From NCBI GenBank assembly GCA_015068735.1, contig SVJW01000003.1, forward strand, positions 9,735 to 73,734: a stretch of 64,000 nt of DNA, given 5' to 3'. The position numbers and the translations under genes are program-made. Below, one piece after another: positions 1 through 64,000 of the stretch. How positions within the stretch are numbered: the stretch's first letter is position 1; each line of letters opens with the position of its first letter. The notes under the pieces are model-generated. The model was not told the DNA's origin. It saw only the letters and a program-made list of their open reading frames with translations, and ran no database searches. Source of the stretch: Oscillospiraceae bacterium (GTDB taxonomy: Bacteria; Bacillota; Clostridia; UMGS1883).

Positions 1-1
1 G

Positions 2-1147
2 GATGTTAGCAGTCTTGCTCCCAGCGGTATCAGAAAATTTTTCGATATTGCCGCTGAAATGAAAGATGCTATCTCCCTCGGTGTTGGTGAGCCTGACTTC
101 GTTACCCCATGGGCTGTCAGGGAAGCAGGTATCTATTCCCTTGAAAAAGGGCATACCCACTACACCGCAAACAGCGGTCTTATGGAGCTCAGAAATGAGA
201 TTTGTACATATCTTGCAAGGAAGTATAATCTCCATTACAATCCAAAGACTGAAACTATTGTAACCGTTGGCGGAAGTGAGGCAATTGACCTTCTTATCCG
301 CGCAACGATTTCTCACGGTGATGAGGTGCTTATTCCCGAGCCTTGTTTCGTGTGTTACAAGCCCTGTACACTTCTGGCAGGCGGCACACCCGTAACCATA
401 CAGACAGAGGAAAAGGATAATTTCAAGCTGACCCCCGAAAAGCTTCTTGAAAAAATCACTCCCAAGTCAAAGCTTCTCATTCTTCCTTTCCCCAACAATC
501 CCACCGGTGCAGTAATGACCCGTGAGGATTTGGAGAAAATCGCAAAAATCGTGGAAGAACATAACCTTTTCGTTCTGTCCGACGAAATATATGGTGAGCT
601 TACTTATACAGGCGAGCCGCACGTACCTTTTGCATCTATTCCCGGTATGCAGGAGCGAACTGTTACTGTAAACGGTTTCAGCAAGGCATTTGCCATGACG
701 GGCTGGCGACTTGGTTACGCTTGCGGTCCTGAGCCGGTTATAAGCCAGATGACTAAAATTCATCAGTATGCAATTATGTGTGCCCCCACCACAAGCCAGT
801 TTGCAGCGGTTGAAGCACTCAAAAATTGCGATGATGATGTTACTTATATGTGTACCGAATACGACCACAGAAGAAGGGTTATGGTAAACGGTTTCCGTGA
901 AATGGGGCTTAGCTGTTTTGAACCGCTGGGTGCATTCTACGTATTCCCCAACATCAGCTCCACCGGTCTTTCCAGTAACGATTTTGCAACCAACCTTCTT
1001 TATGAAAAGAAAGTTGCAGTTGTTCCCGGAACGGCATTCGGTGAAAGCGGTGAGGGCTTTATCCGCTGTAGTTATGCATACAGCATCAAAAATATTGAAA
1101 AGGCGTTGGAGAGAATCGCAGAATTTGTCCAAGAATGTAAAAAATAA
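2..1147 (+). CDS. Class I/II PLP-dependent aminotransferase (AspC/PatA-like); 5' end lies outside the window
   Basis: The reading frame is open from the window edge (frame of nt 2). Motifs seen are GVGEPDF, PNNPTG and FSKAFAMTGWRLGY (PLP-lysine context). The length and C-terminus are typical of the family. Confidence 0.85.
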   Translation, partial: DVSSLAPSGIRKFFDIAAEMKDAISLGVGEPDFVTPWAVREAGIYSLEKGHTHYTANSGLMELRNEICTYLARKYNLHYNPKTETIVTVGGSEAIDLLIRATISHGDEVLIPEPCFVCYKPCTLLAGGTPVTIQTEEKDNFKLTPEKLLEKITPKSKLLILPFPNNPTGAVMTREDLEKIAKIVEEHNLFVLSDEIYGELTYTGEPHVPFASIPGMQERTVTVNGFSKAFAMTGWRLGYACGPEPVISQMTKIHQYAIMCAPTTSQFAAVEALKNCDDDVTYMCTEYDHRRRVMVNGFREMGLSCFEPLGAFYVFPNISSTGLSSNDFATNLLYEKKVAVVPGTAFGESGEGFIRCSYAYSIKNIEKALERIAEFVQECKK

Positions 1148-1166
1148 GTGCAAAATGCAAAATTAT

Positions 1167-1207
1167 GGAGGGAATCCGATATTTCGGATTCCTTCCTTTT
1201 TGTTTTT
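1167..1207 (+). terminator. Rho-independent terminator after the aminotransferase gene
   Basis: Stem GGAGGGAATCCGA / TCGGATTCCTTCC with loop TATT, followed by TTTTTGTTTTT. Confidence 0.75.
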
Positions 1208-1235
1208 CGGTCGGTGCTGTTTTACCGAGCACAGA

Positions 1236-1384
1236 AAGGCGTAGAGAAAATTGTGCAGAACGGACAAACTGAGCCGAGCGAAGCGAGGGTTACCCGAAGG
1301 CGTACGAGGGTACGTCGAGAGGCGAAGTTTGTTCGTAACAAAACGCGTAAAATCAAAAGGAATCCACTTTTGGTGGATTCCTTC
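1236..1384 (+). repeat. Dispersed structured intergenic element, copy A (~140 nt, three stems, ends in a GGAATCC..GGATTCC hairpin)
   Basis: About 80% identical over its core to the reverse complement of 6104-6239. Stems are CGGACAAACT/AGTTTGTTCG, CGTAC/GTACG and GGAATCCAC/GTGGATTCC. Confidence 0.7.
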
Positions 1385-1473
1385 AGCAACTATTAAAAGC
1401 TATTTTGTAAAATATTTTTATAAAAGGCACTATGCCCTTATATTTTTTGCGTTTTGTGTTCTGCGCGATTTAA

Positions 1474-3138
1474 TCAAGCCTTTATAATCTTGGCTTCCAT
1501 ATAGAATCTCTTCTCATTTGCCTCTCCCATTGAAAATGTCTTTCTGGGAAGTGCGCCATCCTTGATAACGGTTTCAAAGAAACCATCCTTGGGAGGCTTG
1601 GGAAGAAGAAATCCCACCGCACCTTTTTTCGCGGAAAGGTCTTCCACAACATCTTCACCATGGATATAGTCAACCTCGCAGGAAAGGTTATCAAGATACT
1701 TCTGAAGTGTTCCAACGGAAATGGGGCTCGAGGTATTGTTCATATAAAGAGTTTTCTTGTCACTACCCTTAACAAGAACGATTTCCTGACCGCCTTTATT
1801 TTCTTCGGAGCAATCAAGTTCTTTCATAAGAGTGCTGATGAAAGCATCTTCGTCTTCGATACCGAACGCCACTCTGTGGATAGGCTCAAACTCCAATACA
1901 TCATCGTGAATGTTTTCAATTTCAACAAGGCAGAAACGCGCAGGATGATTTTCCTGTTCTTCAGGTGTGAGTGTTGGTTTAAGGTTTTCCCAACAAGTCT
2001 TAGCAGTAGCGAGAGAATGGTTACCGTCACCTACTGCAAACACCAGTCCGTCGGGAGCGTTTTCGGTGAATTTGTCAAGTGATGCCATAAATTCGTCATC
2101 ATTTGCTACAATCCAGCCTGCAAGGTGTCCGCCGTCCGCCATAAGCTCAAAATCGTAGAGTTTTTCGCCCTTTACAGTCTTTTCGATAAGAGTTTTTTCC
2201 TTGTCGTCAACAAGAAGCATTACATGGGGAAGCTCAAGGGGAGCATTCTCACGAATTTTTACACGGGGAGGTATTCTTTCAAGAACGGTTCCCTCTGTTG
2301 CGCGTATGGGACATTTTACGCCCTTGTGGAAGTCATACGCCTCAAGGTCTACCGCACCCACGATACCTTTTCTTATTCTGCCTCCTGAGAGAGTTCTTTC
2401 CACATAAACAAGGCAATTTTTATATGTAGTAAAAAGACCTTTATCACAGTACTCTTTCATTGTGTCGTTTATTTTCTGAATTCTGCCGTCACCCTGGGAC
2501 AAGAATGCCTCGGGATAAACCAGGTTAAGTGTACTGGGGCTGTCACCTACAAACTCCTGTGCCTTTTCCCAGTATTCAGGCTGGGATGTGTACTGATCAC
2601 AAGCCACTACGCTCCACTTAGTAAGGTCTGCGTTTCTGGGAAGCATAATGTCTGCTTTGTTAAAAATTGCCATATTAATTCTCTCCATTTCCAAATGTTC
2701 TGTTTCATCTGAGCATATTGAAATGATATACTCTCCAAAATCAAATGTTTTTGTATTTTTTTCTTCTGTTTTTGCCCTTTTGCAGGATGTTATTTTTTCA
2801 CCGAAAAACTTTATCCTGCTTTCAAACTGCGTCCATTTTCTGAAAAATTCTTCATCAGATATATTATGGTAATACTCCATATATCGGGAAAGAATTTTTT
2901 CTTTGTTTTTTATTTTTCTTATTTTTTCTGCATCAGCACCTATGTTTTTATTGCTGACCGCACAAACGGTAAGTCCTTCTGTATGAGAGAGTGAAAAATG
3001 CACATTATCGTCCACATAGGGTTTTCCGTTTTCTGTGCGTTTTATTTCATATTCACCCTTGTCGCAAAACGCCGTAAGGGATTTTTTTATAAAAAGCTCA
3101 CTTTCGGGGTTTGAAAAAGTGTAATAGAGCTTTATCAT
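1474..3138 (-). CDS. Sfp-type 4'-phosphopantetheinyl transferase domain fused in frame to a DUF1015-family protein (an alternative internal start at 2673 would give DUF1015 alone)
   Basis: The N-terminal ~155 aa carry PPTase motifs (NGKPYV, FSLSHTEG, IGADAEKI, FRKWTQFESRIKFFGE). From MAIFNKADIMLPRNADLTKWSVVACDQYTSQPEYW onward the sequence is DUF1015-like. There is no stop codon between the two parts. The ATG at 3138 overlaps the rsmE stop (ATGA). Confidence 0.7.
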   Translation of the reverse strand: MIKLYYTFSNPESELFIKKSLTAFCDKGEYEIKRTENGKPYVDDNVHFSLSHTEGLTVCAVSNKNIGADAEKIRKIKNKEKILSRYMEYYHNISDEEFFRKWTQFESRIKFFGEKITSCKRAKTEEKNTKTFDFGEYIISICSDETEHLEMERINMAIFNKADIMLPRNADLTKWSVVACDQYTSQPEYWEKAQEFVGDSPSTLNLVYPEAFLSQGDGRIQKINDTMKEYCDKGLFTTYKNCLVYVERTLSGGRIRKGIVGAVDLEAYDFHKGVKCPIRATEGTVLERIPPRVKIRENAPLELPHVMLLVDDKEKTLIEKTVKGEKLYDFELMADGGHLAGWIVANDDEFMASLDKFTENAPDGLVFAVGDGNHSLATAKTCWENLKPTLTPEEQENHPARFCLVEIENIHDDVLEFEPIHRVAFGIEDEDAFISTLMKELDCSEENKGGQEIVLVKGSDKKTLYMNNTSSPISVGTLQKYLDNLSCEVDYIHGEDVVEDLSAKKGAVGFLLPKPPKDGFFETVIKDGALPRKTFSMGEANEKRFYMEAKIIKA

Positions 3139-3863
3139 TCCATTTCCCCCAGCTCGTAAAGTATTGCCGAGCAAACTGCTATAGGTGCGGTTTCTGTTCT
3201 CAGAATTCGTTTTCCAAGAGTTACGCTGGTAATTCCGTTTTCCTTTGCAAGCTGTATTTCTTCACTGTCAAAGCCACCCTCAGGTCCTATCATTACGGAA
3301 ACGGATTTTGGTGTTTTCCCTGTAAGAGCTTTTTTTAGAGACATTTCCCTTTCTTCTTCATAAGGGATAAGGGCAAGATCAGCCTCCGCCGCCATTTTAA
3401 CAGCATCCTTAAAATTTACGGGAGAAAGGACCTCGGGGACAATGCCGCGCTTGCTCTGCTTTGCCGCTTCTCTGGCAATTTTACGAAGTCTGTCTACCTT
3501 GTTTTCCTTATCAAGCTTTGCCACGGCACGTTTTGTATCCACGGGAACAAGCCTTACTGCACCGATTTCCGTCAGCTTCTGAATGATTGTTTCAAGCTTG
3601 GGATTTTTCGGCACACCCTGAAAAACTGTCACTTTTACCTGAGGCTCTGTTTCTGCCACCCTTTTTGAAAGGATGTCTGCAATCACGGTTTTGTCTGAAA
3701 AGTCAGACAAAACCGCCTCGTAAAAGAAGCCCTCACCGTCACAAAGAGTTACCGCATCGCCCTTTTTCATACGAAGAACACGGCTGATATGTTGCGCTTC
3801 TTCACCTGTAATTGTAGCGGTATTATCATTTATATCGCTTTTATCTATGTAGAAATTAGCCAT
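3135..3863 (-). CDS. rsmE: 16S rRNA (uracil1498-N3)-methyltransferase RsmE
   Basis: 242 aa with an RsmE-like N-terminal PUA-like region and a C-terminal SPOUT region (IGPEGGF motif). It sits after prmA, as in the Bacillus dnaK operon. Confidence 0.85.
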   Translation of the reverse strand: MANFYIDKSDINDNTATITGEEAQHISRVLRMKKGDAVTLCDGEGFFYEAVLSDFSDKTVIADILSKRVAETEPQVKVTVFQGVPKNPKLETIIQKLTEIGAVRLVPVDTKRAVAKLDKENKVDRLRKIAREAAKQSKRGIVPEVLSPVNFKDAVKMAAEADLALIPYEEEREMSLKKALTGKTPKSVSVMIGPEGGFDSEEIQLAKENGITSVTLGKRILRTETAPIAVCSAILYELGEME

Positions 3864-3868
3864 AATAA

Positions 3869-4837
3869 TTACCTCGAAATTATGCAGTACCAGTCGTTTT
3901 CTTTCTTGATTTCCTGAATTTCAAAGCCGTTTTTCTCAATGGCTTCTTTAACCTCATCAATACGCATCTCGATAATACCGCTGGCAATGAATGTACCGCC
4001 GTCTTTAAGATAACGCTTTACATCGCTTGCAAGGGGGATAATAACATCCGCCACGATATTTGCCACAACGATATCGTAAGGACCACTTTTTTCCGTACTG
4101 CTCTTAAATTCCTCGTCAATAAGAATGTTTCCGTCAAGTACGGTATACACGTCTTTCCCAATGCCGTTAAGTGCCGCATTGGAATATGCAATTTTCTTAC
4201 AGTTAGGGTCAATGTCCACAGCTCTTGCCTCGCCTGCGCCGAGCATCAGCGCAATAATGGAAAGAATCCCGCTGCCGCATCCCAGGTCGAGAACTTTATC
4301 GCCCTTTTTAACGGTTGTATCGAGAGTTTCCACGCAAAGCCGTGTTGTTTCGTGCTGGCCGCTGCCGAAAGTCATACCGGGATCGATGTTGAAAACAATC
4401 TTTCCGTCACCGTCGGGAATGGTTTCCCATTCGGGCTTGATTACAAGGCGATCTCCAACATAGATAGGCTTAAAATACTGTTTCCAGTTATTTTCCCAGT
4501 CTTCCTCGTGCATAGTGTCAATTTCCACTCTGAGACTTCCGAAAATATTTTCTGAATCAAGGCTCTTAAAAGAAATCAGGTCGTCACGGACAGCAGAAAG
4601 CTGATTATGTCCTGTTTCATTGTCACTTACATAGATTTTTACACGGGTTTCTCCGTTCATTTTCTCGCGTAGTTCTTCGTCTACATAATCCCAGTATTGC
4701 TTATTGTTTTCAAGAAAATCTTCAAAATCATCCTTGTCCTGAATTTCAACACCGGTTATACCGAGGTTATAAAGTCTGCCGCAAAGGGGTTCTATTCCTT
4801 GGGGAGTTGTATATATACTAACCTGAAGCCAATCCAT
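3869..4837 (-). CDS. prmA: Ribosomal protein L11 methyltransferase PrmA
   Basis: Starts at MDWLQVSIYT, 8 nt after a GAGAGGAAAA SD. It has the SAM-binding motif VLDLGCGSGILSI and follows dnaJ. Confidence 0.9.
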   Translation of the reverse strand: MDWLQVSIYTTPQGIEPLCGRLYNLGITGVEIQDKDDFEDFLENNKQYWDYVDEELREKMNGETRVKIYVSDNETGHNQLSAVRDDLISFKSLDSENIFGSLRVEIDTMHEEDWENNWKQYFKPIYVGDRLVIKPEWETIPDGDGKIVFNIDPGMTFGSGQHETTRLCVETLDTTVKKGDKVLDLGCGSGILSIIALMLGAGEARAVDIDPNCKKIAYSNAALNGIGKDVYTVLDGNILIDEEFKSSTEKSGPYDIVVANIVADVIIPLASDVKRYLKDGGTFIASGIIEMRIDEVKEAIEKNGFEIQEIKKENDWYCIISR

Positions 4838-4851
4838 AGTTAATTTTCCTC

Positions 4852-5991
4852 TCACTTAAAGTAATCTTTCAGTTTGTCGGTAAATTTCTTTTTCTGATTA
4901 TAGTTTTTATCGTTACTTTCATCGGCAAACTGTTCAAGAATTTCTCTCTGCTTGGATGAAAGATTTTTCGGAATTTCCACGACTATACGAACATACTGGT
5001 CACCTCGTGAGCCGTTACGTATTGAGGGGATACCCTTTCCTTTCAGTCTGAACTTTGTTCCGTGCTGAGTTCCTTCGGGAATTCTCTGCATCACTTTGCC
5101 GTCAATGGTAGGAATTTCAATTTCGCAACCGAGTGTCGCCTGAACAAATGTAATGGGAACATCAATATAAACATTGTTCCCCTCACGGGTAAACACTTTG
5201 CTTTCTTTAACATATACAGTTATGAGAAGGTCTCCTGCAGGGCCACCGCGCATACCTGCCTCACCCTGACCGCGGAGAGAAACTGTCTGTCCATGGTCGA
5301 TACCTGCAGGAATATTTACCTCCAGTTCACGCTTCTTTCTGTTCTGACCGCTGCCGTTACAAACCGGACAAGGGTCGGAAATAGTCGTTCCCCGTCCTCC
5401 GCACTGGTTACAGGTAGTAGTTGAAGCGAACTGACCGAAGGGGGTATTCTGAACAGTTCTCATCTGACCTGTTCCTCCGCAACGGGCACACTTTACGGGA
5501 GATGTTCCCTTTTTCGCACCGCTGCCACCGCATTCGTCACAACTTTCGCCACGGATTATGGTTATCTTTTTCTTGCAACCGAACGCCGCTTCCTCAAAAG
5601 TAAGCTCTATTGCCTGCTGAATATCATTTCCACGGATAGGACCGCTTCTTCTGGAACTTCTTCCTCCGAAGCCACCACCGAAAAAGCTGTCAAAAATATC
5701 ACCCATATCAAATCCGCCGAAACCGCCAAATCCGCTTCCGCCGCCACCGAAGCCTGCATTGGGGTCTACCCCTGCATGACCGAACTGGTCGTAACGGCTA
5801 CGCTTTTCGCTGTCACTTAAAACATCGTATGCCTCTGCCGCTTCTTTGAATTTCTCAGCCGCGTCGGGATTATCCTTGTTAAGGTCGGGGTGATATTTCT
5901 TCGCAAGCTTTCTATATGCTTTTTTTATTTCATCGTCCGAAGCGCCTTTTTCTACGCCAAGGACTTCGTAATAGTCTCTCTTATCTGCCAT
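4852..5991 (-). CDS. dnaJ: Molecular chaperone DnaJ
   Basis: J-domain ([20 protein letters not shown]), a Gly/Phe-rich linker and four CxxCxGxG zinc-finger repeats. The start at MADKRDYY is preceded by an AGAGGTG SD. Confidence 0.95.
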
Positions 5992-6103
5992 AATACACCT
6001 CTTAAACGGAAGAATATAAGCAGCACCGAACACAAAACGTTTAGTGGGGGTGTTATATCTCTTTCAAAAAAGATAACTCTCACACTACCATCAATTGTTC
6101 AAT

Positions 6104-6239
6104 GAAGGAATCCGCAATACGGATTCCGATTTATGCGTTTTGTTAGCCACAAACTTCACCTCTCGCTGTACTTATGTACAGCTTCGGGTAACCCCTACGG
6201 GTTCAGTTTGTGTCTTCTGTACTACTTCTCTTCTTCCTT
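6104..6239 (-). repeat. Dispersed structured intergenic element, copy B, inside the dnaK-dnaJ spacer
   Basis: The reverse complement aligns with 1236-1384. The shared core is ACAAACTGA..GGGTTACCCGAAG..GTAC..GTAC..CGAGAGG.GAAGTTTGT..TAACAAAACGC.TAAA.TC..GGAATCC..GGATTCCTTC. Confidence 0.7.
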
Positions 6240-6256
6240 GGTCCACTTAGTCAAGT

Positions 6257-6287
6257 TTAGCAGAGCGGAAAAATTCCGCTCTGCTAA
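6257..6287 (-). terminator. Perfect 12-bp stem-loop just after the dnaK stop (no U-tract; possible attenuator or processing/stability hairpin)
   Basis: TTAGCAGAGCGG-AAAAATT-CCGCTCTGCTAA. On the minus strand it is followed by ACTTGAC, not a T-run. Confidence 0.4.
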
Positions 6288-6298
6288 CTTTAATTCTT

Positions 6299-8134
<1,836 letters not shown>

Positions 8135-8170
8135 TTACCTCCAAATATATCAAAAAATTTATAAACTGTG

Positions 8171-8683
8171 TCAATTTGCTACTTTCACCATACTGTGACG
8201 GATAACTCTGTCACCGATTTTGTAGCCTTTCTGGAATTCTTCAACGATTGTATTCTCCCCTGCTTCTTCATCGTCAACGTGCATTACTGCATTGTGAAGC
8301 TCTGGATTAAATTCTTCACCCACTGCCTTGATTTCTTCAACGCCTAAAGCGGCAAACACTTCGTCCATCTGCTTTTTCAGCATTACAACGCCCTCGTAAA
8401 AGCCGTCTTTATTTTCTGCCGAATCAATGGCACGCTGGAAATTGTCTATAACAGGCAGAAATTTTTCAACCACAACTGCCTTTGCTTCGGGATATATGCT
8501 TTCTTTCTCTTTAATAGTACGCTTGCGGTAGTTATCATATTCTGCAAGAGTACGCATATATTTTTCATTTACATCGTTATACTTTTTTTCAAACTCGTTT
8601 TCGGGAGTTTCTTCCGTAACCTCGGGGGCTACTTCTTCTTTAACTTCCTCTATAACTTCTTCTTTTTTCTTTTTAGTTGCCAT
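8171..8683 (-). CDS. grpE: Nucleotide exchange factor GrpE
   Basis: Acidic N-terminus and a GrpE C-terminal beta domain (GYKIGDRVIRHSMVKV). The start MATKKKK follows an AAAGGA SD and overlaps the hrcA 3' end by 11 nt. Confidence 0.9.
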   Translation of the reverse strand: MATKKKKEEVIEEVKEEVAPEVTEETPENEFEKKYNDVNEKYMRTLAEYDNYRKRTIKEKESIYPEAKAVVVEKFLPVIDNFQRAIDSAENKDGFYEGVVMLKKQMDEVFAALGVEEIKAVGEEFNPELHNAVMHVDDEEAGENTIVEEFQKGYKIGDRVIRHSMVKVAN

Positions 8684-9731
8684 CTGTATCATCCTTTCCG
8701 TAGATCATTCTTCCAAGTATCTCGCTAAGCTGACTGTTTATTAGCTCCAGAGAGGATACCACCCTTGCGTAATTCATACGCTTAGGGCCGATAATGCCTA
8801 TTTTTCCGTGAAGCTTACCGCCCACGTTATAATTTGCCACAACAAGACTTGTGTCGCGCATTTCCGGAACAGCATTTTCACTACCGATTTTTATGCTGAT
8901 ACTATTGCCTGCCTCTTCCGGAAGATTAAGCATCTGTGACACGTTTTCTTTCCTGTCAATAAAGGAGAAGAATTCTCTTGCTCTCTCAATATTTTCAAAT
9001 TCAGGGTTATTGAGGATGTTGGAAGCTCCTCCGATGTACACTCTTTTTTGTGTATTACCGAGACAATCCAGAACAAACTCTATTACTGTTTTCAGGAAAT
9101 CCCCGTAATTGCTCATTGCCTCGTAAATCAGCATAAGCCGTGCAGGAGTAAAATCGTCTGCCGAAAGCCCTGTAAGCTGTCCCGACAAAAATTCCGATAT
9201 AGAATCGATGATTTCGTAATCAATATCATCACTTACATTCATATGGCGGTTTCTTACCACGCCTGCATCAGTTACTACCACAATAAGCACACTACCCTGT
9301 TCAATAAGCATCATTTTAACGCTTCTTAAGCGGCTTTTCTGTGCGGTGGGAAGCTCCACAATTGCAGGATAATTTGTCGCCTTGGAAAGAATGTCGGAAA
9401 TTTCGGACACCACATTTTCAAGTTGGCTGTACTTTCTGTCCATACTGCTCTGCAAACTCGTAATTTCCTCCATGGTAAGGCTATAACGGTGCATCAGCGA
9501 GTCTACATAGAAACGATATCCCATTTCTGAGGGAATACGTCCTGCGGAGGTATGTGGCTTATCAAGGTAGCCCATTTCCTCCAGGTCTGCCATTTCGTTA
9601 CGGATTGTTGCAGCAGAAAGACCCAGGTCGTGATTTTTTGCAATGTTTCGTGAGCCTACAGGCTCAGCCGTCTGAATATAATCTTCAATAATGGCTTGAA
9701 GTATTGCTCTTTTTCTTTCGGAAAGCTCCAT
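8673..9731 (-). CDS. hrcA: Heat-inducible transcription repressor HrcA
   Basis: The N-terminal winged HTH (LSERKRAILQAIIEDYIQTAEPVGSR) is typical of HrcA. It is the first gene of the hrcA-grpE-dnaK-dnaJ operon and has a CIRCE element upstream. Confidence 0.95.
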   Translation of the reverse strand: MELSERKRAILQAIIEDYIQTAEPVGSRNIAKNHDLGLSAATIRNEMADLEEMGYLDKPHTSAGRIPSEMGYRFYVDSLMHRYSLTMEEITSLQSSMDRKYSQLENVVSEISDILSKATNYPAIVELPTAQKSRLRSVKMMLIEQGSVLIVVVTDAGVVRNRHMNVSDDIDYEIIDSISEFLSGQLTGLSADDFTPARLMLIYEAMSNYGDFLKTVIEFVLDCLGNTQKRVYIGGASNILNNPEFENIERAREFFSFIDRKENVSQMLNLPEEAGNSISIKIGSENAVPEMRDTSLVVANYNVGGKLHGKIGIIGPKRMNYARVVSSLELINSQLSEILGRMIYGKDDTDGN

Positions 9732-9752
9732 ATGCTCACCTCTTTTCGTTTG

Positions 9753-9779
9753 TTAGCACTCGCTTTCTTCGAGTGCTAA
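9753..9779 (-). promoter_or_regulatory. CIRCE operator (HrcA binding site)
   Basis: Exact consensus TTAGCACTC-N9-GAGTGCTAA, 21 nt upstream of the hrcA ATG. Confidence 0.95.
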
Positions 9780-9783
9780 CAAT

Positions 9784-9812
9784 AATGTACCACTATCTAT
9801 GCCGAAAGTCAA
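9784..9812 (-). promoter_or_regulatory. SigA-type promoter of the hrcA operon
   Basis: On the minus strand: TTGACT, 17 nt, TACATT. CIRCE begins 4 nt downstream of the -10 box. Confidence 0.6.
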
Positions 9813-9850
9813 GTATTATTTACTATTATTTCTAATTTATTCATATTTAA

Positions 9851-9886
9851 ACCAAAAAAGGAACTCTCCCATATGGAGAGTTCCTT
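9851..9886 (-). terminator. Rho-independent terminator downstream of thrS
   Basis: 12-bp stem AAGGAACTCTCC/GGAGAGTTCCTT, followed on the minus strand by TTTTTTGG. Confidence 0.75.
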
Positions 9887-9906
9887 CCTTCATTTTGCAT
9901 TATGTA

Positions 9907-9941
9907 TGAGACACATTGGGGACAGTCCCCAATGTGTCTCA
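9907..9941. repeat. REP-like 35-nt palindrome, copy 1
   Basis: TGAGACACATTGGGGACAGTCCCCAATGTGTCTCA, identical to the copies at 12027-12061 and 12878-12912. Confidence 0.9.
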
Positions 9942-9971
9942 AAACTCCTGATATTACAAAAAAACCTATCC

Positions 9972-11726
9972 TTATTTAATTACCTTATTACTAACTTCCT
10001 CAGTAATCTTTGCAATAAATTCTTCAATAGACATACTGCCGATGTCACCGTCACGACGGTCACGGACAGAAACAGTGTTGTTCTCGATATCCTTATCACC
10101 AACAAGAATCATATAAGGAACTTTTTCAAGCTGAGCCTCACGAATCTTGTAACCGATTTTTTCGCTTCTGTCGTCGATTTCGATACGGATGATACCGCTT
10201 TCTTCAAGCTTTCTCTTAACTTCATAGATATAGTCAAGGTGACGGTCAGCAATGGGAAGAAGTTTAACCTGAACAGGTGCAAGCCATACGGGGAACGCGC
10301 CTGCGTACTTTTCAATGAGAAGTGCAAGAGTTCTCTCGTAGCAACCGATGGATGTTCTGTGGATGATATAGGGGTTCTTCTTCACGCCATCCTTATCCAC
10401 ATATTCCATACCGAACTGCTGAGCAAGCATCTGGTCAATCTGAATTGTGCTAAGAGTATCTTCTTTACCGAATACGTTCTTGATCTGAATATCAAGCTTA
10501 GGTCCGTAGAATGCAGCTTCGCCAATACCAACCTTGTAGGGGATCTCCAGATTGTTAAGGATTTTCTCCATCATACCCTGAGCTTCATCCCACTGTTCGG
10601 GAGTACCGATATACTTGTCGCGGTCGTTAGGATCCCACTGCGAGAAACGGTAGGAAACATCCTCGTAAAGACCGAGAGTTTTAAGCATATAGATTGCAAG
10701 CTCCAGGCTGCCTCTGAATTCGTCCTCCAACTGCTCGGGAGTACACATAAGGTGGCCCTCAGAAATAGTAAACTGTCTTACGCGGATAAGCCCGTGCATT
10801 TCGCCGGAAGCCTCGTTACGGAAAAGAGTAGAGGTTTCGTTAAGACGCATGGGAAGGTCACGGTAACTTCTGCCACGATTAAGGAATGCCTGATACTGGA
10901 AAGGACAAGTCATGGGACGAAGTGCAAATACTTCCTTATCCTTTTCTTCATCGCCAAGAACGAACATACCGTCCTGATAATGGTCCCAATGTCCGGAAAT
11001 CTTGTAAAGGTCGCTCTTCGCCATAAGGGGAGTCTTGGTAAGCATCCAACCCCTCTTCTGCTCTTCATCCTCAACAAATCTCTGAAGAAGCTGAATAATT
11101 CTTGCGCCCTTGGGAAGAAGAATGGGAAGTCCCTGACCGATTACATCACTTGTTGTGAAAAGTTCAAGTTCACGACCGAGCTTGTTATGGTCACGTTTCT
11201 TAGCTTCTTCTCTCTGCTGGAGGTCTGCTTCAAGCTCATCCTTTGTAAGGAAAGCAGTTGCATAAATACGCTGAAGCATCTTGTTCTTTTCGTCGCCTCT
11301 CCAATAAGCGCCTGTTGCACTGAGGAGCTTGTACGCCTTAACCTTGCTTGTGTAGTTCACGTGAGGACCTGCACAAAGGTCTGTAAATTCGCCCTGTTTG
11401 TAGAAAGAAATCGTTTCTCCCTCGGGAAGGTCATTGATAAGCTCAACCTTATAAGGCTCGTCCTTCATAAGTTCGAGAGCTTCTTCTCTGGGAAGTTCAA
11501 AACGCTCAATCTTGAGGTTTTCTTTTGCAATTTTTTTCATTTCCGCTTCGATTTTCTCCAAATCTTCGGGAGTGAAGGGATGGGGAGTGTCGAAGTCATA
11601 GTAAAAGCCGTTTTCGATAGCAGGACCTATCGCAAGCTTTACTTCGGGGAAAAGTCTTTTTACAGCCTGCGCCATAACGTGTGACGCAGAGTGTCTTAAG
11701 GTTTGCAGTTCGTTCATTTCTGCCAT
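9972..11726 (-). CDS. thrS: Threonine--tRNA ligase (short form, no N-terminal TGS domain)
   Basis: The protein begins MAEMNELQTLRHSASHVMAQAV, i.e. directly at the HxxxH editing/SAD region, and then shows class II core motifs. A T-box leader lies upstream. Confidence 0.92.
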   Translation of the reverse strand: MAEMNELQTLRHSASHVMAQAVKRLFPEVKLAIGPAIENGFYYDFDTPHPFTPEDLEKIEAEMKKIAKENLKIERFELPREEALELMKDEPYKVELINDLPEGETISFYKQGEFTDLCAGPHVNYTSKVKAYKLLSATGAYWRGDEKNKMLQRIYATAFLTKDELEADLQQREEAKKRDHNKLGRELELFTTSDVIGQGLPILLPKGARIIQLLQRFVEDEEQKRGWMLTKTPLMAKSDLYKISGHWDHYQDGMFVLGDEEKDKEVFALRPMTCPFQYQAFLNRGRSYRDLPMRLNETSTLFRNEASGEMHGLIRVRQFTISEGHLMCTPEQLEDEFRGSLELAIYMLKTLGLYEDVSYRFSQWDPNDRDKYIGTPEQWDEAQGMMEKILNNLEIPYKVGIGEAAFYGPKLDIQIKNVFGKEDTLSTIQIDQMLAQQFGMEYVDKDGVKKNPYIIHRTSIGCYERTLALLIEKYAGAFPVWLAPVQVKLLPIADRHLDYIYEVKRKLEESGIIRIEIDDRSEKIGYKIREAQLEKVPYMILVGDKDIENNTVSVRDRRDGDIGSMSIEEFIAKITEEVSNKVIK

Positions 11727-11741
11727 TATAATCATCCTTTC

Positions 11742-11981
11742 AAAAAAATAAGCACCCCTAATACAACGTATTAAGGGTGCGTTAGTTCAAAACCAAGCAC
11801 GGTTCCACCTTAAATTTCACTCAATTTCCCATTAACGCAGGCTCACGACAGGGAATACTAAGTTTCCTCCCTGCAGCTCCGGAGTGGTGTTCGCCAAGGC
11901 TCTGTATAGGGTGCTTCCAGCTAATAACACCCCTCTCTCTTATACTCGGCAGAGGTTACTGTCTCCATCATTGCTTTTACG
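11742..11981 (-). promoter_or_regulatory. T-box leader (tRNA-Thr responsive) with terminator/antiterminator
   Basis: On the minus strand: an AGAGAG box, the specifier-loop context GAACACCACTCC (ACC followed by A), the T-box sequence AAATTTAAGGTGGAACCGTGC, then the terminator GCACCCTTAATAC..GTATTAGGGGTGC plus a T-run. Confidence 0.8.
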
Positions 11982-11987
11982 AAAGTT

Positions 11988-12016
11988 ATTATAACACACT
12001 ATTTTTTCTCAGTCAA
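11988..12016 (-). promoter_or_regulatory. SigA-type promoter for the thrS leader
   Basis: On the minus strand: TTGACT, 17 nt, TATAAT. Confidence 0.65.
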
Positions 12017-12026
12017 GAAGAAAATA

Positions 12027-12061
12027 TGAGACACATTGGGGACAGTCCCCAATGTGTCTCA
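12027..12061. repeat. REP-like 35-nt palindrome, copy 2 (its last 3 nt supply the stop codon of the RAYT gene)
   Basis: Identical 35-mer. It lies 10 nt upstream of the thrS -35 box. Confidence 0.9.
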
Positions 12062-12823
12062 TATTATACGATATAGAGAGGAACGTGGGATTCCCGTTAA
12101 TCTTGAAAGTGTCTTCTTTTCTATATTACATTCCGCTATTATTTTCTGCAAGATTGCATTCATTTCATTTTTAGGCAAGTTTCTTATTTCGTGAGGTTTT
12201 ATGCCGCCTGTAACTTTTATTATCTTAACTTTTGCAGCAATGTCTTTCAACCTTAAACTATCTTCAAAATCTTTTTCATCGCAATCAGAAGCAGTAAACT
12301 TCACAAACTGTTTAATTGCCATTTTTCTATTTTCATCAAGCATATCCAAAAGGAAATCAACGTCTGTTAACCCTTTGATGTCGCCTACATAATCGGAATA
12401 GCTACTATATTTATAGCTCTGTATATTTTCAGATAACTGAGCTTTTACCGGATTCTGATGAATGTATCGTGATAACGTCAGGAAATAGCTATCATCTTCT
12501 ACGGGAATGCTTTTGTATCGGTTTGAAAAAAGGTGACCTGTTCGCTCGTATTTGAAATTATACCAACCTGCATAATGGGAGAGTATTCTTTTCATAATGC
12601 CGGATATATCACCCTTTTGCGCTTCTCTGACAAACAGATGCACGTGATTAGGCATCATACAGTAAGCGTAAATTTGCAAATCCGTATCATTTTTGACAAG
12701 GGAAAGTATCTCAATAAACTTCACATAATCCTTATCATCTGAAAAAATACATTGTTTATTGAGACCACGAAACATAATATGATACATTCCTGTTTCGCTT
12801 AAAATTCTTGCTTGTCTTGCCAT
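12059..12823 (-). CDS. REP-associated tyrosine transposase (RAYT; IS200/IS605-like Y1 HUH transposase) with a C-terminal HTH-like extension
   Basis: HUH motif in MMPNHVHLFV and the catalytic Tyr context RYIHQNPVKA. The N-terminus ARILSETGMYHIMFRGLN is typical of RAYT. The start MARQAR follows a GGTGGTGA SD. The gene is flanked on both sides by the identical palindrome. Confidence 0.8.
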   Translation of the reverse strand: MARQARILSETGMYHIMFRGLNKQCIFSDDKDYVKFIEILSLVKNDTDLQIYAYCMMPNHVHLFVREAQKGDISGIMKRILSHYAGWYNFKYERTGHLFSNRYKSIPVEDDSYFLTLSRYIHQNPVKAQLSENIQSYKYSSYSDYVGDIKGLTDVDFLLDMLDENRKMAIKQFVKFTASDCDEKDFEDSLRLKDIAAKVKIIKVTGGIKPHEIRNLPKNEMNAILQKIIAECNIEKKTLSRLTGIPRSSLYRII

Positions 12824-12877
12824 ATTATCACCACCAATTTGATAGTAACATATATTTTCAAAAAAGTCAAGATAAAA

Positions 12878-12912
12878 TGAGACACATTGGGGACAGTCCC
12901 CAATGTGTCTCA
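12878..12912. repeat. REP-like 35-nt palindrome, copy 3
   Basis: Identical 35-mer, 55 nt upstream of the RAYT start. Confidence 0.9.
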
Positions 12913-12952
12913 TTTGGTGTTAGATATAAAGAAAACAAAAAAGAACGTACAC

Positions 12953-12987
12953 AAAAAAGAACAGCCCCCGGAGGGACTGTCCTTTTT
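12953..12987. terminator. Bidirectional hairpin terminator downstream of the SLH protein gene
   Basis: Imperfect stem GAACAGCCC..GGGACTGTCC, flanked by an A-run and a T-run. Confidence 0.55.
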
Positions 12988-13020
12988 CTAATTGACTATT
13001 AATTTTATAAGAGTCAAGAA

Positions 13021-15783
13021 TTATACTTCAGGAACTTCAATCTCAGCGTCTCTGTAAACGATAACTTCAACCTGATCCTTATCGAAGTATCTTACGAATA
13101 CTGTGTAGTCATACTTGCCATCGTATCTGGAGAAGAGGCTTGTGCCCTTAGACTTCTTAGATACTTCAGGAGTAGAACCTTCGCTGAAGTCTACAAGAGT
13201 ATATCTTGCAGAGTTCTTCATTGTAATAACAGCACCGTCTTCTTCAGTATCACCAACAACGTCTGCGTCTGCAAGATAGAACTTAGAAGCTGTGGGAGCC
13301 TCAGTTTCATCAAGAGCACCGAAGAAGTAGTATTCGTCTTCCTTACAATCGCCATCAGCGATTACAAGACCATCTCTTGTAGCAAGAAGCTCAAGGTCTG
13401 TGATGATGCCATCAGCGTTAGCTGCACCAACGAGAAGGATGTTACCCTTTACGAAGAGGGCAGCTGCTTCGCCATCAAGGTCTTCATCAAGGATTGTGTA
13501 AGAAGCCTTCTTACCATCCTGGAAACCATTGATTACGTATGCATCTTCATCATCGATATCCTTTGTCTTATAACCTGTAACGATGAATGCTGCGCCTTCC
13601 TTAGAAACAGCTGTTGTAAGACCTGTACCAACTACAAGACCTGCAACATCGTTGTTGTCATAATCGTAAGCTGCGAGAACGAAATCTTCGCCTTCGCCGT
13701 CTACGAAGAAGTCAGCTACCTTACCAACCTTGATGTCGTCAGATTCAACAACATCTTCTACGTCATCAATAGCGATAACTACTGTAGAATCATTGAATAC
13801 GAGGTTACCGTATTCCATGTTTTCTTCATCATATTCTCTGCCTGTAATATCTTCATCTTCAGCATCGATAGCAACAAGCTTTGTTACCTTACCGTTCTTG
13901 ATTGTGATGTCAAATACAAGAGAGTTGATGTCAGCAAGCTCTGCTGCTGCCCAACCGTTAGATTCGCCATTAAGCATATCTTCGAGAGCTGCAAGAACAT
14001 CATCATCTGTTGTAGCTTCACCAAGCTTAGCCTTGTCGCCAAGTTCGTATGTTGCAGCTGTACCGTCAGCAAGAACAACTTCTACCATGTTCTTTCTGTC
14101 TTCTGTACCAGCAGCGATTACGATACCGTAGTTAACATCAGATGTAGCTTCGTCATGAGCGATCTGGCCATCAACGTTAATGAAGAAGATACCTTCTTTA
14201 CCGCTGAGGGCGGAGATGTCTTCATAAGCAGCAAATGAAGAAATTTCGTATTCTTCGCCACCGATTTCTACACAGTCATCATCGTAAGAATCAACCTTAC
14301 CTGTAACTGTCTTAGAAGATACATAGTAAACAACGAAGTTGTCACCAGCTTCAACCTTAGAAACTGTGTCGTTAGCAGCGATGTCTGCAGCTGTAGCTAC
14401 AGCGCCATCCTTGATAACAACGCTAAGGTAGTCTTCATCTTCTGTATCGATATCTTCGATATCGCCAACGTAGCAATCGAACATTACTACACCGTCATCT
14501 GTTGTAACTTCTTCAACAACAGCTTCGCTGTCATATACAGTTACAAGGATAACATCAATCTTGCTGTCAGCATCGTTGCTGATAAGTGTAACGATACCGT
14601 TACCAACATATTCCTTAAGATCTGCTGTTGTAGCGATAGCTGCTTCGCCATCAATTACAAAGTTGTTAACAACTGTTACAGCTACATCACCGTCTTCATC
14701 TGTTTCAAGATCAAGAGACTGAATCTTTGTAGCGCCTACTTCTCTGTAGCCGATAACTGCTTCATCGTCACCGTACTTTTCGTCTTCGTCAACGAGCTGA
14801 GTTGCGCTAAGTGTTGTAACCTTGTTTGCGCCCTGCTTTTCAGCAATAGCGTAGATCATGTAGTTACCTGTTTCGTCGTCTTCTTCTTCACCTACGTAAG
14901 CAACAACCTTCCTACCTGCAAAGTTGTTTACATCAGCTACAAGGCTTGCATCGTAAGTAAGCTGTTCAAGAGCTTTATCTTCGAGCTTACCATCAACGTA
15001 TTCGAAGTATTCAGCACCTTCCATGAATGTGATTTCTGCATCAGAATCTTCTGTGTAACCGTTTTCAGCATATTCAGCGAAAGGTGTTCCAGCTACGATA
15101 CCTTCAACCTTTCTGATACCAAGGTACTGAGAAAGGATTGTTTCGTCGAGCTTACCGTAAGCATCGTCTTCACCGGAAGGAGTCCAGGACTTCTGATCCA
15201 TAAGACGAACTTCAAGAGAATTGTAAACGAGAACTGCGATAGTTCCACGAGCTGCAGGAGCACCTACAACGCCGTTAGAATTCTTGGAGATACCTTCACG
15301 AGAAGCAACTGCGAGGTAACCTGTAGACCAGCCACCCTTAGACTGAGCGTCAAGCTCGTAACCAAGAGCAACAACGATCATCTTGATTGCCTGCTCATAA
15401 GTAACCTGATCTTCGGGACCGAAGTTACCATTGCCGTAACCGTTAACGATCTGGAGAGACTGTGCTACATTAACGTAGCCAGAAGCCCAATGGCTAGCGG
15501 GAACGTCGTTGAATATTGTGGAACCCATGCTTGCTTTAGCCTGATCTTCATAACCGAGTGTACGGCAGATGATAGCAGCCATCTGAGCACGAGTTACAGT
15601 GTCGTTGGGCTTGAATGTACCATCTTCAAAACCTTCGAAAATACCAAGGTTAGAAAGGATACCAACAGCCTCAGCAACTTTTGTTCCTTCTGCTACGTCT
15701 GTATAAGCAAAAGCACTGAAGCCCATGCTAAGAACCATAGCAAACGCAAGAACAACTGCGAGTGTCTTCTTGAGATTTTTCAT
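13021..15783 (-). CDS. S-layer-like cell-surface protein with an N-terminal signal peptide and three SLH domains
   Basis: Signal peptide MKNLKKTLAVVLAFAMVLSMGFSAFA. SLH repeats are present (DVAEGTKVAEAVGILSNLGIFEGFEDGTFKPNDTVTRAQMAAII and following). The long remainder is acidic and Asp/Glu/Val/Gly-rich. It has a strong consensus promoter and SD. Confidence 0.85.
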   Translation of the reverse strand: MKNLKKTLAVVLAFAMVLSMGFSAFAYTDVAEGTKVAEAVGILSNLGIFEGFEDGTFKPNDTVTRAQMAAIICRTLGYEDQAKASMGSTIFNDVPASHWASGYVNVAQSLQIVNGYGNGNFGPEDQVTYEQAIKMIVVALGYELDAQSKGGWSTGYLAVASREGISKNSNGVVGAPAARGTIAVLVYNSLEVRLMDQKSWTPSGEDDAYGKLDETILSQYLGIRKVEGIVAGTPFAEYAENGYTEDSDAEITFMEGAEYFEYVDGKLEDKALEQLTYDASLVADVNNFAGRKVVAYVGEEEDDETGNYMIYAIAEKQGANKVTTLSATQLVDEDEKYGDDEAVIGYREVGATKIQSLDLETDEDGDVAVTVVNNFVIDGEAAIATTADLKEYVGNGIVTLISNDADSKIDVILVTVYDSEAVVEEVTTDDGVVMFDCYVGDIEDIDTEDEDYLSVVIKDGAVATAADIAANDTVSKVEAGDNFVVYYVSSKTVTGKVDSYDDDCVEIGGEEYEISSFAAYEDISALSGKEGIFFINVDGQIAHDEATSDVNYGIVIAAGTEDRKNMVEVVLADGTAATYELGDKAKLGEATTDDDVLAALEDMLNGESNGWAAAELADINSLVFDITIKNGKVTKLVAIDAEDEDITGREYDEENMEYGNLVFNDSTVVIAIDDVEDVVESDDIKVGKVADFFVDGEGEDFVLAAYDYDNNDVAGLVVGTGLTTAVSKEGAAFIVTGYKTKDIDDEDAYVINGFQDGKKASYTILDEDLDGEAAALFVKGNILLVGAANADGIITDLELLATRDGLVIADGDCKEDEYYFFGALDETEAPTASKFYLADADVVGDTEEDGAVITMKNSARYTLVDFSEGSTPEVSKKSKGTSLFSRYDGKYDYTVFVRYFDKDQVEVIVYRDAEIEVPEV

Positions 15784-15846
15784 AATAATCTCTTCCTCCT
15801 ATAAAATTAAATTTTTTTGAGAGGGTTTCCCCTTTACTCTATTGCG

Positions 15847-15875
15847 ATTATAACATCCATTTTTTTAAACGTCAA
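15847..15875 (-). promoter_or_regulatory. Near-consensus SigA promoter of the SLH/S-layer gene
   Basis: On the minus strand: TTGACG, 17 nt, TATAAT, roughly 60 nt upstream of the ATG. The SD is AGGAGGAAG. Confidence 0.65.
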
Positions 15876-15890
15876 TAGGTTTTTTTCATC

Positions 15891-15984
15891 TGTAATCAAA
15901 CTGTAATGTTTTGTAATATTAGTATCATATTCTGTAATTTGTTGTAACAATACCTTTTTTTAAAAAGCAGTCAGTTTGTGTAAC
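15891..15984 (+). promoter_or_regulatory. Helically phased array of six TGTAAT/TGTAAC hexamers upstream of the S-layer promoter
   Basis: Hexamers start at 15891, 15902, 15912, 15933, 15943 and 15979, giving spacings of 11, 10, 21, 10 and 36 nt. Confidence 0.5.
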
Positions 15985-16011
15985 ATATATTATAGGAAGA
16001 AACTCATGTTT

Positions 16012-17115
16012 TCAGTTTGATTCAGAAAGTCTTACCGATACTGTTTTTTGTAATCCTTGGCGAATAATACTTATTTTTACTATATCTCCGCTTTGAAATT
16101 TATATAGTTCTTCGCGAAGTGAAAGCATTGTATCCACTTTTTTCCCATTAACCTCAGTTAAAATGTCTCCGTAACGAATTCCTGCCTTGAACGCCGGACC
16201 TGAAGAATCAAGTTTTACCACAAACAATCCTTCATGCATATCATCCGCTACATCCAAATACCGTGCCGCTTCAGGTGTGTACGCATACAGTCCCAGATAC
16301 GGAGTACGGAAGTTCCCCTTTTGCCCCAGTCTTTCAACTACCGGAACGCAGGCGTTGATTGGCACTGCAAATCCCATACCTTCGGCAGAGGACACTTTTA
16401 CCGTATTTATACCAACAACTTCTCCGCGAGAATTGACAAGCGGTCCTCCGCTGTTGCCGGGATTTATGGAAGCGTCTGTCTGGATAAGATCTTCCATGTA
16501 GCTTTGTTCACCATTTTCGTTTTCTATACTTATACTGCGTCCCAGAGCACTTACAATCCCTGCTGTAACAGTTCGCTGAAACTGCATACTGAGTGGGTTA
16601 CCTATTGCAAAAACGTTTTCTCCCACCCGAAGTTCCCCAGCGTTGCCCAATTTACAAAACGGATAATTCTCCCCATCTATTTTTACTATTGCAAGGTCAA
16701 GACTGCTTTCACTCCAAACAGTTTTCCCCTCAAGAGTTTCTCCATTATAAAGCGTTACTTCGATACGTCCCGGTCGTGCGCCCACAACGTGTTGATTGGT
16801 GATAATATATCCGTCACTGCTTGCAATAATTCCGCTTCCCATATACCACTGAGTCTGGTTTGTTACACCTTTGGAGCTGTCCGCGCTGGATATTCCCACC
16901 ACACATTTAAGAGTTTCCTCCAGCATATTTTCTGCGGGAAATGAAACGCTTTCTCCTTGTAATTGCGTAGGCGAAGCAACATTCATTCTTTCTGCGTTTT
17001 GATTTGGAAGATTTTCCTCTTTGGGAGAAAAAAGCCAGTATGTGCCTGCAAGCATAAGCATAATCAATACACCGCTTAAAAGAAACAGTGCTGTTTTTTT
17101 AATAACACCTTTCAT
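16012..17115 (-). CDS. htrA: HtrA/DegP-family serine protease with a PDZ domain
   Basis: An N-terminal TM segment, a trypsin-like core with TNQHVV, DLAIVKI and GNSGGPLVN (catalytic Ser), and a C-terminal PDZ domain. The start is MKGVIKK. Confidence 0.9.
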   Translation of the reverse strand: MKGVIKKTALFLLSGVLIMLMLAGTYWLFSPKEENLPNQNAERMNVASPTQLQGESVSFPAENMLEETLKCVVGISSADSSKGVTNQTQWYMGSGIIASSDGYIITNQHVVGARPGRIEVTLYNGETLEGKTVWSESSLDLAIVKIDGENYPFCKLGNAGELRVGENVFAIGNPLSMQFQRTVTAGIVSALGRSISIENENGEQSYMEDLIQTDASINPGNSGGPLVNSRGEVVGINTVKVSSAEGMGFAVPINACVPVVERLGQKGNFRTPYLGLYAYTPEAARYLDVADDMHEGLFVVKLDSSGPAFKAGIRYGDILTEVNGKKVDTMLSLREELYKFQSGDIVKISIIRQGLQKTVSVRLSESN

Positions 17116-17158
17116 AAAAAACACCTCTTTGGTTAGTATTTCCAAAGAGGTGTTTTTT
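17116..17158 (-). terminator. 17-bp perfect hairpin terminator after ispDF whose 3' arm contains the htrA SD
   Basis: AAAAAACACCTCTTTGG..CCAAAGAGGTGTTTTTT. On the minus strand the descending arm ends directly at the htrA ATG. Confidence 0.7.
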
Positions 17159-17170
17159 ATTTGCCTTCAG

Positions 17171-18319
17171 CTATTTTCTTATAAGCGCAACGGCTCTTGC
17201 TTCAATTCCTTCACCGCGGCCGGTAAAACCCATGTGCTCATTGGTTTTTGCCTTGATGCTGACAGCATCTGTAGAAATATTCATCGCCTTTGCAAGATTT
17301 TCACGCATTCCGTCTATATGGGGTGCCATTTTCGGAGCCTGCGCTATAAGAGTTACATCAATATTTCCGATTTCATAGCCATGTTCACGAACTTCGCGTG
17401 CTGCCTCCTGCAAAAGAAGCATACTGTCGGCGCCTTTATATTTTTCATCGGTGTCGGGAAAATGCTTTCCTATATCCCCCAATGCTGCTGCACCGAAAAG
17501 TGCATCTATTACGGCGTGGATAAGTACATCTGCATCGCTATGTCCGAAAAGCCCTTTTTCATAGGGGATATTTACCCCACCTATAATAAGGGGACGCCCT
17601 TCAACCAGTTTATGTGTATCAAAACCTGTTCCTATACGCACAGGAGCACCTCCGATTCCGCGTTTTCTGAGTATTCCCTCTGCCGTTACAAGATCCTCTG
17701 CCGTAGTAATTTTAATGTTTTCGTAACTTCCGGGGGTGATTTTTATTTTTGCACCCATTTTTTCCATCAGGGCACAGTCATCGGTCATTTCAAAGCCGAA
17801 TTTTTCATATGCCGATTTTATAAGCTCTCTTCTGAAAGCCTGGGGCGTCTGAATAAGTACCGCCGTCTCCCTGTCTACCGTGGCTTCGATAATATTGTCA
17901 GAAGTAACTGTTTTTATTGTATCCTTGGACTTTACACCTGCCGCTGCGCAACCTGTTTCTATGCACGCTACGAGGGTGTTTTCGATTATTTCCTTTGTGA
18001 TCAAGGGGCGCGCACCGTCGTGGATAAGTAAAATTTCTCCCGTTGATGCATTTATTCCCGAAAGCGAGCTCTCCCCACGGGTAGCACCGCCGAGGACAAC
18101 CTTGACGGAATATTCTCTTAATTCTTCCTTGAATATCTCCATATTCTTTTCGGAAGAAACTACTACAATTTCATCAAAAAAGCCTGTGCCGGCGAACGCC
18201 TCCACACTACGGGAAAGCACACTTTTTCCGAAAAGGTCAATAAGCATCTTGTCCCTGCCCATCCGAGTTCCGCTGCCTGCTGCTACTATTATTGCTGTTA
18301 CGGTTTTTCCGTTGTACAT
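17171..18319 (-). CDS. ispDF: Bifunctional IspD/IspF (MEP cytidylyltransferase / MEcPP synthase)
   Basis: The N-terminal half has the IspD motif [13 protein letters not shown]. The C-terminal half has the IspF motifs [19 protein letters not shown] and IGTGFDTH. It is a single 382-aa ORF. Confidence 0.9.
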
Positions 18320-18368
18320 ATTTTCACCTGTTTCAACAAAGGCTTCTCCCTAAGGAGAAGCCTTTTAA

Positions 18369-18863
18369 TTATCCATTTGCCAATTCTTCATCAACCATAC
18401 CGTAAAGGCGGTCTTCAATACTGCCATGGTCAATTCCTGTTGCCACAACAATCTCGCTGATAAGAATCTGTTTAGCGTTGGAGAGCATTTTCCTCTCTCC
18501 TGTGGAGAGACCTTTCTGCCTGTCACGAAGCATCAGACTCTTCACAACGGTAGAAACTTCAAAAATGTCGCCACTTTTAATTTTAACCATATTTTCACGG
18601 AAACGTTTGTTCCAATTCTGTATAACATCGGTTTCTGCTGTACGGAAATTATCGAGCACCTGTTCTGCCTGTGCTTTACAGATGACGTCACGCATACCAA
18701 CACCTGCCGCATTTTCTGTAGGAATCATAACCTTCATATCTCCGATAGGCATACGCATGACATAATACGACTGCATTTTTCCCAGAATTTCCTTCTGCTC
18801 AATATCCTCAATGACTCCTGCGCCATGCATAGGATACACAACGCTGTCACCAATTTTATACAT
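18369..18863 (-). CDS. carD: CarD-family transcriptional regulator
   Basis: The N-terminal Tudor-like RNAP-interaction region (YKIGDSVVYPMHGAGVIEDIE) is typical of CarD/CdnL. 164 aa. Confidence 0.88.
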   Translation of the reverse strand: MYKIGDSVVYPMHGAGVIEDIEQKEILGKMQSYYVMRMPIGDMKVMIPTENAAGVGMRDVICKAQAEQVLDNFRTAETDVIQNWNKRFRENMVKIKSGDIFEVSTVVKSLMLRDRQKGLSTGERKMLSNAKQILISEIVVATGIDHGSIEDRLYGMVDEELANG

Positions 18864-18908
18864 GATACGCCTCCGTCCTTGATCATTCCGTCATAAAACT
18901 ACAATATT

Positions 18909-18937
18909 ATTATAACACTTTCCGCTTTTTTTGTCAA
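18909..18937 (-). promoter_or_regulatory. Consensus SigA promoter of carD
   Basis: On the minus strand: TTGACA, 17 nt, TATAAT. Confidence 0.65.
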
Positions 18938-18958
18938 AGAGTTATTTTCAAAAATTAT

Positions 18959-19792
18959 CTAAAAAAGGGACTTACTCTCATGCTTATCCTCTATATACTT
19001 GTTAATTTCCGCGCCTATATAAAGAATATAAAAGCAGATAAAAAGCCACAGCATAAAGAATATGATAATGGACAAGCTTCCGTACAGATAAGAAAAGTCT
19101 GCCGCACTTTCAATATAGAAAGAGAAGATGGATGATGCCCCGACCCAGCCGATTCCGCTTGCAAATGCACCTGGAAGCTGAGTTCGCAGTTTTGCTTTTC
19201 TGTTGGGAATTATCATAAACATTCCCAAGAAAATCAAAGAAAGCACAACTATTCCCAATATCGTTTTGAGGCTTCTTACAAGAGGGGGCATTTTAAACAG
19301 CCATGGAACAAAACCTGCAACCCATGCAGTTATAGTATCTCCAAAAACGAAAAGGCTTAAACTTGCAATAAAAAGAACCATAAGAAGAAGTGTGTAGAAC
19401 ATACTTCCAAGTCTTACTATTACGAAGTTTCTCGTTTCCTTTGTGCAGAAAACCTGATTGAGACCATGCATCAGGGAGAAAACTCCGACAGATGCTGCCC
19501 ACAAGGTCATGATTGCCGTAACGGAAATAAGTGCGGTGCCGCTTTTTGAATAAGATTCTGTCAAGAAAGCCGTAACGAGCCCCTCAGTCCCTTTTGGGAA
19601 AACAGAAACCACCTGACTGAGGAGTTTTCCTTCCTCAATGGGAAGATATTTTATTACACTTATAAGCAGCATTATAAAAGGGACAAACGAAGCCATCATA
19701 AAAAAGGCAGCATGTGCACTGAGTGCACCTACACGGTCCTTTCTTACTCTGCCAATAATATCAAAAACAAATTTGAGAGTTTTTTTTATAAT
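18959..19792 (-). CDS. YihY/BrkB-family membrane protein (start codon uncertain, possibly non-canonical ATT/ATA)
   Basis: Multi-TM protein with a YihY-like N-terminus (VGALSAHAAFFMMASFVPF). A strong AAGGAGGGG SD at 19795-19803 is followed only by in-frame ATT (19792) and ATA (19789). The upstream in-frame TTG at 19846 lies in a hairpin. Confidence 0.6.
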   Translation of the reverse strand: MIKKTLKFVFDIIGRVRKDRVGALSAHAAFFMMASFVPFIMLLISVIKYLPIEEGKLLSQVVSVFPKGTEGLVTAFLTESYSKSGTALISVTAIMTLWAASVGVFSLMHGLNQVFCTKETRNFVIVRLGSMFYTLLLMVLFIASLSLFVFGDTITAWVAGFVPWLFKMPPLVRSLKTILGIVVLSLIFLGMFMIIPNRKAKLRTQLPGAFASGIGWVGASSIFSFYIESAADFSYLYGSLSIIIFFMLWLFICFYILYIGAEINKYIEDKHESKSLF

Positions 19793-19812
19793 AACCCCTC
19801 CTTTTTTATGAA

Positions 19813-19843
19813 AGAGGGAAAAATACCGTGTATTTTTCCCTCT
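19813..19843 (-). terminator. 13-bp hairpin between the CorC-type gene and the yihY-like gene
   Basis: AGAGGGAAAAATA-CCGTG-TATTTTTCCCTCT. There is no clean U-tract on the minus strand. Confidence 0.4.
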
Positions 19844-19848
19844 CAATA

Positions 19849-21135
19849 TTATTCGTCTTCCGGTTCTTCTTCTTTTGGGAAAACCTGTACCACCGCTTCC
19901 AAAACACGGTTGCTATCTGTTTTGGTAATGGTAATTTTAAGGTTTTCATGTTCAAATATATCGCCCTCATCAGGAATTTTTTCCAAGTTATGCGCCGCAA
20001 ATCCGCTGACGGTAGTTATATCTGAATCGTCATCCTCTTCCTCAAGCTCCAGCTCGAAGGTTTCGAGGAATTTGTCTATACTTGTACTTCCTAAAACGCG
20101 ATACTTGTCGTCAGAAATCTTTATTATATCCTCGACAACCTCGTCATGTTCGTCATAAATTTCTCCTACAAGGGATTCAATAACATCTTCCAAGGTTACA
20201 ATACCCTCGGTTCCGCCATATTCATCATTTACGACTACCATATGGCATTTGCTTTCCTGGAAAAGTCTGAGAAGTCTTGAAATCTTCATTGATGAGAATA
20301 TGAACTTAACAGGTTTTACAAGCTGCCCTACATCTGTGCTTCCATGGTTTGAAAAATCCTTATGATAAAGGATGCCCACAACATTATCTATTGTTTCCTC
20401 ATAAACAGGAAGTCTGGAAAATTCCGTCTCGGCAAAGACCTGAGCAATACGCTCTCTGTCCCAGCTTATATCAACAGCCGCCACGTCAACACGGGGCGTC
20501 AGAATGTCATTTACGTCAAGATCGCTGAACTTAATTACATTCTTAATAAGTTCACTCTCCTGTTCATCAATCTCTCCGCCTTCGGCTGCTTCCTCAACAA
20601 CGGTTATTATTTCATCCTCTGTCACCGAAACTTCTTCACCTTTGACAAATTTCATAATAAATTTTTGCCACAGGTTGAAAATTGCCGTAAAAGGTGTGAA
20701 AACTGTCATCAAAAATTCAATAGGCCCTGAAACTTTTTTTGAAAATCCATCTGCGGTACGCTTTGCAATTGTCTTGGGTGTGATTTCGCCGAAGGTCAGT
20801 ACAGCCAATGTCATTACAACCGTTGATACTGTTGCCGCAAGTGCCGGATCATCAATAAGGCTTGTAAAAAGAAGTGTAGCAATAGATGTTGCTACTATAT
20901 TTACGATATTATTACCAATAAGTATCGTAGATATCAGTTTTTCATAATTTTCGCCGATTTTGAGAACTCGGCGTGCCTTTTTTCCTTTTTTATCTTCCGC
21001 TTCACTTTTCATCTTCGCTTTGTTATAAGATGAAAGTGCAGTTTCCGATGCGCTGAAAAATGCGCTGAGTGCAATAAGCACAATAATTACTAATACGAAT
21101 ACCGGTGTGCTACTACTCCCGTTACTCCCGTCCAT
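19849..21135 (-). CDS. HlyC/CorC-family (CNNM) transporter: DUF21 + CBS pair + CorC_HlyC domain
   Basis: N-terminal TM helices, a CBS pair, and a C-terminal CorC domain with an acidic tail. The start was chosen at MDGSNG, after an AAGGAG SD. Confidence 0.85.
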   Translation of the reverse strand: MDGSNGSSSTPVFVLVIIVLIALSAFFSASETALSSYNKAKMKSEAEDKKGKKARRVLKIGENYEKLISTILIGNNIVNIVATSIATLLFTSLIDDPALAATVSTVVMTLAVLTFGEITPKTIAKRTADGFSKKVSGPIEFLMTVFTPFTAIFNLWQKFIMKFVKGEEVSVTEDEIITVVEEAAEGGEIDEQESELIKNVIKFSDLDVNDILTPRVDVAAVDISWDRERIAQVFAETEFSRLPVYEETIDNVVGILYHKDFSNHGSTDVGQLVKPVKFIFSSMKISRLLRLFQESKCHMVVVNDEYGGTEGIVTLEDVIESLVGEIYDEHDEVVEDIIKISDDKYRVLGSTSIDKFLETFELELEEEDDDSDITTVSGFAAHNLEKIPDEGDIFEHENLKITITKTDSNRVLEAVVQVFPKEEEPEDE

Positions 21136-21194
21136 TAGGACAATCACTCCTTTAAAGTTATGTAGATTTCGCAAAACTAAAGTTTTACGCCTAT

Positions 21195-21222
21195 ATTATA
21201 GCATAATTATATTTTTTGTCAA
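21195..21222 (-). promoter_or_regulatory. SigA-type promoter of the CorC-family gene
   Basis: On the minus strand: TTGACA, 16 nt, TATAAT. Confidence 0.55.
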
Positions 21223-21239
21223 GTGGAGATAAAATTTAA

Positions 21240-21262
21240 GACGGAGCACAATAGGCTCCGTC
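21240..21262 (-). terminator. Terminator downstream of metA
   Basis: Stem GACGGAGC..GCTCCGTC, followed on the minus strand by TTAAATTTT. Confidence 0.6.
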
Positions 21263-21267
21263 CTGTT

Positions 21268-22185
21268 TTACTTTATTTCCGTAATATCGAAAGGTGTACT
21301 CTGATATACAAAGTAGTTAAGCCAGTTGGAATAGATAAGGTTTGCGTGTCCTCTCCATGTTACAATAGGATCCTTTGTTGGGTCATCGTCGGGGAAATAA
21401 TTTTCGGGGACTTTAGGATTCATACCTGCCGCTTCGTCACGGAGATATTCTTTTTTCAACGTGTCACGGTCGTATTCGCTGTGTCCTGTTATGAAAATCT
21501 GCTTTCCCTTTGAGGTTGCAGCAGCGTAAAGCCCTGCCTTATCGGAAACAGAAAGGATTTTAATATCCTTGCACTTTTTTACATCCTCGATTTTTACCGT
21601 AGTATGCCTTGAATGCGGAACCATAAATTCATCGTCAAAGCCACGCATAAGCATAGGGTTTTTATAAACCACCTTATGACGGTATACGCCCGAAAGCTTC
21701 TCCTCCAAGGGGTATTTCTGTATTCCGTAATGGTAGTAGAGAGCCGCCTGCGCACCCCAGCAAATGTGGAATGTGGAGTGAACATTGGTCTTTGTCCATT
21801 CCATAATGGTACAAAGCTCTTCCCAATAATCCACCTCTTCAAATGCCATTTTCTCAACAGGAGCACCTGTTATTACGAAGCCGTCGAATTTCTGGTCCTT
21901 GATTTCGTCAAAGGTTTTGTAAAATGCCAGCATATGCTCTTCGGAAGTGTTTTTCGACTTATGCGAGCTTACCTGAACAAGCTCCACCTCTACCTGAAGA
22001 GGTGTGTTACCTAAAAGACGGGCAAGCTGTGTTTCTGTTTCGATTTTTGTGGGCATCAGGTTCAGAATTCCGATACGAAGGGGACGGATATCCTGGGTAG
22101 CTGCTCTTTTTTCGTTCATTACGAATATATTCTCATTGGCAAGTACTTTTGCCGCGGGAAGTTTATTGGGTATTTTTATGGGCAT
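21268..22185 (-). CDS. metA: Homoserine O-acyltransferase MetA (succinyl/acetyl)
   Basis: [19 protein letters not shown] is the canonical MetA N-terminus. 305 aa, with the catalytic Cys context ICWGAQAAL. Confidence 0.92.
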
Positions 22186-22199
22186 GGTGCCACCTCGCT

Positions 22200-23483
22200 T
22201 CAGATAGTTTCAAGCGCCTGCTGAATGTCAGCAATAATGTCCTCATGCTCCTCAAGTCCGCAAGAAAAACGGATAAGGTCGGGAGCAACGCCTGCTGCAC
22301 GGAGTTCATCGTCATTCATCTGACGGTGAGTTGCGTTTGCAGGGTGCAAACAGCAAGTTTTAGAGTCTGCCACATGGGTTTCAATGGATGCAAGCTTAAG
22401 ATTCTTCATGAACTTTTCTGCCGCAGTTCTTCCACCCTTAACGCCAAAAGAAATTACACCGCAGGAGCCGCCTGGAAGATATTTCTGTCCAAGCTCATAG
22501 TTCTTATCACCCTCAAGCCCGCAGAAGCGTACCCATGTGATTTTTTCATGATTTTTAAGATATTCGGCAACTGCCTGAGCATTTTCGCAATGGCGAGCCA
22601 TTCTTACCTGCAAGCTTTCAAGTCCTAAGTTTACAAGGTAAGCATTTTGAGGAGACTGAATAGAACCAAGATCACGCATAAGCTGTGCAGTAGCCTTTGT
22701 TATATAAGCGCCCTCAAGTCCGAAGCGTTCAGTATAAGTAACGCCGTGGTAACTGTCATCGGGAGTGCAGAGTCCGGGGAATTTATCGGGGTACTTTGTC
22801 CAGTCGAACTTACCGGAATCTATGATACATCCGCCTACGCCACTTGCATGACCGTCCATATACTTGGTTGTGGAGTGGATGACAATATCTGCACCCCACT
22901 CGATGGGACGGCAGTTGATAGGCGTTGCAAAAGTATTGTCAACAATCAGCGGAACACCGTGTGCGTGTGCAACCTTCGCAAAACGCTCAATGTCAAGAAC
23001 ATCAAGGGCAGGGTTTGCAATAGTTTCGCCAAATACGGCCTTTGTGTTAGGACGGAATGCCGCTTCAAGTTCTTCATCGCTACAGTCGGGAGCAACGAAA
23101 GTAAATTCGATGCCCATTCTCTTCATTGTAACGGCAAAAAGGTTGAATGTTCCACCGTAGATAGCAGAGGAGGAAACAACATGATCACCGCAGGAAGCAA
23201 TGTTGAATACGCTGTAGAAAGATGCCGCCTGACCGCTGGATGTAAGCATAGCCGCAGAGCCGCCTTCAAGAGCCGCAATGCGTGCTGCTACGCAGTCATT
23301 GGTAGGATTCTGCAATCTGCTGTAAAAGTAACCGGAAGCCTCCAGGTCGAAAAGTTTGCCCATTTCTTCGCTTGTATCATATTTGAATGTAGTACTCTGA
23401 TAAATGGGTATCTGACGGGGCTCACCGTTTTTCGGAGTGTAGCCTGCCTGAATACATTTAGTACCTATTTTGTAATTTTTCAT
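22200..23483 (-). CDS. metY: O-acetylhomoserine sulfhydrylase / aminocarboxypropyltransferase
   Basis: Cys/Met-metabolism PLP family, with PLP-Lys context [10 protein letters not shown]. The N-terminus [15 protein letters not shown] is typical. The start MKNYK follows an AGAGG SD. Confidence 0.9.
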
Positions 23484-23532
23484 AGTCATAACCTCTTTTC
23501 AAAAACGGAACTCTTTCCATTATATTATTGTT

Positions 23533-23562
23533 AGTATACCACTCAGAAAAACAGTTTGTCAA
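23533..23562 (-). promoter_or_regulatory. SigA-type promoter of metY-metA
   Basis: On the minus strand: TTGACA, 18 nt, TATACT. The 5' UTR is only about 45 nt. Confidence 0.55.
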
Positions 23563-23612
23563 TGTAAATGACGAATAAGAGTAAGAATTTTGAAAAAAAT
23601 AAAAAATAATGC

Positions 23613-23641
23613 TTGCAATTTCAGATAACATATGTTATTAT
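23613..23641 (+). promoter_or_regulatory. Promoter of tRNA-Arg
   Basis: TTGCAA, 17 nt, TATTAT, about 20 nt upstream of the mature tRNA 5' end. Confidence 0.5.
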
Positions 23642-23662
23642 AATCGTTGCAGTTTGATAAAT

Positions 23663-23739
23663 GTGCTTGTAGCTCAGTTGGATAGAGTATTTGGCTACGA
23701 ACCAAAGGGTCAGGGGTTCGAATCCCTTCAAGCACGCCA
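23663..23739 (+). tRNA. tRNA-Arg (anticodon ACG), CCA encoded
   Basis: Manual cloverleaf: acceptor GTGCTTG/CAAGCAC, D-arm GCTC..GAGT, anticodon stem TTTGG/CCAAA with loop CTACGAA, T-arm AGGGG-TTCGAAT-CCCTT, discriminator G, then CCA. Confidence 0.92.
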
Positions 23740-23742
23740 AAA
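23722..23742 (+). repeat. att-like direct repeat, copy 1 (3' end of tRNA-Arg)
   Basis: ATCCCTTCAAGCACGCCAAAA is repeated exactly at 23926-23946. Confidence 0.8.
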
Positions 23743-23782
23743 AGAACAGGTATTTACTTTAGTGAATATCTGTTCTTTTTTT
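23743..23782 (+). terminator. Terminator after tRNA-Arg
   Basis: Stem AGAACAG..CTGTTCT followed by TTTTTT. Confidence 0.65.
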
Positions 23783-23925
23783 GTTTATTTTCAAGGGGAT
23801 TCGAACCCTGAGAGGGCAACGAGCGTTAAAAAAACGATTGGCAATCGTTTTTAGCGAAGTTGATGCGAAGACGGGTACTGCACATTTATGTGCGGTCGTC
23901 GAGCAAGGCGATGCGCAGCAACGCT

Positions 23926-23946
23926 ATCCCTTCAAGCACGCCAAAA
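23926..23946 (+). repeat. att-like direct repeat, copy 2 (orphan duplicate of the tRNA-Arg 3' end)
   Basis: Exact 21-nt copy located 204 nt downstream of copy 1, followed by its own hairpin terminator. Confidence 0.8.
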
Positions 23947-23948
23947 GA

Positions 23949-23981
23949 AATCGCTTAACCATTAGGGTTAAGCGATTTTTA
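23949..23981 (+). terminator. Hairpin terminator after the duplicated tRNA 3' end
   Basis: AATCGCTTAACC-ATTAG-GGTTAAGCGATT followed by TTT. Confidence 0.6.
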
Positions 23982-24144
23982 TTATGTCTTCAATTTTTCT
24001 AAAAAAGTGTGCTTTCTAACAATTTTCTAACAAATTTCCGAAAGAGTGTTTTTTACTCTGTTTTAAGGTGTTTTTCACGCAAATAATTGAATTTTGCTTT
24101 AATATGTGGTAAAATTCTATCAAGACATTATTGGAGGACTTATT

Positions 24145-24528
24145 ATGGATAATAATGATAAGATTCAGATATTTGAAGATAAAAAAATCCGAACCGCATG
24201 GAACGAAGAAACCGAAGAATGGTATTTTTCAGTTGTTGATGTGGTATCTGTTTTAACAGATAGCAAAGATCCAACAGCATATTGGAGAAAGCTGAAACAG
24301 AGATTAAAAGCCGAAGGAAATGAAACCGTGACAAATTGTCACGGTTTGAAGATGACTGCAACTGATGGCAAAAAAAGACTTACCGATGTAGCTGATACTG
24401 AACAGTTACTCCGCATCATTCAGTCTATCCCCTCACTAAAAGCAGAACCATTTAAGATGTGGCTCGCTCAAGTTGGAAGAGAAAGAATAGAAGAAATAAA
24501 CAATCTGTATACATTTCAGGAGGGGTGA
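24145..24528 (+). CDS. Bro-N domain protein (phage antirepressor-like), apparently C-terminally truncated
   Basis: IRTAWNEETEEWYFSVVDVVSVLTDS..YWRKLKQRLKAEGNETVTNCHGLKM..KAEPFKMWLAQVGRERIEE matches the conserved Bro-N core. It ends at 127 aa, where I recall family members usually continuing. A GGAGG SD lies upstream. Confidence 0.7.
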   Translation: MDNNDKIQIFEDKKIRTAWNEETEEWYFSVVDVVSVLTDSKDPTAYWRKLKQRLKAEGNETVTNCHGLKMTATDGKKRLTDVADTEQLLRIIQSIPSLKAEPFKMWLAQVGRERIEEINNLYTFQEG

Positions 24529-24532
24529 TTCT

Positions 24533-24697
24533 ATGTCTGAAATTCATTTCGAATCTTCTTTGACAATAGAAGAAATAGACAGTAATTTTGAAAACATCGA
24601 CCTGTTTTCCGGGATTATGGAAGGATTAAACGAAGCCCTTGCTTATGAAAAAGACAAGGTTTTCAGAGAAACCCATACCAACAAAACATATAACTGA
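24533..24697 (+). CDS. Small hypothetical protein (54 aa), possibly an antitoxin/HTH-partner fragment
   Basis: ATG 6 nt after an AGGAGGGG SD. Translation is MSEIHFESSLTIEEIDSNFENIDLFSGIMEGLNEALAYEKDK... It was too short for the ORF track. Confidence 0.35.
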   Translation: MSEIHFESSLTIEEIDSNFENIDLFSGIMEGLNEALAYEKDKVFRETHTNKTYN

Positions 24698-24711
24698 GCC
24701 ATAAAAACATC

Positions 24712-24735
24712 CCGCCCTACGTGTTTGCAGGGCGG
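24712..24735. terminator. GC-rich hairpin (likely a terminator for the minus-strand remnant genes)
   Basis: CCGCCCT..AGGGCGG, followed on the minus strand by ATGTTTTTAT. Confidence 0.5.
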
Positions 24736-24837
24736 AATTACTATATCCGGAATATAACTATAATAAATTCTCAAGCAGCTGACCGAGCTTTCTCTTATAT
24801 TCCATACTAAGGTTCCGTGTTTCATTTTGTTTCCTCC

Positions 24838-25423
24838 TCAGTATTCGTAGTTCATTAGCATAGTTGAGTGTGTGTTATCGTCAATTACAAAGACCTTTCC
24901 TGTAGTAATTGGCGTTATGTTTAACACATACTCTTTTTCATATTCAGGCTCTTCCTGAGTATGAATGATTAGTTGTTTTCCATCTTTTTCAGACAAAGAA
25001 AAAACCTGTAGATAGTCTGAGCCAAAACAATCAACAACGCAGGCGCCTTAAGCGGTGAGATTTCGGCATCTTACGGCTTGTCGTCTTTATAAGGCACAAA
25101 GCCTTATTTCATCCTCCGCACCGAAATCTGTTCAAAATCTCTTACGTTTAAGGTCGAAGAATTTTAGAATAGCAGATTTTTGTTTCTGCAAGGCAAAAGC
25201 GGAGCAAATATTTTCTCATATTTGCGAGCATTTTAACACAGCAGAGGCGGAAATCCGCATTATAAAATCGTCTTCGTCGTTAATTGTTTTGGCTCTCTAC
25301 AGGCAGATTGTGTATCATCTCCCACATAAGTAGTTGGAGTGAGATGGGAATCTCTTCCTCTACACCTCGTGTTATGAATTTTTGATTGTTAAATATATCA
25401 ACACCTCCGATATACAGTTTCAT
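24838..25423 (-). pseudogene. DUF960-like gene disrupted by a 277-bp insertion
   Basis: The minus-strand N-terminal part (25423-25296) reads ..FNNQKFITRGVEEEIPISLQLLMWEMIHNLPVE. The C-terminal part (25018-24838) reads DYLQVFSLSEKDGKQLIIHTQEEPEYEKEYVLNITPITTGKVFVIDDNTHSTMLMNYEY*. Removing 25019-25295 restores one frame (PVEDYLQVF). The codon in the SD-appropriate position is ATA. Confidence 0.55.
25019..25295. mobile_element. MITE-like non-autonomous insertion with ~21-bp terminal inverted repeats and a highly structured interior
   Basis: The ends are GAGCCAAAACAATCAACAACG and CGTCGTTAATTGTTTTGGCTC. Internal nested stems include CCTTAA/TTAAGG, AGATTTCGG/CCGAAATCT, ATAAGGC/GCCTTAT and GCAAATAT/ATATTTGC. 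There is no credible ORF inside. Confidence 0.6.
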
Positions 25424-25515
25424 AGATATGATATATATTTTCAGAGGATTAGAAACCGAATAAAAAGGAAAAACAACAACATTTAAATATACTAACTGAA
25501 AGGAGTTGTTGCATC

Positions 25516-25710
25516 ATGTTTCAAAACGATTATGATGTACTGACGGCATACGAAGCTATGGATTATTTAGGTATTGGAGAAAACTCAATATATCGTCTTT
25601 TAAAAAGCGGTGAATTAGGGGCTTTCTGCATAGGAAGAACGTGGAAGATTCCCCGAAAAGAATTAGATAAATACATAGATAAAAGTGTAAGCAAAAATTT
25701 GAAAGGATGA
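25516..25710 (+). CDS. Excisionase-family / MerR-like HTH DNA-binding protein
   Basis: 64 aa. YEAMDYLGIGENSIYRLLKSGELGAFCIGRTWKIPRKELDKYI is the typical Xis-type HTH pattern. An AAGGAG SD lies upstream. Confidence 0.7.
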   Translation: MFQNDYDVLTAYEAMDYLGIGENSIYRLLKSGELGAFCIGRTWKIPRKELDKYIDKSVSKNLKG

Positions 25711-25759
25711 TATATGTATATATAAGTTATTGAATCTTATATGTAAAAACGCAAAGTAA

Positions 25760-25786
25760 AGAGGACTTCCGCTATGGAAGTCCTCT
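25760..25786. terminator. Bidirectional hairpin terminator
   Basis: AGAGGACTTCC-GCTAT-GGAAGTCCTCT, located between the convergent xis-like and DUF4340 genes. Confidence 0.65.
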
Positions 25787-25796
25787 GTTCTTTGTC

Positions 25797-27149
25797 CTAT
25801 TTAAGTTTTGTTAAAATATTATCCAGACTTTTTGTGAGGACAAGACAAGTCATACCGTTATCAGCTTTTACAATACTGTAACGATCATTGTAAATGTAGT
25901 ATGCAAAGTCCTTCTTTGTTCCGTCATTAAAATGGAAAGTGAAAGTGCATTTTTCTGTTCCTGTTGCCGCATCATTTGTAAAATCTGCTGCTGTAACACC
26001 AATTATAAGCTGGTATAACTCTTTAAAATCTGCCTCGGTCACGGTTTCTCCGTCAACCTTATAACCACCCCCGTCTTTTACATTTAACAGGGTGTGCTCT
26101 TCTCCGTCTGCCGTAATTACTATTTTTCCCACCGTTTTGATGTTAAAAAGCTGTATAAATTTTTCAACATACTCCTCTACCTTAACATCCTTTACGATTT
26201 CGTAAAACGGACATTGTGCAAGATATACTACGGGAGTATCGTTACACATAAGATAAACATTACCGTTTTCGCCGTAGTTTCCCATTTTTACGGTCGTTTT
26301 CGTTCCCTTATTGTCTGTAATTTCAAGCTCGTAGGGTTTATCAAGACCATACAAAGAAAGATTCTTAGGGTTTTCCTCAACAATACTGTCTGCGATAAGG
26401 GGTGTGATAGACTCAAAAAGAGGCTTAAGCTTATCCAAAGATGCAATTACATTATCATAGGGATAGGTTATCAGATATGACGCTAACACATACTCATTTG
26501 TTGGTACAAAATTTTCATCGTACTTTACGCTTAATTCCTTTTGACCTTTCTTTTTAATTGTAAAAGACATTGTACTGTCAGCACTAAGTGTACAGATATC
26601 CGTACTACGCATTTCAGATGGGTCTTTTATAAGATTTTCCACGTCATAAGAAGATAATGTAAACACGCTGTCTACACCCTCAAGCATAGCGTAGTACTCA
26701 CCGTCAAAATTTGTGTTGTTTCCTATGAGAAGATTGTACTCAGTTCCGTCATTCATCAGGACAGCAACACTTTTTTTGGTGTTTTCCAATCCGTAATCGG
26801 AGAGATTTCCTGTATAATCTTTCATTCTGCGACTTATTGTAACAGAGCTTACGTTATAAAATACAGATGACAGCTTGTAAGAATCCATTATATGACTGGA
26901 GTAGCCTTCAATTGTAACAGTCTCACCGTTTTTTACTGTATAGGAAGTCTCCCCTGTACTGATTTTTACAGACGCAATATCTCCGGAATTAATATCCATA
27001 GCGTACTCTATGTTTGTATCCGGAACGACAGGCACATTGTCCTGTTCTTTTTTTATATCAGGATCCCATTTTTGAATGAAAAAATATCCACCCAACAGGA
27101 GAATCAGAACCAGAGACGATGCTATGATTATTTTAATATTTCGTTTCAT
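25797..27149 (-). CDS. DUF4340-domain protein (N-terminal membrane anchor)
   Basis: 450 aa with a single N-terminal TM segment and a beta-rich remainder. Its position directly after a GldG-like gene is the usual DUF4340 context. Confidence 0.6.
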   Translation of the reverse strand: MKRNIKIIIASSLVLILLLGGYFFIQKWDPDIKKEQDNVPVVPDTNIEYAMDINSGDIASVKISTGETSYTVKNGETVTIEGYSSHIMDSYKLSSVFYNVSSVTISRRMKDYTGNLSDYGLENTKKSVAVLMNDGTEYNLLIGNNTNFDGEYYAMLEGVDSVFTLSSYDVENLIKDPSEMRSTDICTLSADSTMSFTIKKKGQKELSVKYDENFVPTNEYVLASYLITYPYDNVIASLDKLKPLFESITPLIADSIVEENPKNLSLYGLDKPYELEITDNKGTKTTVKMGNYGENGNVYLMCNDTPVVYLAQCPFYEIVKDVKVEEYVEKFIQLFNIKTVGKIVITADGEEHTLLNVKDGGGYKVDGETVTEADFKELYQLIIGVTAADFTNDAATGTEKCTFTFHFNDGTKKDFAYYIYNDRYSIVKADNGMTCLVLTKSLDNILTKLK

Positions 27150-27160
27150 TGATTCACACC

Positions 27161-28576
27161 TTATTTAAACCTTCTTCTGATCCAGATAACAAGACCTATA
27201 GCAATAATAACTAAAGGAAGCACATATTGAAGTATAATTACTGCTGTATCGACCTGTTCTTGTGTCATAACCATGATTTCGGGGCTGACTTGCTTTGCTC
27301 TTATAGATATTGCAGCTTCGCTTCCGCTGAGATAATTTATACTATTCAATATAAAGTCGCCGTTTAAGTAAGAGCCTTCCGTAACTAACGATGTCAGAAC
27401 AGCATAGGGTGATCCTATTACCATTAACGCAGAAGGTTTCTCGCCGTATTTTTCCGAAATAGCCGCCAGGCAAAGCGGGCCTTCTGTATCACCGTCTTCT
27501 TTTTCTACGACTGTGGAGTTGAGATTTGTCTTTCCGTATGCCTTTTCAGACGTCATCAAAAGCGTCTTTACACTTGCTCCGTTCTTTGGTATCGATATAG
27601 AAAAACTCGTTGCGCTGGGCATTGGAAGCGGAATTTTAGAATCCACAAGCTTCTGTGTAATAACATGTTCCTGTAGTTTTGCCACAGGTACAGGCATACC
27701 TGTTCCCGCAGAAAGGGCACTGCTTCCGTCTGTTTCTATTACAAAATCGCGGTTAAGTTTAATTCCCCATTCGTCAAGGTAAGAATCTAATTTTTCCATA
27801 AGAGGCATCTGAAGATCTGCCACAAGAATAAATTTTCCTCCCCTGTCCATAAACTTATCCAGCGCGTCTCTTTCCTCTGCAGTATAGTCTAAAACAGGCA
27901 AAACAGAAAAAATTATGTCTGCATCTTCAGGTATGCCGTTTACCGAAACACTTACAGTGTCACACAAATACCCTTCATTTGACAAAAGATATTGAAGATA
28001 CTGCGCATCAGCCTCATTATGCCCTTCTGTAAAGTAAATCTTCGATGTTGCCATTTTTCCCGTAACGCTCATAATGGCATTTGTAACTTTACGTTCCATA
28101 TCAATTCGGATAGTGTTTGTCACATTATCCTCAGTATACAACTGGTCAAAGGTAATAACCTTGAACTTGTCACCGTTTTCAATAATTACAGAGCCTATAT
28201 TTGCCTGGTTTTCCCCATCGTTATAATTTTGCATAAACATAGGGTTTTCATATGGGTCTATATATTTAACCTTAAACTTATCACTGAGAGTTTTGTACTT
28301 TTCCAGATACGCTTTAACATAATCCACATATTCACTCTCAGTTCCCTCCGGAATAAGACAATAGGCGTTTATCTCCGAATCAAGCTCTTTCATCAAACTC
28401 TTTGTCTGTTCTGAAAACTCATAAATCTTGTCCCTTGTAAGGTCAATTGAAAGAGAAACTTTGTCTCCTATAAGCGCAACTATAGAATTCAAAAGAATTA
28501 CACACGCAATTACAACTACGGTTATTACAGCTGAGGTGAGTCCCATTTTCAATTTTATTCTCTTCATTTTCTTCAC
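27161..28576 (-). CDS. GldG-like ABC-transporter auxiliary protein (ABC_transp_aux)
   Basis: 471 aa with N- and C-terminal TM anchors. It is adjacent to ABC-2 permease and ATPase genes. Confidence 0.7.
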   Translation of the reverse strand: MKKMKRIKLKMGLTSAVITVVVIACVILLNSIVALIGDKVSLSIDLTRDKIYEFSEQTKSLMKELDSEINAYCLIPEGTESEYVDYVKAYLEKYKTLSDKFKVKYIDPYENPMFMQNYNDGENQANIGSVIIENGDKFKVITFDQLYTEDNVTNTIRIDMERKVTNAIMSVTGKMATSKIYFTEGHNEADAQYLQYLLSNEGYLCDTVSVSVNGIPEDADIIFSVLPVLDYTAEERDALDKFMDRGGKFILVADLQMPLMEKLDSYLDEWGIKLNRDFVIETDGSSALSAGTGMPVPVAKLQEHVITQKLVDSKIPLPMPSATSFSISIPKNGASVKTLLMTSEKAYGKTNLNSTVVEKEDGDTEGPLCLAAISEKYGEKPSALMVIGSPYAVLTSLVTEGSYLNGDFILNSINYLSGSEAAISIRAKQVSPEIMVMTQEQVDTAVIILQYVLPLVIIAIGLVIWIRRRFK

Positions 28577-28582
28577 CCCTTC

Positions 28583-29287
28583 TCAGCTATAGCGTCTTCT
28601 ATCTATTACCCTTACTGTGAGAAAAAGAAATACAAATATAAAACTCAGATAATAAATTACATTCTCTATATTAAGTATTCCTGCCTGAAATTCTCCGTAA
28701 CGGCCTAAAAGAGATAGCCAGCCTATAATTTCACGAATAAGAGTATTTTCTATACTCACTTCAAACCATGAAATAAAATAGATGAGCAGAAGTGACGCAA
28801 ACGTAAACACACCTGAAATAACCTGGCTTTCGGTAAGTGAAGAAATAAATATACCTACAGAAATAAATGCACCCCACAAAAGGATAAAGCCTATATAAGA
28901 ACCTATAACCTCACTGAGGGCCGGTTCTCCATATTTAAACATAATCCACGGATAAACAAGTGAAATCAGCATTGTAACACCGAAAACTGCCATTGCAGCA
29001 AGATACTTGCCCACTACAATTCCGGTTATACTTACCGGAGAAGAAAGCAGAAGCTGATCCGTCTTTTTATTCTTCTCCTCTGAAAGCAGTCTCATAGTAA
29101 GAAGTGCTGCAAGAAAAAGATAAATAATATTTATATCAGAAAACATAAGGCTGATGTCTGCTTTTCTGCTCGCAAGTATACCGCCTGAAAAAAACATGGA
29201 TGCAAAAAAGGTAAACACAGCTACAAATATGTATCCTATGGGGGAAATAAAATAATTTTTTAATTCTTTTTTAAATACTGCTATCAT
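28583..29287 (-). CDS. ABC-2 type permease (GldF-like)
   Basis: 234 aa with about 6 TM helices. It overlaps the ATPase gene by 17 nt. Confidence 0.75.
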   Translation of the reverse strand: MIAVFKKELKNYFISPIGYIFVAVFTFFASMFFSGGILASRKADISLMFSDINIIYLFLAALLTMRLLSEEKNKKTDQLLLSSPVSITGIVVGKYLAAMAVFGVTMLISLVYPWIMFKYGEPALSEVIGSYIGFILLWGAFISVGIFISSLTESQVISGVFTFASLLLIYFISWFEVSIENTLIREIIGWLSLLGRYGEFQAGILNIENVIYYLSFIFVFLFLTVRVIDRRRYS

Positions 29288-30266
29288 CTGATTCTACCTC
29301 CCCGCCATTCAAAGGTAATGCATCGGTATTAGTAAGCTTTATAAACACTTCTTCAAGAGTAGGATTTACACTTCTTAAAGATGCAATAGCCAAATTGTTT
29401 TTTGCCATTTCACTCGTCAATGAAGCAAGTATATCCGCATCCGACAACTGTTCAACCACGAATTCAGTTACATTGTCCTCCTTTTTTGAAATATCACACC
29501 GTCTGACATTGGGCATGGAACTAAGTACGTTGTAAGCTGTTTGGCTATCCCCTATTATTCCGATAATGAATTCGTCTTTACCGCCTGCACTTTTACATAT
29601 TTCATCAAGAGTTCCATTTGCAACAATTTTACCGTTTGCAATAATGGTTGCACTGTCACACACTGCTTCAATCTCCTGCAAAATATGGGTGCTGAGGATA
29701 ACCGTTCTGTTTTTGCCCAGCGTTTTAATTACATTTCTGATTTCAATAATCTGCCTTGGGTCAAGTCCTACCGTAGGTTCATCAAGAATCAGAACCTCAG
29801 GATCTCCGACAAGTGCCTGGGCAAGACCAACTCTCTGTTTATAACCCTTTGAGAGATTTTTTATAAGTCTGTTCTTTTTGTCATAAATTTGCACGCGTTC
29901 CATTACACTTTGGAGATGTTCTTCCCTGTCAAAAGGAACTTTTTTAAGATCATATACAAAGTTCAGATACTCATTTACCGTCATATCGAGATACAGTGGC
30001 GGAATTTCCGGCAAATAACCGATTCTCTTTTTTACTTCTTTTGGATTTTCCAATATGTCAAAACCGCCTACAGTCACATTACCGCTACTTGGACTGACAC
30101 ATCCGCATATGATGTTCATAGTCGTACTTTTTCCGGCACCGTTCGGCCCCAAAAAGCCCATAATCTCTCCATTTTCAACACCAAAAGATATATTGTCAAG
30201 AGCTTTGTTATTGCCATAAAATTTAGTCAAATTTTTAATTTCAACAACATTGTTTTTTTCCGACAT
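29271..30266 (-). CDS. ABC transporter ATP-binding protein (GldA-like)
   Basis: Walker A GPNGAGKST, signature LSKGYKQR, Walker B LILDEPTVGLD. Confidence 0.92.
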   Translation of the reverse strand: MSEKNNVVEIKNLTKFYGNNKALDNISFGVENGEIMGFLGPNGAGKSTTMNIICGCVSPSSGNVTVGGFDILENPKEVKKRIGYLPEIPPLYLDMTVNEYLNFVYDLKKVPFDREEHLQSVMERVQIYDKKNRLIKNLSKGYKQRVGLAQALVGDPEVLILDEPTVGLDPRQIIEIRNVIKTLGKNRTVILSTHILQEIEAVCDSATIIANGKIVANGTLDEICKSAGGKDEFIIGIIGDSQTAYNVLSSMPNVRRCDISKKEDNVTEFVVEQLSDADILASLTSEMAKNNLAIASLRSVNPTLEEVFIKLTNTDALPLNGGEVESDDSSI

Positions 30267-30403
30267 ATGCAAATCAACTTCTTCCTTCCAAAGTAACGCT
30301 TGTATATTTCTCCGATACTGTACAAATCTTCAATTCAACATAGTTATTATATTTTATTCAACAATAAATTTCAATAACTATTTCTGGTTAAGAGTGGCTC
30401 ACA

Positions 30404-31177
30404 TTAATAAATCTTCATTTCCCGTAACCACCTGAACAAAAGCTCTGTCCATTGTCCTGAATGTTTGTTGGAAGCTATTCCCACGCCGTGTCCTCCGTTG
30501 GGGAATAAGTGTAATTCTACGGGCACGTTGAATTTTATAAGGTTTTTTGCATAGTTTATGCTGTTATATACATGAACTACTTCATCGTCTGCATTATGCC
30601 AGATAAAAGCAGGAGGCGTATTTTCGTTGCACGCTATTTGCGGGCTTAATTGTGTCATCAATTCTTCGCTGTAATTCTCTCCTAACAAATTCATCATAGA
30701 TCCTTTATGAGTGATACCCTCGTTTATTAAATCTATTACAGGGTAACAGAGGACTTGATAATCAGGAAAAAAGTTGATTTTACTAATCTCATCAATTTCA
30801 GAACATTCGGTAGCTTCTTTATACGTCGAAAGTGTCGCAGCAAGATGGCCACCGGCAGATGAGCCTACTGCTATTATTTTTTCAGGATTTACTTCATATT
30901 CTTTTGCATTGGCTCTTACAAACTGCACAGCTCTTCTGGCATCGTTTATCTGCGCAGGGAAAGTCGTTGGTGACAAACTGTAATTTACCACAAAAGCATC
31001 AGCGCCCCACACATTGAACAGTTTCGCATAGCCTTCCCCCTCGTGTTTTGCAAGATGGTCGTAACCACCACCCGCAAACACAATGAATACCGCATCGGTA
31101 TATTTCTTTTCTGCTTTATAGTATTCAATTGTCGGCATAATTTCATAACCAACAGGAAGATTTTTCCATAAATCCAT
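30404..31177 (-). CDS. Alpha/beta-hydrolase esterase (carbohydrate/acetyl esterase-like)
   Basis: Nucleophile elbow GSSAGGHLA, a FAGGGY oxyanion region, and a C-terminal GGHG. Confidence 0.75.
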   Translation of the reverse strand: MDLWKNLPVGYEIMPTIEYYKAEKKYTDAVFIVFAGGGYDHLAKHEGEGYAKLFNVWGADAFVVNYSLSPTTFPAQINDARRAVQFVRANAKEYEVNPEKIIAVGSSAGGHLAATLSTYKEATECSEIDEISKINFFPDYQVLCYPVIDLINEGITHKGSMMNLLGENYSEELMTQLSPQIACNENTPPAFIWHNADDEVVHVYNSINYAKNLIKFNVPVELHLFPNGGHGVGIASNKHSGQWTELLFRWLREMKIY

Positions 31178-31207
31178 TTGTTTTCTCCTCGCTATATTTT
31201 TACAATG

Positions 31208-32479
31208 TTATTTAATATGTTTTGCAATAGTTTCCTTGAAACTGTCAATACATCTATTGATGTGTTCTTCTTCCCAAGAGGGATGGAGGAACAAGCATAC
31301 TGTTTCAGCACGAAGGGAATTAGCCTTTTTGCAGTAAACCTTGTCATACTGAACGGAATCTTTGTTAGTATATTCTTCTGATTCAAAGGGGAACTTAGCA
31401 GAGCCGAAACCGTTATGCTTCTTATAAGCCTCTTCCTCGTATGCTTCCGGCCACTGAATACCATAGCAAGGTGTGCCTGCTGCTGCAAGCTCTTTAAGAA
31501 TTACAGGAGCATCACAGTCAAGAACATCAAGGTCAACAAGCATGGGGTACCACCAGTAGGAGTTCTTTCTTTCCTCTGTGTTTACGGGAAGCGCCTTGAT
31601 ACCTTTCATACCTGCGAAAGCTTCATCATACATCTTTGCATACTTAAATCTTCTTGCAAGGTTCCAGTTATCAAATCTCTTAAGCTCGTTAATACCGATA
31701 AGAGACTGCATTTCTGTCATTCTGTAGTTGAAACCTACTCTTCTGTGAATGTAGGGGAGCTTTTCTTCAAGTGCAAGCATATTCATTCTTGCTTTTACAT
31801 CATAACCGTGGTCACGGAAGGAACGGCATTCCCAACCGGTTTCCTCATCGTTGGTAACAACCATACCGCCTTCGCCACCTGTTGTAAAGTGCTTGGACTG
31901 ACAGAATGAGAAGCAACCAACATCACCGATAAGACCTGCCTTGATGCCCTTGTATTCGCCACCAATACACTGTGCACAGTCTTCAATAACCTTAAGATTG
32001 TGTTTCTTTGCGATTTCAAGGACGGGACCCATATCAGCAACAACACCGTAAAGGTGAACAACGATAATAGCCTTTGTCCTCTCTGTGATAAGTGCTTCGA
32101 TGCAATCGGGGTCAATTGTGTGGTCGTCTGTTACATCTGCAAATACGGGAATAGCACCTGCCTGAACAACGGAGAAGGAAGATGCAATGAATGAGTAAGA
32201 GGGAACGATAACTTCATCTCCCGGTCCGATGTTTAAGCTTGCAAGAGCAATGTGAAGTGCGGCTGTACCATTAGTACAGGAAATTGCCATTTTTGCACCC
32301 ATCCACTGGGCAAACATTTCTTCAAACTGCATACCTCTTTTACCTGTCCAGTAGCTTACCTTACCCTCTTTAAGGGGATTTGCTATTTCTTCAAATGTTT
32401 CCGGTGCGAACTGAGGCCAACCGGGGAAACCGATTTCCTCAATACCTGTACCGTTCATTACGATTTCTTTTTCTGCCAT
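31208..32479 (-). CDS. DegT/DnrJ/EryC1/StrS-family PLP-dependent aminotransferase
   Basis: CTNGTAALHIAL, GDEVIVPSYSFIASS and FSFCQSKHFTTGGEGG (PLP-Lys context) are family hallmarks. Confidence 0.85.
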   Translation of the reverse strand: MAEKEIVMNGTGIEEIGFPGWPQFAPETFEEIANPLKEGKVSYWTGKRGMQFEEMFAQWMGAKMAISCTNGTAALHIALASLNIGPGDEVIVPSYSFIASSFSVVQAGAIPVFADVTDDHTIDPDCIEALITERTKAIIVVHLYGVVADMGPVLEIAKKHNLKVIEDCAQCIGGEYKGIKAGLIGDVGCFSFCQSKHFTTGGEGGMVVTNDEETGWECRSFRDHGYDVKARMNMLALEEKLPYIHRRVGFNYRMTEMQSLIGINELKRFDNWNLARRFKYAKMYDEAFAGMKGIKALPVNTEERKNSYWWYPMLVDLDVLDCDAPVILKELAAAGTPCYGIQWPEAYEEEAYKKHNGFGSAKFPFESEEYTNKDSVQYDKVYCKKANSLRAETVCLFLHPSWEEEHINRCIDSFKETIAKHIK

Positions 32480-32507
32480 TTTAAAAACTCCTTTTCTTGA
32501 TATTAGT

Positions 32508-32852
32508 TTAATCTAAAACAATAAGAGCAATAAATTCCAAATCTTCATTGCCAATATTTTTTATACCATGCCCACTTCCGGAGGGGGTAAATGTTACAGT
32601 TCCTTTTGTTACTTCAACCATCTCTCCATTATCGTTGTATAAACCTTTTCCTGACAAAACATAATAACTCTCACTCTCTCCTTGATGAATATGAAATTCA
32701 ACTTCTTCACCTGACTTTAACACAGCGTGTGCAAATGTACGAAGTTTAGAATTTCTGTTTTCAAAATCAGCAAGATCTGACAGGTAAAGTTTAATATCTC
32801 CTCTGTTATTGTTTTCAGTGCAAATACTAATTTGCTCTTTACTTTTTATCAT
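32508..32852 (-). CDS. Small cupin-domain protein
   Basis: 114 aa with the cupin metal motifs HIHQGESESYYVLSG and PSGSGHGIKN. Confidence 0.75.
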   Translation of the reverse strand: MIKSKEQISICTENNNRGDIKLYLSDLADFENRNSKLRTFAHAVLKSGEEVEFHIHQGESESYYVLSGKGLYNDNGEMVEVTKGTVTFTPSGSGHGIKNIGNEDLEFIALIVLD

Positions 32853-32859
32853 AGTTACT

Positions 32860-34887
32860 TCACCTCATTATTTCTATTGTATAAATATGGGGAGTATTTG
32901 GTGAAATTCTATCAAATCTTATTCTTACATAATTTTCATTCTCATTCGAAACATAGTTGATTATAAATTCTGCATTTTTCGAAGGTTCTCCGTAAAATTT
33001 GAACTCATTGTTACCTACAGTAATTTTCACATCTGTGCTTGTTCCTGTACTTCCTGCAGAAATTCTTATTGTATTTTTATAATTTGGTACTATCTTTACC
33101 AGATAGCTGAACCAACCGTGTGCATTTACGGTGCTCCAGTTAGTTCCGCGTCCGCTTCCGGGGATACGGCAAATACAACCGTCAATTAAGAATGTATCAC
33201 TGAAATTAACTTCTTTTTGAATCTTATGACCTTCGGTTGCTCCTCCGCATATTACATAATCGGTAAGTTTTTTTGAATCAAGTTCTTTTACCTGTTTTTC
33301 TTCTGCTTCAAATGTCTGCATAAGCTCCTCGGTAAAATTCTTCACAAGTTCTGCTGAATTGTCTGTATCATCAAAAAGGTTAAGCTGTGTACAATAAAAT
33401 CTGTTCCCCAGAATCTGCTTTCCCTCATTGTTTAATACGCGAAGCTTTTCCACTGTTTCTACAAGTTCATTTTTATACTTAATATCACTTGTTTCAAAAT
33501 ATTTTGTGTAATATATAAAGCTCTTTGCAAGCTCACACCATATTGCCGCAACGTATTTAAGGTTCGCAAATTTTTCCCACAGGTTCTGATAATCGTTTTC
33601 TTCTATCTTTCCCTTTAATGCTTCAAACTGTTCAAAAAGCTCGGCTGATTCCTTCGCCGCACTTTCTTTCTCGAAAATTACACTTTCAATACTTCCTCTT
33701 TCCCAGTTTTTCGGGACAAACCACTCATCCGATGCTATATCATAATTATTCCTCATCATTTCAAAATAAAAATGGTTTTTGCTGTGATTAAGAGACGGAA
33801 AAGCACTGAGTTCGCTGAAATAATAACCTTTAAGATATATTATCTTACGAAGTATATGCTCGGTTTTTTCCATTAGATTCATAACTTCTTTTGCAGCTTT
33901 GGGATATTTTTCTTTGAAAAAGCTTTCTATTGCATCGTCAACATTTTCACCACTCATACAAGCATTCATAATGTTGATATTAACCTCATTTACTTCCCCA
34001 AAGGGATCACAACCTCCACGGTCAATTCTGGACACATAACCTGCAGGATTAAATTTTTCGCAATATTCAAATTTTTCCTTTATATGCTCTTTAAGCATGA
34101 GAGGAAGTCTGCCCTTGCCAAAAAACTCACCGAAAATGTCAGTTTCAACAAAAAGCGGATTATTCTTCACCTTATGGAAAAACGTGTTATTGGGAGCAGT
34201 CAGGCTCCAGTCAAACTGGGTCCATTTATCCATAACAAGAAGGTCGGTGGAAATTTCCTCAAAAGCCTGAAGCATCATTTCATAATCTTCTTCTATACTT
34301 GCAAAAGTACGAACAATAAGCTCTTTTCCCAACGCCTTACAGGTATCATAAAGAATCTCCGTTATATATTTTACGCGGTCTTTTTTCTGAAGCTTCTGGT
34401 TTTTAAGTTTCAGAAGCGGAATCCTTGTTTCATGCAAAGTCAGAATAATTCCGTCGATAAGCGGATATTCGCTGAAAAAGTCCTGCAGCTTATTTTCAAG
34501 GAAATCACGGATAATCGGATGAGTTACCTCAACATCTCCATAAGAATTACAGATTTCAGGATAAACTTCTATGAAATTAGGAGGTACTTCAAGCTCGTGA
34601 TGCCATACATATGTCTTTATACCTGCATCATGTGCTTTTTTACAGGCTTCGTTCACATATCTTATAGTATTATAAACAAACTCCATATCCTTTGATATAT
34701 TAAAGCAGCTATATTTACGGTAAATTGTCATCCCGTCGATATTGCCCTTTTCAGGATTATGTATCGGTCCGATAAACTGCATATGTTCTATGCCGTGCTT
34801 TATAGCGTAATCAACTGTATACATCAGATAATCTCTTTCAATATCTACAGGATTACATACCGATATTCCCTTTATCATTTTTCTCAT
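32860..34887 (-). CDS. Uncharacterised cytoplasmic protein, probably a TIM-barrel glycoside-hydrolase-like enzyme with a C-terminal beta-sandwich
   Basis: 675 aa with no signal peptide. It shows a barrel-like alternating pattern (VWHHELEV, ILTLHETR). It sits in a glycan locus next to GH88. I could not assign a family by eye. Confidence 0.45.
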   Translation of the reverse strand: MRKMIKGISVCNPVDIERDYLMYTVDYAIKHGIEHMQFIGPIHNPEKGNIDGMTIYRKYSCFNISKDMEFVYNTIRYVNEACKKAHDAGIKTYVWHHELEVPPNFIEVYPEICNSYGDVEVTHPIIRDFLENKLQDFFSEYPLIDGIILTLHETRIPLLKLKNQKLQKKDRVKYITEILYDTCKALGKELIVRTFASIEEDYEMMLQAFEEISTDLLVMDKWTQFDWSLTAPNNTFFHKVKNNPLFVETDIFGEFFGKGRLPLMLKEHIKEKFEYCEKFNPAGYVSRIDRGGCDPFGEVNEVNINIMNACMSGENVDDAIESFFKEKYPKAAKEVMNLMEKTEHILRKIIYLKGYYFSELSAFPSLNHSKNHFYFEMMRNNYDIASDEWFVPKNWERGSIESVIFEKESAAKESAELFEQFEALKGKIEENDYQNLWEKFANLKYVAAIWCELAKSFIYYTKYFETSDIKYKNELVETVEKLRVLNNEGKQILGNRFYCTQLNLFDDTDNSAELVKNFTEELMQTFEAEEKQVKELDSKKLTDYVICGGATEGHKIQKEVNFSDTFLIDGCICRIPGSGRGTNWSTVNAHGWFSYLVKIVPNYKNTIRISAGSTGTSTDVKITVGNNEFKFYGEPSKNAEFIINYVSNENENYVRIRFDRISPNTPHIYTIEIMR

Positions 34888-34913
34888 TTAAATCTACCTC
34901 TCAATTCCTGTGT

Positions 34914-36035
34914 TTACCAAAACAGCGGTTCAAAACCTTTTAATTTGTATACTGCCTCTGCAAAGTAATAATCCCCATAAATTATATGGTGCCCTTTTTG
35001 TCTTTCTTCAGGGAAATAAGATTCAACTCCATGTTGCAGTACCGACTGTTCCTCTTCACTCCAATCACAGAAGTTTTCTTCAAGAACTTTGATAAGTTTC
35101 AGTGCCGTATTCAGGTACTTATAGTTTTCTGTCGCCTTTGCAAGCTCAATAAAGCCACAAGCGAGTATTGCACCTGCTGTGGAATCGCAGGGCTTTTCCG
35201 GCGCTTTAAAATCCACAACGGGAAGCATCCCGTTTTTTTCAAGCTCTGCCGCTACATAGGTTGCTATTTTTTCCGCTGTTTCGAGGTAACGGATTTCTTT
35301 TGTATGGATATAGCTTAAAGTAAATCCGTACAATGCCCAGCCATGACCCCTTGACCATGAACCGTTCACGTCATATCCGCCGCCCGGCCTGTATTCTATA
35401 AATTCTCCTGTGTCGGGATCTGAACAGACTATGTGATATAAAGAGCCGTCTTCTCTAAGATGCTTCTTTATAACCCAGTCTGCGTGTTTTTCGGCTATTT
35501 TTCTATACCTTGGGTCGCCGTATTCCTCAGATGCCCAATACAAGAGAGGAAGATTCATCATTGAATCAACTATTGTCCATCCGCACATATCTTTCCCGTT
35601 CCACGCGCATATAAAGCCACATTCAGGATTATAACGCGCAGCAAGAAGCTGTGCCGCAAGATAATTTCTGCTTTCAGCACATTTGTCTTTAGTAAGTCTA
35701 TAATTAACACCGCTTGAGATGTGCCACATAAAGCCTACATCATGGTGAAGCATCTGGGGCGTCTTAAAGGCTTCATCAAGAAGCTCTTCTGCGTGCCGTG
35801 CCGTTTTCTTATAGCAGTCCTTTCCTGTTCCCACGTACATAAGCCACATAAGACCCGGCCAGAATCCGTTTGTCCATCGGATTATTCCGTCTTTTTTCAC
35901 ATCATCGTACACACCGTCCACTGTTGTGTAGGGTATTTTGTCATAGGCGCTGATGCTTGCGCGGGAAAGCTTTTGGTCAAGCTTTCCCCACAAACTATCT
36001 ATCCAACTTTTTTCTTCATCGGTCAGCATATTCAT
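34914..36035 (-). CDS. GH88 unsaturated glucuronyl hydrolase
   Basis: RWTNGFWPGLMWLMY, HDVGFMW, SWSRGHGWALYGF and HIIYGDYYFAEA are typical GH88 blocks. There is no signal peptide. Confidence 0.85.
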   Translation of the reverse strand: MNMLTDEEKSWIDSLWGKLDQKLSRASISAYDKIPYTTVDGVYDDVKKDGIIRWTNGFWPGLMWLMYVGTGKDCYKKTARHAEELLDEAFKTPQMLHHDVGFMWHISSGVNYRLTKDKCAESRNYLAAQLLAARYNPECGFICAWNGKDMCGWTIVDSMMNLPLLYWASEEYGDPRYRKIAEKHADWVIKKHLREDGSLYHIVCSDPDTGEFIEYRPGGGYDVNGSWSRGHGWALYGFTLSYIHTKEIRYLETAEKIATYVAAELEKNGMLPVVDFKAPEKPCDSTAGAILACGFIELAKATENYKYLNTALKLIKVLEENFCDWSEEEQSVLQHGVESYFPEERQKGHHIIYGDYYFAEAVYKLKGFEPLFW

Positions 36036-36053
36036 TTTATCAATTCCTTTCAC

Positions 36054-39000
36054 TTATGAATCGCTGTTTTTCTTGAGCATACGGCTTATAACTGCTGCCG
36101 ATTCTGCGCGGGTTGCATTTGCTTTTGGGTCAAAACTTCCATTGTTTCTTCCCTGCATAAGACCGGTATCTGTTACATAACGAACATAATCAATTGCCCA
36201 TTGTGAAATTTCACTTAAATCTGTATATGGAATTTCGGCACTTGAGGAAAATTCGTTGTCCGTATTACTTATTATGGAAATAATCTTTGCCATTTCCTCA
36301 CGTGTGATAGGATCATCCGGTCGGAAATTGTTATCTGCTGAAATAATGCCGTAATCCAATGCTGTCTGCACAATATCAGCATACCAGGCATCCTTCTTCA
36401 CATCGGTAAATCTACCTCTGTAGCTCTTTTCATTCCAGCCTTGTGAACGGACTGCGATAGCTACAAATTCCGCTCTTGTAATATTTCTGTCGGGATGGAA
36501 TAAGCCGTCGGCATCACCGTTTACAACACCTTTTTTCTGCATTTCTTCAATGTTTTCCTTTGCCCAATGGGTTGTAACATCGGCAAATACACTGCTTTCG
36601 CTTTCATCCGGATCTGTTGTTTCCGGTTCTTTTGGCTCTTCGGGGGCTTCGTCGGGAGTTTTATCTTCATCTCCTCCACCGCCACCTCCGCCGGCACCGG
36701 TAATTCCTTCAACCTTGCCTTGTCCCTGAGAATCTGTACCATTCTGTTCTCCGTTACCAAAGCTTGATATATAGTTTTCTGCTGCATTGTACGTTGTAAT
36801 AACATTATTTATAAATACTTTCTTGGGCTGTTTAGTATGAAGAATTCTTGTATTGGTAAGCTTCTGAGCATCGCCTGTGATGTAGGTGTTTGTACCTGTC
36901 ATATCAACATAAACATCATTATGCTGCTGATCTGATTCAAATACAACACTTCCGCTTTCGCTCTCTTTTATAAAACTACCGTCTTTTACAAGAATACCGC
37001 ATACATTTCCTTCTGCATCAAGCTGTACATATGCAAGCTGTGCATCGGTTTCATAGGGGCCGAAAGAACCACCCTCACCATCATGGCTTAGATAGAAATA
37101 GCCGGTAAATGCACTGCCGTACTGTACCATATCAATCTTTATTGCTGTGGTGTTTGTTCTTGAGGACAGCTTTTGCGCTGTAACTGAAGCCGTGGTATCG
37201 TCATTTGTAGGCATAATAACAGTATCAAGAGAGGTTGTGCCTGCAGCTACTTTTTCAAAGTATGCAAAAGGTGCCTCTTCAACCTTGGCATAGCTTCTTG
37301 CACACCAGCCAAGCTCTTTCTTAGTCTCAACAGTATTTCCGTCTGCCGATGCCAAAATAACATTTGATCCCGAAGTGTAATTTGAACGTACTATATCTGA
37401 ATCCGGCGAAATAGAAATTTTTGCTTCGGGGTACATATGCCATATCTGCTTATAGTTATTTCGTACAGAGTTATCCTCCGGTTCCATAAGGTCAGACACA
37501 ATAAACAATCCCGGCTTAATAAACGTAATTATTCTTGTATGATTTACTCCGGGGTTGTTGGGAGTTGTCTGGCTGAGATAGTCAAAGGCACTATTAGTCA
37601 CAAACTCGTTTGTTGTGCCGTAGGTTGCCCTTTTATCTTCAGCATTGTAGAAGCTTTGCTGCGATGTATCATTAACAAGTACAGTATTATGTGCCTTGGT
37701 TGAATCACCGTATACACTATACGGGTCATCTTTTGCATAGCTGAAATATCCTGAGTCTATAAGAAGAGTTCTGCCATATGCTCTAAGCACTATTGCGTTA
37801 TAATCTTCGTGTCCGTGAGGACCGCCGCCTCTTGCCTGAGTAAAGAGCCACGGACTGTTCTTTGACCAGTTTGCTCTGAGGGTTGCAACGGTTGAATCGG
37901 TAAACGCTCTTGAAGTCCATGAAGGTTCCTTTCCGCTCTTTCCGAATGTAACGATATACTCAAGTTCCTTATCATCAAACCACTTATAAATCTGAGTATA
38001 AGCAGATGCATCTCTTTTTCCCAGACCTGAGTCACCATACTGTGGGTTTACGCCATCCGTTGAGTATAACAATGCCTGATAGTAAGCAAGGTCGTGAAGT
38101 CTTTGGTCATATTCCTCAGAAACGCCTATTCCGCCTGACATCATGTCTCTTTTGAATGCCACAAACTCACTTAATGCACCGCCACCGTAGGCATCACTTG
38201 CTTCAAAGTAGGAGCCATCATTCATGGTATTGGTAAATATGGTTTCGTTAAGAGTATCTACACTTGTTGCATACCAGTTGCGTCCGTCTCTTGAATCCTT
38301 GAATTCAGGAAGAAGTAACGCCATATCCATAAGCGCCTGCATCTGATACTGAAGTGCGTTACTAGGAGGAGACCGATAATAGGTTATAAAGTTACCGTAA
38401 TCCCAGATGTTTTTAAGCCATGCTGTACAGAAATCCGGCGTAGCATACTCACTCTTTATGAGAACCGGAAGGGTATCAAGCCAGTTCGGTATTCTAATGG
38501 CCGCTGCCAATCCTGAGTTGTATATACCTCTGATACCGTCTTCAGCATATGTTCCGGAAGCATCACCGCTTGTATAGCCACCGGTGTCCGTAATAAAGCT
38601 TTCTACAATACGCTGCGCCTTATAAGCATAGGTTTCATCACCCGTCATTTGATATTCAACTGCAATAGCCGGCCAGCAATAAAATCTTGTAAACTGCGAC
38701 CAGTATTCTACATCACATCCGGGAATGTTTTCCCAACGAGGTTCGTCGGGAAGACCATTGAACGAGTAGATGTAACCGATCATATTATCCCAGATTGCAT
38801 TTTCTCTTGTCCAGTTTGCATTAGGCTCGTAAAGAATTATTAGTCTCTTTTCCTCTGCAAAATCCGGACCTGCATGGGCATAAAGCACAAGATTTGCTTT
38901 GCTGATAGTATCTTCCTCGCTAAGCTCGGACAAGTCAAATTTTATAAATCCCTGTTCAAGACCATCACCTAAGAATTCACCGTAGTTGCGAACTTTTATA

Positions 39001-42000
39001 TATTCGCTGTCAGCGTAATTTTCATTTCCGTAAACACCGGCTCTTACCATCGCATCATCCGAAGCATAGAATGTACGCTCCTCGCCGTTTACTGTCAGCT
39101 CAAGTCGTGGACGCATAGCCACATTTTCCGCATCAGAACGTGCAAATTCCACATATGTATCCTCGTTATACCATGCTCGTACAGTAAATACCATTGTTCC
39201 ACTTTTTGCAAGTCCGTCAGCGTTTATTGTCGTAGCATAGGAATCCCACTTTTTCCCTACAGTCATATCGCCTCTGTAATATGCGGTACGCTGCAGATGC
39301 TGGAATCCGTCGGTTATCATATTTGCCCAACCGGTATTTCTCTCACCTGAGCTAAGAGTAGATGTATTCTTTCGCTCATTTTGAAAATAGTTAAGAAGGA
39401 GTTTCTTTGCTTCTGTGTAATCTCCATTTGCATTTTTTACAGCTTCACCGATTTTTTGCATCGAACTGTTATAACTGTAGTCCCACTTTCCTTCTGTAAT
39501 CCATCTGTTTTCACTAAGGCTGTAAACACCAAAAAATTCCTCATCAGTCATATGCTGCGGGTCTACAAATTCTTCATCTGCAAGAACTGTAAAAGTTAAC
39601 TCTTTAGTCGCAGTGATACCGCCTCTTGAAACAGTTGCCGTAAGAGTAACCTGCGTATCCTCCTGATCACAGCGGGGCTGTGTTACTCTACCTGTTCCGG
39701 TAATATAGTTCTCATTATCTGATACCCATGTAATACTACTTCCGTACATTCCTGTATCTGTCAGACTGAGACTGTGCTTTATGCCGTCAGAGGGGTCATC
39801 ATTAGGAGACAGAAGTTCCTCCGTCAGATTCTGCAAATCTTTTTCAACAGCACTACTGTCCTCGGTAACTACCGGAGATACATTAAATGTAAACTCATCT
39901 GTATCTGACAAATTGCCTGCTTCTATGGTTGCAGTAAGTGTAACTGTCTGAAGAGAATCGGTTTGCATAACCTTTCCGTCTGCTGAAATTACGTCTGGAT
40001 TACTTGTAGTCCAGCTTATTTTACTGCCGTAAATACCCTGCAGTGGAAGATTCATATCACGACTTACATACCCATGTACTGCTGAAGGGTCATTGGCATT
40101 TAAGAACTGCTCGGGAATAAGCCATTCCTTATCCATGCGGATTCTGTCCTCTGCAATAGGATACGATTCGTAAAACTTTACATTATCAAGCTCCATATGG
40201 GCATCAATTGCACCCGTCCAGAACTTAATGTACTTTATATTTCCGTGATTGCTGAATCGTGAACTTTTGTTTTTTACAACCAACTCATCGTTAATCCATA
40301 ATGAATAGTTTGAACGGTTTGTATCCATAAGAATACGCATTTTTATGGTATCTGTATAGAAAGCAGTCTGCCCTTGTGAGTTTTTAAGAGTAAAGTTTCC
40401 TGCGCTGACATTTGCCTCAGGAATTGTGTCATCACCGAACAATACCATTCTGCCGTTATCGTACCATGTCATTCTGAAATACTCCTTGGTGCCAACAACT
40501 GCCATTCCCCAGGTGTGCTCGCTTTTGCCAATGGTAAATTCTAAAGAATAAATGCCCTTGGAGCTCTGCTGCATCTGGTCAAAATACATATCCATACGAG
40601 TCTGATCAGTGTTTACATTTTCCGTACGCAGAACATGCATTTTTTCATTCTTCAGATAATATATTCCGTTTTCCGTCAAATCATCCAACAAAACATTGGA
40701 ACTGTTTTTGTCAAAATTCTCTATAAAAACAGGTGTCTTTACCTCCGGGAATTCCCTCTCACCCAAAGCAGGCACATTAAATACAAATTCTTTTGTAAGA
40801 GTCTTTTCACCGTTGGAAAATACTGCTGTAAGAGTTGCAGTTCCTCCTGTTACAGCGTTTACTGTTCCGTCGGAAGTAATAACACTTTCGTTATTACTTG
40901 ACCACGCTATGAGACTTCCCGAAGCACCTTTTTCGGGGAAATCCAAGTCTTCTGTGATATGGTCATTTTTCTGCCAACTTAATCCTTTTACAGTAACTGC
41001 CGCCGCATCAAAGCTAAGGGAAGATTCTGCATCAAGAGTAGGATAATACGCCCTGATTCCGCTGATAAGAGCACTTCCCTCTTCCTGACGGAAGACTATT
41101 TTATCTATTTTTGAACAATCCTCTGCTCCAAGCCTGCCGTCTGCCAACATATCGCTGCCGTACCAAAGGCTGAATATTCCCGATACGGGATCTAAAACAA
41201 CAGTCACAGGTCTGTCAAAAAGACCTTGTTTTAATAAGGACCAATCTTTGTCGGTTATATTTTCGGCACCGTCGGAAGAACGAGTAAGTGCCAGAAGGCT
41301 GTTATCCTGCGTTTTCAGACTGAAACACACAGTTTCAGTATCATCATAAAATTCAACTGCTGTTCCGTCTCCCGATATCTGCAAGTTGAAAGCAAGAAGA
41401 TTTACTTCGCCTTTTCCGTCACTACGGAGAAGATAAGCAAATGAATCTCCCTGTGCCATCTCTGCACCTGCTTCTGTAGGAACAGGCATTCCTCCAAGGA
41501 CACTTACTCTGTCAGAAAAGCTGTTTCCAGTCATATCATCCTCAATAAGGTAACCTTTTTCTGCTGTGGGAAGTTTTTTCGCAGACTCTTTAAGTACGGT
41601 TATGTCAAAGGTCTTTGTCTTGGTGTTTTCCCCCAGTGTAATTGTTGCAGTCAAAGTAACATCTGCGTCCGCATCAGAAGGTCTTGTAACCGTTCCGTCT
41701 GTTGCTATAACAGCGGAATTTGAGCTTCCCCAGGAAATTGCACTTCCGTTTTTTCCTGTTTCCGGCAAGGATATCTTTCCTGTTACAGCATTTTGGGGTT
41801 CTTTTCCAAATGTACCGTAAGTGAGCCATTGGTAGTCCATTTCAACTTTTTCTTCTTCGGTTGCCTCGGCAATACCTACTCTGAAATAGTCCAAAGAAAC
41901 TGTATGATAGTTTTCTCCGCGCATTATCAGATCCATGCTCTGGAAATTACCTGCGTCTTCTGCATAGAAAGCGTCAGTAACGATACTTGTTCCGTCAATC

Positions 42001-42521
42001 CATACACTCATTCTCTGAGTAGTATGATTCAAATTAACCTTTACTGCCATCATTTCATTGATTTTTGCATCATTGTATAAAACTTTATCAACAGGAGATG
42101 CATTTTCTGCAGTACGGTAATAAAGGCTTACCGAATCATTTGTCTGAAAACGAAGAGATGTAATTACATTTTGGTTACTGTCGCAAAAATCAAATGACAT
42201 CTTTTTGCTTTCACTGCGTTTTACAGCAAATTCAACGGAAATCTTTGATTCTTCGCAAGGCGACTTGTCCTCGCTGTAATAAATTTTTACACGGTCTGTA
42301 AAATTTCGGTTGCTTTCTTCAGGACGGGTAACAGACAGCATTCCGCCGCTTATTACCATATCATTTATTCCTTCTGCATACTCAGCGTGACCGTCATCAG
42401 TATCAAAATCTGTACTATATAAATACGGAGAATCAGAAGCCTCAGCTACACTACCTGGATAAAAGGAAAATAAGAGGATAAAGCTTAAAGCTAAGCTTAA
42501 TACTTTATGTGTCGCTTTCAT
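36054..42521 (-). CDS. Giant SLH-anchored extracellular polysaccharide lyase (heparinase II/III-like catalytic region)
   Basis: Signal peptide, then three jelly-roll modules interleaved with Ig-like repeats (four repeats in total, motif GSxISWxSSNxxVIxxDGxV..VTLTAT). A DNRLRE-like module follows (FIKFDLSELSEEDTISKANLVLYAH). Then comes the heparinase II/III-like core (GGPHGHEDYNAIVLRAYGRTLLIDSGYFSY, KAHNTVLVND), a poly-Gly/acidic linker, and three C-terminal SLH domains. Confidence 0.85.
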   Translation of the reverse strand: MKATHKVLSLALSFILLFSFYPGSVAEASDSPYLYSTDFDTDDGHAEYAEGINDMVISGGMLSVTRPEESNRNFTDRVKIYYSEDKSPCEESKISVEFAVKRSESKKMSFDFCDSNQNVITSLRFQTNDSVSLYYRTAENASPVDKVLYNDAKINEMMAVKVNLNHTTQRMSVWIDGTSIVTDAFYAEDAGNFQSMDLIMRGENYHTVSLDYFRVGIAEATEEEKVEMDYQWLTYGTFGKEPQNAVTGKISLPETGKNGSAISWGSSNSAVIATDGTVTRPSDADADVTLTATITLGENTKTKTFDITVLKESAKKLPTAEKGYLIEDDMTGNSFSDRVSVLGGMPVPTEAGAEMAQGDSFAYLLRSDGKGEVNLLAFNLQISGDGTAVEFYDDTETVCFSLKTQDNSLLALTRSSDGAENITDKDWSLLKQGLFDRPVTVVLDPVSGIFSLWYGSDMLADGRLGAEDCSKIDKIVFRQEEGSALISGIRAYYPTLDAESSLSFDAAAVTVKGLSWQKNDHITEDLDFPEKGASGSLIAWSSNNESVITSDGTVNAVTGGTATLTAVFSNGEKTLTKEFVFNVPALGEREFPEVKTPVFIENFDKNSSNVLLDDLTENGIYYLKNEKMHVLRTENVNTDQTRMDMYFDQMQQSSKGIYSLEFTIGKSEHTWGMAVVGTKEYFRMTWYDNGRMVLFGDDTIPEANVSAGNFTLKNSQGQTAFYTDTIKMRILMDTNRSNYSLWINDELVVKNKSSRFSNHGNIKYIKFWTGAIDAHMELDNVKFYESYPIAEDRIRMDKEWLIPEQFLNANDPSAVHGYVSRDMNLPLQGIYGSKISWTTSNPDVISADGKVMQTDSLQTVTLTATIEAGNLSDTDEFTFNVSPVVTEDSSAVEKDLQNLTEELLSPNDDPSDGIKHSLSLTDTGMYGSSITWVSDNENYITGTGRVTQPRCDQEDTQVTLTATVSRGGITATKELTFTVLADEEFVDPQHMTDEEFFGVYSLSENRWITEGKWDYSYNSSMQKIGEAVKNANGDYTEAKKLLLNYFQNERKNTSTLSSGERNTGWANMITDGFQHLQRTAYYRGDMTVGKKWDSYATTINADGLAKSGTMVFTVRAWYNEDTYVEFARSDAENVAMRPRLELTVNGEERTFYASDDAMVRAGVYGNENYADSEYIKVRNYGEFLGDGLEQGFIKFDLSELSEEDTISKANLVLYAHAGPDFAEEKRLIILYEPNANWTRENAIWDNMIGYIYSFNGLPDEPRWENIPGCDVEYWSQFTRFYCWPAIAVEYQMTGDETYAYKAQRIVESFITDTGGYTSGDASGTYAEDGIRGIYNSGLAAAIRIPNWLDTLPVLIKSEYATPDFCTAWLKNIWDYGNFITYYRSPPSNALQYQMQALMDMALLLPEFKDSRDGRNWYATSVDTLNETIFTNTMNDGSYFEASDAYGGGALSEFVAFKRDMMSGGIGVSEEYDQRLHDLAYYQALLYSTDGVNPQYGDSGLGKRDASAYTQIYKWFDDKELEYIVTFGKSGKEPSWTSRAFTDSTVATLRANWSKNSPWLFTQARGGGPHGHEDYNAIVLRAYGRTLLIDSGYFSYAKDDPYSVYGDSTKAHNTVLVNDTSQQSFYNAEDKRATYGTTNEFVTNSAFDYLSQTTPNNPGVNHTRIITFIKPGLFIVSDLMEPEDNSVRNNYKQIWHMYPEAKISISPDSDIVRSNYTSGSNVILASADGNTVETKKELGWCARSYAKVEEAPFAYFEKVAAGTTSLDTVIMPTNDDTTASVTAQKLSSRTNTTAIKIDMVQYGSAFTGYFYLSHDGEGGSFGPYETDAQLAYVQLDAEGNVCGILVKDGSFIKESESGSVVFESDQQHNDVYVDMTGTNTYITGDAQKLTNTRILHTKQPKKVFINNVITTYNAAENYISSFGNGEQNGTDSQGQGKVEGITGAGGGGGGGDEDKTPDEAPEEPKEPETTDPDESESSVFADVTTHWAKENIEEMQKKGVVNGDADGLFHPDRNITRAEFVAIAVRSQGWNEKSYRGRFTDVKKDAWYADIVQTALDYGIISADNNFRPDDPITREEMAKIISIISNTDNEFSSSAEIPYTDLSEISQWAIDYVRYVTDTGLMQGRNNGSFDPKANATRAESAAVISRMLKKNSDS

Positions 42522-42546
42522 ATGAAGGTTCCTCCTTTTCCTTAAA

Positions 42547-45189
42547 TTATTCAACGATATTTACAACTACTATAGGGTTATTTTCATTTACAAGCATATA
42601 AACCGCCGATGCACCGGAGCCTACCTGACTGCTTCCTATTAATTCTTCCGGAACAGCAGGAGACACCATGTTTGTCTGCTTGTTATAAGTATAAATCATA
42701 GGACCGTCTTCACGAGGGATGACATAATTTTTAACTCTGTTTCCGATTTGTACACCTACTTTATCAACACGCTCGTTACGGAAATCATCAAGTCTGTCAA
42801 ACTCGGCATTGTAAACCAACGCATACACGCTCTCGTCACGCTGTCCCTCATGATTTATAAAGTACTCGTCATCAACATCATCTAAGGATGCCAGATAAGC
42901 AAGGTTTGAAATCTCACCGTCACTCTTTATTTCATAACGAATAAGATCCCCACTTTTAAGCGTCGATGCAATTTCTGTAAATTTTGAATCTTCATGGACG
43001 TACAGCGTTTCTACAGTATCACCTGTAAGAACTTCCATCTGATAACTCCATGTATCATCATAATTTCTCTTATTTCTGATTTTACCAATAATAGAAACTG
43101 CATCCGTATCGGCAAAAAGTCTTGTAGTTCCAGCATCCATATCAGCGATAATTACTGCACTCTCGGCAATTTGAGTTGTGCTGTCAATACGGATAGGAAC
43201 AATTGTATATGACGCTTCATCGGTAAGAGTAACTGTCTCTTTGTAATCTTCATCATCAGGATTGTTTTTCTTGGGAATACAAATAACCTGTGTGGATTCT
43301 CCCACATAGAAAGCAGGCTTATTGATGTAACCACCGAAAGAATTCAGTTTACCGTTAAGGTTGTATAAGTATTCAGTTTCCTGAGAAGCTCTTTCATATT
43401 CCGGTATATCGAATATTGCCAACGACTTAATCTTTCCTTCAGAATTCAATTCATAAGCAATTATCGCCCTGTCAAACTGATCAGGAGAAAGAGTTCTGCT
43501 GCTTATTTTACTCTTGTTTTCAAATTCATCATAGAAATTTATTCTATCAGCAAATTCATAAATTTCAGCTTCGCCGTTATCATAATTGTAAGTAATGATT
43601 TCTTCTCCCGCAGTTATTTTCACTTTCTTTTCACTCTGAGCAGGAGAAATAATCTCAATTTCCGGTACACGTCCACCTTCAAAGCCTAATACATAACCGT
43701 AGAGAGTATCAGCCGTAATTTCGCCCTTTACACCGATAATTTCACCTTCGTGGTTAAGTGCAAATGTACCATTGTCCCCTAAAGAATATTCCGTTAAGAA
43801 AGCGGAAAGATTCGGAACATATATTTTATAGTTCTCACCGTTTATTTTAACGGATTCTTCGTCCTTTTCGGAAATAGACCCCGTAACTGTATTTTCACTT
43901 ACAATTACACGTACTTTCTCCTCTTTAAGATCTGCCCATACGGAAATAACATCACCTTGTTTTATAGAAGAAAATTCGATTTTTTCCATATTTTCATTAT
44001 AGAAATCGTAATATAAATCTTCGTTATCAAAATCAAAGCGTATACCGTTTTTTCCGCGGAATGTATATCCGCTCTCAAAATATACTGTATTGGAATTTGA
44101 AATCACTTTATCAACAATAAAGCTTTCATATTCATCAATAAAGATTACTTCATACTTTTTGTCATTATCATAATCCAGTGCTGTCAATGTACCCGACTGA
44201 GGAATCTCAATAGAGCTTCCTTCCGTGTTTCCTCCATTATAAATAACCTTCGGAGCATCAAATTTAATTTCTTTCCTGGATTTACGCTCAGTGTCATAGT
44301 AAACACATTTTGTAAGATCAAGGTTTTCTATATCATAAGCGGGGATTGTAAATTCATTGTTCAATTTGTTTACATAAACACTTGCAACAACAGGAACAGG
44401 GTTATTATCTCCGTAACGATAATATACTGTAACATTACGACCTAGAAGGCTTATAGCATCCTTATCTTCATATTTCAGTACAGTTTCTCCTACACGGATT
44501 TCACCTTCTTCAGTATTCCCAAGATCAGAAAGGTCTGTTGTTCCTGCCGCAGTCACAATACCACGAATACTGCTAAGTTCATTGAGTGATACAATCTGTT
44601 CGTAAAGAGTATCTTCAGAGACCCGTAGTTCTCCCGTACCCCAAACGGGTTCAAGGGTATTGCAGTCAAGCATATTATTGATGATGTACATTGCATGCTT
44701 ATAAGAAAAAACATCGTCAATAGGCGGAATATCCTTTAAAAGACCCAATTTTGAAGCAATGTTAATATATCCGTTGGGATATCCTCCTGCACTTTCGGCA
44801 GCGTCCTGCCAACCAAGTACACAAACAGCTATTTTTACAAACTGTTGCATATTTATATATTCGTCAGGAAGTAATCTTCCATCCCCTACGCCGTTTACAA
44901 ATCCAAGTTCATATGCGTAGTTGCTGTAGGGAGCAAGAGGAGAATCTGTCTGAACATCGGAAAATACAGACTCTGAATCGCTGTGATGTACTTCCGATCT
45001 GAGATACAATCGCAGAAGTGCACTAATTGCCTCCCCGCGAGTCATTGGAGCATCTGTTAAAGTGACATCCATAAGGTTTAACGGCTTAAGTCTTGCTGAA
45101 ATCTCATCAATATTTGCCGCCATACCTGTTACTACACAACTAATGCAGATTATTATTGAAAGAATAATGCTGAATATTTTCTTCAACAC
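42547..45189 (-). CDS. SLH-domain surface protein of unknown function (N-terminal SLH anchor)
   Basis: GTG start after an AGGAG SD. It has a signal peptide and SLH-like repeats (MTRGEAISALLRLY, DGRLLPDEYINMQQFVKIAV), followed by about 650 aa of beta-rich sequence with no motif I recognise. Confidence 0.65.
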   Translation of the reverse strand: MLKKIFSIILSIIICISCVVTGMAANIDEISARLKPLNLMDVTLTDAPMTRGEAISALLRLYLRSEVHHSDSESVFSDVQTDSPLAPYSNYAYELGFVNGVGDGRLLPDEYINMQQFVKIAVCVLGWQDAAESAGGYPNGYINIASKLGLLKDIPPIDDVFSYKHAMYIINNMLDCNTLEPVWGTGELRVSEDTLYEQIVSLNELSSIRGIVTAAGTTDLSDLGNTEEGEIRVGETVLKYEDKDAISLLGRNVTVYYRYGDNNPVPVVASVYVNKLNNEFTIPAYDIENLDLTKCVYYDTERKSRKEIKFDAPKVIYNGGNTEGSSIEIPQSGTLTALDYDNDKKYEVIFIDEYESFIVDKVISNSNTVYFESGYTFRGKNGIRFDFDNEDLYYDFYNENMEKIEFSSIKQGDVISVWADLKEEKVRVIVSENTVTGSISEKDEESVKINGENYKIYVPNLSAFLTEYSLGDNGTFALNHEGEIIGVKGEITADTLYGYVLGFEGGRVPEIEIISPAQSEKKVKITAGEEIITYNYDNGEAEIYEFADRINFYDEFENKSKISSRTLSPDQFDRAIIAYELNSEGKIKSLAIFDIPEYERASQETEYLYNLNGKLNSFGGYINKPAFYVGESTQVICIPKKNNPDDEDYKETVTLTDEASYTIVPIRIDSTTQIAESAVIIADMDAGTTRLFADTDAVSIIGKIRNKRNYDDTWSYQMEVLTGDTVETLYVHEDSKFTEIASTLKSGDLIRYEIKSDGEISNLAYLASLDDVDDEYFINHEGQRDESVYALVYNAEFDRLDDFRNERVDKVGVQIGNRVKNYVIPREDGPMIYTYNKQTNMVSPAVPEELIGSSQVGSGASAVYMLVNENNPIVVVNIVE

Positions 45190-45268
45190 ATCTCATCTCC
45201 TTTCCTTAAGGCAACTTCGGCATCAGAGTTCCCCCTGATGCCGTTTGTTGCTTTTGTGAGATTGTTAA

Positions 45269-47233
45269 TTAAAAAGTCTTTGAATATACCTCTGCTACAA
45301 GGGGTTCGAGGGTATTCTGATCAAAGATAAATACTTTTACAATCGCGTTTTCCGGAATTTCGTTAATTGTTGTAAGGTCAAGACTGATGCTGAATCCAGA
45401 AGCCAACGCATCTCCTTCGTAAAGAGTATCTGCCTGGCTCTGAACCTTGATAAGCTCACTGCCTTCTGCATCATAAAGAGCTGCAAATATTAAAAGATTT
45501 GCTGTGTTGTCGGAAGCCTGGTTTCTTACTGTTGCGGCAACAACGGCTGAGTCGTATACACTTCCTGCCTGAGGAGCATCTGTTCCCCAGTTGATTTCAC
45601 CAAAGCTATATGCCGACGGAATGGTAACGTCCTCGAATGTTTTGGATTCGCTCTTATCGCCATAGCTTACTGTAACAGTAATATCAGTTGTATCTGCCTT
45701 GATGGGGAAAATTAAATCTGTTCCGTTATAGTAACCCTTGCTGTCTGTCACTGTAACTGTAACACCTGTCTGGGGAAGGTTTGCTGTGTTGATGTTAACT
45801 ATATCACCATCACCGCCCATAGTAGCGACGTCTTCAACGCTATCTATAGAACGCATAACCTTATCGATTTTGTAGAAGGCATCGTCTGCGTCTTCGTAAA
45901 TTGTAAGATTATCTACTGTAATCGTAGCACCTGCTGTATTTGTTCTGAAATTAAATGCACTTATGTCAGAATACTTTGTTATAGGATTTCTCAGCGGTGC
46001 ATTTTCTATTTTCCTCTCACCATCAACCCAGATAGAAAATGTGTCAGTTTCCTTATCGATAAGGAACATGAGATTAACCGGCGTTGTTCCCAATATGCTA
46101 TCAAAAGACAAACTGCTGTTCTGATTCACCACACTGCCACCGGATGTACATTGGAGCATAGCTTTTGCATTGGCATATGTTCCTACACCAAGAGCAAGGA
46201 CATTATCTCCTGACGGCATAGTAATATCCATTGATATAATCATATCACGGCTTATCTGATCCATTTTTGTTAAAGCATCACTGCCAAAATACCAGCAATG
46301 TACTGCTTGATCCTGTGTTATAAGAAGTTCGCCTGTTGTTGTGATGCTCATATCTGCACCATTACTTGCGGAGTTTCCGCCGGCACTCATATTGATATTT
46401 ACATTTTTATAGCCATAATCATCAGCGGTTGCATCTGTTACGCCGTTTATGTAATCAAAAGTTTCCTCGTAAACAGGGTCACCTGATGCGGAAGGCATAT
46501 AGGGGGTTTCAACTACAGTTTTTTCTACTAAAGGTATGATTTTAACATCATCTATATATAAAGATTCGCCGGTTGTACCGCCGTATAATTTTATATACAT
46601 ATTATAAAGGTTTGTTCTGTTTGTTTGTGCTATTGCTCTTGACTGAGTATCTCCTAATACCAGAGTATCGTTAACCCACATATAATGCTTATGATTTTCA
46701 AAATCGTAAAGCTGCTTTATTGTGTTTTTGTCGCTCGTTTTAAGTCCACTGAGATTTTTCAAAGTGCCTGTGCCATCTTTTACATCCATCAGCCCTGTTC
46801 CGAAATGGAAATATACTCCGGTCTGGATTGTATTTGCTGCTGTGCCTATATTTACATACACATCACCTAAAGACGCACTGCCTTCTAATGTGTACTCCAA
46901 ATAAAACTTCTTACTTTCAATACTACTTGTATAATCTCTCAACAGATTTGTAACTGATGAAAATTGATCTCCGGTACTTGAATTGGTTGATTTTGTCAGC
47001 GCCAATCTTTTATTTGTTGAGTCGAAGTTTGCTGTTCCTGTAGCCATAGTACCAAATGCTGCTACAGATGTTTCGTTTTCAAAGGTTTGGATATATGTAG
47101 GTGTATCCACGGTATAATTTGCAAGAATTATTTCAAGAGTATCTCCCGTTGCAGCACTTGCATCTACTGCAAACAACGCCATTGTCATTCCCAAAGCAAG
47201 AATTAAGGACATTGCCTTTTTTAAAGTTTTCAT
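45269..47233 (-). CDS. Secreted protein with two jelly-roll modules related to those in the giant lyase
   Basis: Signal peptide MKTLKKAMSLILALGMTMALFAVDASA. The recurring block is hydrophobic-W-[VI]-[DN] (HYMWVNDTLV, FSIWVDGERK), as in the lyase (MSVWIDGTSI, YSLWINDELV). Confidence 0.6.
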   Translation of the reverse strand: MKTLKKAMSLILALGMTMALFAVDASAATGDTLEIILANYTVDTPTYIQTFENETSVAAFGTMATGTANFDSTNKRLALTKSTNSSTGDQFSSVTNLLRDYTSSIESKKFYLEYTLEGSASLGDVYVNIGTAANTIQTGVYFHFGTGLMDVKDGTGTLKNLSGLKTSDKNTIKQLYDFENHKHYMWVNDTLVLGDTQSRAIAQTNRTNLYNMYIKLYGGTTGESLYIDDVKIIPLVEKTVVETPYMPSASGDPVYEETFDYINGVTDATADDYGYKNVNINMSAGGNSASNGADMSITTTGELLITQDQAVHCWYFGSDALTKMDQISRDMIISMDITMPSGDNVLALGVGTYANAKAMLQCTSGGSVVNQNSSLSFDSILGTTPVNLMFLIDKETDTFSIWVDGERKIENAPLRNPITKYSDISAFNFRTNTAGATITVDNLTIYEDADDAFYKIDKVMRSIDSVEDVATMGGDGDIVNINTANLPQTGVTVTVTDSKGYYNGTDLIFPIKADTTDITVTVSYGDKSESKTFEDVTIPSAYSFGEINWGTDAPQAGSVYDSAVVAATVRNQASDNTANLLIFAALYDAEGSELIKVQSQADTLYEGDALASGFSISLDLTTINEIPENAIVKVFIFDQNTLEPLVAEVYSKTF

Positions 47234-47285
47234 ATAAAAACCTCCTTTTAATATAGTGAACGTCCGTCCACAGGAAAATTATTTT

Positions 47286-48173
47286 TTATCCTTTTACCGC
47301 ACCAATCATAACGCCCTTTACAAAGTACTTCTGTATAAAGGGATATACGCAAAGAATCGGTGCTGTTGCGATAACTATTACCGCATATTTGATACTTTCA
47401 CCTATTTGCTCTTTATCTCCGGCTCCTACGCCTTGCATCATGGAATCAGTATCATTCATAATGATAATCTGTCTTAAAATAAGCTGCAGTGGCCATTTTT
47501 GTGACTGACCCTGAAGATAAATCGATGCATTAAACCATGAGTTCCAGTAGCTTACTCCGTAATAAAGCGCTACTACTGCTACTGACGCTTTTATCAACGG
47601 AAGCATTATACTGAACAGTATCCTTATATGCCCTGCTCCGTCTATTCTCGCGCTCTCTACTAAACTGTCAGGAACTGAGTAAAATGCCGTTCTTAAGATT
47701 ATCATATTGTAAGTGTTGATCAATCCGGGAATAATCAGTGACCATAAGCTTCCTACCAGACCTATATCCCTAACCGCTATGTACATAGGAATCAATCCGC
47801 CGTTAAACCACATTGTAAACATTATCAGAATATTTGCAGGTCTTATAAATGCTGCATTTTTTCTGGAAAGACAGTATGCCGCTACTATGCTGAACAGCAT
47901 GCTCAATGTAACACCTACTACAACAACAAAAAGAGTATTCATATAGCCCGACAAAATGTTAGGATTGGCAAATGCCTTTTCATACGCACTTATTGTAAAA
48001 CCTATTGGTTTATACAACATATCGCCACCGAGTCTGGTTAAGGCCCCCGCATCACTGAAAGAAGCAAAAACCACATACAGGACAGGGTAAGCAGTAATAA
48101 CAATAAGGAAAAGCATAAACAAAGTATTGAATATTTCAAATGCTATCCTTGATTTACTTTTTTTGATATGCAT
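47286..48173 (-). CDS. Carbohydrate ABC transporter permease (MalG/LplC-like)
   Basis: 295 aa with 6 TM helices and the EAA-type loop ESARIDGAGHIRILFSIMLP. Confidence 0.88.
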   Translation of the reverse strand: MHIKKSKSRIAFEIFNTLFMLFLIVITAYPVLYVVFASFSDAGALTRLGGDMLYKPIGFTISAYEKAFANPNILSGYMNTLFVVVVGVTLSMLFSIVAAYCLSRKNAAFIRPANILIMFTMWFNGGLIPMYIAVRDIGLVGSLWSLIIPGLINTYNMIILRTAFYSVPDSLVESARIDGAGHIRILFSIMLPLIKASVAVVALYYGVSYWNSWFNASIYLQGQSQKWPLQLILRQIIIMNDTDSMMQGVGAGDKEQIGESIKYAVIVIATAPILCVYPFIQKYFVKGVMIGAVKG

Positions 48174-48185
48174 TTTTACCCCTCC

Positions 48186-49142
48186 TTACCACAAGCTGGT
48201 CTCACTTACACGCCTGCTTATCCAGTTCGTGAGTAATACCAATACACAGTTAATTACCGAGTTGAACAATCCTGCCGCTGTCGATAAACCGTATTCTGCG
48301 CCCTCTATACCGCGTTTATATATATAATAGGACAGAATTTCCGATGTTTCAGCATTGTAGGGATTTGTCAAAAGAATTATTTTTTCATATCCTACGGAAA
48401 TCAGGCTTCCCATTCTTAAAATAAGAAGTGTTATAATCGTAGGTGCTATCGAAGGAAGCGTTATTGACCAGGTCTGTCTGAGTCTTCCCGCTCCGTCTAT
48501 TGATGCTGCCTCGTAAAGTTCCTGGTCGACTCCTGCAAGTGCTGCCAGGTAAATTATTGAGCCCCAGCCTATCTCACGCCAAATATCTGATACGATATAA
48601 ATAGGGACAAACATGGAAGCATCATTAAGAAGCGATTCTTCTATATTTTTACCCGTCAACGCACTTACTATCTTGGTTATAAAACCGTCTGCTGCCACAT
48701 AGTTGGTAACCATACCGCAAATAACAACAAGCGATATGAAATGCGGAAGATATGTAATTGTCTGTACAGTCTTTTTAAAACGCGGCTTTGTAAGTTCATT
48801 CATAAGCAACGCCAATATAATGGGTGCCGGGAAGCCAAATATGAGACTGTATAAACTGATACGAATGGTATTTATAATATTACGGCTGAAATACGGATCA
48901 TTGAAAAAGCGTTCGTAGTTTTCAAAGCCAACCCATTCGCTTCCGCTTATGCCCCTTCGTATACTGTAGTCCTGGAACGATGCCAAAAGTCCATACATGG
49001 GCTTATAATGAAAGTATACATAAAAAGCCAGAATCGGAATCAACAAAAGGTATAAAGCGTAATTCTGCTTTAAGTCTTTTTTCAACCATGAGGCATTTTT
49101 ACCACTATGCAGTTGTCTGTTTATCTTTTTGGTATTCGCCAT
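48186..49142 (-). CDS. Carbohydrate ABC transporter permease (MalF/LplB-like)
   Basis: 318 aa with the EAA loop EAASIDGAGRLRQTWSITLP. Confidence 0.88.
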   Translation of the reverse strand: MANTKKINRQLHSGKNASWLKKDLKQNYALYLLLIPILAFYVYFHYKPMYGLLASFQDYSIRRGISGSEWVGFENYERFFNDPYFSRNIINTIRISLYSLIFGFPAPIILALLMNELTKPRFKKTVQTITYLPHFISLVVICGMVTNYVAADGFITKIVSALTGKNIEESLLNDASMFVPIYIVSDIWREIGWGSIIYLAALAGVDQELYEAASIDGAGRLRQTWSITLPSIAPTIITLLILRMGSLISVGYEKIILLTNPYNAETSEILSYYIYKRGIEGAEYGLSTAAGLFNSVINCVLVLLTNWISRRVSETSLW

Positions 49143-49186
49143 ATATGTCTCTCCTCAGATTATTAATCTTTCTTAAAGCTAAAAAA

Positions 49187-50800
49187 TTACTTAGAACGTG
49201 CTGCCGCTCTGTCATAAGCTGCCTGCTGAATTTCAATTGCTCTTTCAATTCCCAGCTTCTTTAACTGCTTATAATAATTATCCAATTCACTCAGGGGTAA
49301 TTTGCCTGAAATTATTTTTGCGATTGTTTCTTCGCGGTATGTATTAATAGGAGTCATAATGTCTGTATATTCTTTCTGTTCATCAGCTGTAAGATATACA
49401 ATAGGCATCTTATACTTTAATACATCCGATTCAAATTTTTCAAATGCTTCACTCTGTGTCGGATGCTGATAGAACTGACCGATATAATCTTTGCTCTGCA
49501 TAAAAGCACCTGAAGACCATATGTGAACATTAAGGCATTCTCCGAAGGTAAGACCGCCATTTTGCTTAGAGTCTTTCATCCAATCCATATAGGTGGGAAC
49601 TTGCCTTCCGTCTTTTTCCTCCATTGTATATGTAACGCCCTCTTTACCGAAGTTGGTCAGAAGGTATCCTTCATCAGAATATGCATAATCAAGCCAACGA
49701 GCTGCTATTTCCTTATTCTTTGAAGTTGCGGAAATAGCAACTGCATCCATTACAGGATGTGTCGCCTGAGTCCACATAGGTGTTTCTCCTTCATTCATTA
49801 CGGGAACAGTTGTAGCCACAAACTCGATTCCGCTACCCGGAGCCACAGAATTAATCCATGTTCCAAGGTTTCCGCCTACGCTACCTTCGATTGCTCCGCA
49901 CTCGCCGTTTGTTGCCAATGCATTTCTGCGATTATTGGCAGTATCTGCAAAATCTTTATCGAGAATACCGTCTTTGTACCACTTATTAAGAAGAGTAACA
50001 TAGTCTGCAAAGGCTTCCTCGTAGGGGCCATATTTTACTTCACCGTCTACATGATAGAAATCGCCCATTATGCCAAAGCAACCCATAAACGCACCAAAAA
50101 GGCTGAGATTCTCATTAGTTATACGGATGCTAAGGGGTACTTTAACACCCATATCTTTAAATGTATAAAGAACATTTTCCCAATCAGCAAGGGTTACAGG
50201 TTCCTCGAGACCTGCCTTGTCAAGCAAATCTTTACGGATAAATATGGAGGTATATGTAAGAAGATTATCAGCTTCCTTAAGCATAGGATACTGATAAAAA
50301 TCTCCCTCGTCTGTCATAAGCATATTTTCCCACTCCGGATGTTCCTGGAGGAGTTTCATAAGGTTTGGTGAAACCTTTTCATAATACTCATTCAAAGGTG
50401 TTATAACGCCGTCCTCAATAGCTCCGTTAGGTCCACCGGGATATGTAGACCACTGCCAGGAAATCATATCGGGCATATCATCGGAACTAACCATAATGTT
50501 AAATGCCGCACTTTCTTGTCCTGCAACAGGATGTTCGTACACTACATGAATACCTGTAGCTTCCTCGTACCATTTTGCAGCCTGGGTCTCCCCGTAATTT
50601 GTGCAGGAAGAAAGCACGCCTCCTGTCAGACTACTCCAATGGCGAAGAGTAACGTTCGTATCCTGCGGATAAGTGTCCGGAGTTGTAACTTTGTCAAGTT
50701 TTCCGTCTGCCACAAACGAATCATCTGATCCGCACGATGCAAAACACATAACGCACAGAACACATGCCAATACGATTGATATGACTTTTTTCTTTTTCAT
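49187..50800 (-). CDS. Extracellular solute-binding lipoprotein (large LplA-type sugar binding protein)
   Basis: Lipobox VMCFASCGS. 537 aa. It lies adjacent to the two permease genes. Confidence 0.85.
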   Translation of the reverse strand: MKKKKVISIVLACVLCVMCFASCGSDDSFVADGKLDKVTTPDTYPQDTNVTLRHWSSLTGGVLSSCTNYGETQAAKWYEEATGIHVVYEHPVAGQESAAFNIMVSSDDMPDMISWQWSTYPGGPNGAIEDGVITPLNEYYEKVSPNLMKLLQEHPEWENMLMTDEGDFYQYPMLKEADNLLTYTSIFIRKDLLDKAGLEEPVTLADWENVLYTFKDMGVKVPLSIRITNENLSLFGAFMGCFGIMGDFYHVDGEVKYGPYEEAFADYVTLLNKWYKDGILDKDFADTANNRRNALATNGECGAIEGSVGGNLGTWINSVAPGSGIEFVATTVPVMNEGETPMWTQATHPVMDAVAISATSKNKEIAARWLDYAYSDEGYLLTNFGKEGVTYTMEEKDGRQVPTYMDWMKDSKQNGGLTFGECLNVHIWSSGAFMQSKDYIGQFYQHPTQSEAFEKFESDVLKYKMPIVYLTADEQKEYTDIMTPINTYREETIAKIISGKLPLSELDNYYKQLKKLGIERAIEIQQAAYDRAAARSK

Positions 50801-50824
50801 AAAAATTCCCTTTCCTTTCTATTT

Positions 50825-52900
50825 TTAATATTCTAAAATTAACATTTTGAAAAGCTCAAGCTTTTCTATATGCAAATTAATTACACCGTTATTCATACTG
50901 AATTCAACAGGTTCATCATCGGGTGCAGATAGAACCTGTTTGATTTCATCGGGAACACACACTTTTACGTTTATTCCGTGAACATCCACCGGTGGAAGTT
51001 CTTTTTGGAAGTTCAGAAGATTAAGCACGTAGCGTCTTCTTTCAGGCTGTTTATAAAGCGTAATTTCCACACACTGCGGAGCGTCAGCCTCAAAATACAG
51101 CTTTTCGGGAAGCACATAAGAAAGAGCACGCATAAATGCATTTTCTCTTTCATAAACAGCTTCCGTTTCAATGGCACCGGCGCTGTAAATCACCTTGCCT
51201 TTTCCATACTCACCATACACTATTGACGGATACTCCGTATGTATTCCGGGAGGATTTGCAATAGCTGATGCAAATTTTTCCTTATCAGCAGGGTTTGTGT
51301 AAACGCGTGTCAGTTTTGCAAGAACAGTTCTATCATCTGAAGCTTTCACAAGTGTCTGACTGCAATTAAAGCTAAGAGGATGTTCACGAGTAAAATCACC
51401 TGTGACAATGCCGCCATTTTCAGGGCGCATATAGGTAATACTTTCATCGGTTCTTCCCGTGAATTCAACTCCCAACACATCTGAAAGTGCTCCTTCGGGA
51501 GATTTTTTTGCATCGCCGTCATAAAGAGCAACATATCCCGAAGCATAAAGATTTCCGCCATTTCTTACAAATTCTCTGATAGCATCTTTTTCCTCCTCGT
51601 CAAGAGTAATTGTTTCAGGAAGAATGATTGTGTCGTACGAGCCGAAATCTTTTATATCGAATTTTGTAATTACGCTGAATGGAATATGCTTTTTAACAAG
51701 AGTTGCCGCGGCACCGCGTACTGCATTGGTATGGGGTGTTCCCCACATCAGTTCAAAAAGTTCTTTCCCGTTATCCTCCATATCTATAACGGAGGAGGGG
51801 CTTACATACAATCCAACATTACTGCAGAATTCCACCTCCGGAACAAGATACTTTTCATACGGTTTTTCCGTCTCGGCAAGAAGCTTCATTCTTTCCAGTA
51901 CCTTAGGATTGGTTGTTCCGCAAGGGTCGATTCCGTCTATAAAGCCGTAACGTCCATTATTCATAAGGCAGGAGAACATAAGAAGCTTCATCTTCTCCTC
52001 GCTTTTAAGAATTACGTGTTCGTTAAGAGACGGCTCCATTACAGAGCCTAAAAATTCAAAAGGCTTGTTTGCGGTTACGCTGTTAAACAGCTTACACTCC
52101 AAAGAATGCATCTCTCTGGAATCATTAAAGTCACCGCCTACAAATTCACTTTTGCGGTAATACTCAAGATCTTCACCAAGCCATCTGTTTTCAAGATATG
52201 AGCAATTACACATTACTGTATGGTCAGGGTCGTAGGATTTTACCTTGCTTATAATCGCATCGTAAAACTCGCTTACCCATTCTTCTCTTTTTCTGATATA
52301 TGCATTCCACTCGGGTGAATCCCAGTTTACAACAGAGGGAAGTTCATACCCTGTTTCCTTTTTAAAACGGGCTTTACAATGGTCACAGGTACACATCGTT
52401 CTCCAGAGAATCATATCAACCCAAAGACCTTTGAATTTATATGATGTGCAAAGTTCATCAACCAGCCCCAGTACATAATCACGGTAAGGAGAGTTAAGAC
52501 ACAGCACCCCGTAACGCCCCGGCTGGTTATACATATATTCTCCGCTGCCTCTGCCCTGTGGGTCTTTACAGCGCCACTCAGGATGAAGGTCATAGATATA
52601 TTTTGACCAGATATTTATGTAAACAATTACATTGATTCCTTTTTTTGCAAAGCCCTCTGTAAGTGCCTTTATTCGGTCCTGCCCCTTGTGTCCGTTATGC
52701 ATATGGCCAAGTTTGGTTGGCCAGTTACATATTCCCACGCAAGAATTTGCGTAAAGATACACCGAATCAATACCCGTTGCAGCCATATCCTCAACGTACC
52801 GTTCAGGATCAAACTTACTCATAAACTCCTCATTCCAATCGGGGATATGCATATCGGTAAGAAGTCTTAAATAACTGTTCTTATACCATTTTTCTGCCAT
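50825..52900 (-). CDS. Putative glycoside hydrolase (GHL6-like TIM barrel plus a GH42-type trimerisation/GATase-like middle domain)
   Basis: LRLLTDMHIPDW..GIDSVYLYANSC..GLWVDM is barrel-like. TIILPETITLDEEEKDAIREFVRNGGNLYASGY resembles the GH42 middle domain. There is no signal peptide. Confidence 0.55.
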   Translation of the reverse strand: MAEKWYKNSYLRLLTDMHIPDWNEEFMSKFDPERYVEDMAATGIDSVYLYANSCVGICNWPTKLGHMHNGHKGQDRIKALTEGFAKKGINVIVYINIWSKYIYDLHPEWRCKDPQGRGSGEYMYNQPGRYGVLCLNSPYRDYVLGLVDELCTSYKFKGLWVDMILWRTMCTCDHCKARFKKETGYELPSVVNWDSPEWNAYIRKREEWVSEFYDAIISKVKSYDPDHTVMCNCSYLENRWLGEDLEYYRKSEFVGGDFNDSREMHSLECKLFNSVTANKPFEFLGSVMEPSLNEHVILKSEEKMKLLMFSCLMNNGRYGFIDGIDPCGTTNPKVLERMKLLAETEKPYEKYLVPEVEFCSNVGLYVSPSSVIDMEDNGKELFELMWGTPHTNAVRGAAATLVKKHIPFSVITKFDIKDFGSYDTIILPETITLDEEEKDAIREFVRNGGNLYASGYVALYDGDAKKSPEGALSDVLGVEFTGRTDESITYMRPENGGIVTGDFTREHPLSFNCSQTLVKASDDRTVLAKLTRVYTNPADKEKFASAIANPPGIHTEYPSIVYGEYGKGKVIYSAGAIETEAVYERENAFMRALSYVLPEKLYFEADAPQCVEITLYKQPERRRYVLNLLNFQKELPPVDVHGINVKVCVPDEIKQVLSAPDDEPVEFSMNNGVINLHIEKLELFKMLILEY

Positions 52901-53223
52901 TTTTTCACTTCCACTTCTTTTTTCGCACAATCTGTTGTTAAGACGTAAGGCTTATGAGTTTGTGTCATAAGCCTGAAACGCCAATGTACATTTTTATTAT
53001 ACAGGTTCAAAAAGCAAGTAATCAATATATTTTCTTTAGTGCTTTGTAGGTTTATATTCTTTTTTTTAGATTTCACAAAAAAATGCTTGCTTTTATTTTT
53101 CAATTTATAAAATTTCTTTGTTACTATTTACAAGCTACTGTATGGGGTTTCACCTGTAAATTTTTTCTTTTAAAGTATAATTTTTACAACAAAAAATTAT
53201 ATTCTTTTTTATATTTTTATCAG

Positions 53224-53253
53224 TTGACAAAACAACCCCGTTCCAATTATAAT
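53224..53253 (+). promoter_or_regulatory. SigA-type promoter of the AraC-family regulator
   Basis: TTGACA, 18 nt, TATAAT, 35 nt upstream of the ATG. The SD is GAGGTGA. Confidence 0.55.
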
Positions 53254-53288
53254 TGGAGTGTAGACTTCTTCTGAATTGAGGTGATTTT

Positions 53289-54128
53289 ATGTATCCTGAT
53301 GATTTCACAACAGACTTTAACATTGATATAACCAACTACAACCTTTGGCCTGTTTATTCTGACCCACACAGCCATGATTATTATGAGCTTTATTTTCTTT
53401 TTCACGGAAGTACCAACTACACCATTGAGAATAATGTTTATCAAGTATCCGAAGGGGATATTGTCTGGATCCCCCCCAATGTGCCGCATTTCACTCGCCC
53501 TCATAATACGGAGAGGCACAAAAGAATGCTTATTTACATTAGATCGTCCATTATTGAGGAATATTTACAAAAGAAATCCGGTTTTGACAATTTTATTTCT
53601 ACCACACAGGTATTTCGCCCTTCCGAAAAAGAAAAGCGATATTTCAGAAATCTTTCAAATATTTTACTGGAAGAATTCTACAGCGAGCAGTCGTATTCGC
53701 AACAGATGTGCCGGGAAATTCTTATAAATATTCTTTTCCTCGTACAACGTATGTATGAGAAAACCTTATCTCAAAAGCCCAATACTAACTCATCTATGCC
53801 TGACCCCTCTATAGATTTAAAACTTTTACTTTCGTTTATCCAGATTCATTTCAGGGATGATATATCTCTCGACAGTCTTTCAAAACAGGTTAATCTGAAT
53901 CCTGCCTACATTTCATCATTATTCAAGAAATATTTTGGCTTTACCTTCAAAAAATATCTTATCGATTTGAGGTTAAAAGCCGCTATGGAAATGCTGAGAA
54001 CGACAAAAAAAAGCATTGAAACAATTGCTTTTGATTGCGGATTTAATTCATCAAATCACTTTTGCAAAACATTCAAGAGTAATGTAGGAATGCCACCGAA
54101 AATGTATAGAAACATCGGAAATAAATAG
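53289..54128 (+). CDS. AraC-family transcriptional regulator (N-terminal cupin sensor, C-terminal double HTH)
   Basis: C-terminal block SLDSLSKQVNLNPAYISSLFKKYFGFTFKKYL..IETIAFDCGFNSSNHFCKTFK. It is divergent from the glycan locus. Confidence 0.9.
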   Translation: MYPDDFTTDFNIDITNYNLWPVYSDPHSHDYYELYFLFHGSTNYTIENNVYQVSEGDIVWIPPNVPHFTRPHNTERHKRMLIYIRSSIIEEYLQKKSGFDNFISTTQVFRPSEKEKRYFRNLSNILLEEFYSEQSYSQQMCREILINILFLVQRMYEKTLSQKPNTNSSMPDPSIDLKLLLSFIQIHFRDDISLDSLSKQVNLNPAYISSLFKKYFGFTFKKYLIDLRLKAAMEMLRTTKKSIETIAFDCGFNSSNHFCKTFKSNVGMPPKMYRNIGNK

Positions 54129-54143
54129 TTCTGCGAAGATAAC

Positions 54144-54183
54144 AAAAAATCCTCACACCCCGTACGGGATGTGAGGATTTTTT
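54144..54183. terminator. Bidirectional terminator between araC-like and the ASRT-like gene
   Basis: AATCCTCACA..TGTGAGGATT with an inner CCC..GGG stem, an A-run on the 5' side and a T-run on the 3' side. Confidence 0.75.
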
Positions 54184-54196
54184 GCATATAAAACAA

Positions 54197-54565
54197 TCAG
54201 ATACAGCAATATCCTGTTGTGTAATAGCCCAGGTTATGGCGACGGTCAAGTCTGCCGAAGCATGCACACACGGGGATGTCGCTGTCAAGCTCTACTGAAT
54301 ACTGTCCTGAGGGAATCTGGAATTTTTCATCACAGATTGGTAAATCCATTCTGATACAGATTACTCTTTCAGCAGGAATTGTAAGATGAAGCCCTTTTAC
54401 GGGTTCTTTATCTTCAAAGTAGATATTCACGAGAATGTGAGCATCCTCTGTGTTTTTGTTTGTAATCATCATTGCTTCGTGACCGGGAAGCGACATATCA
54501 TCACCGTTTCCGGGGAGGTCACCGTCAATGAACATATAGTGCTGATAGCCTAATACTTTTTCCAT
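54197..54565 (-). CDS. Sensory-rhodopsin-transducer (ASRT) family protein
   Basis: 122 aa. TEDAHILVNIYFEDKEPVKGLHLTIPAERV parallels my recollection of the Anabaena ASRT block DEDAHVEITIYYSDKEPVGPYRLTVPARR. An AAGGAG SD lies 8 nt upstream of the ATG. Confidence 0.65.
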   Translation of the reverse strand: MEKVLGYQHYMFIDGDLPGNGDDMSLPGHEAMMITNKNTEDAHILVNIYFEDKEPVKGLHLTIPAERVICIRMDLPICDEKFQIPSGQYSVELDSDIPVCACFGRLDRRHNLGYYTTGYCCI

Positions 54566-54583
54566 TATCTTCACTCCTTGGTA

Positions 54584-55756
54584 TTAAAGATCTTTCATGA
54601 AGTAGTCGCACATCTTGGGAGAAAGGGGACGGCAACCGTTATCTGTGATAACAAAGCCTGTTTCGATTCTTCCGCCGTGAAGGTCGGGATGACCGAAGAA
54701 GCTTACGTCTACCATAACTGTCATACCGGGAACGAGAACGAAGTCACCGTTGGGTCCGAAGAAGGGAGATTCAGCTTCCATAAGACCGATTGAATGAGCG
54801 AAAGGACATACAATATAGTCCTTAAGACCGTGCTTTTCGTAGTAGATACGTCCGGGAACGTCGATTTCACGTCCTGTCATTCCGGGTTTTAACATATCGC
54901 GGGTAAGACGGAAAGTTTCTCTCATATGGTTAAGAAGATCTTTCTGTTTCTGTGTGTAAACACCGTTTACGGGGATTGTATCACCGAAAGTACCTGCATA
55001 GCCGTTAAATCTGGGAGCAATACCAATCATAACAAGCTCGCCGTCTTCCATAACCTTGTTTGTAGCTGTGGGAACAACTGCTTTTGCTCTTTCACCGGAG
55101 CCAACAATTGTAGAATATGCAAAGCTTGTAGCGCCGTTTACACGGCAGATTGACTCACCTGCTGCCGCAACTTCAAACTCGTATGCACCGGGCTTGATTG
55201 CTGCAATCATCTTGTCGTATGCAAGGTCGCAAAGGTCGGTTGCTTTCTGAATCTGAGCTACTTCCCATTCGGACTTGTATGCGCGGAGTGTTTCGTATTC
55301 GTCTGTAATATCAACCATTTCAACTCCGTCAAAACCTGCCGCAAAGTCGCAGTATACCTGATGAGGAATCGTAGCAGTACCTACAAAACCGATTCTCTTA
55401 AGTACGGTACCCTCACTCTTAAGTTCCTCGTTAAGCTGCTTGAAATTGATGATTGTTGCGTTAGGATATTCCTCGTCGGGAACCATAAATACGGGGAAAC
55501 ATCTTACTTTTGTAATTGCTGAATTCATCTTTGCAAAGGGTTCTGATTCGGGGCCACCAAGAAGAATAGGCTCACCCTCAACGGGGATAAGAACGGAGCC
55601 CTTTTCAAACTGTCCGCACCAGCCTGTAAGATACCAGCCGTTTGCGATGTTGAGTTCGTCGAAGTAAACAAGAGCCGCATCGAGATTCTTTGCTTTTAAA
55701 ATCTCGCGAACCTGTTTAATTCTTTTTTCTGTTTCTGCCATGTTGTAGTATGCCAT
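54584..55756 (-). CDS. M24-family metallopeptidase (Xaa-Pro peptidase/creatinase-like)
   Basis: 390 aa with a creatinase-like N-domain and a pita-bread C-domain (HSIGLMEAESP, GMTVMVDV, GGRIETGFVIT). Confidence 0.8.
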   Translation of the reverse strand: MAYYNMAETEKRIKQVREILKAKNLDAALVYFDELNIANGWYLTGWCGQFEKGSVLIPVEGEPILLGGPESEPFAKMNSAITKVRCFPVFMVPDEEYPNATIINFKQLNEELKSEGTVLKRIGFVGTATIPHQVYCDFAAGFDGVEMVDITDEYETLRAYKSEWEVAQIQKATDLCDLAYDKMIAAIKPGAYEFEVAAAGESICRVNGATSFAYSTIVGSGERAKAVVPTATNKVMEDGELVMIGIAPRFNGYAGTFGDTIPVNGVYTQKQKDLLNHMRETFRLTRDMLKPGMTGREIDVPGRIYYEKHGLKDYIVCPFAHSIGLMEAESPFFGPNGDFVLVPGMTVMVDVSFFGHPDLHGGRIETGFVITDNGCRPLSPKMCDYFMKDL

Positions 55757-55783
55757 AATAAAATCCTCCTTTTGATTTTTATA

Positions 55784-57199
55784 TTATTTAAAATTATCTT
55801 CTATCGGGAACATTGGTCGGCGGATATTTTTCATATGCATATCCTCCAGTCTTTCTGTGGAACTTCCGGGGGTAAAAGCAAGAATTGACCTCTCCGCCTC
55901 TTTTGCAAGTTCCGGGAACAAATACCCAAGCTTTACCACCACAATTTTATATTTGCTATAGTCGAGATTTATTGATTCAAATATATCGGGGCGGCACATA
56001 GCTGCTCTGTTTTTCGTTATAACAACAGTCATATCACCGCAATCAACGGTTGCACTTTCGCCGGCATCTGCTCCCGTATATGAAAGTATATTGCCTCTGT
56101 GAACGACCTTACCGGTTATAACGGTGCTTTCACTTTTTACATCCAGGCTTGCTCCAACCTTAAGAGTTACCGTGTCGCCTATATTTACGCTGTAACACTT
56201 TTCACAAGCGTCGGAATCGGCAACACCTGCTATAAGCACATTTCTTGCTCCGGCTTCCTTTATTCGATTTATCATATACGCATTGTCACCTGCAGCACCT
56301 GCTGTGGTGTTGTCTCCCGAATCGGAAATGAAAACCTGTTTTTCACTTGCTTCCATTGCAAGACGGATTGCTTCATCCGGTTCTACCGCTTCTGTCAGGA
56401 ACTTAAAGTCGTGCCTTACTTCATAGAATTTGTCAGCAATTTCACGGGCATATTTTTTTGCGAGAAGTGAATCCGATTTGTGAGTTACCACAACGGCAGG
56501 GCCCATATAAGGAGCATCTATCCAGGGTTGACCGTTGAACACTTGCACAGACATCATTTCGGGAATGTTGTTCTCTATCTCCTCTGCCTTTTCCATTATG
56601 CTTTTAAGAGGTTCTAAGTCCGTTTGTACTGCGTCTCCGCAGATTACTACATTTTCCCTTTCAATTACAGGATGGGGTAGAATTTTTTCCTCAATACAGG
56701 TTATGAGATTCTGTGCCGCGCGGATTTGCGTTTCGGTATGGTCTCTGTGGGGCGCAGTCCGAAATGCCGTTACACAGTTTACCATATTTATAATTTCATC
56801 TGTATTGTCTGCGTGAAAATCCATTGCAACAGATATGGGAATATCATAGCCTACCTTATCCCTTATCATTTTTAAAAGGTATGTATCTCCTGAGCCAATT
56901 TCATCTACACACATCGCTCCGTGAAGATAAAGCCATATTCCGTCAATGCCGTCCTTGGGAACTGCATCTGTCAATTCCCCTGCAAGGCGGAGATAATCCT
57001 CCTTTATCACAGGCCCTCCCGGGAGTGCATGAGCATAAATTGTGGGTATTATTTCGCAGTCTCTTTCCTTAAAAAAATCCACCACTTTAATTTTTTCATA
57101 CATGGCTTCGCCCTTTGCATAGTCAAAGTCCTCATACCTCGTTTTTACTGGAGTAAGACTGTTTCCTTCGCACTGAAGCGACCCTATTACTATTTTCAT
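55784..57199 (-). CDS. M81-family (MlrC-like) metallopeptidase
   Basis: MKIVIGSLQCEGNSLTP and LYLHGAM..HADNT are typical of the MlrC N-domain (DUF1485), followed by an MlrC C-domain. The SD is AAGGAGGG. Confidence 0.75.
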   Translation of the reverse strand: MKIVIGSLQCEGNSLTPVKTRYEDFDYAKGEAMYEKIKVVDFFKERDCEIIPTIYAHALPGGPVIKEDYLRLAGELTDAVPKDGIDGIWLYLHGAMCVDEIGSGDTYLLKMIRDKVGYDIPISVAMDFHADNTDEIINMVNCVTAFRTAPHRDHTETQIRAAQNLITCIEEKILPHPVIERENVVICGDAVQTDLEPLKSIMEKAEEIENNIPEMMSVQVFNGQPWIDAPYMGPAVVVTHKSDSLLAKKYAREIADKFYEVRHDFKFLTEAVEPDEAIRLAMEASEKQVFISDSGDNTTAGAAGDNAYMINRIKEAGARNVLIAGVADSDACEKCYSVNIGDTVTLKVGASLDVKSESTVITGKVVHRGNILSYTGADAGESATVDCGDMTVVITKNRAAMCRPDIFESINLDYSKYKIVVVKLGYLFPELAKEAERSILAFTPGSSTERLEDMHMKNIRRPMFPIEDNFK

Positions 57200-57217
57200 A
57201 CGCAAACCCTCCTTTTT

Positions 57218-57233
57218 TTGCAAACGTTTGCAA
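57218..57233. promoter_or_regulatory. Perfect 16-bp palindromic LacI-type operator upstream of the peptidase operon
   Basis: TTGCAAACGTTTGCAA lies immediately upstream of the M81 gene SD, downstream of a TGGTATATT extended -10 element. Confidence 0.7.
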
Positions 57234-57286
57234 ACCTTGTTGAAAATATACCAAAATGCTCCTTACGGAATCATTTTGGCGTATTT

Positions 57287-58306
57287 TTACATCATTTTCT
57301 TTACCGTATCTCCCTCTATCAGGTAAGGTTCAAGAAGGAGTCTTGTTTTTGGGGGATCTTCTGTCCCTTTAAGTCTTTTTATAAGAAGCTCCCCTACCTG
57401 CTTCCCTATATGTTCTTCAGGTTGGTAGACTGTAGTTATTATCCGCTTTCTGTCATCGTTAAAATTATGAATATCAAAGCCTACCACGGACAAATCCTCC
57501 GGTACCCGAAGCCCCTTTTCCCTGATAGCCTTCAAAGCTCCGTACGTCATCTTTTCAGAAGTTACATACACCGCGGAGAAGTCAATTTTTTCTCTTTTTT
57601 CAAGAAGCTTTTTCATAGCTTCATATCCGGATTCCATTTTATAGTCACCGTAGAAAACAAGATTTTCGTCATAGCTAATACCGTTCTGCAAAAGAGCCTG
57701 CTTGTAGCCTTCCAGACGTTCTATACCGGTTGTCTCCGTTTTTGAACCTATAATCGTAGCGATATTTTTATGTCCTGCTAAAATAAGGTGCTCCGTAGCA
57801 ATACGACTTGCCTTCATATTATCCACAGTTATAACATCAATATCGTTAAGAAGCGGAATATTATCTATAAAAACTACAGGGGTTTGAGACGAAAGAAAAG
57901 GTGCTGCCGCTTCTCCGGTACAATCTACCGTTGCCAAAACCAATGCATCTACACGCCGACGGTAAAGTCGCTCTACGTATTTCTTTTCTTTTTCGGCTTT
58001 TTCATGGGAATCGGCAATAATTATCATATAACCGTACTTAACCATTACCTCTTCAAGCCCTTTTACAATCTTTGCAAAAAAGTTTTCCGAAATATCTGGC
58101 AAAACAACGGCAATTGTTTCTGTGGACGATTTCTGAAGCGACCTTGCAACCTCGTTGGGAACATAGTCAAGCTTTTTCGCCATTTCAAGAACTTTTTTCC
58201 TTGTTTCTTCCTTTACTACGCTTTTACCGTTCAATGCACGGGAAACAGTAGAAACGGAAATTCCCATTTCTTTCGCTATGTATTTTAAAGTGCTGTTTCC
58301 TTTCAT
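57287..58306 (-). CDS. LacI-family transcriptional regulator
   Basis: N-terminal HTH LKYIAKEMGISVSTVSRALNG plus a periplasmic-binding-protein-like core. The start was chosen at MKGNST, after a GAGGG SD. Confidence 0.9.
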   Translation of the reverse strand: MKGNSTLKYIAKEMGISVSTVSRALNGKSVVKEETRKKVLEMAKKLDYVPNEVARSLQKSSTETIAVVLPDISENFFAKIVKGLEEVMVKYGYMIIIADSHEKAEKEKKYVERLYRRRVDALVLATVDCTGEAAAPFLSSQTPVVFIDNIPLLNDIDVITVDNMKASRIATEHLILAGHKNIATIIGSKTETTGIERLEGYKQALLQNGISYDENLVFYGDYKMESGYEAMKKLLEKREKIDFSAVYVTSEKMTYGALKAIREKGLRVPEDLSVVGFDIHNFNDDRKRIITTVYQPEEHIGKQVGELLIKRLKGTEDPPKTRLLLEPYLIEGDTVKKMM

Positions 58307-58323
58307 TGCATTTTCGCCCTCTT

Positions 58324-58338
58324 TTGCAAACGTTTGTA
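58324..58338. promoter_or_regulatory. Second LacI-type operator (autoregulatory position)
   Basis: TTGCAAACGTTTGTA, 18 nt upstream of the lacI-like ATG, with one mismatch to the 57218 site. Confidence 0.6.
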
Positions 58339-58518
58339 TTTTGATTTTACATCGTTCTTTTTTCTTTGTCAAGTTTTTTTATTTAATTTTAAAATCATAT
58401 AACATAATTATAATAATGATTTACAATCCTCTCGCAGGAAAGATAATGTTTATATAAGCTTGGGAGTGAATGGATAACGGATCAATAAACATAAATTATA
58501 TATGAATACAAAATTATA

Positions 58519-59025
58519 TTGGGCAGAAAAGGCATCCAGACGGACATTACCATAAGTTTTGAAAAATCTGATTTTCCTCATCTTATAGGGCTTCATAAAC
58601 TCACAGATGTTTTAACCGGAGATATAGCAACAGAAAAGATTTTTGATAAATGTCTAAGCAGAAAAATTTCGTATGACACGATATCTAAAAGTGCATTCTT
58701 CACGAAATTAGGTAATCGTTTTGAATATTTTAATAGGCTTGAGGAGATTCTTGATAGCAATGATATAATATTCAAATGCAACACTAAAAGCATGTCGGCT
58801 TATTCTAAAATAAAAGCTGATTTTGGTTTAAAAAACATATTGGAGGAACTCACTTTCTATTTGTTCATTCAAAAAAGAAGTTCTTCCGAAAAGCAATTCT
58901 GTAAATCATTTATTCAAGAAGATATTATTGACTATACATACGGACAAACAAGAATGACGCTCTTATACAAAGAAAAAATAAATAAAAAAACCGGTGATAA
59001 TGTTATTCAGTACAATCGGTTATAG
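58519..59025 (+). pseudogene. PBECR-like (Barnase/EndoU/ColicinE5-D/RelE-type) nuclease domain gene, probably 5'-truncated
   Basis: ITISFEKSDFPHLIGLHKLTD resembles the PBECR4-type core as I recall it. The frame opens only 8 codons upstream of a TTG, with no in-frame ATG or SD. An out-of-frame ATG at 58502 gives only 17 codons. Confidence 0.45.
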
Positions 59026-59055
59026 AAAATGTTTTCTGCATAAACAACTGATACC

Positions 59056-59075
59056 TTGCCACAAATTTGTCACAA
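59056..59075 (+). repeat. Iteron-like direct repeat pair TTGCCACAAA-TTTGTCACAA
   Basis: Two TTGYCACAA half-sites 11 nt apart. The whole 20-mer recurs at 59270-59289 with one change. Confidence 0.6.
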
Positions 59076-59228
59076 CAAAATATTAAAAATTGCAAAAATC
59101 ACACACTTTATGGCAAAAAAATAAACAGTAAGTTATACAAAACCTACTGTTTTAGCCGTTTTCAGGCGTTTTTAACGATATTTGACGCTCTCTATAGAAC
59201 TCAAAGAGATAAAGACTTTGTATCAAAA

Positions 59229-59262
59229 ATCCCACAACCACGCGGTTTGTGGGATTTTTTTT
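59229..59262 (+). terminator. Orphan rho-independent terminator in the cargo intergenic region
   Basis: ATCCCACAACC..GGTTTGTGGGAT followed by TTTTTTTT, about 200 nt from the nearest upstream gene end. Confidence 0.6.
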
Positions 59263-59269
59263 ACCCATT

Positions 59270-59289
59270 TTGCCACAAATTTGCCACAA
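59270..59289 (+). repeat. Iteron-like direct repeat pair TTGCCACAAA-TTTGCCACAA
   Basis: Second copy, lying a few tens of nt upstream of the putative promoter (TTTACA, 18 nt, TATAAT) of the large gene. Confidence 0.6.
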
Positions 59290-59443
59290 GTGGGTGAAAT
59301 TTTTACATATTTACATTTGTCATAACATATATTTATAATTAGATACGTAAAGTTATCTTTTATAAAAAATTGGCGAATTTTGGCATAAAAAATTGAAGTA
59401 TGGAGGTGTTTATGTTATAATGACATTAGAGGTGATGATTCAG

Positions 59444-61555
59444 ATGCAAAATCCTAATGCATTAATAGCTATGGCACAAGTTAGTGGTAGTTCAAATAAT
59501 CCATACTCCGTTTTTTGTGAATACATAAAATATTGTATGGCTATTAATCCTACCGAGTTAATGACAATAACAGAACTAATTAACTCTATAAGCGATCAAT
59601 TTGGAATTCATTTGCCATACAATGTTACCTTGCAATGTATGCAAATACTTAGTAAATTTGGGTATGTTAGTATTCAGAACAAATGCTATCATAGAGACGG
59701 TGATTTCGATATTAGAGCATTTGAAAAGGAACGTGACGACTATAGAAGCGTTGAAAACACCTTGATAAGCGGATTGATTGAATATGGTAATAGATACGGC
59801 CATACTTGGACCACTGACGAGGCTCGAAAACTTCTCATAAGTGTGTTAGATAGAAGAGGTATTGCTTTTGATATTTTTCTTAAAAACGATGTATCGGAAG
59901 AAATTACCGATGTCGAGTTGCTCGAAGCAGAAGACATTGAAATCATAGAAGATAATGACATCGAAAACGATAATTCTCGAATGGAGCAAATTAATAATCA
60001 ACCAATTTATGAAGATTTATTCTTTGTAGGAAAGTTTATACAGGCAACACTTAATACTCAAGGCTCTATGAGAGACTATCTGATTAAAGTCTGTCAAGGA
60101 TTGATGCTTTGTTCTGCTGCCTATCAATTACCTTCGTCAGATTCAGGTGTAGTCTTTGATTCAATTACGGATACTAGTTTTTTCTTTGACACAAAACTTT
60201 TATTAAGATTCTTGGGCTGTGCTGGACAAGCAGCAGTTGAAGCCGCAAAAGAATTGGTAGATCTTATTCAAACCAATGGTGGAAAAATATATTATTATGC
60301 CCAAACTTTAGAAGAAATGAACCGAGCATTTGAAAAAGCAATACGCAGTTTACAAAAGAATCAGCCTCCATATGACGAAGATATGCGTTTATTTGCGTTA
60401 AAAAACAAAAACAGCATTGATGTTCTTTATTCTAAAAAAACAACTATTGAAAAAGAACTTTCATCGCACAAAATATTTAAGAGAGCCAACGAAACCTTTG
60501 ACGAAAAATCAAGATTACAATTTGGTTTTGACCGATTAGATTTGCAACAATACATGCAAACACATTTGTCTTGGGAACCGAAAACAGTTGAAAACGATGC
60601 CTTAGCAATATGGGAAACCCATATGAAACGCAGCGGAAACTATAGTGAATATTGTGGAACTAAAGACAAATTACCCGTTTTTGTTACCACTAACACAAAA
60701 TTGATAGGGATCGTATTAAGTTACAAGGAAAACCGAGCAAACACAACGAATCTTCATGGTTGGAAGTCGAATCGCTTGCCTGTTATTTCAGATGTCAGAT
60801 TAACTTGTAGATTGTGGAATCCTTCTATGAACCAAGAAAGACTACCTGTATTATATTTAACAGCCAATGCTGTTGCAGCACAACGTCCAACTCAAAAATA
60901 TATAAATAGGATAAAAGATGTTGTTGAACAGATACAAAAATCCACACCAGAATATTCTTCAATATGTTTGGCAGCTTATTTCGATGATAAAGTAACAGAT
61001 ACCATTTTAAATGCAACTGTTGGACTAGAAGAAAATTTTGAAATCGGCAAATTAGCGTCAACAATTGACGAGGTTATTGAATTCAAAGCACGCGAACAAG
61101 AAAAAGAAACAGCAAAATATAAACAAGAATGTGATGTTTTGACAAAGGAAAGAGAAGTCGCAAGGCAAAAAACAATTGACGGTGCTGTTTCATCTCACAT
61201 TGATCATCTTGGAATCAAAGGTTTTTTTCTATGGTTAACACTACATTGGGATACCATTTTTATGTGTGTTTTTTTAATAATATCTGCACTCGCATCTTTT
61301 CTTGACAAATTAATAACCGGCGTCCTGCTTTTTGTTGTAGTATTAATTATTCAGTCAATAGAAAAATTTGCTCTTTCCAATTGGCTAAAGAAAAAAATTT
61401 TAAATTTGGTTTTAAATAGTACAAAAGAAACTTACAAAAATAAAATCTCTAAAAATCTTCGAGGCAACGAACTAAATTTCAAAGATGAAATTATTAGTCA
61501 ATGTATAGAAAGAACAAAACTTTTCAAAAAATGTGAAGATGTTTTAAACAAATAG
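59444..61555 (+). CDS. Large orphan protein: N-terminal wHTH-like region, PIN-like nuclease-fold domain, coiled coil, two C-terminal TM helices
   Basis: The ORF is open from 59393. The start was chosen at MQNPN, 8 nt after a GAGGTGA SD. PIN-like blocks are TSFFFDTKLLLRFLG, YYAQTLEEMNRAF, ENDALAIWETHM and LPVFVTTNTKLIG. The TM segments are FFLWLTLHWDTIFMCVFLIISALASFL and GVLLFVVVLIIQSI. No Walker A motif was seen. Confidence 0.6.
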   Translation: MQNPNALIAMAQVSGSSNNPYSVFCEYIKYCMAINPTELMTITELINSISDQFGIHLPYNVTLQCMQILSKFGYVSIQNKCYHRDGDFDIRAFEKERDDYRSVENTLISGLIEYGNRYGHTWTTDEARKLLISVLDRRGIAFDIFLKNDVSEEITDVELLEAEDIEIIEDNDIENDNSRMEQINNQPIYEDLFFVGKFIQATLNTQGSMRDYLIKVCQGLMLCSAAYQLPSSDSGVVFDSITDTSFFFDTKLLLRFLGCAGQAAVEAAKELVDLIQTNGGKIYYYAQTLEEMNRAFEKAIRSLQKNQPPYDEDMRLFALKNKNSIDVLYSKKTTIEKELSSHKIFKRANETFDEKSRLQFGFDRLDLQQYMQTHLSWEPKTVENDALAIWETHMKRSGNYSEYCGTKDKLPVFVTTNTKLIGIVLSYKENRANTTNLHGWKSNRLPVISDVRLTCRLWNPSMNQERLPVLYLTANAVAAQRPTQKYINRIKDVVEQIQKSTPEYSSICLAAYFDDKVTDTILNATVGLEENFEIGKLASTIDEVIEFKAREQEKETAKYKQECDVLTKEREVARQKTIDGAVSSHIDHLGIKGFFLWLTLHWDTIFMCVFLIISALASFLDKLITGVLLFVVVLIIQSIEKFALSNWLKKKILNLVLNSTKETYKNKISKNLRGNELNFKDEIISQCIERTKLFKKCEDVLNK

Positions 61556-61706
61556 CTATACTCTATTTTAACACAAAACCACAGGCTGTTAACTAAGATA
61601 AATTCAATTGTTTGTTGACGGACTTTCTAACATTTTTGTGGAAAATTTCTTTTAAAAGGTCAATTTGAGGATTTTCTTGAAAATTCAGTGTTTTGCCAAA
61701 AATTAT

Positions 61707-61741
61707 GAGGTATCTCCCCTGTGGAGATACCTCTGTTTTAT
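61707..61741. terminator. Bidirectional terminator (11-bp GC-containing stem)
   Basis: GAGGTATCTCC-CCTGT-GGAGATACCTC, with T-rich tracts on both strands. It lies between the convergent large gene and the integrase. Confidence 0.7.
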
Positions 61742-61825
61742 TGCCTTTACCTTGTATTATTGAATTCAAAAACACATAGACAGAACCCGTTTTCGTTCAG
61801 ATGTTTTCAACTTTGCTGACAATTA

Positions 61826-61876
61826 TTTAAAGTATACTTATAATTTTCGACGCAATTATTGTAAGTATACTTTAAA
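61826..61876. promoter_or_regulatory. Perfect 15-bp inverted repeat (two AAGTATACTT palindromic cores 33 bp apart) next to the integrase 3' end
   Basis: TTTAAAGTATACTTA, 21 nt, TAAGTATACTTTAAA. Each arm is preceded by AATTATT. Confidence 0.5.
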
Positions 61877-61899
61877 TTTTAGAATTATCTACCTATAAT

Positions 61900-63078
61900 T
61901 TACCCAAACAAAGCGCTTGATACCGTTTTTGCCATTCTTATTTTAACCTCGGCGTACATATGGGCGTACACTCGGGATGTGATGTCCGAACTTGCATGTC
62001 CGAGATGGGCGGATATGTTCTCAATATCCTCTCCGGAGAAAAGAAGCAATGCCGCATTGGTGTGCCTTAGGCCGTGGATAGTCAGATTGTTTTCAAGGTT
62101 TAACTCCTCCCTGTGTTTCTTGACAAATCGCCTGAACTGATCGTTAAGCAGGCTTCGGTCGTACCAATGGCCTGTACAACTTGTAAACACCAATTCCGGA
62201 TGTTGCCATGCTGCACCCACGATTTCTTTCTGTTTATCCTGTTCCTCCTTCTGTTTTTTTAAAATCCCTATAGCCTTATCATCTATGGCTATAGTCCTTG
62301 TACTCCTTTCTGTTTTTGGTGTAGAAAGAAACCATTCATTCTCCGCATAGGATAATGTTTTATCAATAAAAATAGTCTTGTTTTGGAAATTTATTGAACT
62401 CCATCGGAGACCGAGGCATTCCCCAGAGCGCATTCCCGTCAGCAACAGCAATTTCACTATTGTATTAAATACGCTATATTCCTCGAGCAATAACATTAGC
62501 TTTTGCGATTGCTGTAGGTTTAATACATTCTCTATCTTTCCATACTCCCTTTCTGTACTTTCCTTCCATATTGCTCCACTACAGGGATTTTCTTTTATGT
62601 ATTTTTGACTTACCGCGTATTTCAATATACTGTGAAATACGATTTTTATCTTATTTGCGGTCAAAGGCTTACACTTAAGCCCCGTAAGGAAAGCTGATAC
62701 ATCGGATGTTTCAATATCCTTAAGTTTCCTGTTTCCGAATACCGGTGCGATATGGTTTTTTACGTTTGATTTATAGTTTTCTATCGTAACTCTTTTGAGT
62801 TTATTCGGAGCGTACTCCGCAAAATAAATCTCACACAACTGGTTAAATCGCATATTTTCACCAAAAGATTTATTTCCTCTGGCTTTGCAAGCAAACTCTA
62901 TATAAGCTTCCATAGCCAGTCTGTCAGCCTTGGTTTCGGAGACTCCTTCCGGAGCAGTAAAGGTTCCGTAATGACGGATATGCTTCCCTGCTCCATCGTA
63001 GCCTGCTGACACATTAAATTCATATGTATTGCCCCTTTTTCTGATTCCGGGAGCAACCTTCCTTATTTCCTGTGCCAT
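61900..63078 (-). CDS. Tyrosine-type site-specific integrase
   Basis: 392 aa. The catalytic R..HxxR..H..Y pattern is present in TGMRSGE, HGLRHTNA, LGHAS and VYAHMY. An N-terminal SAM-like arm/core-binding region is present. Confidence 0.92.
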   Translation of the reverse strand: MAQEIRKVAPGIRKRGNTYEFNVSAGYDGAGKHIRHYGTFTAPEGVSETKADRLAMEAYIEFACKARGNKSFGENMRFNQLCEIYFAEYAPNKLKRVTIENYKSNVKNHIAPVFGNRKLKDIETSDVSAFLTGLKCKPLTANKIKIVFHSILKYAVSQKYIKENPCSGAIWKESTEREYGKIENVLNLQQSQKLMLLLEEYSVFNTIVKLLLLTGMRSGECLGLRWSSINFQNKTIFIDKTLSYAENEWFLSTPKTERSTRTIAIDDKAIGILKKQKEEQDKQKEIVGAAWQHPELVFTSCTGHWYDRSLLNDQFRRFVKKHREELNLENNLTIHGLRHTNAALLLFSGEDIENISAHLGHASSDITSRVYAHMYAEVKIRMAKTVSSALFG

Positions 63079-63090
63079 TGCGAGTCCCCC

Positions 63091-63276
63091 TTATGCTGTT
63101 ACGGTCAATGTTCTCAGATAATCACATAAATTATCAAAGTTTATAAGAGCCTTTTTCCCTGAATACACCGCTTGTATCTGTCCATTACGGAGCATTACTC
63201 TTATTGTATTCTCGGGAAGAAGTCCCGTTTTTGCTATCTGTCTTACTGTCATCATTTTTGGCATTGTTTTTTCCAT
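63091..63276 (-). CDS. Excisionase-like HTH protein
   Basis: 61 aa. MTVRQIAKTGLLPENTIRVMLRNGQIQAVYSGKKALINFDNL is the Xis/AlpA-type HTH pattern. It lies directly upstream of int. Confidence 0.7.
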   Translation of the reverse strand: MEKTMPKMMTVRQIAKTGLLPENTIRVMLRNGQIQAVYSGKKALINFDNLCDYLRTLTVTA

Positions 63277-63382
63277 ATTGTCTACCTCACAATAAAAATA
63301 TTTTCGCTATCCTCTTCGTATATAGTACGGCGAATTACGTCCATATACCCGAGGGTGTTGCCACCTCCTCTATGGTGTGATT

Positions 63383-63408
63383 TCCGGTGGCTGTTACGCC
63401 ACCGGATT
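63383..63408 (-). terminator. Hairpin after the primase gene
   Basis: CCGGTGGC..GCCACCGG stem just downstream of the primase stop. Confidence 0.45.
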
Positions 63409-63415
63409 ATTTAGA

Positions 63416-64000
63416 TTACTTCAGTTTGATACCAAGGTACTTTCTCGATATCTTATCCTTGCCTCGCTTATAGCCACGAGCAGCAAAGTCCTTTCCAAAT
63501 TTCGTCTCACTCATGGCGGTAAGAAAGTTGTCAGAACAGAAGTCAATATATGCTTCATACAATATCCTGGCTCTGATCTCTCCACCTTTTTCCTCCTTGA
63601 TGCAAGCCTCGATGAACGAACCAAGCGTATCCTGTGACTTACGATACTTTTTTGTCGCTTTCTCCACTGCCTCACAAGAACCCAGCCCATCTGCATAGTA
63701 CTTCATAGCTCCTTTAACCAAAAAGGCAAGTACTCCCGCTCGTTCTTGCTTCAATTCATTAAGCAAGTTTTTGTTCAGTTTGTTTTTAGAAACTGTATAT
63801 TCAAAAGGAATGACACGAATTCTTCTCCATATTCCATGGTCAGTCCCGGTAATAATAGGAAGATAATTAGTATCAATCAGCAACTTGAACTCCGGATTAA
63901 ACGTAAAGGCCATCTTATAAAGCTGCCTTGCTGACAGGGTCTCCCCACTTGACATGATCTTAATTTTTCCTTCGTTAAGGACATCCGTACAATTTAATTC
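63416..64000 (-). CDS. Phage/plasmid primase, P4-family C-terminal domain (5' part outside the window)
   Basis: The frame is open to the window edge. LSARQLYKMAFTFNPEFKLLIDTNYLPIITGTDHGIWRRIRVIPF is the conserved P4/D5-type C-terminal block. Confidence 0.8.
   Translation of the reverse strand, partial: ELNCTDVLNEGKIKIMSSGETLSARQLYKMAFTFNPEFKLLIDTNYLPIITGTDHGIWRRIRVIPFEYTVSKNKLNKNLLNELKQERAGVLAFLVKGAMKYYADGLGSCEAVEKATKKYRKSQDTLGSFIEACIKEEKGGEIRARILYEAYIDFCSDNFLTAMSETKFGKDFAARGYKRGKDKISRKYLGIKLK

Follow-up and report, generated by a model that had tools for sequence, protein, structure and literature searches.

A TIRYT-like tyrosine transposase gene between perfect palindromes in an uncultured gut Clostridia lineage

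In a 64-kb stretch of DNA (the window), we found a gene for a class-2 Y1 HUH tyrosine transposase-like protein, of the RAYT/TIRYT type, between two copies of a perfect palindrome. The explanation that we consider probable is that a TnpA-REP-class enzyme has become domesticated, is inherited vertically as a single copy, and comes with a cognate palindrome of 35-43 bp; TIRYT is the best fit. The arrangement is already known from other bacteria, which makes this locus one more case of a familiar system, though a well-documented one. We label it TIRYT/TIRtron, probably of TnpA-Y1 subclass 2.1, on account of its C-terminal helix-turn-helix (HTH) and its flanking GGGGWSAS repeats.

The transposase-like gene (12059..12823, minus strand) lies between repeat copies 2 and 3 and encodes 254 amino acids. 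Its identification draws on Pfam, NCBIfam, sequence motifs, and the AF2 fold. The start, which gives the N-terminus MARQARIL, is backed by 43 aligned homologues. A catalytic core at roughly residues 1-130 is followed by a helical linker and then by a Cro/C1-type HTH at about residues 225-253. An earlier note on this DNA had pointed out an HUH motif (NHVHLFV) and a tyrosine motif (RYIHQNP) in this open reading frame, and both are there, with H60 and H62 in the first and the catalytic Tyr120 in the second. Across 44 aligned relatives, NHVHLF (H60, H62) and Y120 are invariant or nearly so. The class-2 tyrosine signature, Y---NP (PMC6006769), is present as Y120-IHQ-NP, and among the 44 relatives, P125 never varies and N124 is kept in at least 90%. 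As judged by its substitutions, the gene is under purifying selection (dN/dS = 0.05 versus an orthologue with 87% identity).

The search against PF01797 that the earlier note had proposed gives a clear match: the protein scores 65 bits for Pfam Y1_Tnp (cut-off 23). NCBIfam's REP_Tyr_transpos (NF047646) is the best model by far, at 70.4 bits, which is under its equivalog cut-off of 80, while transpos_IS200 gives just 20 bits (cut-off 55). The AF2 model of the 254-residue protein has a pLDDT of 86, with helices at residues 218-251. Its top Foldseek match in the PDB is E. coli TnpA-REP (4er8_A; E = 6.7e-7, TMt 0.74, rmsd 4.0), and 4er8 was also ranked first by sequence and profile searches of solved structures. 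The remaining Foldseek matches with E ≤ 0.001 (TMt 0.46-0.67) are all IS200/IS605-family transposases. By sequence and predicted fold, then, the protein is a class-2 (TnpA-REP-like) Y1 enzyme, of the RAYT class and not the IS200 class. An ordinary IS200 TnpA, which the earlier note had named as the outcome that would count against its reading, is not what these searches returned.

TnpA of the IS200/IS605 family (as in IS608 or ISDra2) shares the HUH/Tyr fold, and the chemistry of the family involves the recognition of DNA hairpins on single strands. We therefore weighed whether the locus is an autonomous IS200/IS605-type insertion sequence with the flanking hairpins as its left and right ends, and we consider this extremely improbable. 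The Y1_Tnp domain and the hairpins on either side of the gene would fit, and many homologues are on contigs of about 1 kb, which is common for multi-copy elements. But the short contigs result from assembly breaks at repeats, and the genomic context of the gene is constant throughout the clade. The gene is neither multi-copy nor mobile. There are no distinct left and right ends: both "ends" are one palindrome, which is also found alone, without the gene. There is no tnpB. The low transpos_IS200 score, a fold and profile matches that are nearer to TnpA-REP, and the class-2 Y---NP signature (PMC6006769) also argue against an insertion sequence. In contrast to IS608-type elements, the repeats show no strand bias relative to replication, as assessed by comparing the centre base (A or T) to GC skew (Fisher p = 0.43 for low-GC loci and 1.0 for high-GC loci).

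The extra C-terminal tail, which had been described earlier as HTH-like, is by its profile hits a real and conserved HTH (HTH_26 in 32 of the 44 relatives and HTH_3 in 19). Here the protein differs from TIRYTs: these are Cro/C1-type profiles, and Bac_DnaA_C, HTH_23, and HTH_28 were not among the profile hits of the tail. When the C-terminal domain was modelled alone (pLDDT 78), a fold search of the PDB gave non-significant matches to small HTH domains (best E = 0.68).

The palindrome is an exact 35-mer, TGAGACACATTGGGGACAGTCCCCAATGTGTCTCA, at 9907-9941 (copy 1), 12027-12061 (copy 2), and 12878-12912 (copy 3), which are the three sites given in the earlier note. In the 64 kb, 0 copies were expected (100 shuffles), and there is no fourth copy even if 2-3 mismatches to the core are allowed. 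Each copy consists of 17-nt arms on each side of one centre base, which is A on the plus strand in 3/3 copies. Because the palindrome is perfect, polarity can be read from the centre base only; it is the same in all three copies in the window and opposite in the flanking copies of two related loci (L004 and L008). Palindromy reaches 21 nt at copy 2 (12023-12065) and 20 nt at copy 3 (12875-12915), and copy 1 has no such extension into its flanks. As single-stranded DNA, the copies are predicted to fold at -18 to -22 kcal/mol (z = -7 to -10), with -21.6 kcal/mol for copy 2. The repeat core, GGGGACAG, lies at the centre of the repeat, 72 nt from the start codon of the transposase-like gene, and matches GGGGWSAS. 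Read this way, the apex of the palindrome, GGGGAC-N-GTCCCC, is two overlapping copies of this TIRYT motif. GTAG and CGTC, or their complements, are absent from the 35-mer and its variants. We found nothing relevant in the literature for the repeat sequence itself.

TIRYTs, or TIRtrons (Di Nocera et al. 2013, PMC3733652), probably correspond to subclass 2.1 of the class-2 TnpA-Y1 proteins (Quentin et al. 2018, PMC6006769). They have a C-terminal HTH and flanking repeats that carry GGGGWSAS (PMC3733652, PMC6006769), and there are self-complementary TIRs among them that make up dispersed families of moderate abundance (PMC3733652). Our locus is similar in having a RAYT-like Y1 enzyme that is longer than classical RAYTs and ends in an HTH; GGGGWSAS inverted repeats (GGGGACAG here) that flank the gene at a fixed distance; self-complementary, moderately abundant, dispersed repeats and a low gene copy number; and the Y---NP motif along with conserved serines past the Tyr helix (YSSY here). 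Quentin et al. reported no REP-like secondary structures beside subclass 2.1 genes (PMC6006769), whereas there is a perfect 17-21-bp hairpin here. The host, from an uncultured gut Clostridia lineage, also differs.

The earlier note had called the locus a REPtron. Classical REPtrons have a GTAG (or CGTC) head, typically over 100 copies per genome, and flanking REPs that are inverted. As in the classical systems (the RAYTs of E. coli or Pseudomonas with their REP/BIME/REPIN repeats), a single-copy, vertically inherited Y1 HUH gene lies between extragenic palindromes of its own; the repeats are scattered outside genes, with a bias towards 3' ends; the closest solved structure is TnpA-REP (PDB 4ER8); genome-specific repeat families track the enzyme; and doublets occur, in one relative (L007). 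Unlike in the classical systems, there is no GTAG (or CGTC) tag, the palindromes are perfect instead of being imperfect stems, the copies number about 10 rather than 100-600, a further C-terminal region of 110 residues carries the HTH, the NF047646 cut-off is missed, and the flanking copies share their centre-base orientation. So the RAYT-class enzyme and the hairpin repeats, which flank the gene and also occur elsewhere, stand, but TIRYT/TIRtron fits better than REPtron.

The repeat is also linked to the gene in other genomes. GGGGAC-N-GTCCCC repeats adjoin the gene in 6/6 of the closest relatives (62-87% identity). The apex is invariant, while the outer arms are genome-specific and covary: among 109 distinct variants, stem positions 12-17 are paired in 63-95% of cases, versus 27-45% in shuffles, and the covarying positions use all four types of Watson-Crick pairs. 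Among more distant relatives (35-50% identity), 57/67 have an inverted GGGGAC-containing word that is common to the upstream and downstream flanks, mostly 50-150 nt upstream of the gene start. For copy-rich genomes of Coriobacteriia, which are in a different phylum, an HMM search of the collected loci found no cognate gene. We set aside a homologue from a plasmid collection, in Collinsella aerofaciens, in which HVR replaces HUH and the catalytic Tyr is a Ser; there are no palindromes within 40 kb of it. Carriage by phage is represented by one weak partial hit only.

Copy 3 ends 7 nt ahead of the candidate -35 box of the transposase-like gene, whose candidate promoter (12842..12870, minus strand; TTGACT-17-TACTAT with TG) was identified from its match to the consensus only. 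A search for RNA runs that contain the locus returned none. In 6/6 related loci, there is a TTGAC hexamer at the equivalent spot, and the upstream repeat ends 4-12 nt ahead of it. The same spacing is seen at the promoter of thrS in the window, L007, and L008. In the window, the thrS promoter (11988..12016, minus strand) is TTGACT-17-TATAAT, with 11/12 matches, and copy 2 lies 10 nt upstream of its -35 hexamer, as had been noted before. The T-box leader at 11770..11980 (minus strand; Rfam RF00230, 93.7 bits), which is outside the element, confirms that this is the leader of thrS. The gene itself (threonyl-tRNA synthetase; 9972..11735, minus strand) is bracketed by copies 2 and 1.

With a repeat ahead of TTGAC at these promoters, the protein might now be mainly a DNA-binding regulator, whose HTH binds the duplex palindrome as an operator by its own -35 box and that of thrS, and whose nuclease does not spread the repeats. 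The conservation of the HTH and the two-fold symmetry of the site are in keeping with this, but we think it is unlikely. The HUH motif and the catalytic Tyr are kept across the 44 relatives and purifying selection is strong. The dispersed copies are not beside TTGAC (1/44, versus a background of about 5%), which weakens the case for a genome-wide operator role, and they are mostly at the 3' ends of genes. Also, at least 10 copies with genome-specific, covarying arms require a copying process. Autoregulation at the gene's own terminal repeat would fit the domesticated enzyme and its cognate palindrome as well.

The TGA stop codon of the transposase-like gene falls, as the earlier note observed, on the final three bases of copy 2 (12059-12061). 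On the minus strand, copy 2 was scored as terminator-like, with a 20-pair stem and then TTCTTCTT, so it resembles an intrinsic terminator, and it looks like the putative terminator of the transposase-like gene. Copy 1, again as described earlier, lies between the thrS stop (9972) and the thrS intrinsic terminator (9858..9886, minus strand), which is a hairpin followed by a T run. Could the palindromes simply be bidirectional intrinsic terminators or insulators that are alike by chance and unrelated to the neighbouring gene? Besides the score of copy 2, this would be consistent with the many copies in low-GC genomes that lie between an A run and a T run, with the enrichment of copies at the 3' ends of genes, and with the repeat that takes the place of the thrS terminator in L009. 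But 35/35 bases are identical at three sites, where no such match was expected, and copy 1 has no T tract, the terminator that comes after it being a separate one. Furthermore, the same core flanks the gene in the six closest relatives, the inverted GGGGAC word recurs in the distant ones, and the apex is invariant despite the genome-specific arms. Overall, we view chance resemblance as very unlikely.

The order SLH gene, repeat, transposase-like gene, repeat, (thrS), hrcA-grpE-dnaK is kept in L004 and L006-L009 (62-87% protein identity), and the locus of the transposase-like gene is unchanged in six genomes (62-100% identity). Of 22 contigs that carry the exact protein, we viewed 6, and all 6 have an identical neighbourhood. 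As judged from contigs and metagenome-assembled genomes (MAGs), the gene is single-copy and vertically inherited; one MAG, JAZQAB01, has two divergent paralogues. Among the contigs that we compared from the same species, two match at 100% over 4.5 kb and another at 99.94% over 3.4 kb, with no insertion polymorphism. The suggestion, from the identity of the three copies, that the system is active or was recently active is not established: identity alone does not imply recent activity, and the locus and its repeats are kept down to 62% identity, with no insertion polymorphism within the species.

Nearby, some related genomes have the thrS gene at this spot and others lack it, and the position of copy 1 within the thrS-hrcA spacer varies between related genomes. 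Loss of thrS by simple recombination of its two flanking repeats fits poorly because, in L004, the right boundary falls where the thrS terminator ends, not at copy 1. At the one site where we compared a filled and an empty state between species (L009 filled, the species of the window empty), the two states differ by a 52-58-nt indel and their flanks are replaced as well, which is not a clean insertion.

Scans of metagenome contigs for the repeat gave 0 hits and 1 hit, so copy number cannot be read from assemblies, and we used the word depth of Logan contigs instead. In four faecal metagenomes, the unitig with the 35-36-nt core has a depth of 61-95, versus about 7-8 for the flanking single-copy DNA, and many other repeat flanks are at depth 3-9. 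This suggests about 8-12 exact copies per genome-equivalent, which are assigned to this genome by their similar metagenome depth only. So the repeat does appear to extend beyond the three sites, although the number is modest and not in the hundreds. Related MAGs have at least 9-32 copies each, and the core pattern is in at least 119 stretches of species-representative genomes. The copies are dispersed extragenically, mostly at the 3' ends of genes: of 50 low-GC copies that could be assessed, 46 are extragenic (11 between convergent genes, 34 between tandem genes, and 1 between divergent genes).

If the protein is indeed a domesticated enzyme with a cognate palindrome, then the palindrome would extrude into a hairpin where replication or transcription leaves the DNA single-stranded. 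The HUH/Tyr120 domain would bind the conserved apex of the hairpin and would nick and rejoin the adjacent DNA, which could seed new copies and keep the copies alike within a genome. This would explain why the three copies here are identical while the orthologous copies in the 87% relative are divergent. The HTH tail probably assists in binding the repeat, and, since copy 3 lies right next to the -35 box of the gene, it may also autoregulate the gene. Copy 2 may have been co-opted as the terminator of the transposase-like gene and may insulate the thrS promoter.

A bolder scenario, which we find rather doubtful, is that this clade captures the step from TIR to REP. Two overlapping TIRYT GGGGWSAS motifs would have fused into a perfect palindrome, which could be extruded from either strand and would have become a repeat family, with a nearly identical 21-nt core, throughout gut Clostridia, Lachnospiraceae, and even Coriobacteriia, with at least 32 copies in some genomes where no cognate gene was seen. 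The HTH would read the duplex, so one element would be a mobile repeat, a terminator, and an operator of the enzyme's own promoter, and segments bounded by the repeat, such as the thrS cassette, would be reshuffled.

Almost all work on RAYT/REP and TIRYT/TIR systems has been done in Proteobacteria. This locus widens their host range with a clean and well-conserved example from uncultured gut Clostridia, and it links two described groups by tying an HTH-bearing, TIRYT-like enzyme to true hairpin repeats. The 254-residue protein and its 35-nt hairpin make a compact enzyme-substrate pair for studying the role of the HTH tail and the recognition of GGGGWSAS. Short-read assemblies of gut MAGs also break at these palindromes. 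Essential genes (thrS and the adjoining hrcA-dnaK operon) have them at their terminators and promoters, and they mark a spot at which closely related genomes differ in gene order.

The earlier note described an identical 35-nt palindrome at three places, and an exact search of the window for TGAGACACATTGGGGACAGTCCCCAATGTGTCTCA found it at 9907-9941, 12027-12061, and 12878-12912 (copies 1, 2, and 3); the expected number of matches in shuffled sequences is 0. There are no additional copies in the 64-kb window, even if two to three mismatches to the core are allowed. Two arms of 17 nt flank a single center base in each copy; this base is A on the plus strand in all three, and palindromy extends into the flanks (21 nt at copy 2 and 20 nt at copy 3). 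As single-stranded DNA, the copies fold with -18 to -22 kcal/mol, or 7-10 standard deviations below shuffled sequences. We also confirmed how the copies are placed: copy 1 is between the thrS stop codon and the thrS terminator hairpin (9858-9886); copy 2 ends 10 nt ahead of the -35 box of thrS (TTGACT-17-TATAAT), which is followed by a T-box leader (11770-11980); and the transposase-like ORF takes its stop codon from the final three bases of copy 2. The terminator of the SLH-domain gene (~12958-12984) contains GGGACTGTCC, a 10-mer that is identical to the center of the repeat and is conserved in all related loci. It may be a coincidence or a relic. The whole 64 kb has a negative GC skew, and near the locus (6299-15783) the genes that we examined lie on the minus strand, so the plus strand is the lagging strand throughout the window. 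A tRNA gene is at 23663-23736.

The ORF between copies 2 and 3 (12059..12823, minus strand) encodes 254 amino acids. A longer version that begins at an ATG within copy 3 was rejected because all 43 homologues start with MARQAR or MSRQ. The protein does contain the HUH and tyrosine motifs that were noted earlier (NHVHLFV and RYIHQNP), and Pfam's Y1_Tnp model (PF01797) matches it with 65 bits. NCBIfam's REP_Tyr_transpos gives 70.4 bits, which is under the cut-off of 80, and transpos_IS200 gives just 20 bits. Conserved features among 44 aligned relatives are the HUH histidines, Tyr120 of Y---NP, a YSSY stretch, and a C-terminal helix-turn-helix (LERxTGISRxT). Y---NP is the signature of class 2 (Quentin et al. 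2018, PMC6006769). The best match in the PDB for the AlphaFold model (mean pLDDT 86) is 4er8_A, which is E. coli TnpA-REP with a REP hairpin bound (E = 6.7e-7, TM 0.74 on the target, rmsd 4.0 Å). This match outranks the transposases of ISDra2, IS200, and IS608, and 4er8_A is also first in sequence and profile searches of solved structures. The HTH-like tail proposed by the earlier note held up, as Cro/C1-type HTH profiles match it in 32 of 44 relatives; when modelled alone, the tail has a weak likeness to small HTH DNA-binding domains (best E 0.68).

The exact protein is found on 22 metagenome contigs, with an identical neighborhood in all 6 that were displayed. We compared three of the contigs to the window: two match it at 100% over 4.5 kb and the third at 99.94% over 3.4 kb. 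In relatives with 87, 81, 64, 63, and 62% identity, the order is conserved: the SLH-domain gene with its terminator, a repeat, the transposase-like gene preceded by a TTGAC promoter, another repeat, thrS and its T-box (present in only some genomes), hrcA (with CIRCE), grpE, and dnaK. ThrS and DnaK are 90-96% identical among those relatives. The dN/dS ratio is 0.05 against the 87% orthologue, so the gene is maintained by selection. The gene is single-copy and vertically inherited, which is a RAYT-like pattern and unlike an insertion sequence. The earlier note had considered that the protein might be an ordinary IS200 TnpA, but the possibility that the gene is an autonomous IS200/IS605 element is excluded by the synteny, the model scores, and the fold. 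Nor was the suggestion that the system is active or recently active, which was based on the identity of the copies, borne out: the same locus is kept in relatives down to 62% identity. The exception to the conserved order is the MAG JAZQAB01, which has the gene in a different context and a second paralogue that is cut at the contig end. The two paralogues in this MAG (L005, L102, L033, L076, L093, and L116) are divergent, with 69% and 77% identity to the window's gene, and its repeats include at least two subfamilies (TTTCTCAC... and TGCGACAC...) as well as one exact copy of the window's 35-mer.

Every rearrangement at the thrS position starts from the repeat downstream of the gene. In the window (9972-12026) and in the related loci L007, L008, and L009, a cassette with the promoter, T-box, and thrS lies between this repeat and hrcA. 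In JAFTOF01 (L004, 6757-6940), the cassette is missing and the repeat leads directly into the spacer upstream of hrcA, while in JAZPYX01 (L006, 6760-8575), an SLH-like ORF takes its place and the thrS terminator is kept. L009 has an additional transglutaminase-like gene 3' of the repeat. Immediately downstream of copy 1, hrcA-grpE-dnaK is an ordinary heat-shock operon, preceded by a CIRCE operator (TTAGCACTC-N9-GAGTGCTAA, 9753-9779) and a TTGACT-17-TACATT promoter (9784-9812).

Four faecal metagenomes contain the locus; in these, the word depth of single-copy flanks is ~7-8, and the 35-36-nt unitig of the repeat core has a depth of 61-95. This corresponds to about 8-12 exact copies per genome-equivalent, provided that they all come from this organism, to which they were assigned by depth alone. 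More than 10 distinct flanks join the repeat, with depths of 3-9; one is a ~1-1.3-kb contig with two copies that are 571 nt apart. The exact 35-mer is also found in unrelated contexts in two further Clostridia MAGs. The palindrome is therefore not confined to the three sites in the window, which the earlier note had viewed as a possibility.

In all six of the closest relatives (62-87% identity), the palindromes beside the gene have the apex GGGGAC-N-GTCCCC. Their outer arms are specific to each genome (TGAGACACATT in the window, TGGCACACTTT in the genome of L009, TAGTACACTTT in L008, TTTCTCACTTT in L005, and TTGAACAAAAA in L007). A degenerate pattern that left stem positions 12-17 free matched at least 119 stretches in species-representative genomes. 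Among 109 distinct variants, positions 12-17 are complementary in 63-95% of cases, versus 27-45% in shuffles, and use all four types of Watson-Crick pairs; pairing declines past position 18. Single MAGs contain at least 9-32 copies (for example, at least 32 in Coriobacteriaceae CASFXG01, at least 17 in Lachnospiraceae RUG14853 CADCPJ01, at least 15 in Coriobacteriales JAUNJR01, and ~10 in several Clostridia MAGs). The dispersed copies are biased towards the 3' ends of genes. Of 50 copies that could be assessed in low-GC genomes, 46 are extragenic, with 11 between convergent genes, 34 between tandem genes, and 1 between divergent genes, versus a background of 38:244:37. On the gene's strand, copy 2 and the TTCTTCTT after it score as an intrinsic terminator right before the thrS promoter, and in L009, the position of the window's thrS terminator is taken by a repeat that has a T run. 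If the palindromes were terminators that are unrelated to the gene, this could not explain the 35/35 identity or the family-wide link between repeat and gene.

L007 contains doublets (5880-5945, 6790-6840, and 9590-9660) 36 nt apart, with opposite center bases and partly self-complementary arms, which resemble REPIN/BIME organization. JAUNJR01 also has doublets (e.g. L016, 3400-3460), and the spacing across both is 33-36 nt. In Coriobacteriia (L018-L131, from Coriobacteriaceae CASFXG01, Enorma CAJLVH01, and Collinsella), each MAG has at least 9-32 copies of TGACATTGGGGAC-N-GTCCCCAATGTCA; a 21-nt core is common to this repeat and the window's. The Coriobacteriia copies lack symmetry, as TGACA(T/A) always comes next on the strand with the center A. 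No Y1 gene was found in ~0.5 Mb of sequence from these repeat-bearing genomes. Collinsella aerofaciens NZ_OY725717, a 900-kb "plasmid" record that bears argS, rho, and suf genes, encodes a full-length homologue that is annotated as a transposase (L213, 19977-20789; 26% identity). HVR replaces HUH, Ser replaces the catalytic Tyr, and there are no palindromes within 40 kb; this relative seems to be catalytically dead. In an Oscillospiraceae MAG (L173), a 39%-identity relative has an identical 65-nt perfect palindrome on each side (~2617-2681 and 3471-3535), which contains two GGGGACAGACCCC units. Metabacillus niabensis (L054, 5760-6020) and a Bacillus MAG (L101, 5878-6138) share a conserved non-coding segment of ~250 nt (86% identity) in which a palindrome, AAAAACACTTTGGGGACAGTCCCCAAAGTGTTTTT, is separated by 130 nt from a second GGGGACTGTCCCC.

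The enzyme's class is clear, its catalytic residues are intact, it is under purifying selection at a conserved locus, and its repeat has an invariant apex with covarying arms and has dispersed to gene 3' ends. By analogy to TnpA-REP and IS608-type chemistry, single-stranded DNA would let the palindrome extrude into a hairpin, whose conserved apex the HUH/Tyr domain would recognize before nicking and rejoining nearby; this might seed or homogenize copies of the repeat. Homogenization would account for the three identical copies in the window, versus the 87% relative, whose copies at matching places differ from each other and from their own genome's consensus. We found no strand bias of the repeats when the center base was tested against GC skew, and no clean target site at the one filled site (L009) that was compared to an empty site (the window's species). 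The upstream repeat stops 4-12 nt short of the gene's -35 box in each of the six related loci, so autoregulation via the HTH tail is plausible. This may coexist with nicking and rejoining, but the protein is unlikely to be purely a regulator, since its catalytic residues are invariant and the repeats have spread. Just 1 of 44 dispersed copies has an adjacent TTGAC, a point against the repeat acting as an operator across the genome.

Di Nocera et al. 2013 (PMC3733652) gave the name TIRYTs to RAYT-like genes that are bracketed by terminal inverted repeats, in "TIRtrons." Many of those repeats carry GGGGWSAS, which keeps a constant distance to the gene; they include self-complementary examples as well as repeats that make up dispersed families of moderate abundance (PMC3733652). 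Quentin et al. 2018 (PMC6006769) equated TIRYTs with TnpA-Y1 subclass 2.1, with long proteins and a C-terminal HTH. Bertels et al. 2017 (PMC5581495) found Group 1 RAYTs in Clostridia as well, with flanking 16-mers that occur ~12 times. Like a TIRtron, our system has GGGGWSAS in its repeat (at the center, GGGGACAG) and a C-terminal HTH in its protein; the palindrome is in effect two overlapping GGGGWSAS motifs. However, Quentin et al. saw no REP-like secondary structures alongside subclass 2.1 genes (PMC6006769), while the window's gene has hairpin repeats. Species-representative genomes contain at least 585 distant relatives (35-50% identity), chiefly from Bacillota, with a few from MAGs labelled Atribacteria or Prevotella. 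Among 67 such loci with sufficient flank, 57 have an inverted word in common between the upstream and downstream flanks; most of these words include GGGGACGG, 50-150 nt ahead of the start codon. Only a few of the distant relatives have true hairpins.

The earlier note had identified the system as a REPtron. The RAYT-class enzyme and the dispersed hairpin repeats fit, but the repeat lacks the GTAG or CGTC tag of classical REPtrons, it has about ten copies instead of hundreds, and the protein misses the NCBIfam cut-off for RAYTs. Because it has features of TIRYTs and is only partly a REPtron, the system is best filed as a TIRtron-type member whose terminal repeat became a hairpin REP. It provides evidence that HTH-bearing TIRYT-like enzymes can possess hairpin repeats, and it is a useful compact model from a Gram-positive lineage.

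Follow-up and report, generated by a model that had tools for sequence, protein, structure and literature searches.

A predicted membrane-anchored PIN-like protein family at the edges of mobile elements is a candidate single-gene anti-phage system

Introduction

Type II VapBC modules consist of a small PIN toxin encoded downstream of a DNA-binding antitoxin gene, and VapC-type toxins (PF01850/PF13470), represented by M. tuberculosis VapC (7vwo), P. horikoshii VapC4 (5h4h) and P. aerophilum PAE0151 (2fe1), resemble the core of the protein described here most closely in structure. FEN/Exo1 5'-nucleases and protein-only RNase P (HARP, PRORP) represent other PIN-like branches that have the core fold in common, and they are found among the top 40 structural matches. 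With respect to gene context, the closest described cases are single-protein anti-phage systems, such as the Abi proteins of Lactococcus and the PD-type systems of E. coli prophages, and the moron or superinfection exclusion (Sie) genes of prophages, for which we take lactococcal Sie2009, S. thermophilus Ltp and the P2 genes Z/fun, old and tin to be the appropriate comparators. The defence-enriched fun locus has been described previously (PMC9519451).

Here we analyze a gene from an Oscillospiraceae bacterium, located in a 64,000-nucleotide stretch of contig SVJW01000003.1 (hereafter, the window), that resembles each of these groups in part. As in VapC, the core of its product presents, in this order, an Asp-Thr pair at the end of strand 1, a Glu starting the helix after strand 2, an Asp on a later helix and T-x-N after strand 4. 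Unlike VapC, with domains of about 130-150 residues, the domain has about 270 residues, owing to helical insertions, and is embedded in a multidomain protein of ~700 residues that also contains a winged helix, a coiled coil and a membrane hairpin, and neither an adjacent antitoxin gene nor any conserved partner gene accompanies it. As is typical of prophage Sie and moron genes, it is a lone accessory gene that has a promoter candidate of its own, is found in integrase-adjacent or Z/fun positions and is sporadically distributed, and its product is predicted to be membrane-associated; however, it shows no sequence or fold relationship to the Sie and moron proteins, and the known Sie proteins are small and lack a nuclease domain. 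Finally, like the single-protein anti-phage systems, the gene is solitary, has a low GC content compared to its surroundings, is mobile and occurs near other defence systems. Prophages, small integrative elements and plasmids carry members of its large family as single genes, so that the window gene is a good candidate for a new single-gene anti-phage system.

Results

The gene and its carrying element

The gene lies in AT-rich DNA, with a GC content of 0.30-0.35 across 58.5-62.0 kb of the window vs 0.39-0.46 in the flanks. Its coding sequence and expression signals are as follows:

59310..59339, plus strand: sigma-70-like promoter candidate, TTTACA-18-TATAAT, 11/12 consensus matches
59420..61555, plus strand: coding sequence of the winged helix-turn-helix (wHTH) / PIN-like / coiled-coil / two-transmembrane (2-TM) protein, 711 aa from ATG 59420 and 703 aa from ATG 59444
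59428..59446, plus strand: Shine-Dalgarno sequence AGAGGTGA (59428-59435) and ATG 59444, with the Shine-Dalgarno sequence 8 nt before the ATG
61707..61733, both strands: bidirectional intrinsic terminator, 11-bp stem with 6 G-C pairs and T runs on both strands, common to the target gene and the convergent integrase gene

The open reading frame, 59393..61555 on the plus strand, is present and intact, and comprises 720 codons when counted from TTG 59393, which is a mere mechanical start. Given the position of the Shine-Dalgarno sequence, the near-invariance among homologs of the methionine encoded at ATG 59444 (M9), at which several homologs start, and the presence among the 100%-identity matches of a 703-aa product, the true start is most likely ATG 59444, with ATG 59420 as the alternative. 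An exact-sequence look-up of the 703-aa product returned no record. Residues are numbered throughout from ATG 59420. With ~700 codons in DNA of 33% GC and 295 full-length relatives, the frame is far beyond chance expectation. Own promoter-like and Shine-Dalgarno signals in AT-rich DNA had been noted in a first-pass annotation made from the sequence alone, and these signals were recovered in our analysis, although the promoter candidate is weak evidence by itself because such sites are frequent in AT-rich DNA (28 observed in this region vs 17.5 expected).

The surroundings of the gene comprise the following features:

57287-58372, minus strand: LacI-family gene, the left neighbour
59204..59262, plus strand: left junction of the shared mobile element, in which a terminator hairpin comes after the final bases of an rpsI-like 3' end (AAAGAGATAA)
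59238-59252 (stem, followed by a T run), plus strand: the terminator hairpin upstream of the target gene, within the left junction
61900-63078, minus strand: tyrosine integrase (Pfam match)
63091-63276, minus strand: HTH_17 excisionase-like gene (Pfam match)
from 63416, running off the window end, minus strand: 3' part (C-terminus) of a D5_N/DUF5906/Pox_D5 primase-helicase (Pfam match)
61900..64000, minus strand: remaining visible element (integrase, excisionase-like gene, primase-helicase), co-linear with two related loci, L010 and L012, at 85-90% nucleotide identity

The target gene travels with this int-xis-primase element in the window and in both related loci. The similarity of the window to L012 and L010 begins at 59200-59204, and in these two loci the same junction sequence completes rpsI (...RRAPQFSKR*), whereas rpsI itself is absent from the window. 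The window stops inside the element, the right end of which lies beyond it, and in L012, no convincing direct repeat flanking the element was found that could represent att sites. We considered and rejected a truncation of the primase in the window, its reading frame being open up to the window end. The LacI-family gene and the Pfam matches substantiate the earlier description of a lacI-like gene on one side and an int-xis-primase module on the other, and the proposed integrase-proximal cargo slot is further strengthened by the co-linearity with L010 and L012 and by the recombinase-adjacent location of relatives described below.

Protein architecture

The protein is divided into six parts:

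59444..59878, plus strand (residues 9-153): N-terminal domain, winged helix-turn-helix followed by a helical extension (AlphaFold, Foldseek)
59879..60010, plus strand (residues 154-197): disordered acidic linker, net charge -13, pLDDT below 50
60011..60829, plus strand (residues 198-470): enlarged PIN-like nuclease domain with conserved D257-T258, E278, E299, D393, R404, T423, N425, D458 and W466
60830..61210, plus strand: helical region (residues 471-541), then a long coiled-coil-like helix (residues 542-597) leading into the membrane (AlphaFold)
61211..61375, plus strand (residues 598-652): two-helix membrane hairpin (hydropathy and AlphaFold helices 598-630 and 634-651)
61376..61555, plus strand (residues 653-711): basic helical C-terminal tail, net charge +7, and the stop codon

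In the AlphaFold model, the N-terminal block (pLDDT about 68-91) contains helices at residues 28-42, 50-61 and 67-79 followed by a beta-hairpin at 83-92, and local Foldseek matches with probabilities of 0.97-0.99 were obtained to the winged-helix domains of IclR, Sso10a, Rok and cullin WHB; single family members additionally show weak matches to winged-helix Pfam families. The linker is acidic in all 31 close homologs (net charge -6 to -14) but short and neutral in distant members, so that this feature is specific to the clade of the window protein. Downstream of the core, a single continuous helix, rich in Lys and Glu, was modelled over residues 542-593. A hydrophobic span at the position of the hairpin is present in each of the 69 family members examined as well as in relatives from annotated genomes, with no conservation of the sequence of the membrane helices. 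With KKK immediately after the second membrane helix, the protein sequence fits an N-in/C-in topology under the positive-inside rule. The layout outlined in the first-pass annotation, with a wHTH-like N-terminus of ~150 aa, an acidic linker, a Lys/Glu coiled coil, two hydrophobic helices and a basic tail, is borne out by the structural model, hydropathy and charge, as is the lack of a P-loop, given that no Walker A motif was found in the window protein.

The PIN-like core

The AlphaFold model of residues 196-475 (pLDDT 90.4, pTM 0.89) contains five beta strands alternating with helices, and the leading structural neighbours of the core in the PDB are PIN-like nucleases only. The top Foldseek match is VapC 7vwo (probability 1.00, TM to target 0.55), followed by 5h4h and 2fe1 (probability 0.99 each), with further matches to HARP (7og5), AF1683 (1w8i), SMG6 (2hww), PRORP and Exo1/FEN1. 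For Exo1/FEN1, enzymes that pair a PIN-like core with a helical arch and an H3TH DNA-binding motif, the match probabilities are 0.4-0.84 but the TM scores are just 0.14-0.21. With the full-length model, the same PIN-like neighbours are retrieved locally, as is a phage 'PIN like domain' protein. These are fold-level similarities, with a best E-value of 9e-3, none at E <= 0.001, and TM scores to the target of ~0.5 for a domain twice the size of a classical PIN domain.

The conserved residues are consistent with the fold assignment. All 69 members, with identities down to 16%, carry D257, T258, E299 and D393, while N425 is present in 68, D/E458 in 66 and T423 in 64 of these members, and R404 is invariant or nearly so across very divergent members. 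Judging from the sequence order across the 69 members and the predicted model, the conserved acidic residues fall at the PIN catalytic positions, and D458 may supply the fourth acidic residue. All four PIN motifs picked by eye in the first-pass annotation coincide with invariant or near-invariant positions (D257-T258, E299, D393 and T423/N425). The T-N that it reported in place of the usual T-D is likewise conserved (T423/N425) and is no anomaly: a genuine VapC family carries, as the target family does, the 'DT' strand and a 'TxN' motif (LVTNNT).

Comparison of sequences and profiles places the family at some distance from known PIN proteins. The window protein has no match to the Pfam PIN families PF01850 and PF13470 even at E <= 1, whereas two relatives yield sub-threshold matches to PIN-clan families, namely, a distant member to PF01850 (PIN, 2.8e-5) and an E. 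faecium plasmid member to PF13470 (PIN_3, 5.9e-4, 21.1 bits vs a cut-off of 27), the latter match beginning at the beta-1 strand (IYFDT). When the PDB sequences were searched with HMMER, neither the full-length family profile nor that of the core domain retrieved a PIN protein or anything else meaningful. An hhalign comparison of the core alignment with a VapC alignment, a narrow one in which all members are at least 72% identical, was not significant (probability 0.3, E 0.22). The sole VapC alignment returned by hhalign is in the right register (D257 on D6, E299 on E42); we do not count it as evidence. Taken at the level of the modelled fold, the core belongs to the PIN domain-like superfamily, and its conserved sequence positions appear to include the PIN-type acidic residues (Asp, Glu, Asp and a fourth Asp/Asn), in agreement with the PIN-like fold proposed earlier.

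Family extent and genomic contexts

The family comprises 1,374 clusters at 50% identity, with a constant layout of ~650-710 aa, and the window protein is thus not an orphan, as it was originally labelled. All copies in annotated genomes are designated 'hypothetical protein'. Searches of Pfam, NCBIfam and PADLOC with the window protein gave no match, and a PHROGs search gave noise only. With PADLOC-DB v2.0.0, there was no match for the window protein, three weak scattered matches only (E >= 4e-4) for 69 family members, and nothing meaningful for the relatives from E. coli, Klebsiella, Enterococcus and Pantoea. Unlike known single-protein anti-phage systems, then, no member tested corresponds to a PADLOC v2.0.0 model, and the PADLOC check suggested in the first-pass annotation returned no known defence system for the window protein. 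Two single-sequence queries against 50,697 deposited phage genomes recovered no family member, and the window protein itself had no tblastn match there or among PLSDB plasmids; distant subfamily members do match deposited sequences, solely on plasmids. A literature search for the combination of a winged helix, a PIN-like domain, a coiled coil and two TM helices, for 'PIN-TM' and for WP_010706231 retrieved nothing relevant.

In all contexts examined, the target gene is solitary, with no conserved neighbour. It is located at the edges of integrative elements, almost always adjoining a gene for a tyrosine or serine recombinase, intact or decayed. Recombinase-proximal copies were found in the window and in L006, L010, L012, L022, L025 and L036, those in L006, L022, L025 and L036 adjoining large serine recombinases. 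The gene is sporadic among related elements and persists where the adjacent recombinase has decayed. On two phage contigs (L030 and L031), it follows replication, methylase and dUTPase genes on the same strand. An 89-aa ORF upstream of many homologs was considered as a possible partner and rejected, being the last 89 residues of a serine recombinase, identical to the end of the intact enzyme in L036 and 93% identical to that in L025; a 70-aa ORF downstream of the gene in L001-L004 is likewise a Fic remnant and not a partner.

The family often occurs near DISARM, type I restriction-modification or SMODS-SLATT genes. Nearby genes include those of DISARM in L004, HsdR and SMODS-SLATT in L036, SNF2, a methylase and Fic in L038, and RT, PIN and PemK genes in L005. 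A survey of homologs had been proposed at the outset, and the ~15 contexts surveyed, which constitute a sample and not a statistical enrichment test, reveal a recurrent location in defence islands and mobile-element hotspots.

Relatives are also carried by plasmids of Enterococcus, Listeria, Sporosarcina, Arthrobacter, Hymenobacter, Klebsiella and Pantoea, spanning four phyla, where they are surrounded by IS elements and resolvases; the E. faecium and Klebsiella copies adjoin resistance genes. In an E. coli P2-like prophage, a lone relative, which is a bona fide member of the family (hhalign probability 100%, E 5e-45), lies between the tail-fibre-assembly and tail-sheath genes. We take this slot to be the Z/fun position of P2. 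Z/fun is regarded as a second defence-enriched locus of P2-like phages (PMC9519451; PMC13586616), and in the P4 hotspots, six of eight randomly chosen unknown genes conferred protection against phages (PMC13586616).

Discussion

Genomic context is the strongest functional clue for this family and suggests a role in defence. We give about an even chance to the window gene being a single-gene anti-phage or anti-mobile-element determinant that acts by superinfection exclusion or abortive infection. Like Sie genes, it is element-encoded and located beside an integrase/lysogeny module, and its product is predicted to associate with the membrane. Recombinase-proximal and hotspot slots also house non-defence genes, which weighs against a defence reading.

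Under the defence reading, the gene would be a 'moron', a self-contained accessory gene that belongs to a small integrative element and is placed between the end of the element and the integrase, with its own promoter and terminators. The protein would face the cytoplasm, tethered to the inner membrane via the C-terminal two-helix hairpin and the basic tail, and would have a winged helix that binds nucleic acid, joined through a flexible acidic linker to an enlarged, metal-dependent nuclease domain of the PIN-like type, with a coiled-coil stalk behind it. It could be expressed in the carrier cell and lie against the cytoplasmic side of the membrane, where the coiled coil would probably hold it in dimers or oligomers. 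Phage injection or membrane disturbance might trigger engagement of nucleic acid by the winged helix, whereupon the PIN-like site would cut the entering phage genome or, as with VapC toxins, an essential RNA.

A small chance goes to the possibility that the protein is a nuclease serving the life cycle or offence of the element itself, for example, by degrading nucleic acids of the host or of competitors after induction, by processing replication or packaging intermediates in the manner of FEN/Exo1, or by countering host defences. The presence of Exo1, FEN1 and RNase P-type PIN-like enzymes among the structural matches, the placement after replication-related genes in L030 and L031, and the linkage to primase-bearing elements are compatible with such a role. 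However, VapC-type proteins match the core better than Exo1 and FEN1, with their low TM scores, and an essential role is difficult to reconcile with a gene that is sporadic in related elements and is kept alone where the element has decayed. Moreover, the gene is a separate transcription unit, convergent with int, and is found together with unrelated recombinase, replication and packaging systems, and on plasmids.

Similarly, there is a slim chance that the gene is an addiction or stabilization module, that is, a self-contained nuclease toxin that its winged helix, its acidic linker or its sequestration at the membrane restrains in cis and that would penalize loss or silencing of the element in the manner of a fused VapBC-type toxin-antitoxin. 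VapC toxins are the nearest structural neighbours, integrative elements carry the gene at their ends and plasmids carry it among IS elements and resolvases, its neighbours include genes for PemK, SocA_Panacea and Fic, and it outlasts the decay of the adjacent recombinase. Nevertheless, no labile antitoxin partner is conserved, one stable polypeptide alone cannot give post-segregational killing, and the membrane anchor, conserved in all members, has no obvious part in addiction. Many toxin-antitoxin modules are defence systems too, so that this explanation overlaps with the defence reading.

Very unlikely is a membrane-tethered regulator or sensor devoid of nuclease chemistry, in which the winged helix binds DNA as in membrane-bound transcription factors of the ToxR/CadC type while the PIN-like domain merely binds a ligand or protein or the membrane part is the effector: the winged-helix N-terminus combined with a membrane anchor, the Asn at the usual fourth acidic position and the frequency of membrane proteins among defence-system effectors (PMC9122126) would fit, but the sequence conservation of three acidic residues, T258 and R404, (near-)invariant at the PIN catalytic positions, argues for retained catalysis, and membrane helices without sequence conservation suit an anchor better than a specific pore.

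Should the defence reading hold, it would assign a function to a family of >1000 clusters that is absent from Pfam, NCBIfam and PADLOC, and would introduce a new architecture of anti-phage effectors, a membrane-anchored PIN-like nuclease with a winged helix. With members on clinically relevant E. faecium and Klebsiella plasmids and in prophages and satellites of gut Clostridia, such a system could shape phage susceptibility and the outcomes of phage therapy. More tentatively, and in our view rather doubtfully, the family might represent a widespread, unrecognized form of mobile-element immunity, in which a nuclease at the inner face of the membrane attacks the nucleic acid of invading phages or plasmids as it enters or immediately afterwards (nuclease-based superinfection exclusion), with the same architecture recurring from integrative elements of Clostridia through Enterococcus plasmids to the presumed Z/fun position of E. 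coli P2. The relative in the E. coli P2-like prophage is close enough to make the idea testable in a standard host.

Two minor features of the left flank deserve mention:

58519-59025: PBECR4 ORF, Pfam PBECR4 match with E 5e-30, profile positions 24-187 of 188
59270..59289, plus strand: 20-nt motif TTGCCACAAATTTGCCACAA, consisting of two TGCCACAA half-sites, upstream of the promoter and conserved in L010 and L012

The PBECR4 ORF has neither an ATG nor a Shine-Dalgarno sequence, and an in-frame stop is located 9 codons upstream, so that its initial description as a truncated remnant is reasonable. The accompanying suggestion of cargo turnover in the slot of the target gene does not follow, because the remnant sits outside the mobile element that carries this gene and therefore tells little about that slot. 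The TTGCCACAAATTTGCCACAA motif may serve as an operator or as an arm site for a recombinase, and a 95% copy of it is found at 59056-59075, beyond the shared element.

Gene structure and transcription

The open reading frame proposed in the first-pass annotation at 59393-61555 (+) is present in the window, and the TTG listed for it is only the earliest codon at which it could begin. A Shine-Dalgarno sequence, AGAGGTGA (59428-59435), is spaced 8 nt from ATG 59444, the methionine encoded there is near-invariant among homologs and is the starting residue of several of them, and a 703-aa product is present among the 100%-identity matches; the alternative start, ATG 59420, gives a 711-aa product, from which residues are numbered here. 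The gene lies inside an AT-rich stretch (GC 0.30-0.35 across 58.5-62.0 kb versus 0.39-0.46 on either side) and is a separate transcription unit, with the following signals:

59238-59252, terminator hairpin upstream of the gene
59310-59339, sigma-70-like promoter candidate (11/12)
61707-61733, strong bidirectional terminator common to the gene and the convergent integrase gene

The promoter candidate alone is weak evidence, because promoter-like sites are common in the region (28 found versus 17.5 expected). The neighbours are likewise as initially annotated, namely, a LacI-family gene at the left and, at the right, a tyrosine integrase, an HTH_17 excisionase-like gene and the C-terminal part of a D5-type primase-helicase, the reading frame of which stays open up to the window end.

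A large unannotated protein family

The protein, which had been described as an orphan, is matched by none of the models in Pfam, NCBIfam (2026), PADLOC v2.0.0 or PHROGs. It has, however, 295 relatives in a word-indexed search, and a full search with a HMMER profile against 1.84 billion cluster representatives yielded 1,374 clusters at E <= 0.001, including 648 at E <= 1e-10, so that the family is large, although unannotated. The 120 relatives listed include two entries for the window's own product and one protein with 88% identity; almost all align across 98% or more of the query, at about 44-50% identity. The more distant members have lengths of 630-720 aa and align to profile positions ~190-705. 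Loci with the patterns of this particular clade number only 10, almost all in Clostridia, among 185,579 species genomes, and the distribution of the clade is therefore patchy.

In an alignment of 69 members, with identity down to 16%, D257, T258, E299, D393 and W466 are invariant, F101, G227, G266, E278, L279, R404, F421, T423, N425, L428 and L461 are near-invariant, and position 458 is Asp or Glu in 66 of the 69. The motifs first picked out by eye (FFFDT, TLEE, END and VTTN) coincide with these invariant and near-invariant positions.

Predicted fold and membrane topology

The AlphaFold model of the full-length protein, moderate in quality (pLDDT 67.6), comprises a helix-helix-helix-hairpin N-terminal domain, a disordered segment (residues 154-194), a core of alternating beta/alpha elements, a single 52-residue helix (542-593), two hydrophobic helices (598-630 and 634-651) and a helical tail. 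Known structures that match parts of this model with confidence are winged-helix domains (IclR, Sso10a, Rok and cullin WHB) and PIN domains; together with the placement of the motifs at conserved positions, these matches support the winged-helix and PIN-like architecture assigned in the first-pass annotation. When residues 196-475 were modelled alone with 34 diverse sequences, confidence rose to pLDDT 90.4 and pTM 0.89, and PIN-like proteins came to the top of the PDB fold search:

VapC (7vwo), probability 1.00, TM to target 0.55
VapC4 (5h4h) and PAE0151 (2fe1), probability 0.99
HARP RNase P (7og5), AF1683 (1w8i), SMG6 (2hww), PRORP and Exo1/FEN1, further matches

The best E-value in this search was 9e-3, and helical insertions enlarge the core domain to roughly double a classical PIN domain. 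Ties of the family to PIN families at the sequence level are weak. One distant member gives a Pfam PIN match at 2.8e-5, and an Enterococcus plasmid member gives a PIN_3 match at 5.9e-4 that begins exactly at its IYFDT strand; the HMMER profiles of the family found no solved PIN structures, and hhalign comparison with a narrow VapC alignment was not significant, though the canonical register was chosen. 'MLDTN' and 'LVTNNT' occur in a genuine VapC family, and thus an Asp-Thr strand and a Thr-x-Asn motif such as the target has are ordinary PIN features. We therefore place the core in the PIN-like superfamily, as a divergent and enlarged member whose acidic site seems to be intact; it fails membership in, and lies outside, every existing Pfam PIN family.

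The protein sequence lacks a Walker A motif. The linker at residues 154-197 carries a net charge of -13; 31 of 31 close homologs also have an acidic linker (-6 to -14), distant members have a short and neutral one, and it is, therefore, a clade-specific addition. All 69 members, and relatives from annotated genomes too, have a hydrophobic span of 40-60 residues at a matching position; its sequence is not conserved, which fits the role of an anchor. The C-terminal tail is basic (+7), with KKK immediately after the second hydrophobic helix, which, by the positive-inside rule, suggests that both termini are cytoplasmic.

The integrative element in the window

On two metagenomic contigs and in one Clostridia MAG, the 88%-identical homolog adjoins the same integrase and excisionase-like genes, and DNA similarity between the window and these loci extends from 59200-59204 to the window end at 85-90% identity. 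In two of these loci, L010 and L012, the shared DNA begins inside the last rpsI codons (...RRAPQFSKR*). There, the 3' end of rpsI is where the element has inserted, and the target gene is its first gene, in the order junction-target-int. The relevant features are:

Window 59204-59262, L012 560-660 and L010 1-60, left junction of the element (last rpsI bases and the rpsI terminator)
L012, 511-aa D5_N/DUF5906/Pox_D5 primase-helicase
L012 6573-8033 (+), 486-aa protein without a Pfam match
L012 8512-10560 (-), pair of a GATase gene and an Amidoligase_2 gene (the latter with a LIM-like zinc finger)

Beside the element, rpsI is intact in L012 and L010; it is absent from the 64-kb window, and hence the window copy is located either at a different (secondary) site or in an island that is rearranged or tandem. 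The window stops short of the right end of its element and of the counterpart of the L012 part encoding the 486-aa protein and the GATase/Amidoligase_2 pair (past 64000); these L012 genes may be further accessory cargo. About 155 bp from the bidirectional terminator to the integrase stop codon (61747-61901), which contain two + strand promoter-like sites (61816-61844 and 61871-61899), are missing from L012.

The adjacent open reading frame with a PBECR4 nuclease domain (58519-59025, +; PF18813, E 5e-30) covers profile positions 24-187 of 188, with the first ~23 missing. That it is a remnant, as originally suggested, is plausible, given that its only start is a TTG, that it lacks both an ATG and a Shine-Dalgarno sequence, and that a stop codon lies in frame 9 codons upstream. 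However, it lies to the left of the element junction, outside the DNA that the window shares with L010 and L012, and so is not cargo of the target gene's element but a remnant of something else.

A 20-nt direct repeat, TTGCCACAAATTTG(T/C)CACAA, occurs at 59056-59075 and 59270-59289 (95% identical, 214 bp apart), each copy consisting of two TG(C/T)CACAA half-sites. The right copy is kept in L010 and L012, and the left copy is outside the shared element, right after the PBECR4 stop. The repeat could serve as an operator or as an arm site for a recombinase, or it could be left over from an earlier tandem element.

Genomic context of the family

Across the contexts of relatives examined, there is no conserved neighbour gene; the recurring neighbour is a recombinase, and defence genes are frequent beside family genes. 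The loci carrying relatives (L-numbers) include:

L006, three large serine recombinases directly upstream; SocA_Panacea nearby
L022, large serine recombinase directly upstream, with a DUF927 primase
L025, large serine recombinase directly upstream, with a phage capsid gene
L036, large serine recombinase directly upstream; HsdR and SMODS-SLATT nearby
L001-L004 9535-9804, L037 1841-2110 and L038 6560-6829, 89-aa recombinase remnant upstream
L013/L035 950-1177, L015 and L027, more divergent or partial copies of the remnant upstream
L004, DrmE/helicase/DrmB-like/HNH (DISARM) nearby
L038, SNF2, methylase and Fic nearby
L005, RT, PIN and PemK nearby

The 89-aa open reading frame was rejected as a conserved partner gene: it matches the last 89 residues of the L036 recombinase with full or 98% identity. 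The serine recombinase that gave rise to the short upstream reading frames is intact in L036 and L025, and a 70-aa reading frame downstream of the family gene in L001-L004 is a Fic remnant. In the loci with a recombinase remnant, the element has decayed but the gene persists; the target gene thus outlives the element that brought it. A 36%-identical member is the last gene on two ~43-kb IMG/VR phage contigs, preceded by genes for a helicase, exonuclease, SSB, primase, methyltransferase and dUTPase.

Distant members are found on plasmids of Enterococcus faecium (six), Listeria, Sporosarcina, Arthrobacter, Hymenobacter, Klebsiella and Pantoea, as lone 'hypothetical proteins' amid IS elements, resolvases and resistance genes. 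Those on the clinical plasmids pNY2032-2 of E. faecium (L032) and pKA1-2 of K. quasipneumoniae (L034) lie in IS1216- or IS26-bounded mosaics and adjoin catA, or aac(3)-IVa and aph(4)-Ia, and small resolvase genes.

Among 5,426 complete E. coli genomes, we found two relatives of the Klebsiella gene. The member in E. coli FDAARGOS_1337 (WP_204691543.1, 658 aa; L040 12001-13977, corresponding to NZ_CP070026.1 4009886-4011862) is a lone opposite-strand gene inside a P2-like prophage, the only one between its tail-fibre-assembly and tail-sheath genes. The protein aligns with the 69-member alignment over 510 columns (hhalign probability 100%, E 5e-45) and keeps the motifs IYLDS, TFDEI, HDT, FVTHN and FWL; D226, E268 and D358 are its counterparts of D257, E299 and D393. 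It also keeps the coiled coil and both hydrophobic helices at the C terminus. The other member, in MEI7BO1-21 (WP_096936374.1; L039), has ogr and D on either side in a degraded P2-like prophage, and adjoins a Hok/Gef gene. The E. coli, Klebsiella, Enterococcus and Pantoea members have no match in PADLOC, Pfam (above threshold) or NCBIfam. The FDAARGOS_1337 member occupies what we take to be the G-FI interval of the P2 map, the place of the non-essential Z/fun gene. The fun locus of P2-like phages has been described as enriched in defence genes (PMC9519451). The Z/fun locus was also counted as a defence locus in a 2026 study, in which eight unknown genes were picked at random from P4 hotspots and 6 of them gave phage protection (PMC13586616).

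Proposed function

Taken together, the target gene probably encodes a protein that is anchored in the membrane, has a functional PIN-like nuclease domain and travels as cargo of mobile elements. With middling confidence, we interpret it as a single-gene anti-phage or anti-mobile-element determinant, which is the best-supported reading and is strengthened by the context. The gene is placed like a prophage moron or Sie gene, and its product is predicted to work like VapC-type and other PIN-like nucleases. Under this defence interpretation, the carrier cell would express the gene from its own promoter, and the nuclease would be tethered to the membrane, facing the cytoplasm, with the winged helix binding nucleic acid and the coiled coil probably mediating oligomerisation. 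An incoming genome might then be cut near its entry site, resulting in exclusion, or the enzyme, once activated, might cut an essential RNA, resulting in VapC-like abortive infection; both are possible and compatible with the evidence. Speculatively, the acidic linker of the clade might be an intramolecular nucleic-acid mimic restraining the enzyme.

A nuclease serving the element's own cycle or offence is an unlikely alternative, as the gene is retained alone where the element has decayed. An addiction-type toxin is about as unlikely; the core resembles VapC in fold, and the protein fails membership in VapBC modules by its size and the lack of an antitoxin. A non-catalytic membrane-bound regulator, to which the winged helix and the anchor would be suited, is very unlikely given the invariant acidic residues of the core.

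The protein also fails membership in every PADLOC system. PIN-like nuclease effectors and membrane-anchored defence proteins are already known; the family and its winged helix/PIN-like/coiled-coil/two-TM architecture are so far undescribed in the searchable literature, in which we found no description of this architecture. The family is large, unannotated, present in recognised hotspots and directly testable in E. coli.

Elsewhere in the window, the stretch at 23663-25800, by a tRNA-Arg gene (23663-23739), consists of short broken reading frames and resembles a decayed mobile element. It contains two DUF960-like fragments, a Bro-N-like 140-aa reading frame (24106-24528) and an excisionase-like HTH reading frame (25516-25710), these domain labels being assigned by eye and position rather than by HMM scans. 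Within it, window 24813-25735 is 87-90% identical to L012 10548-11202, the site of a DUF960 gene (Pfam E 2e-27).
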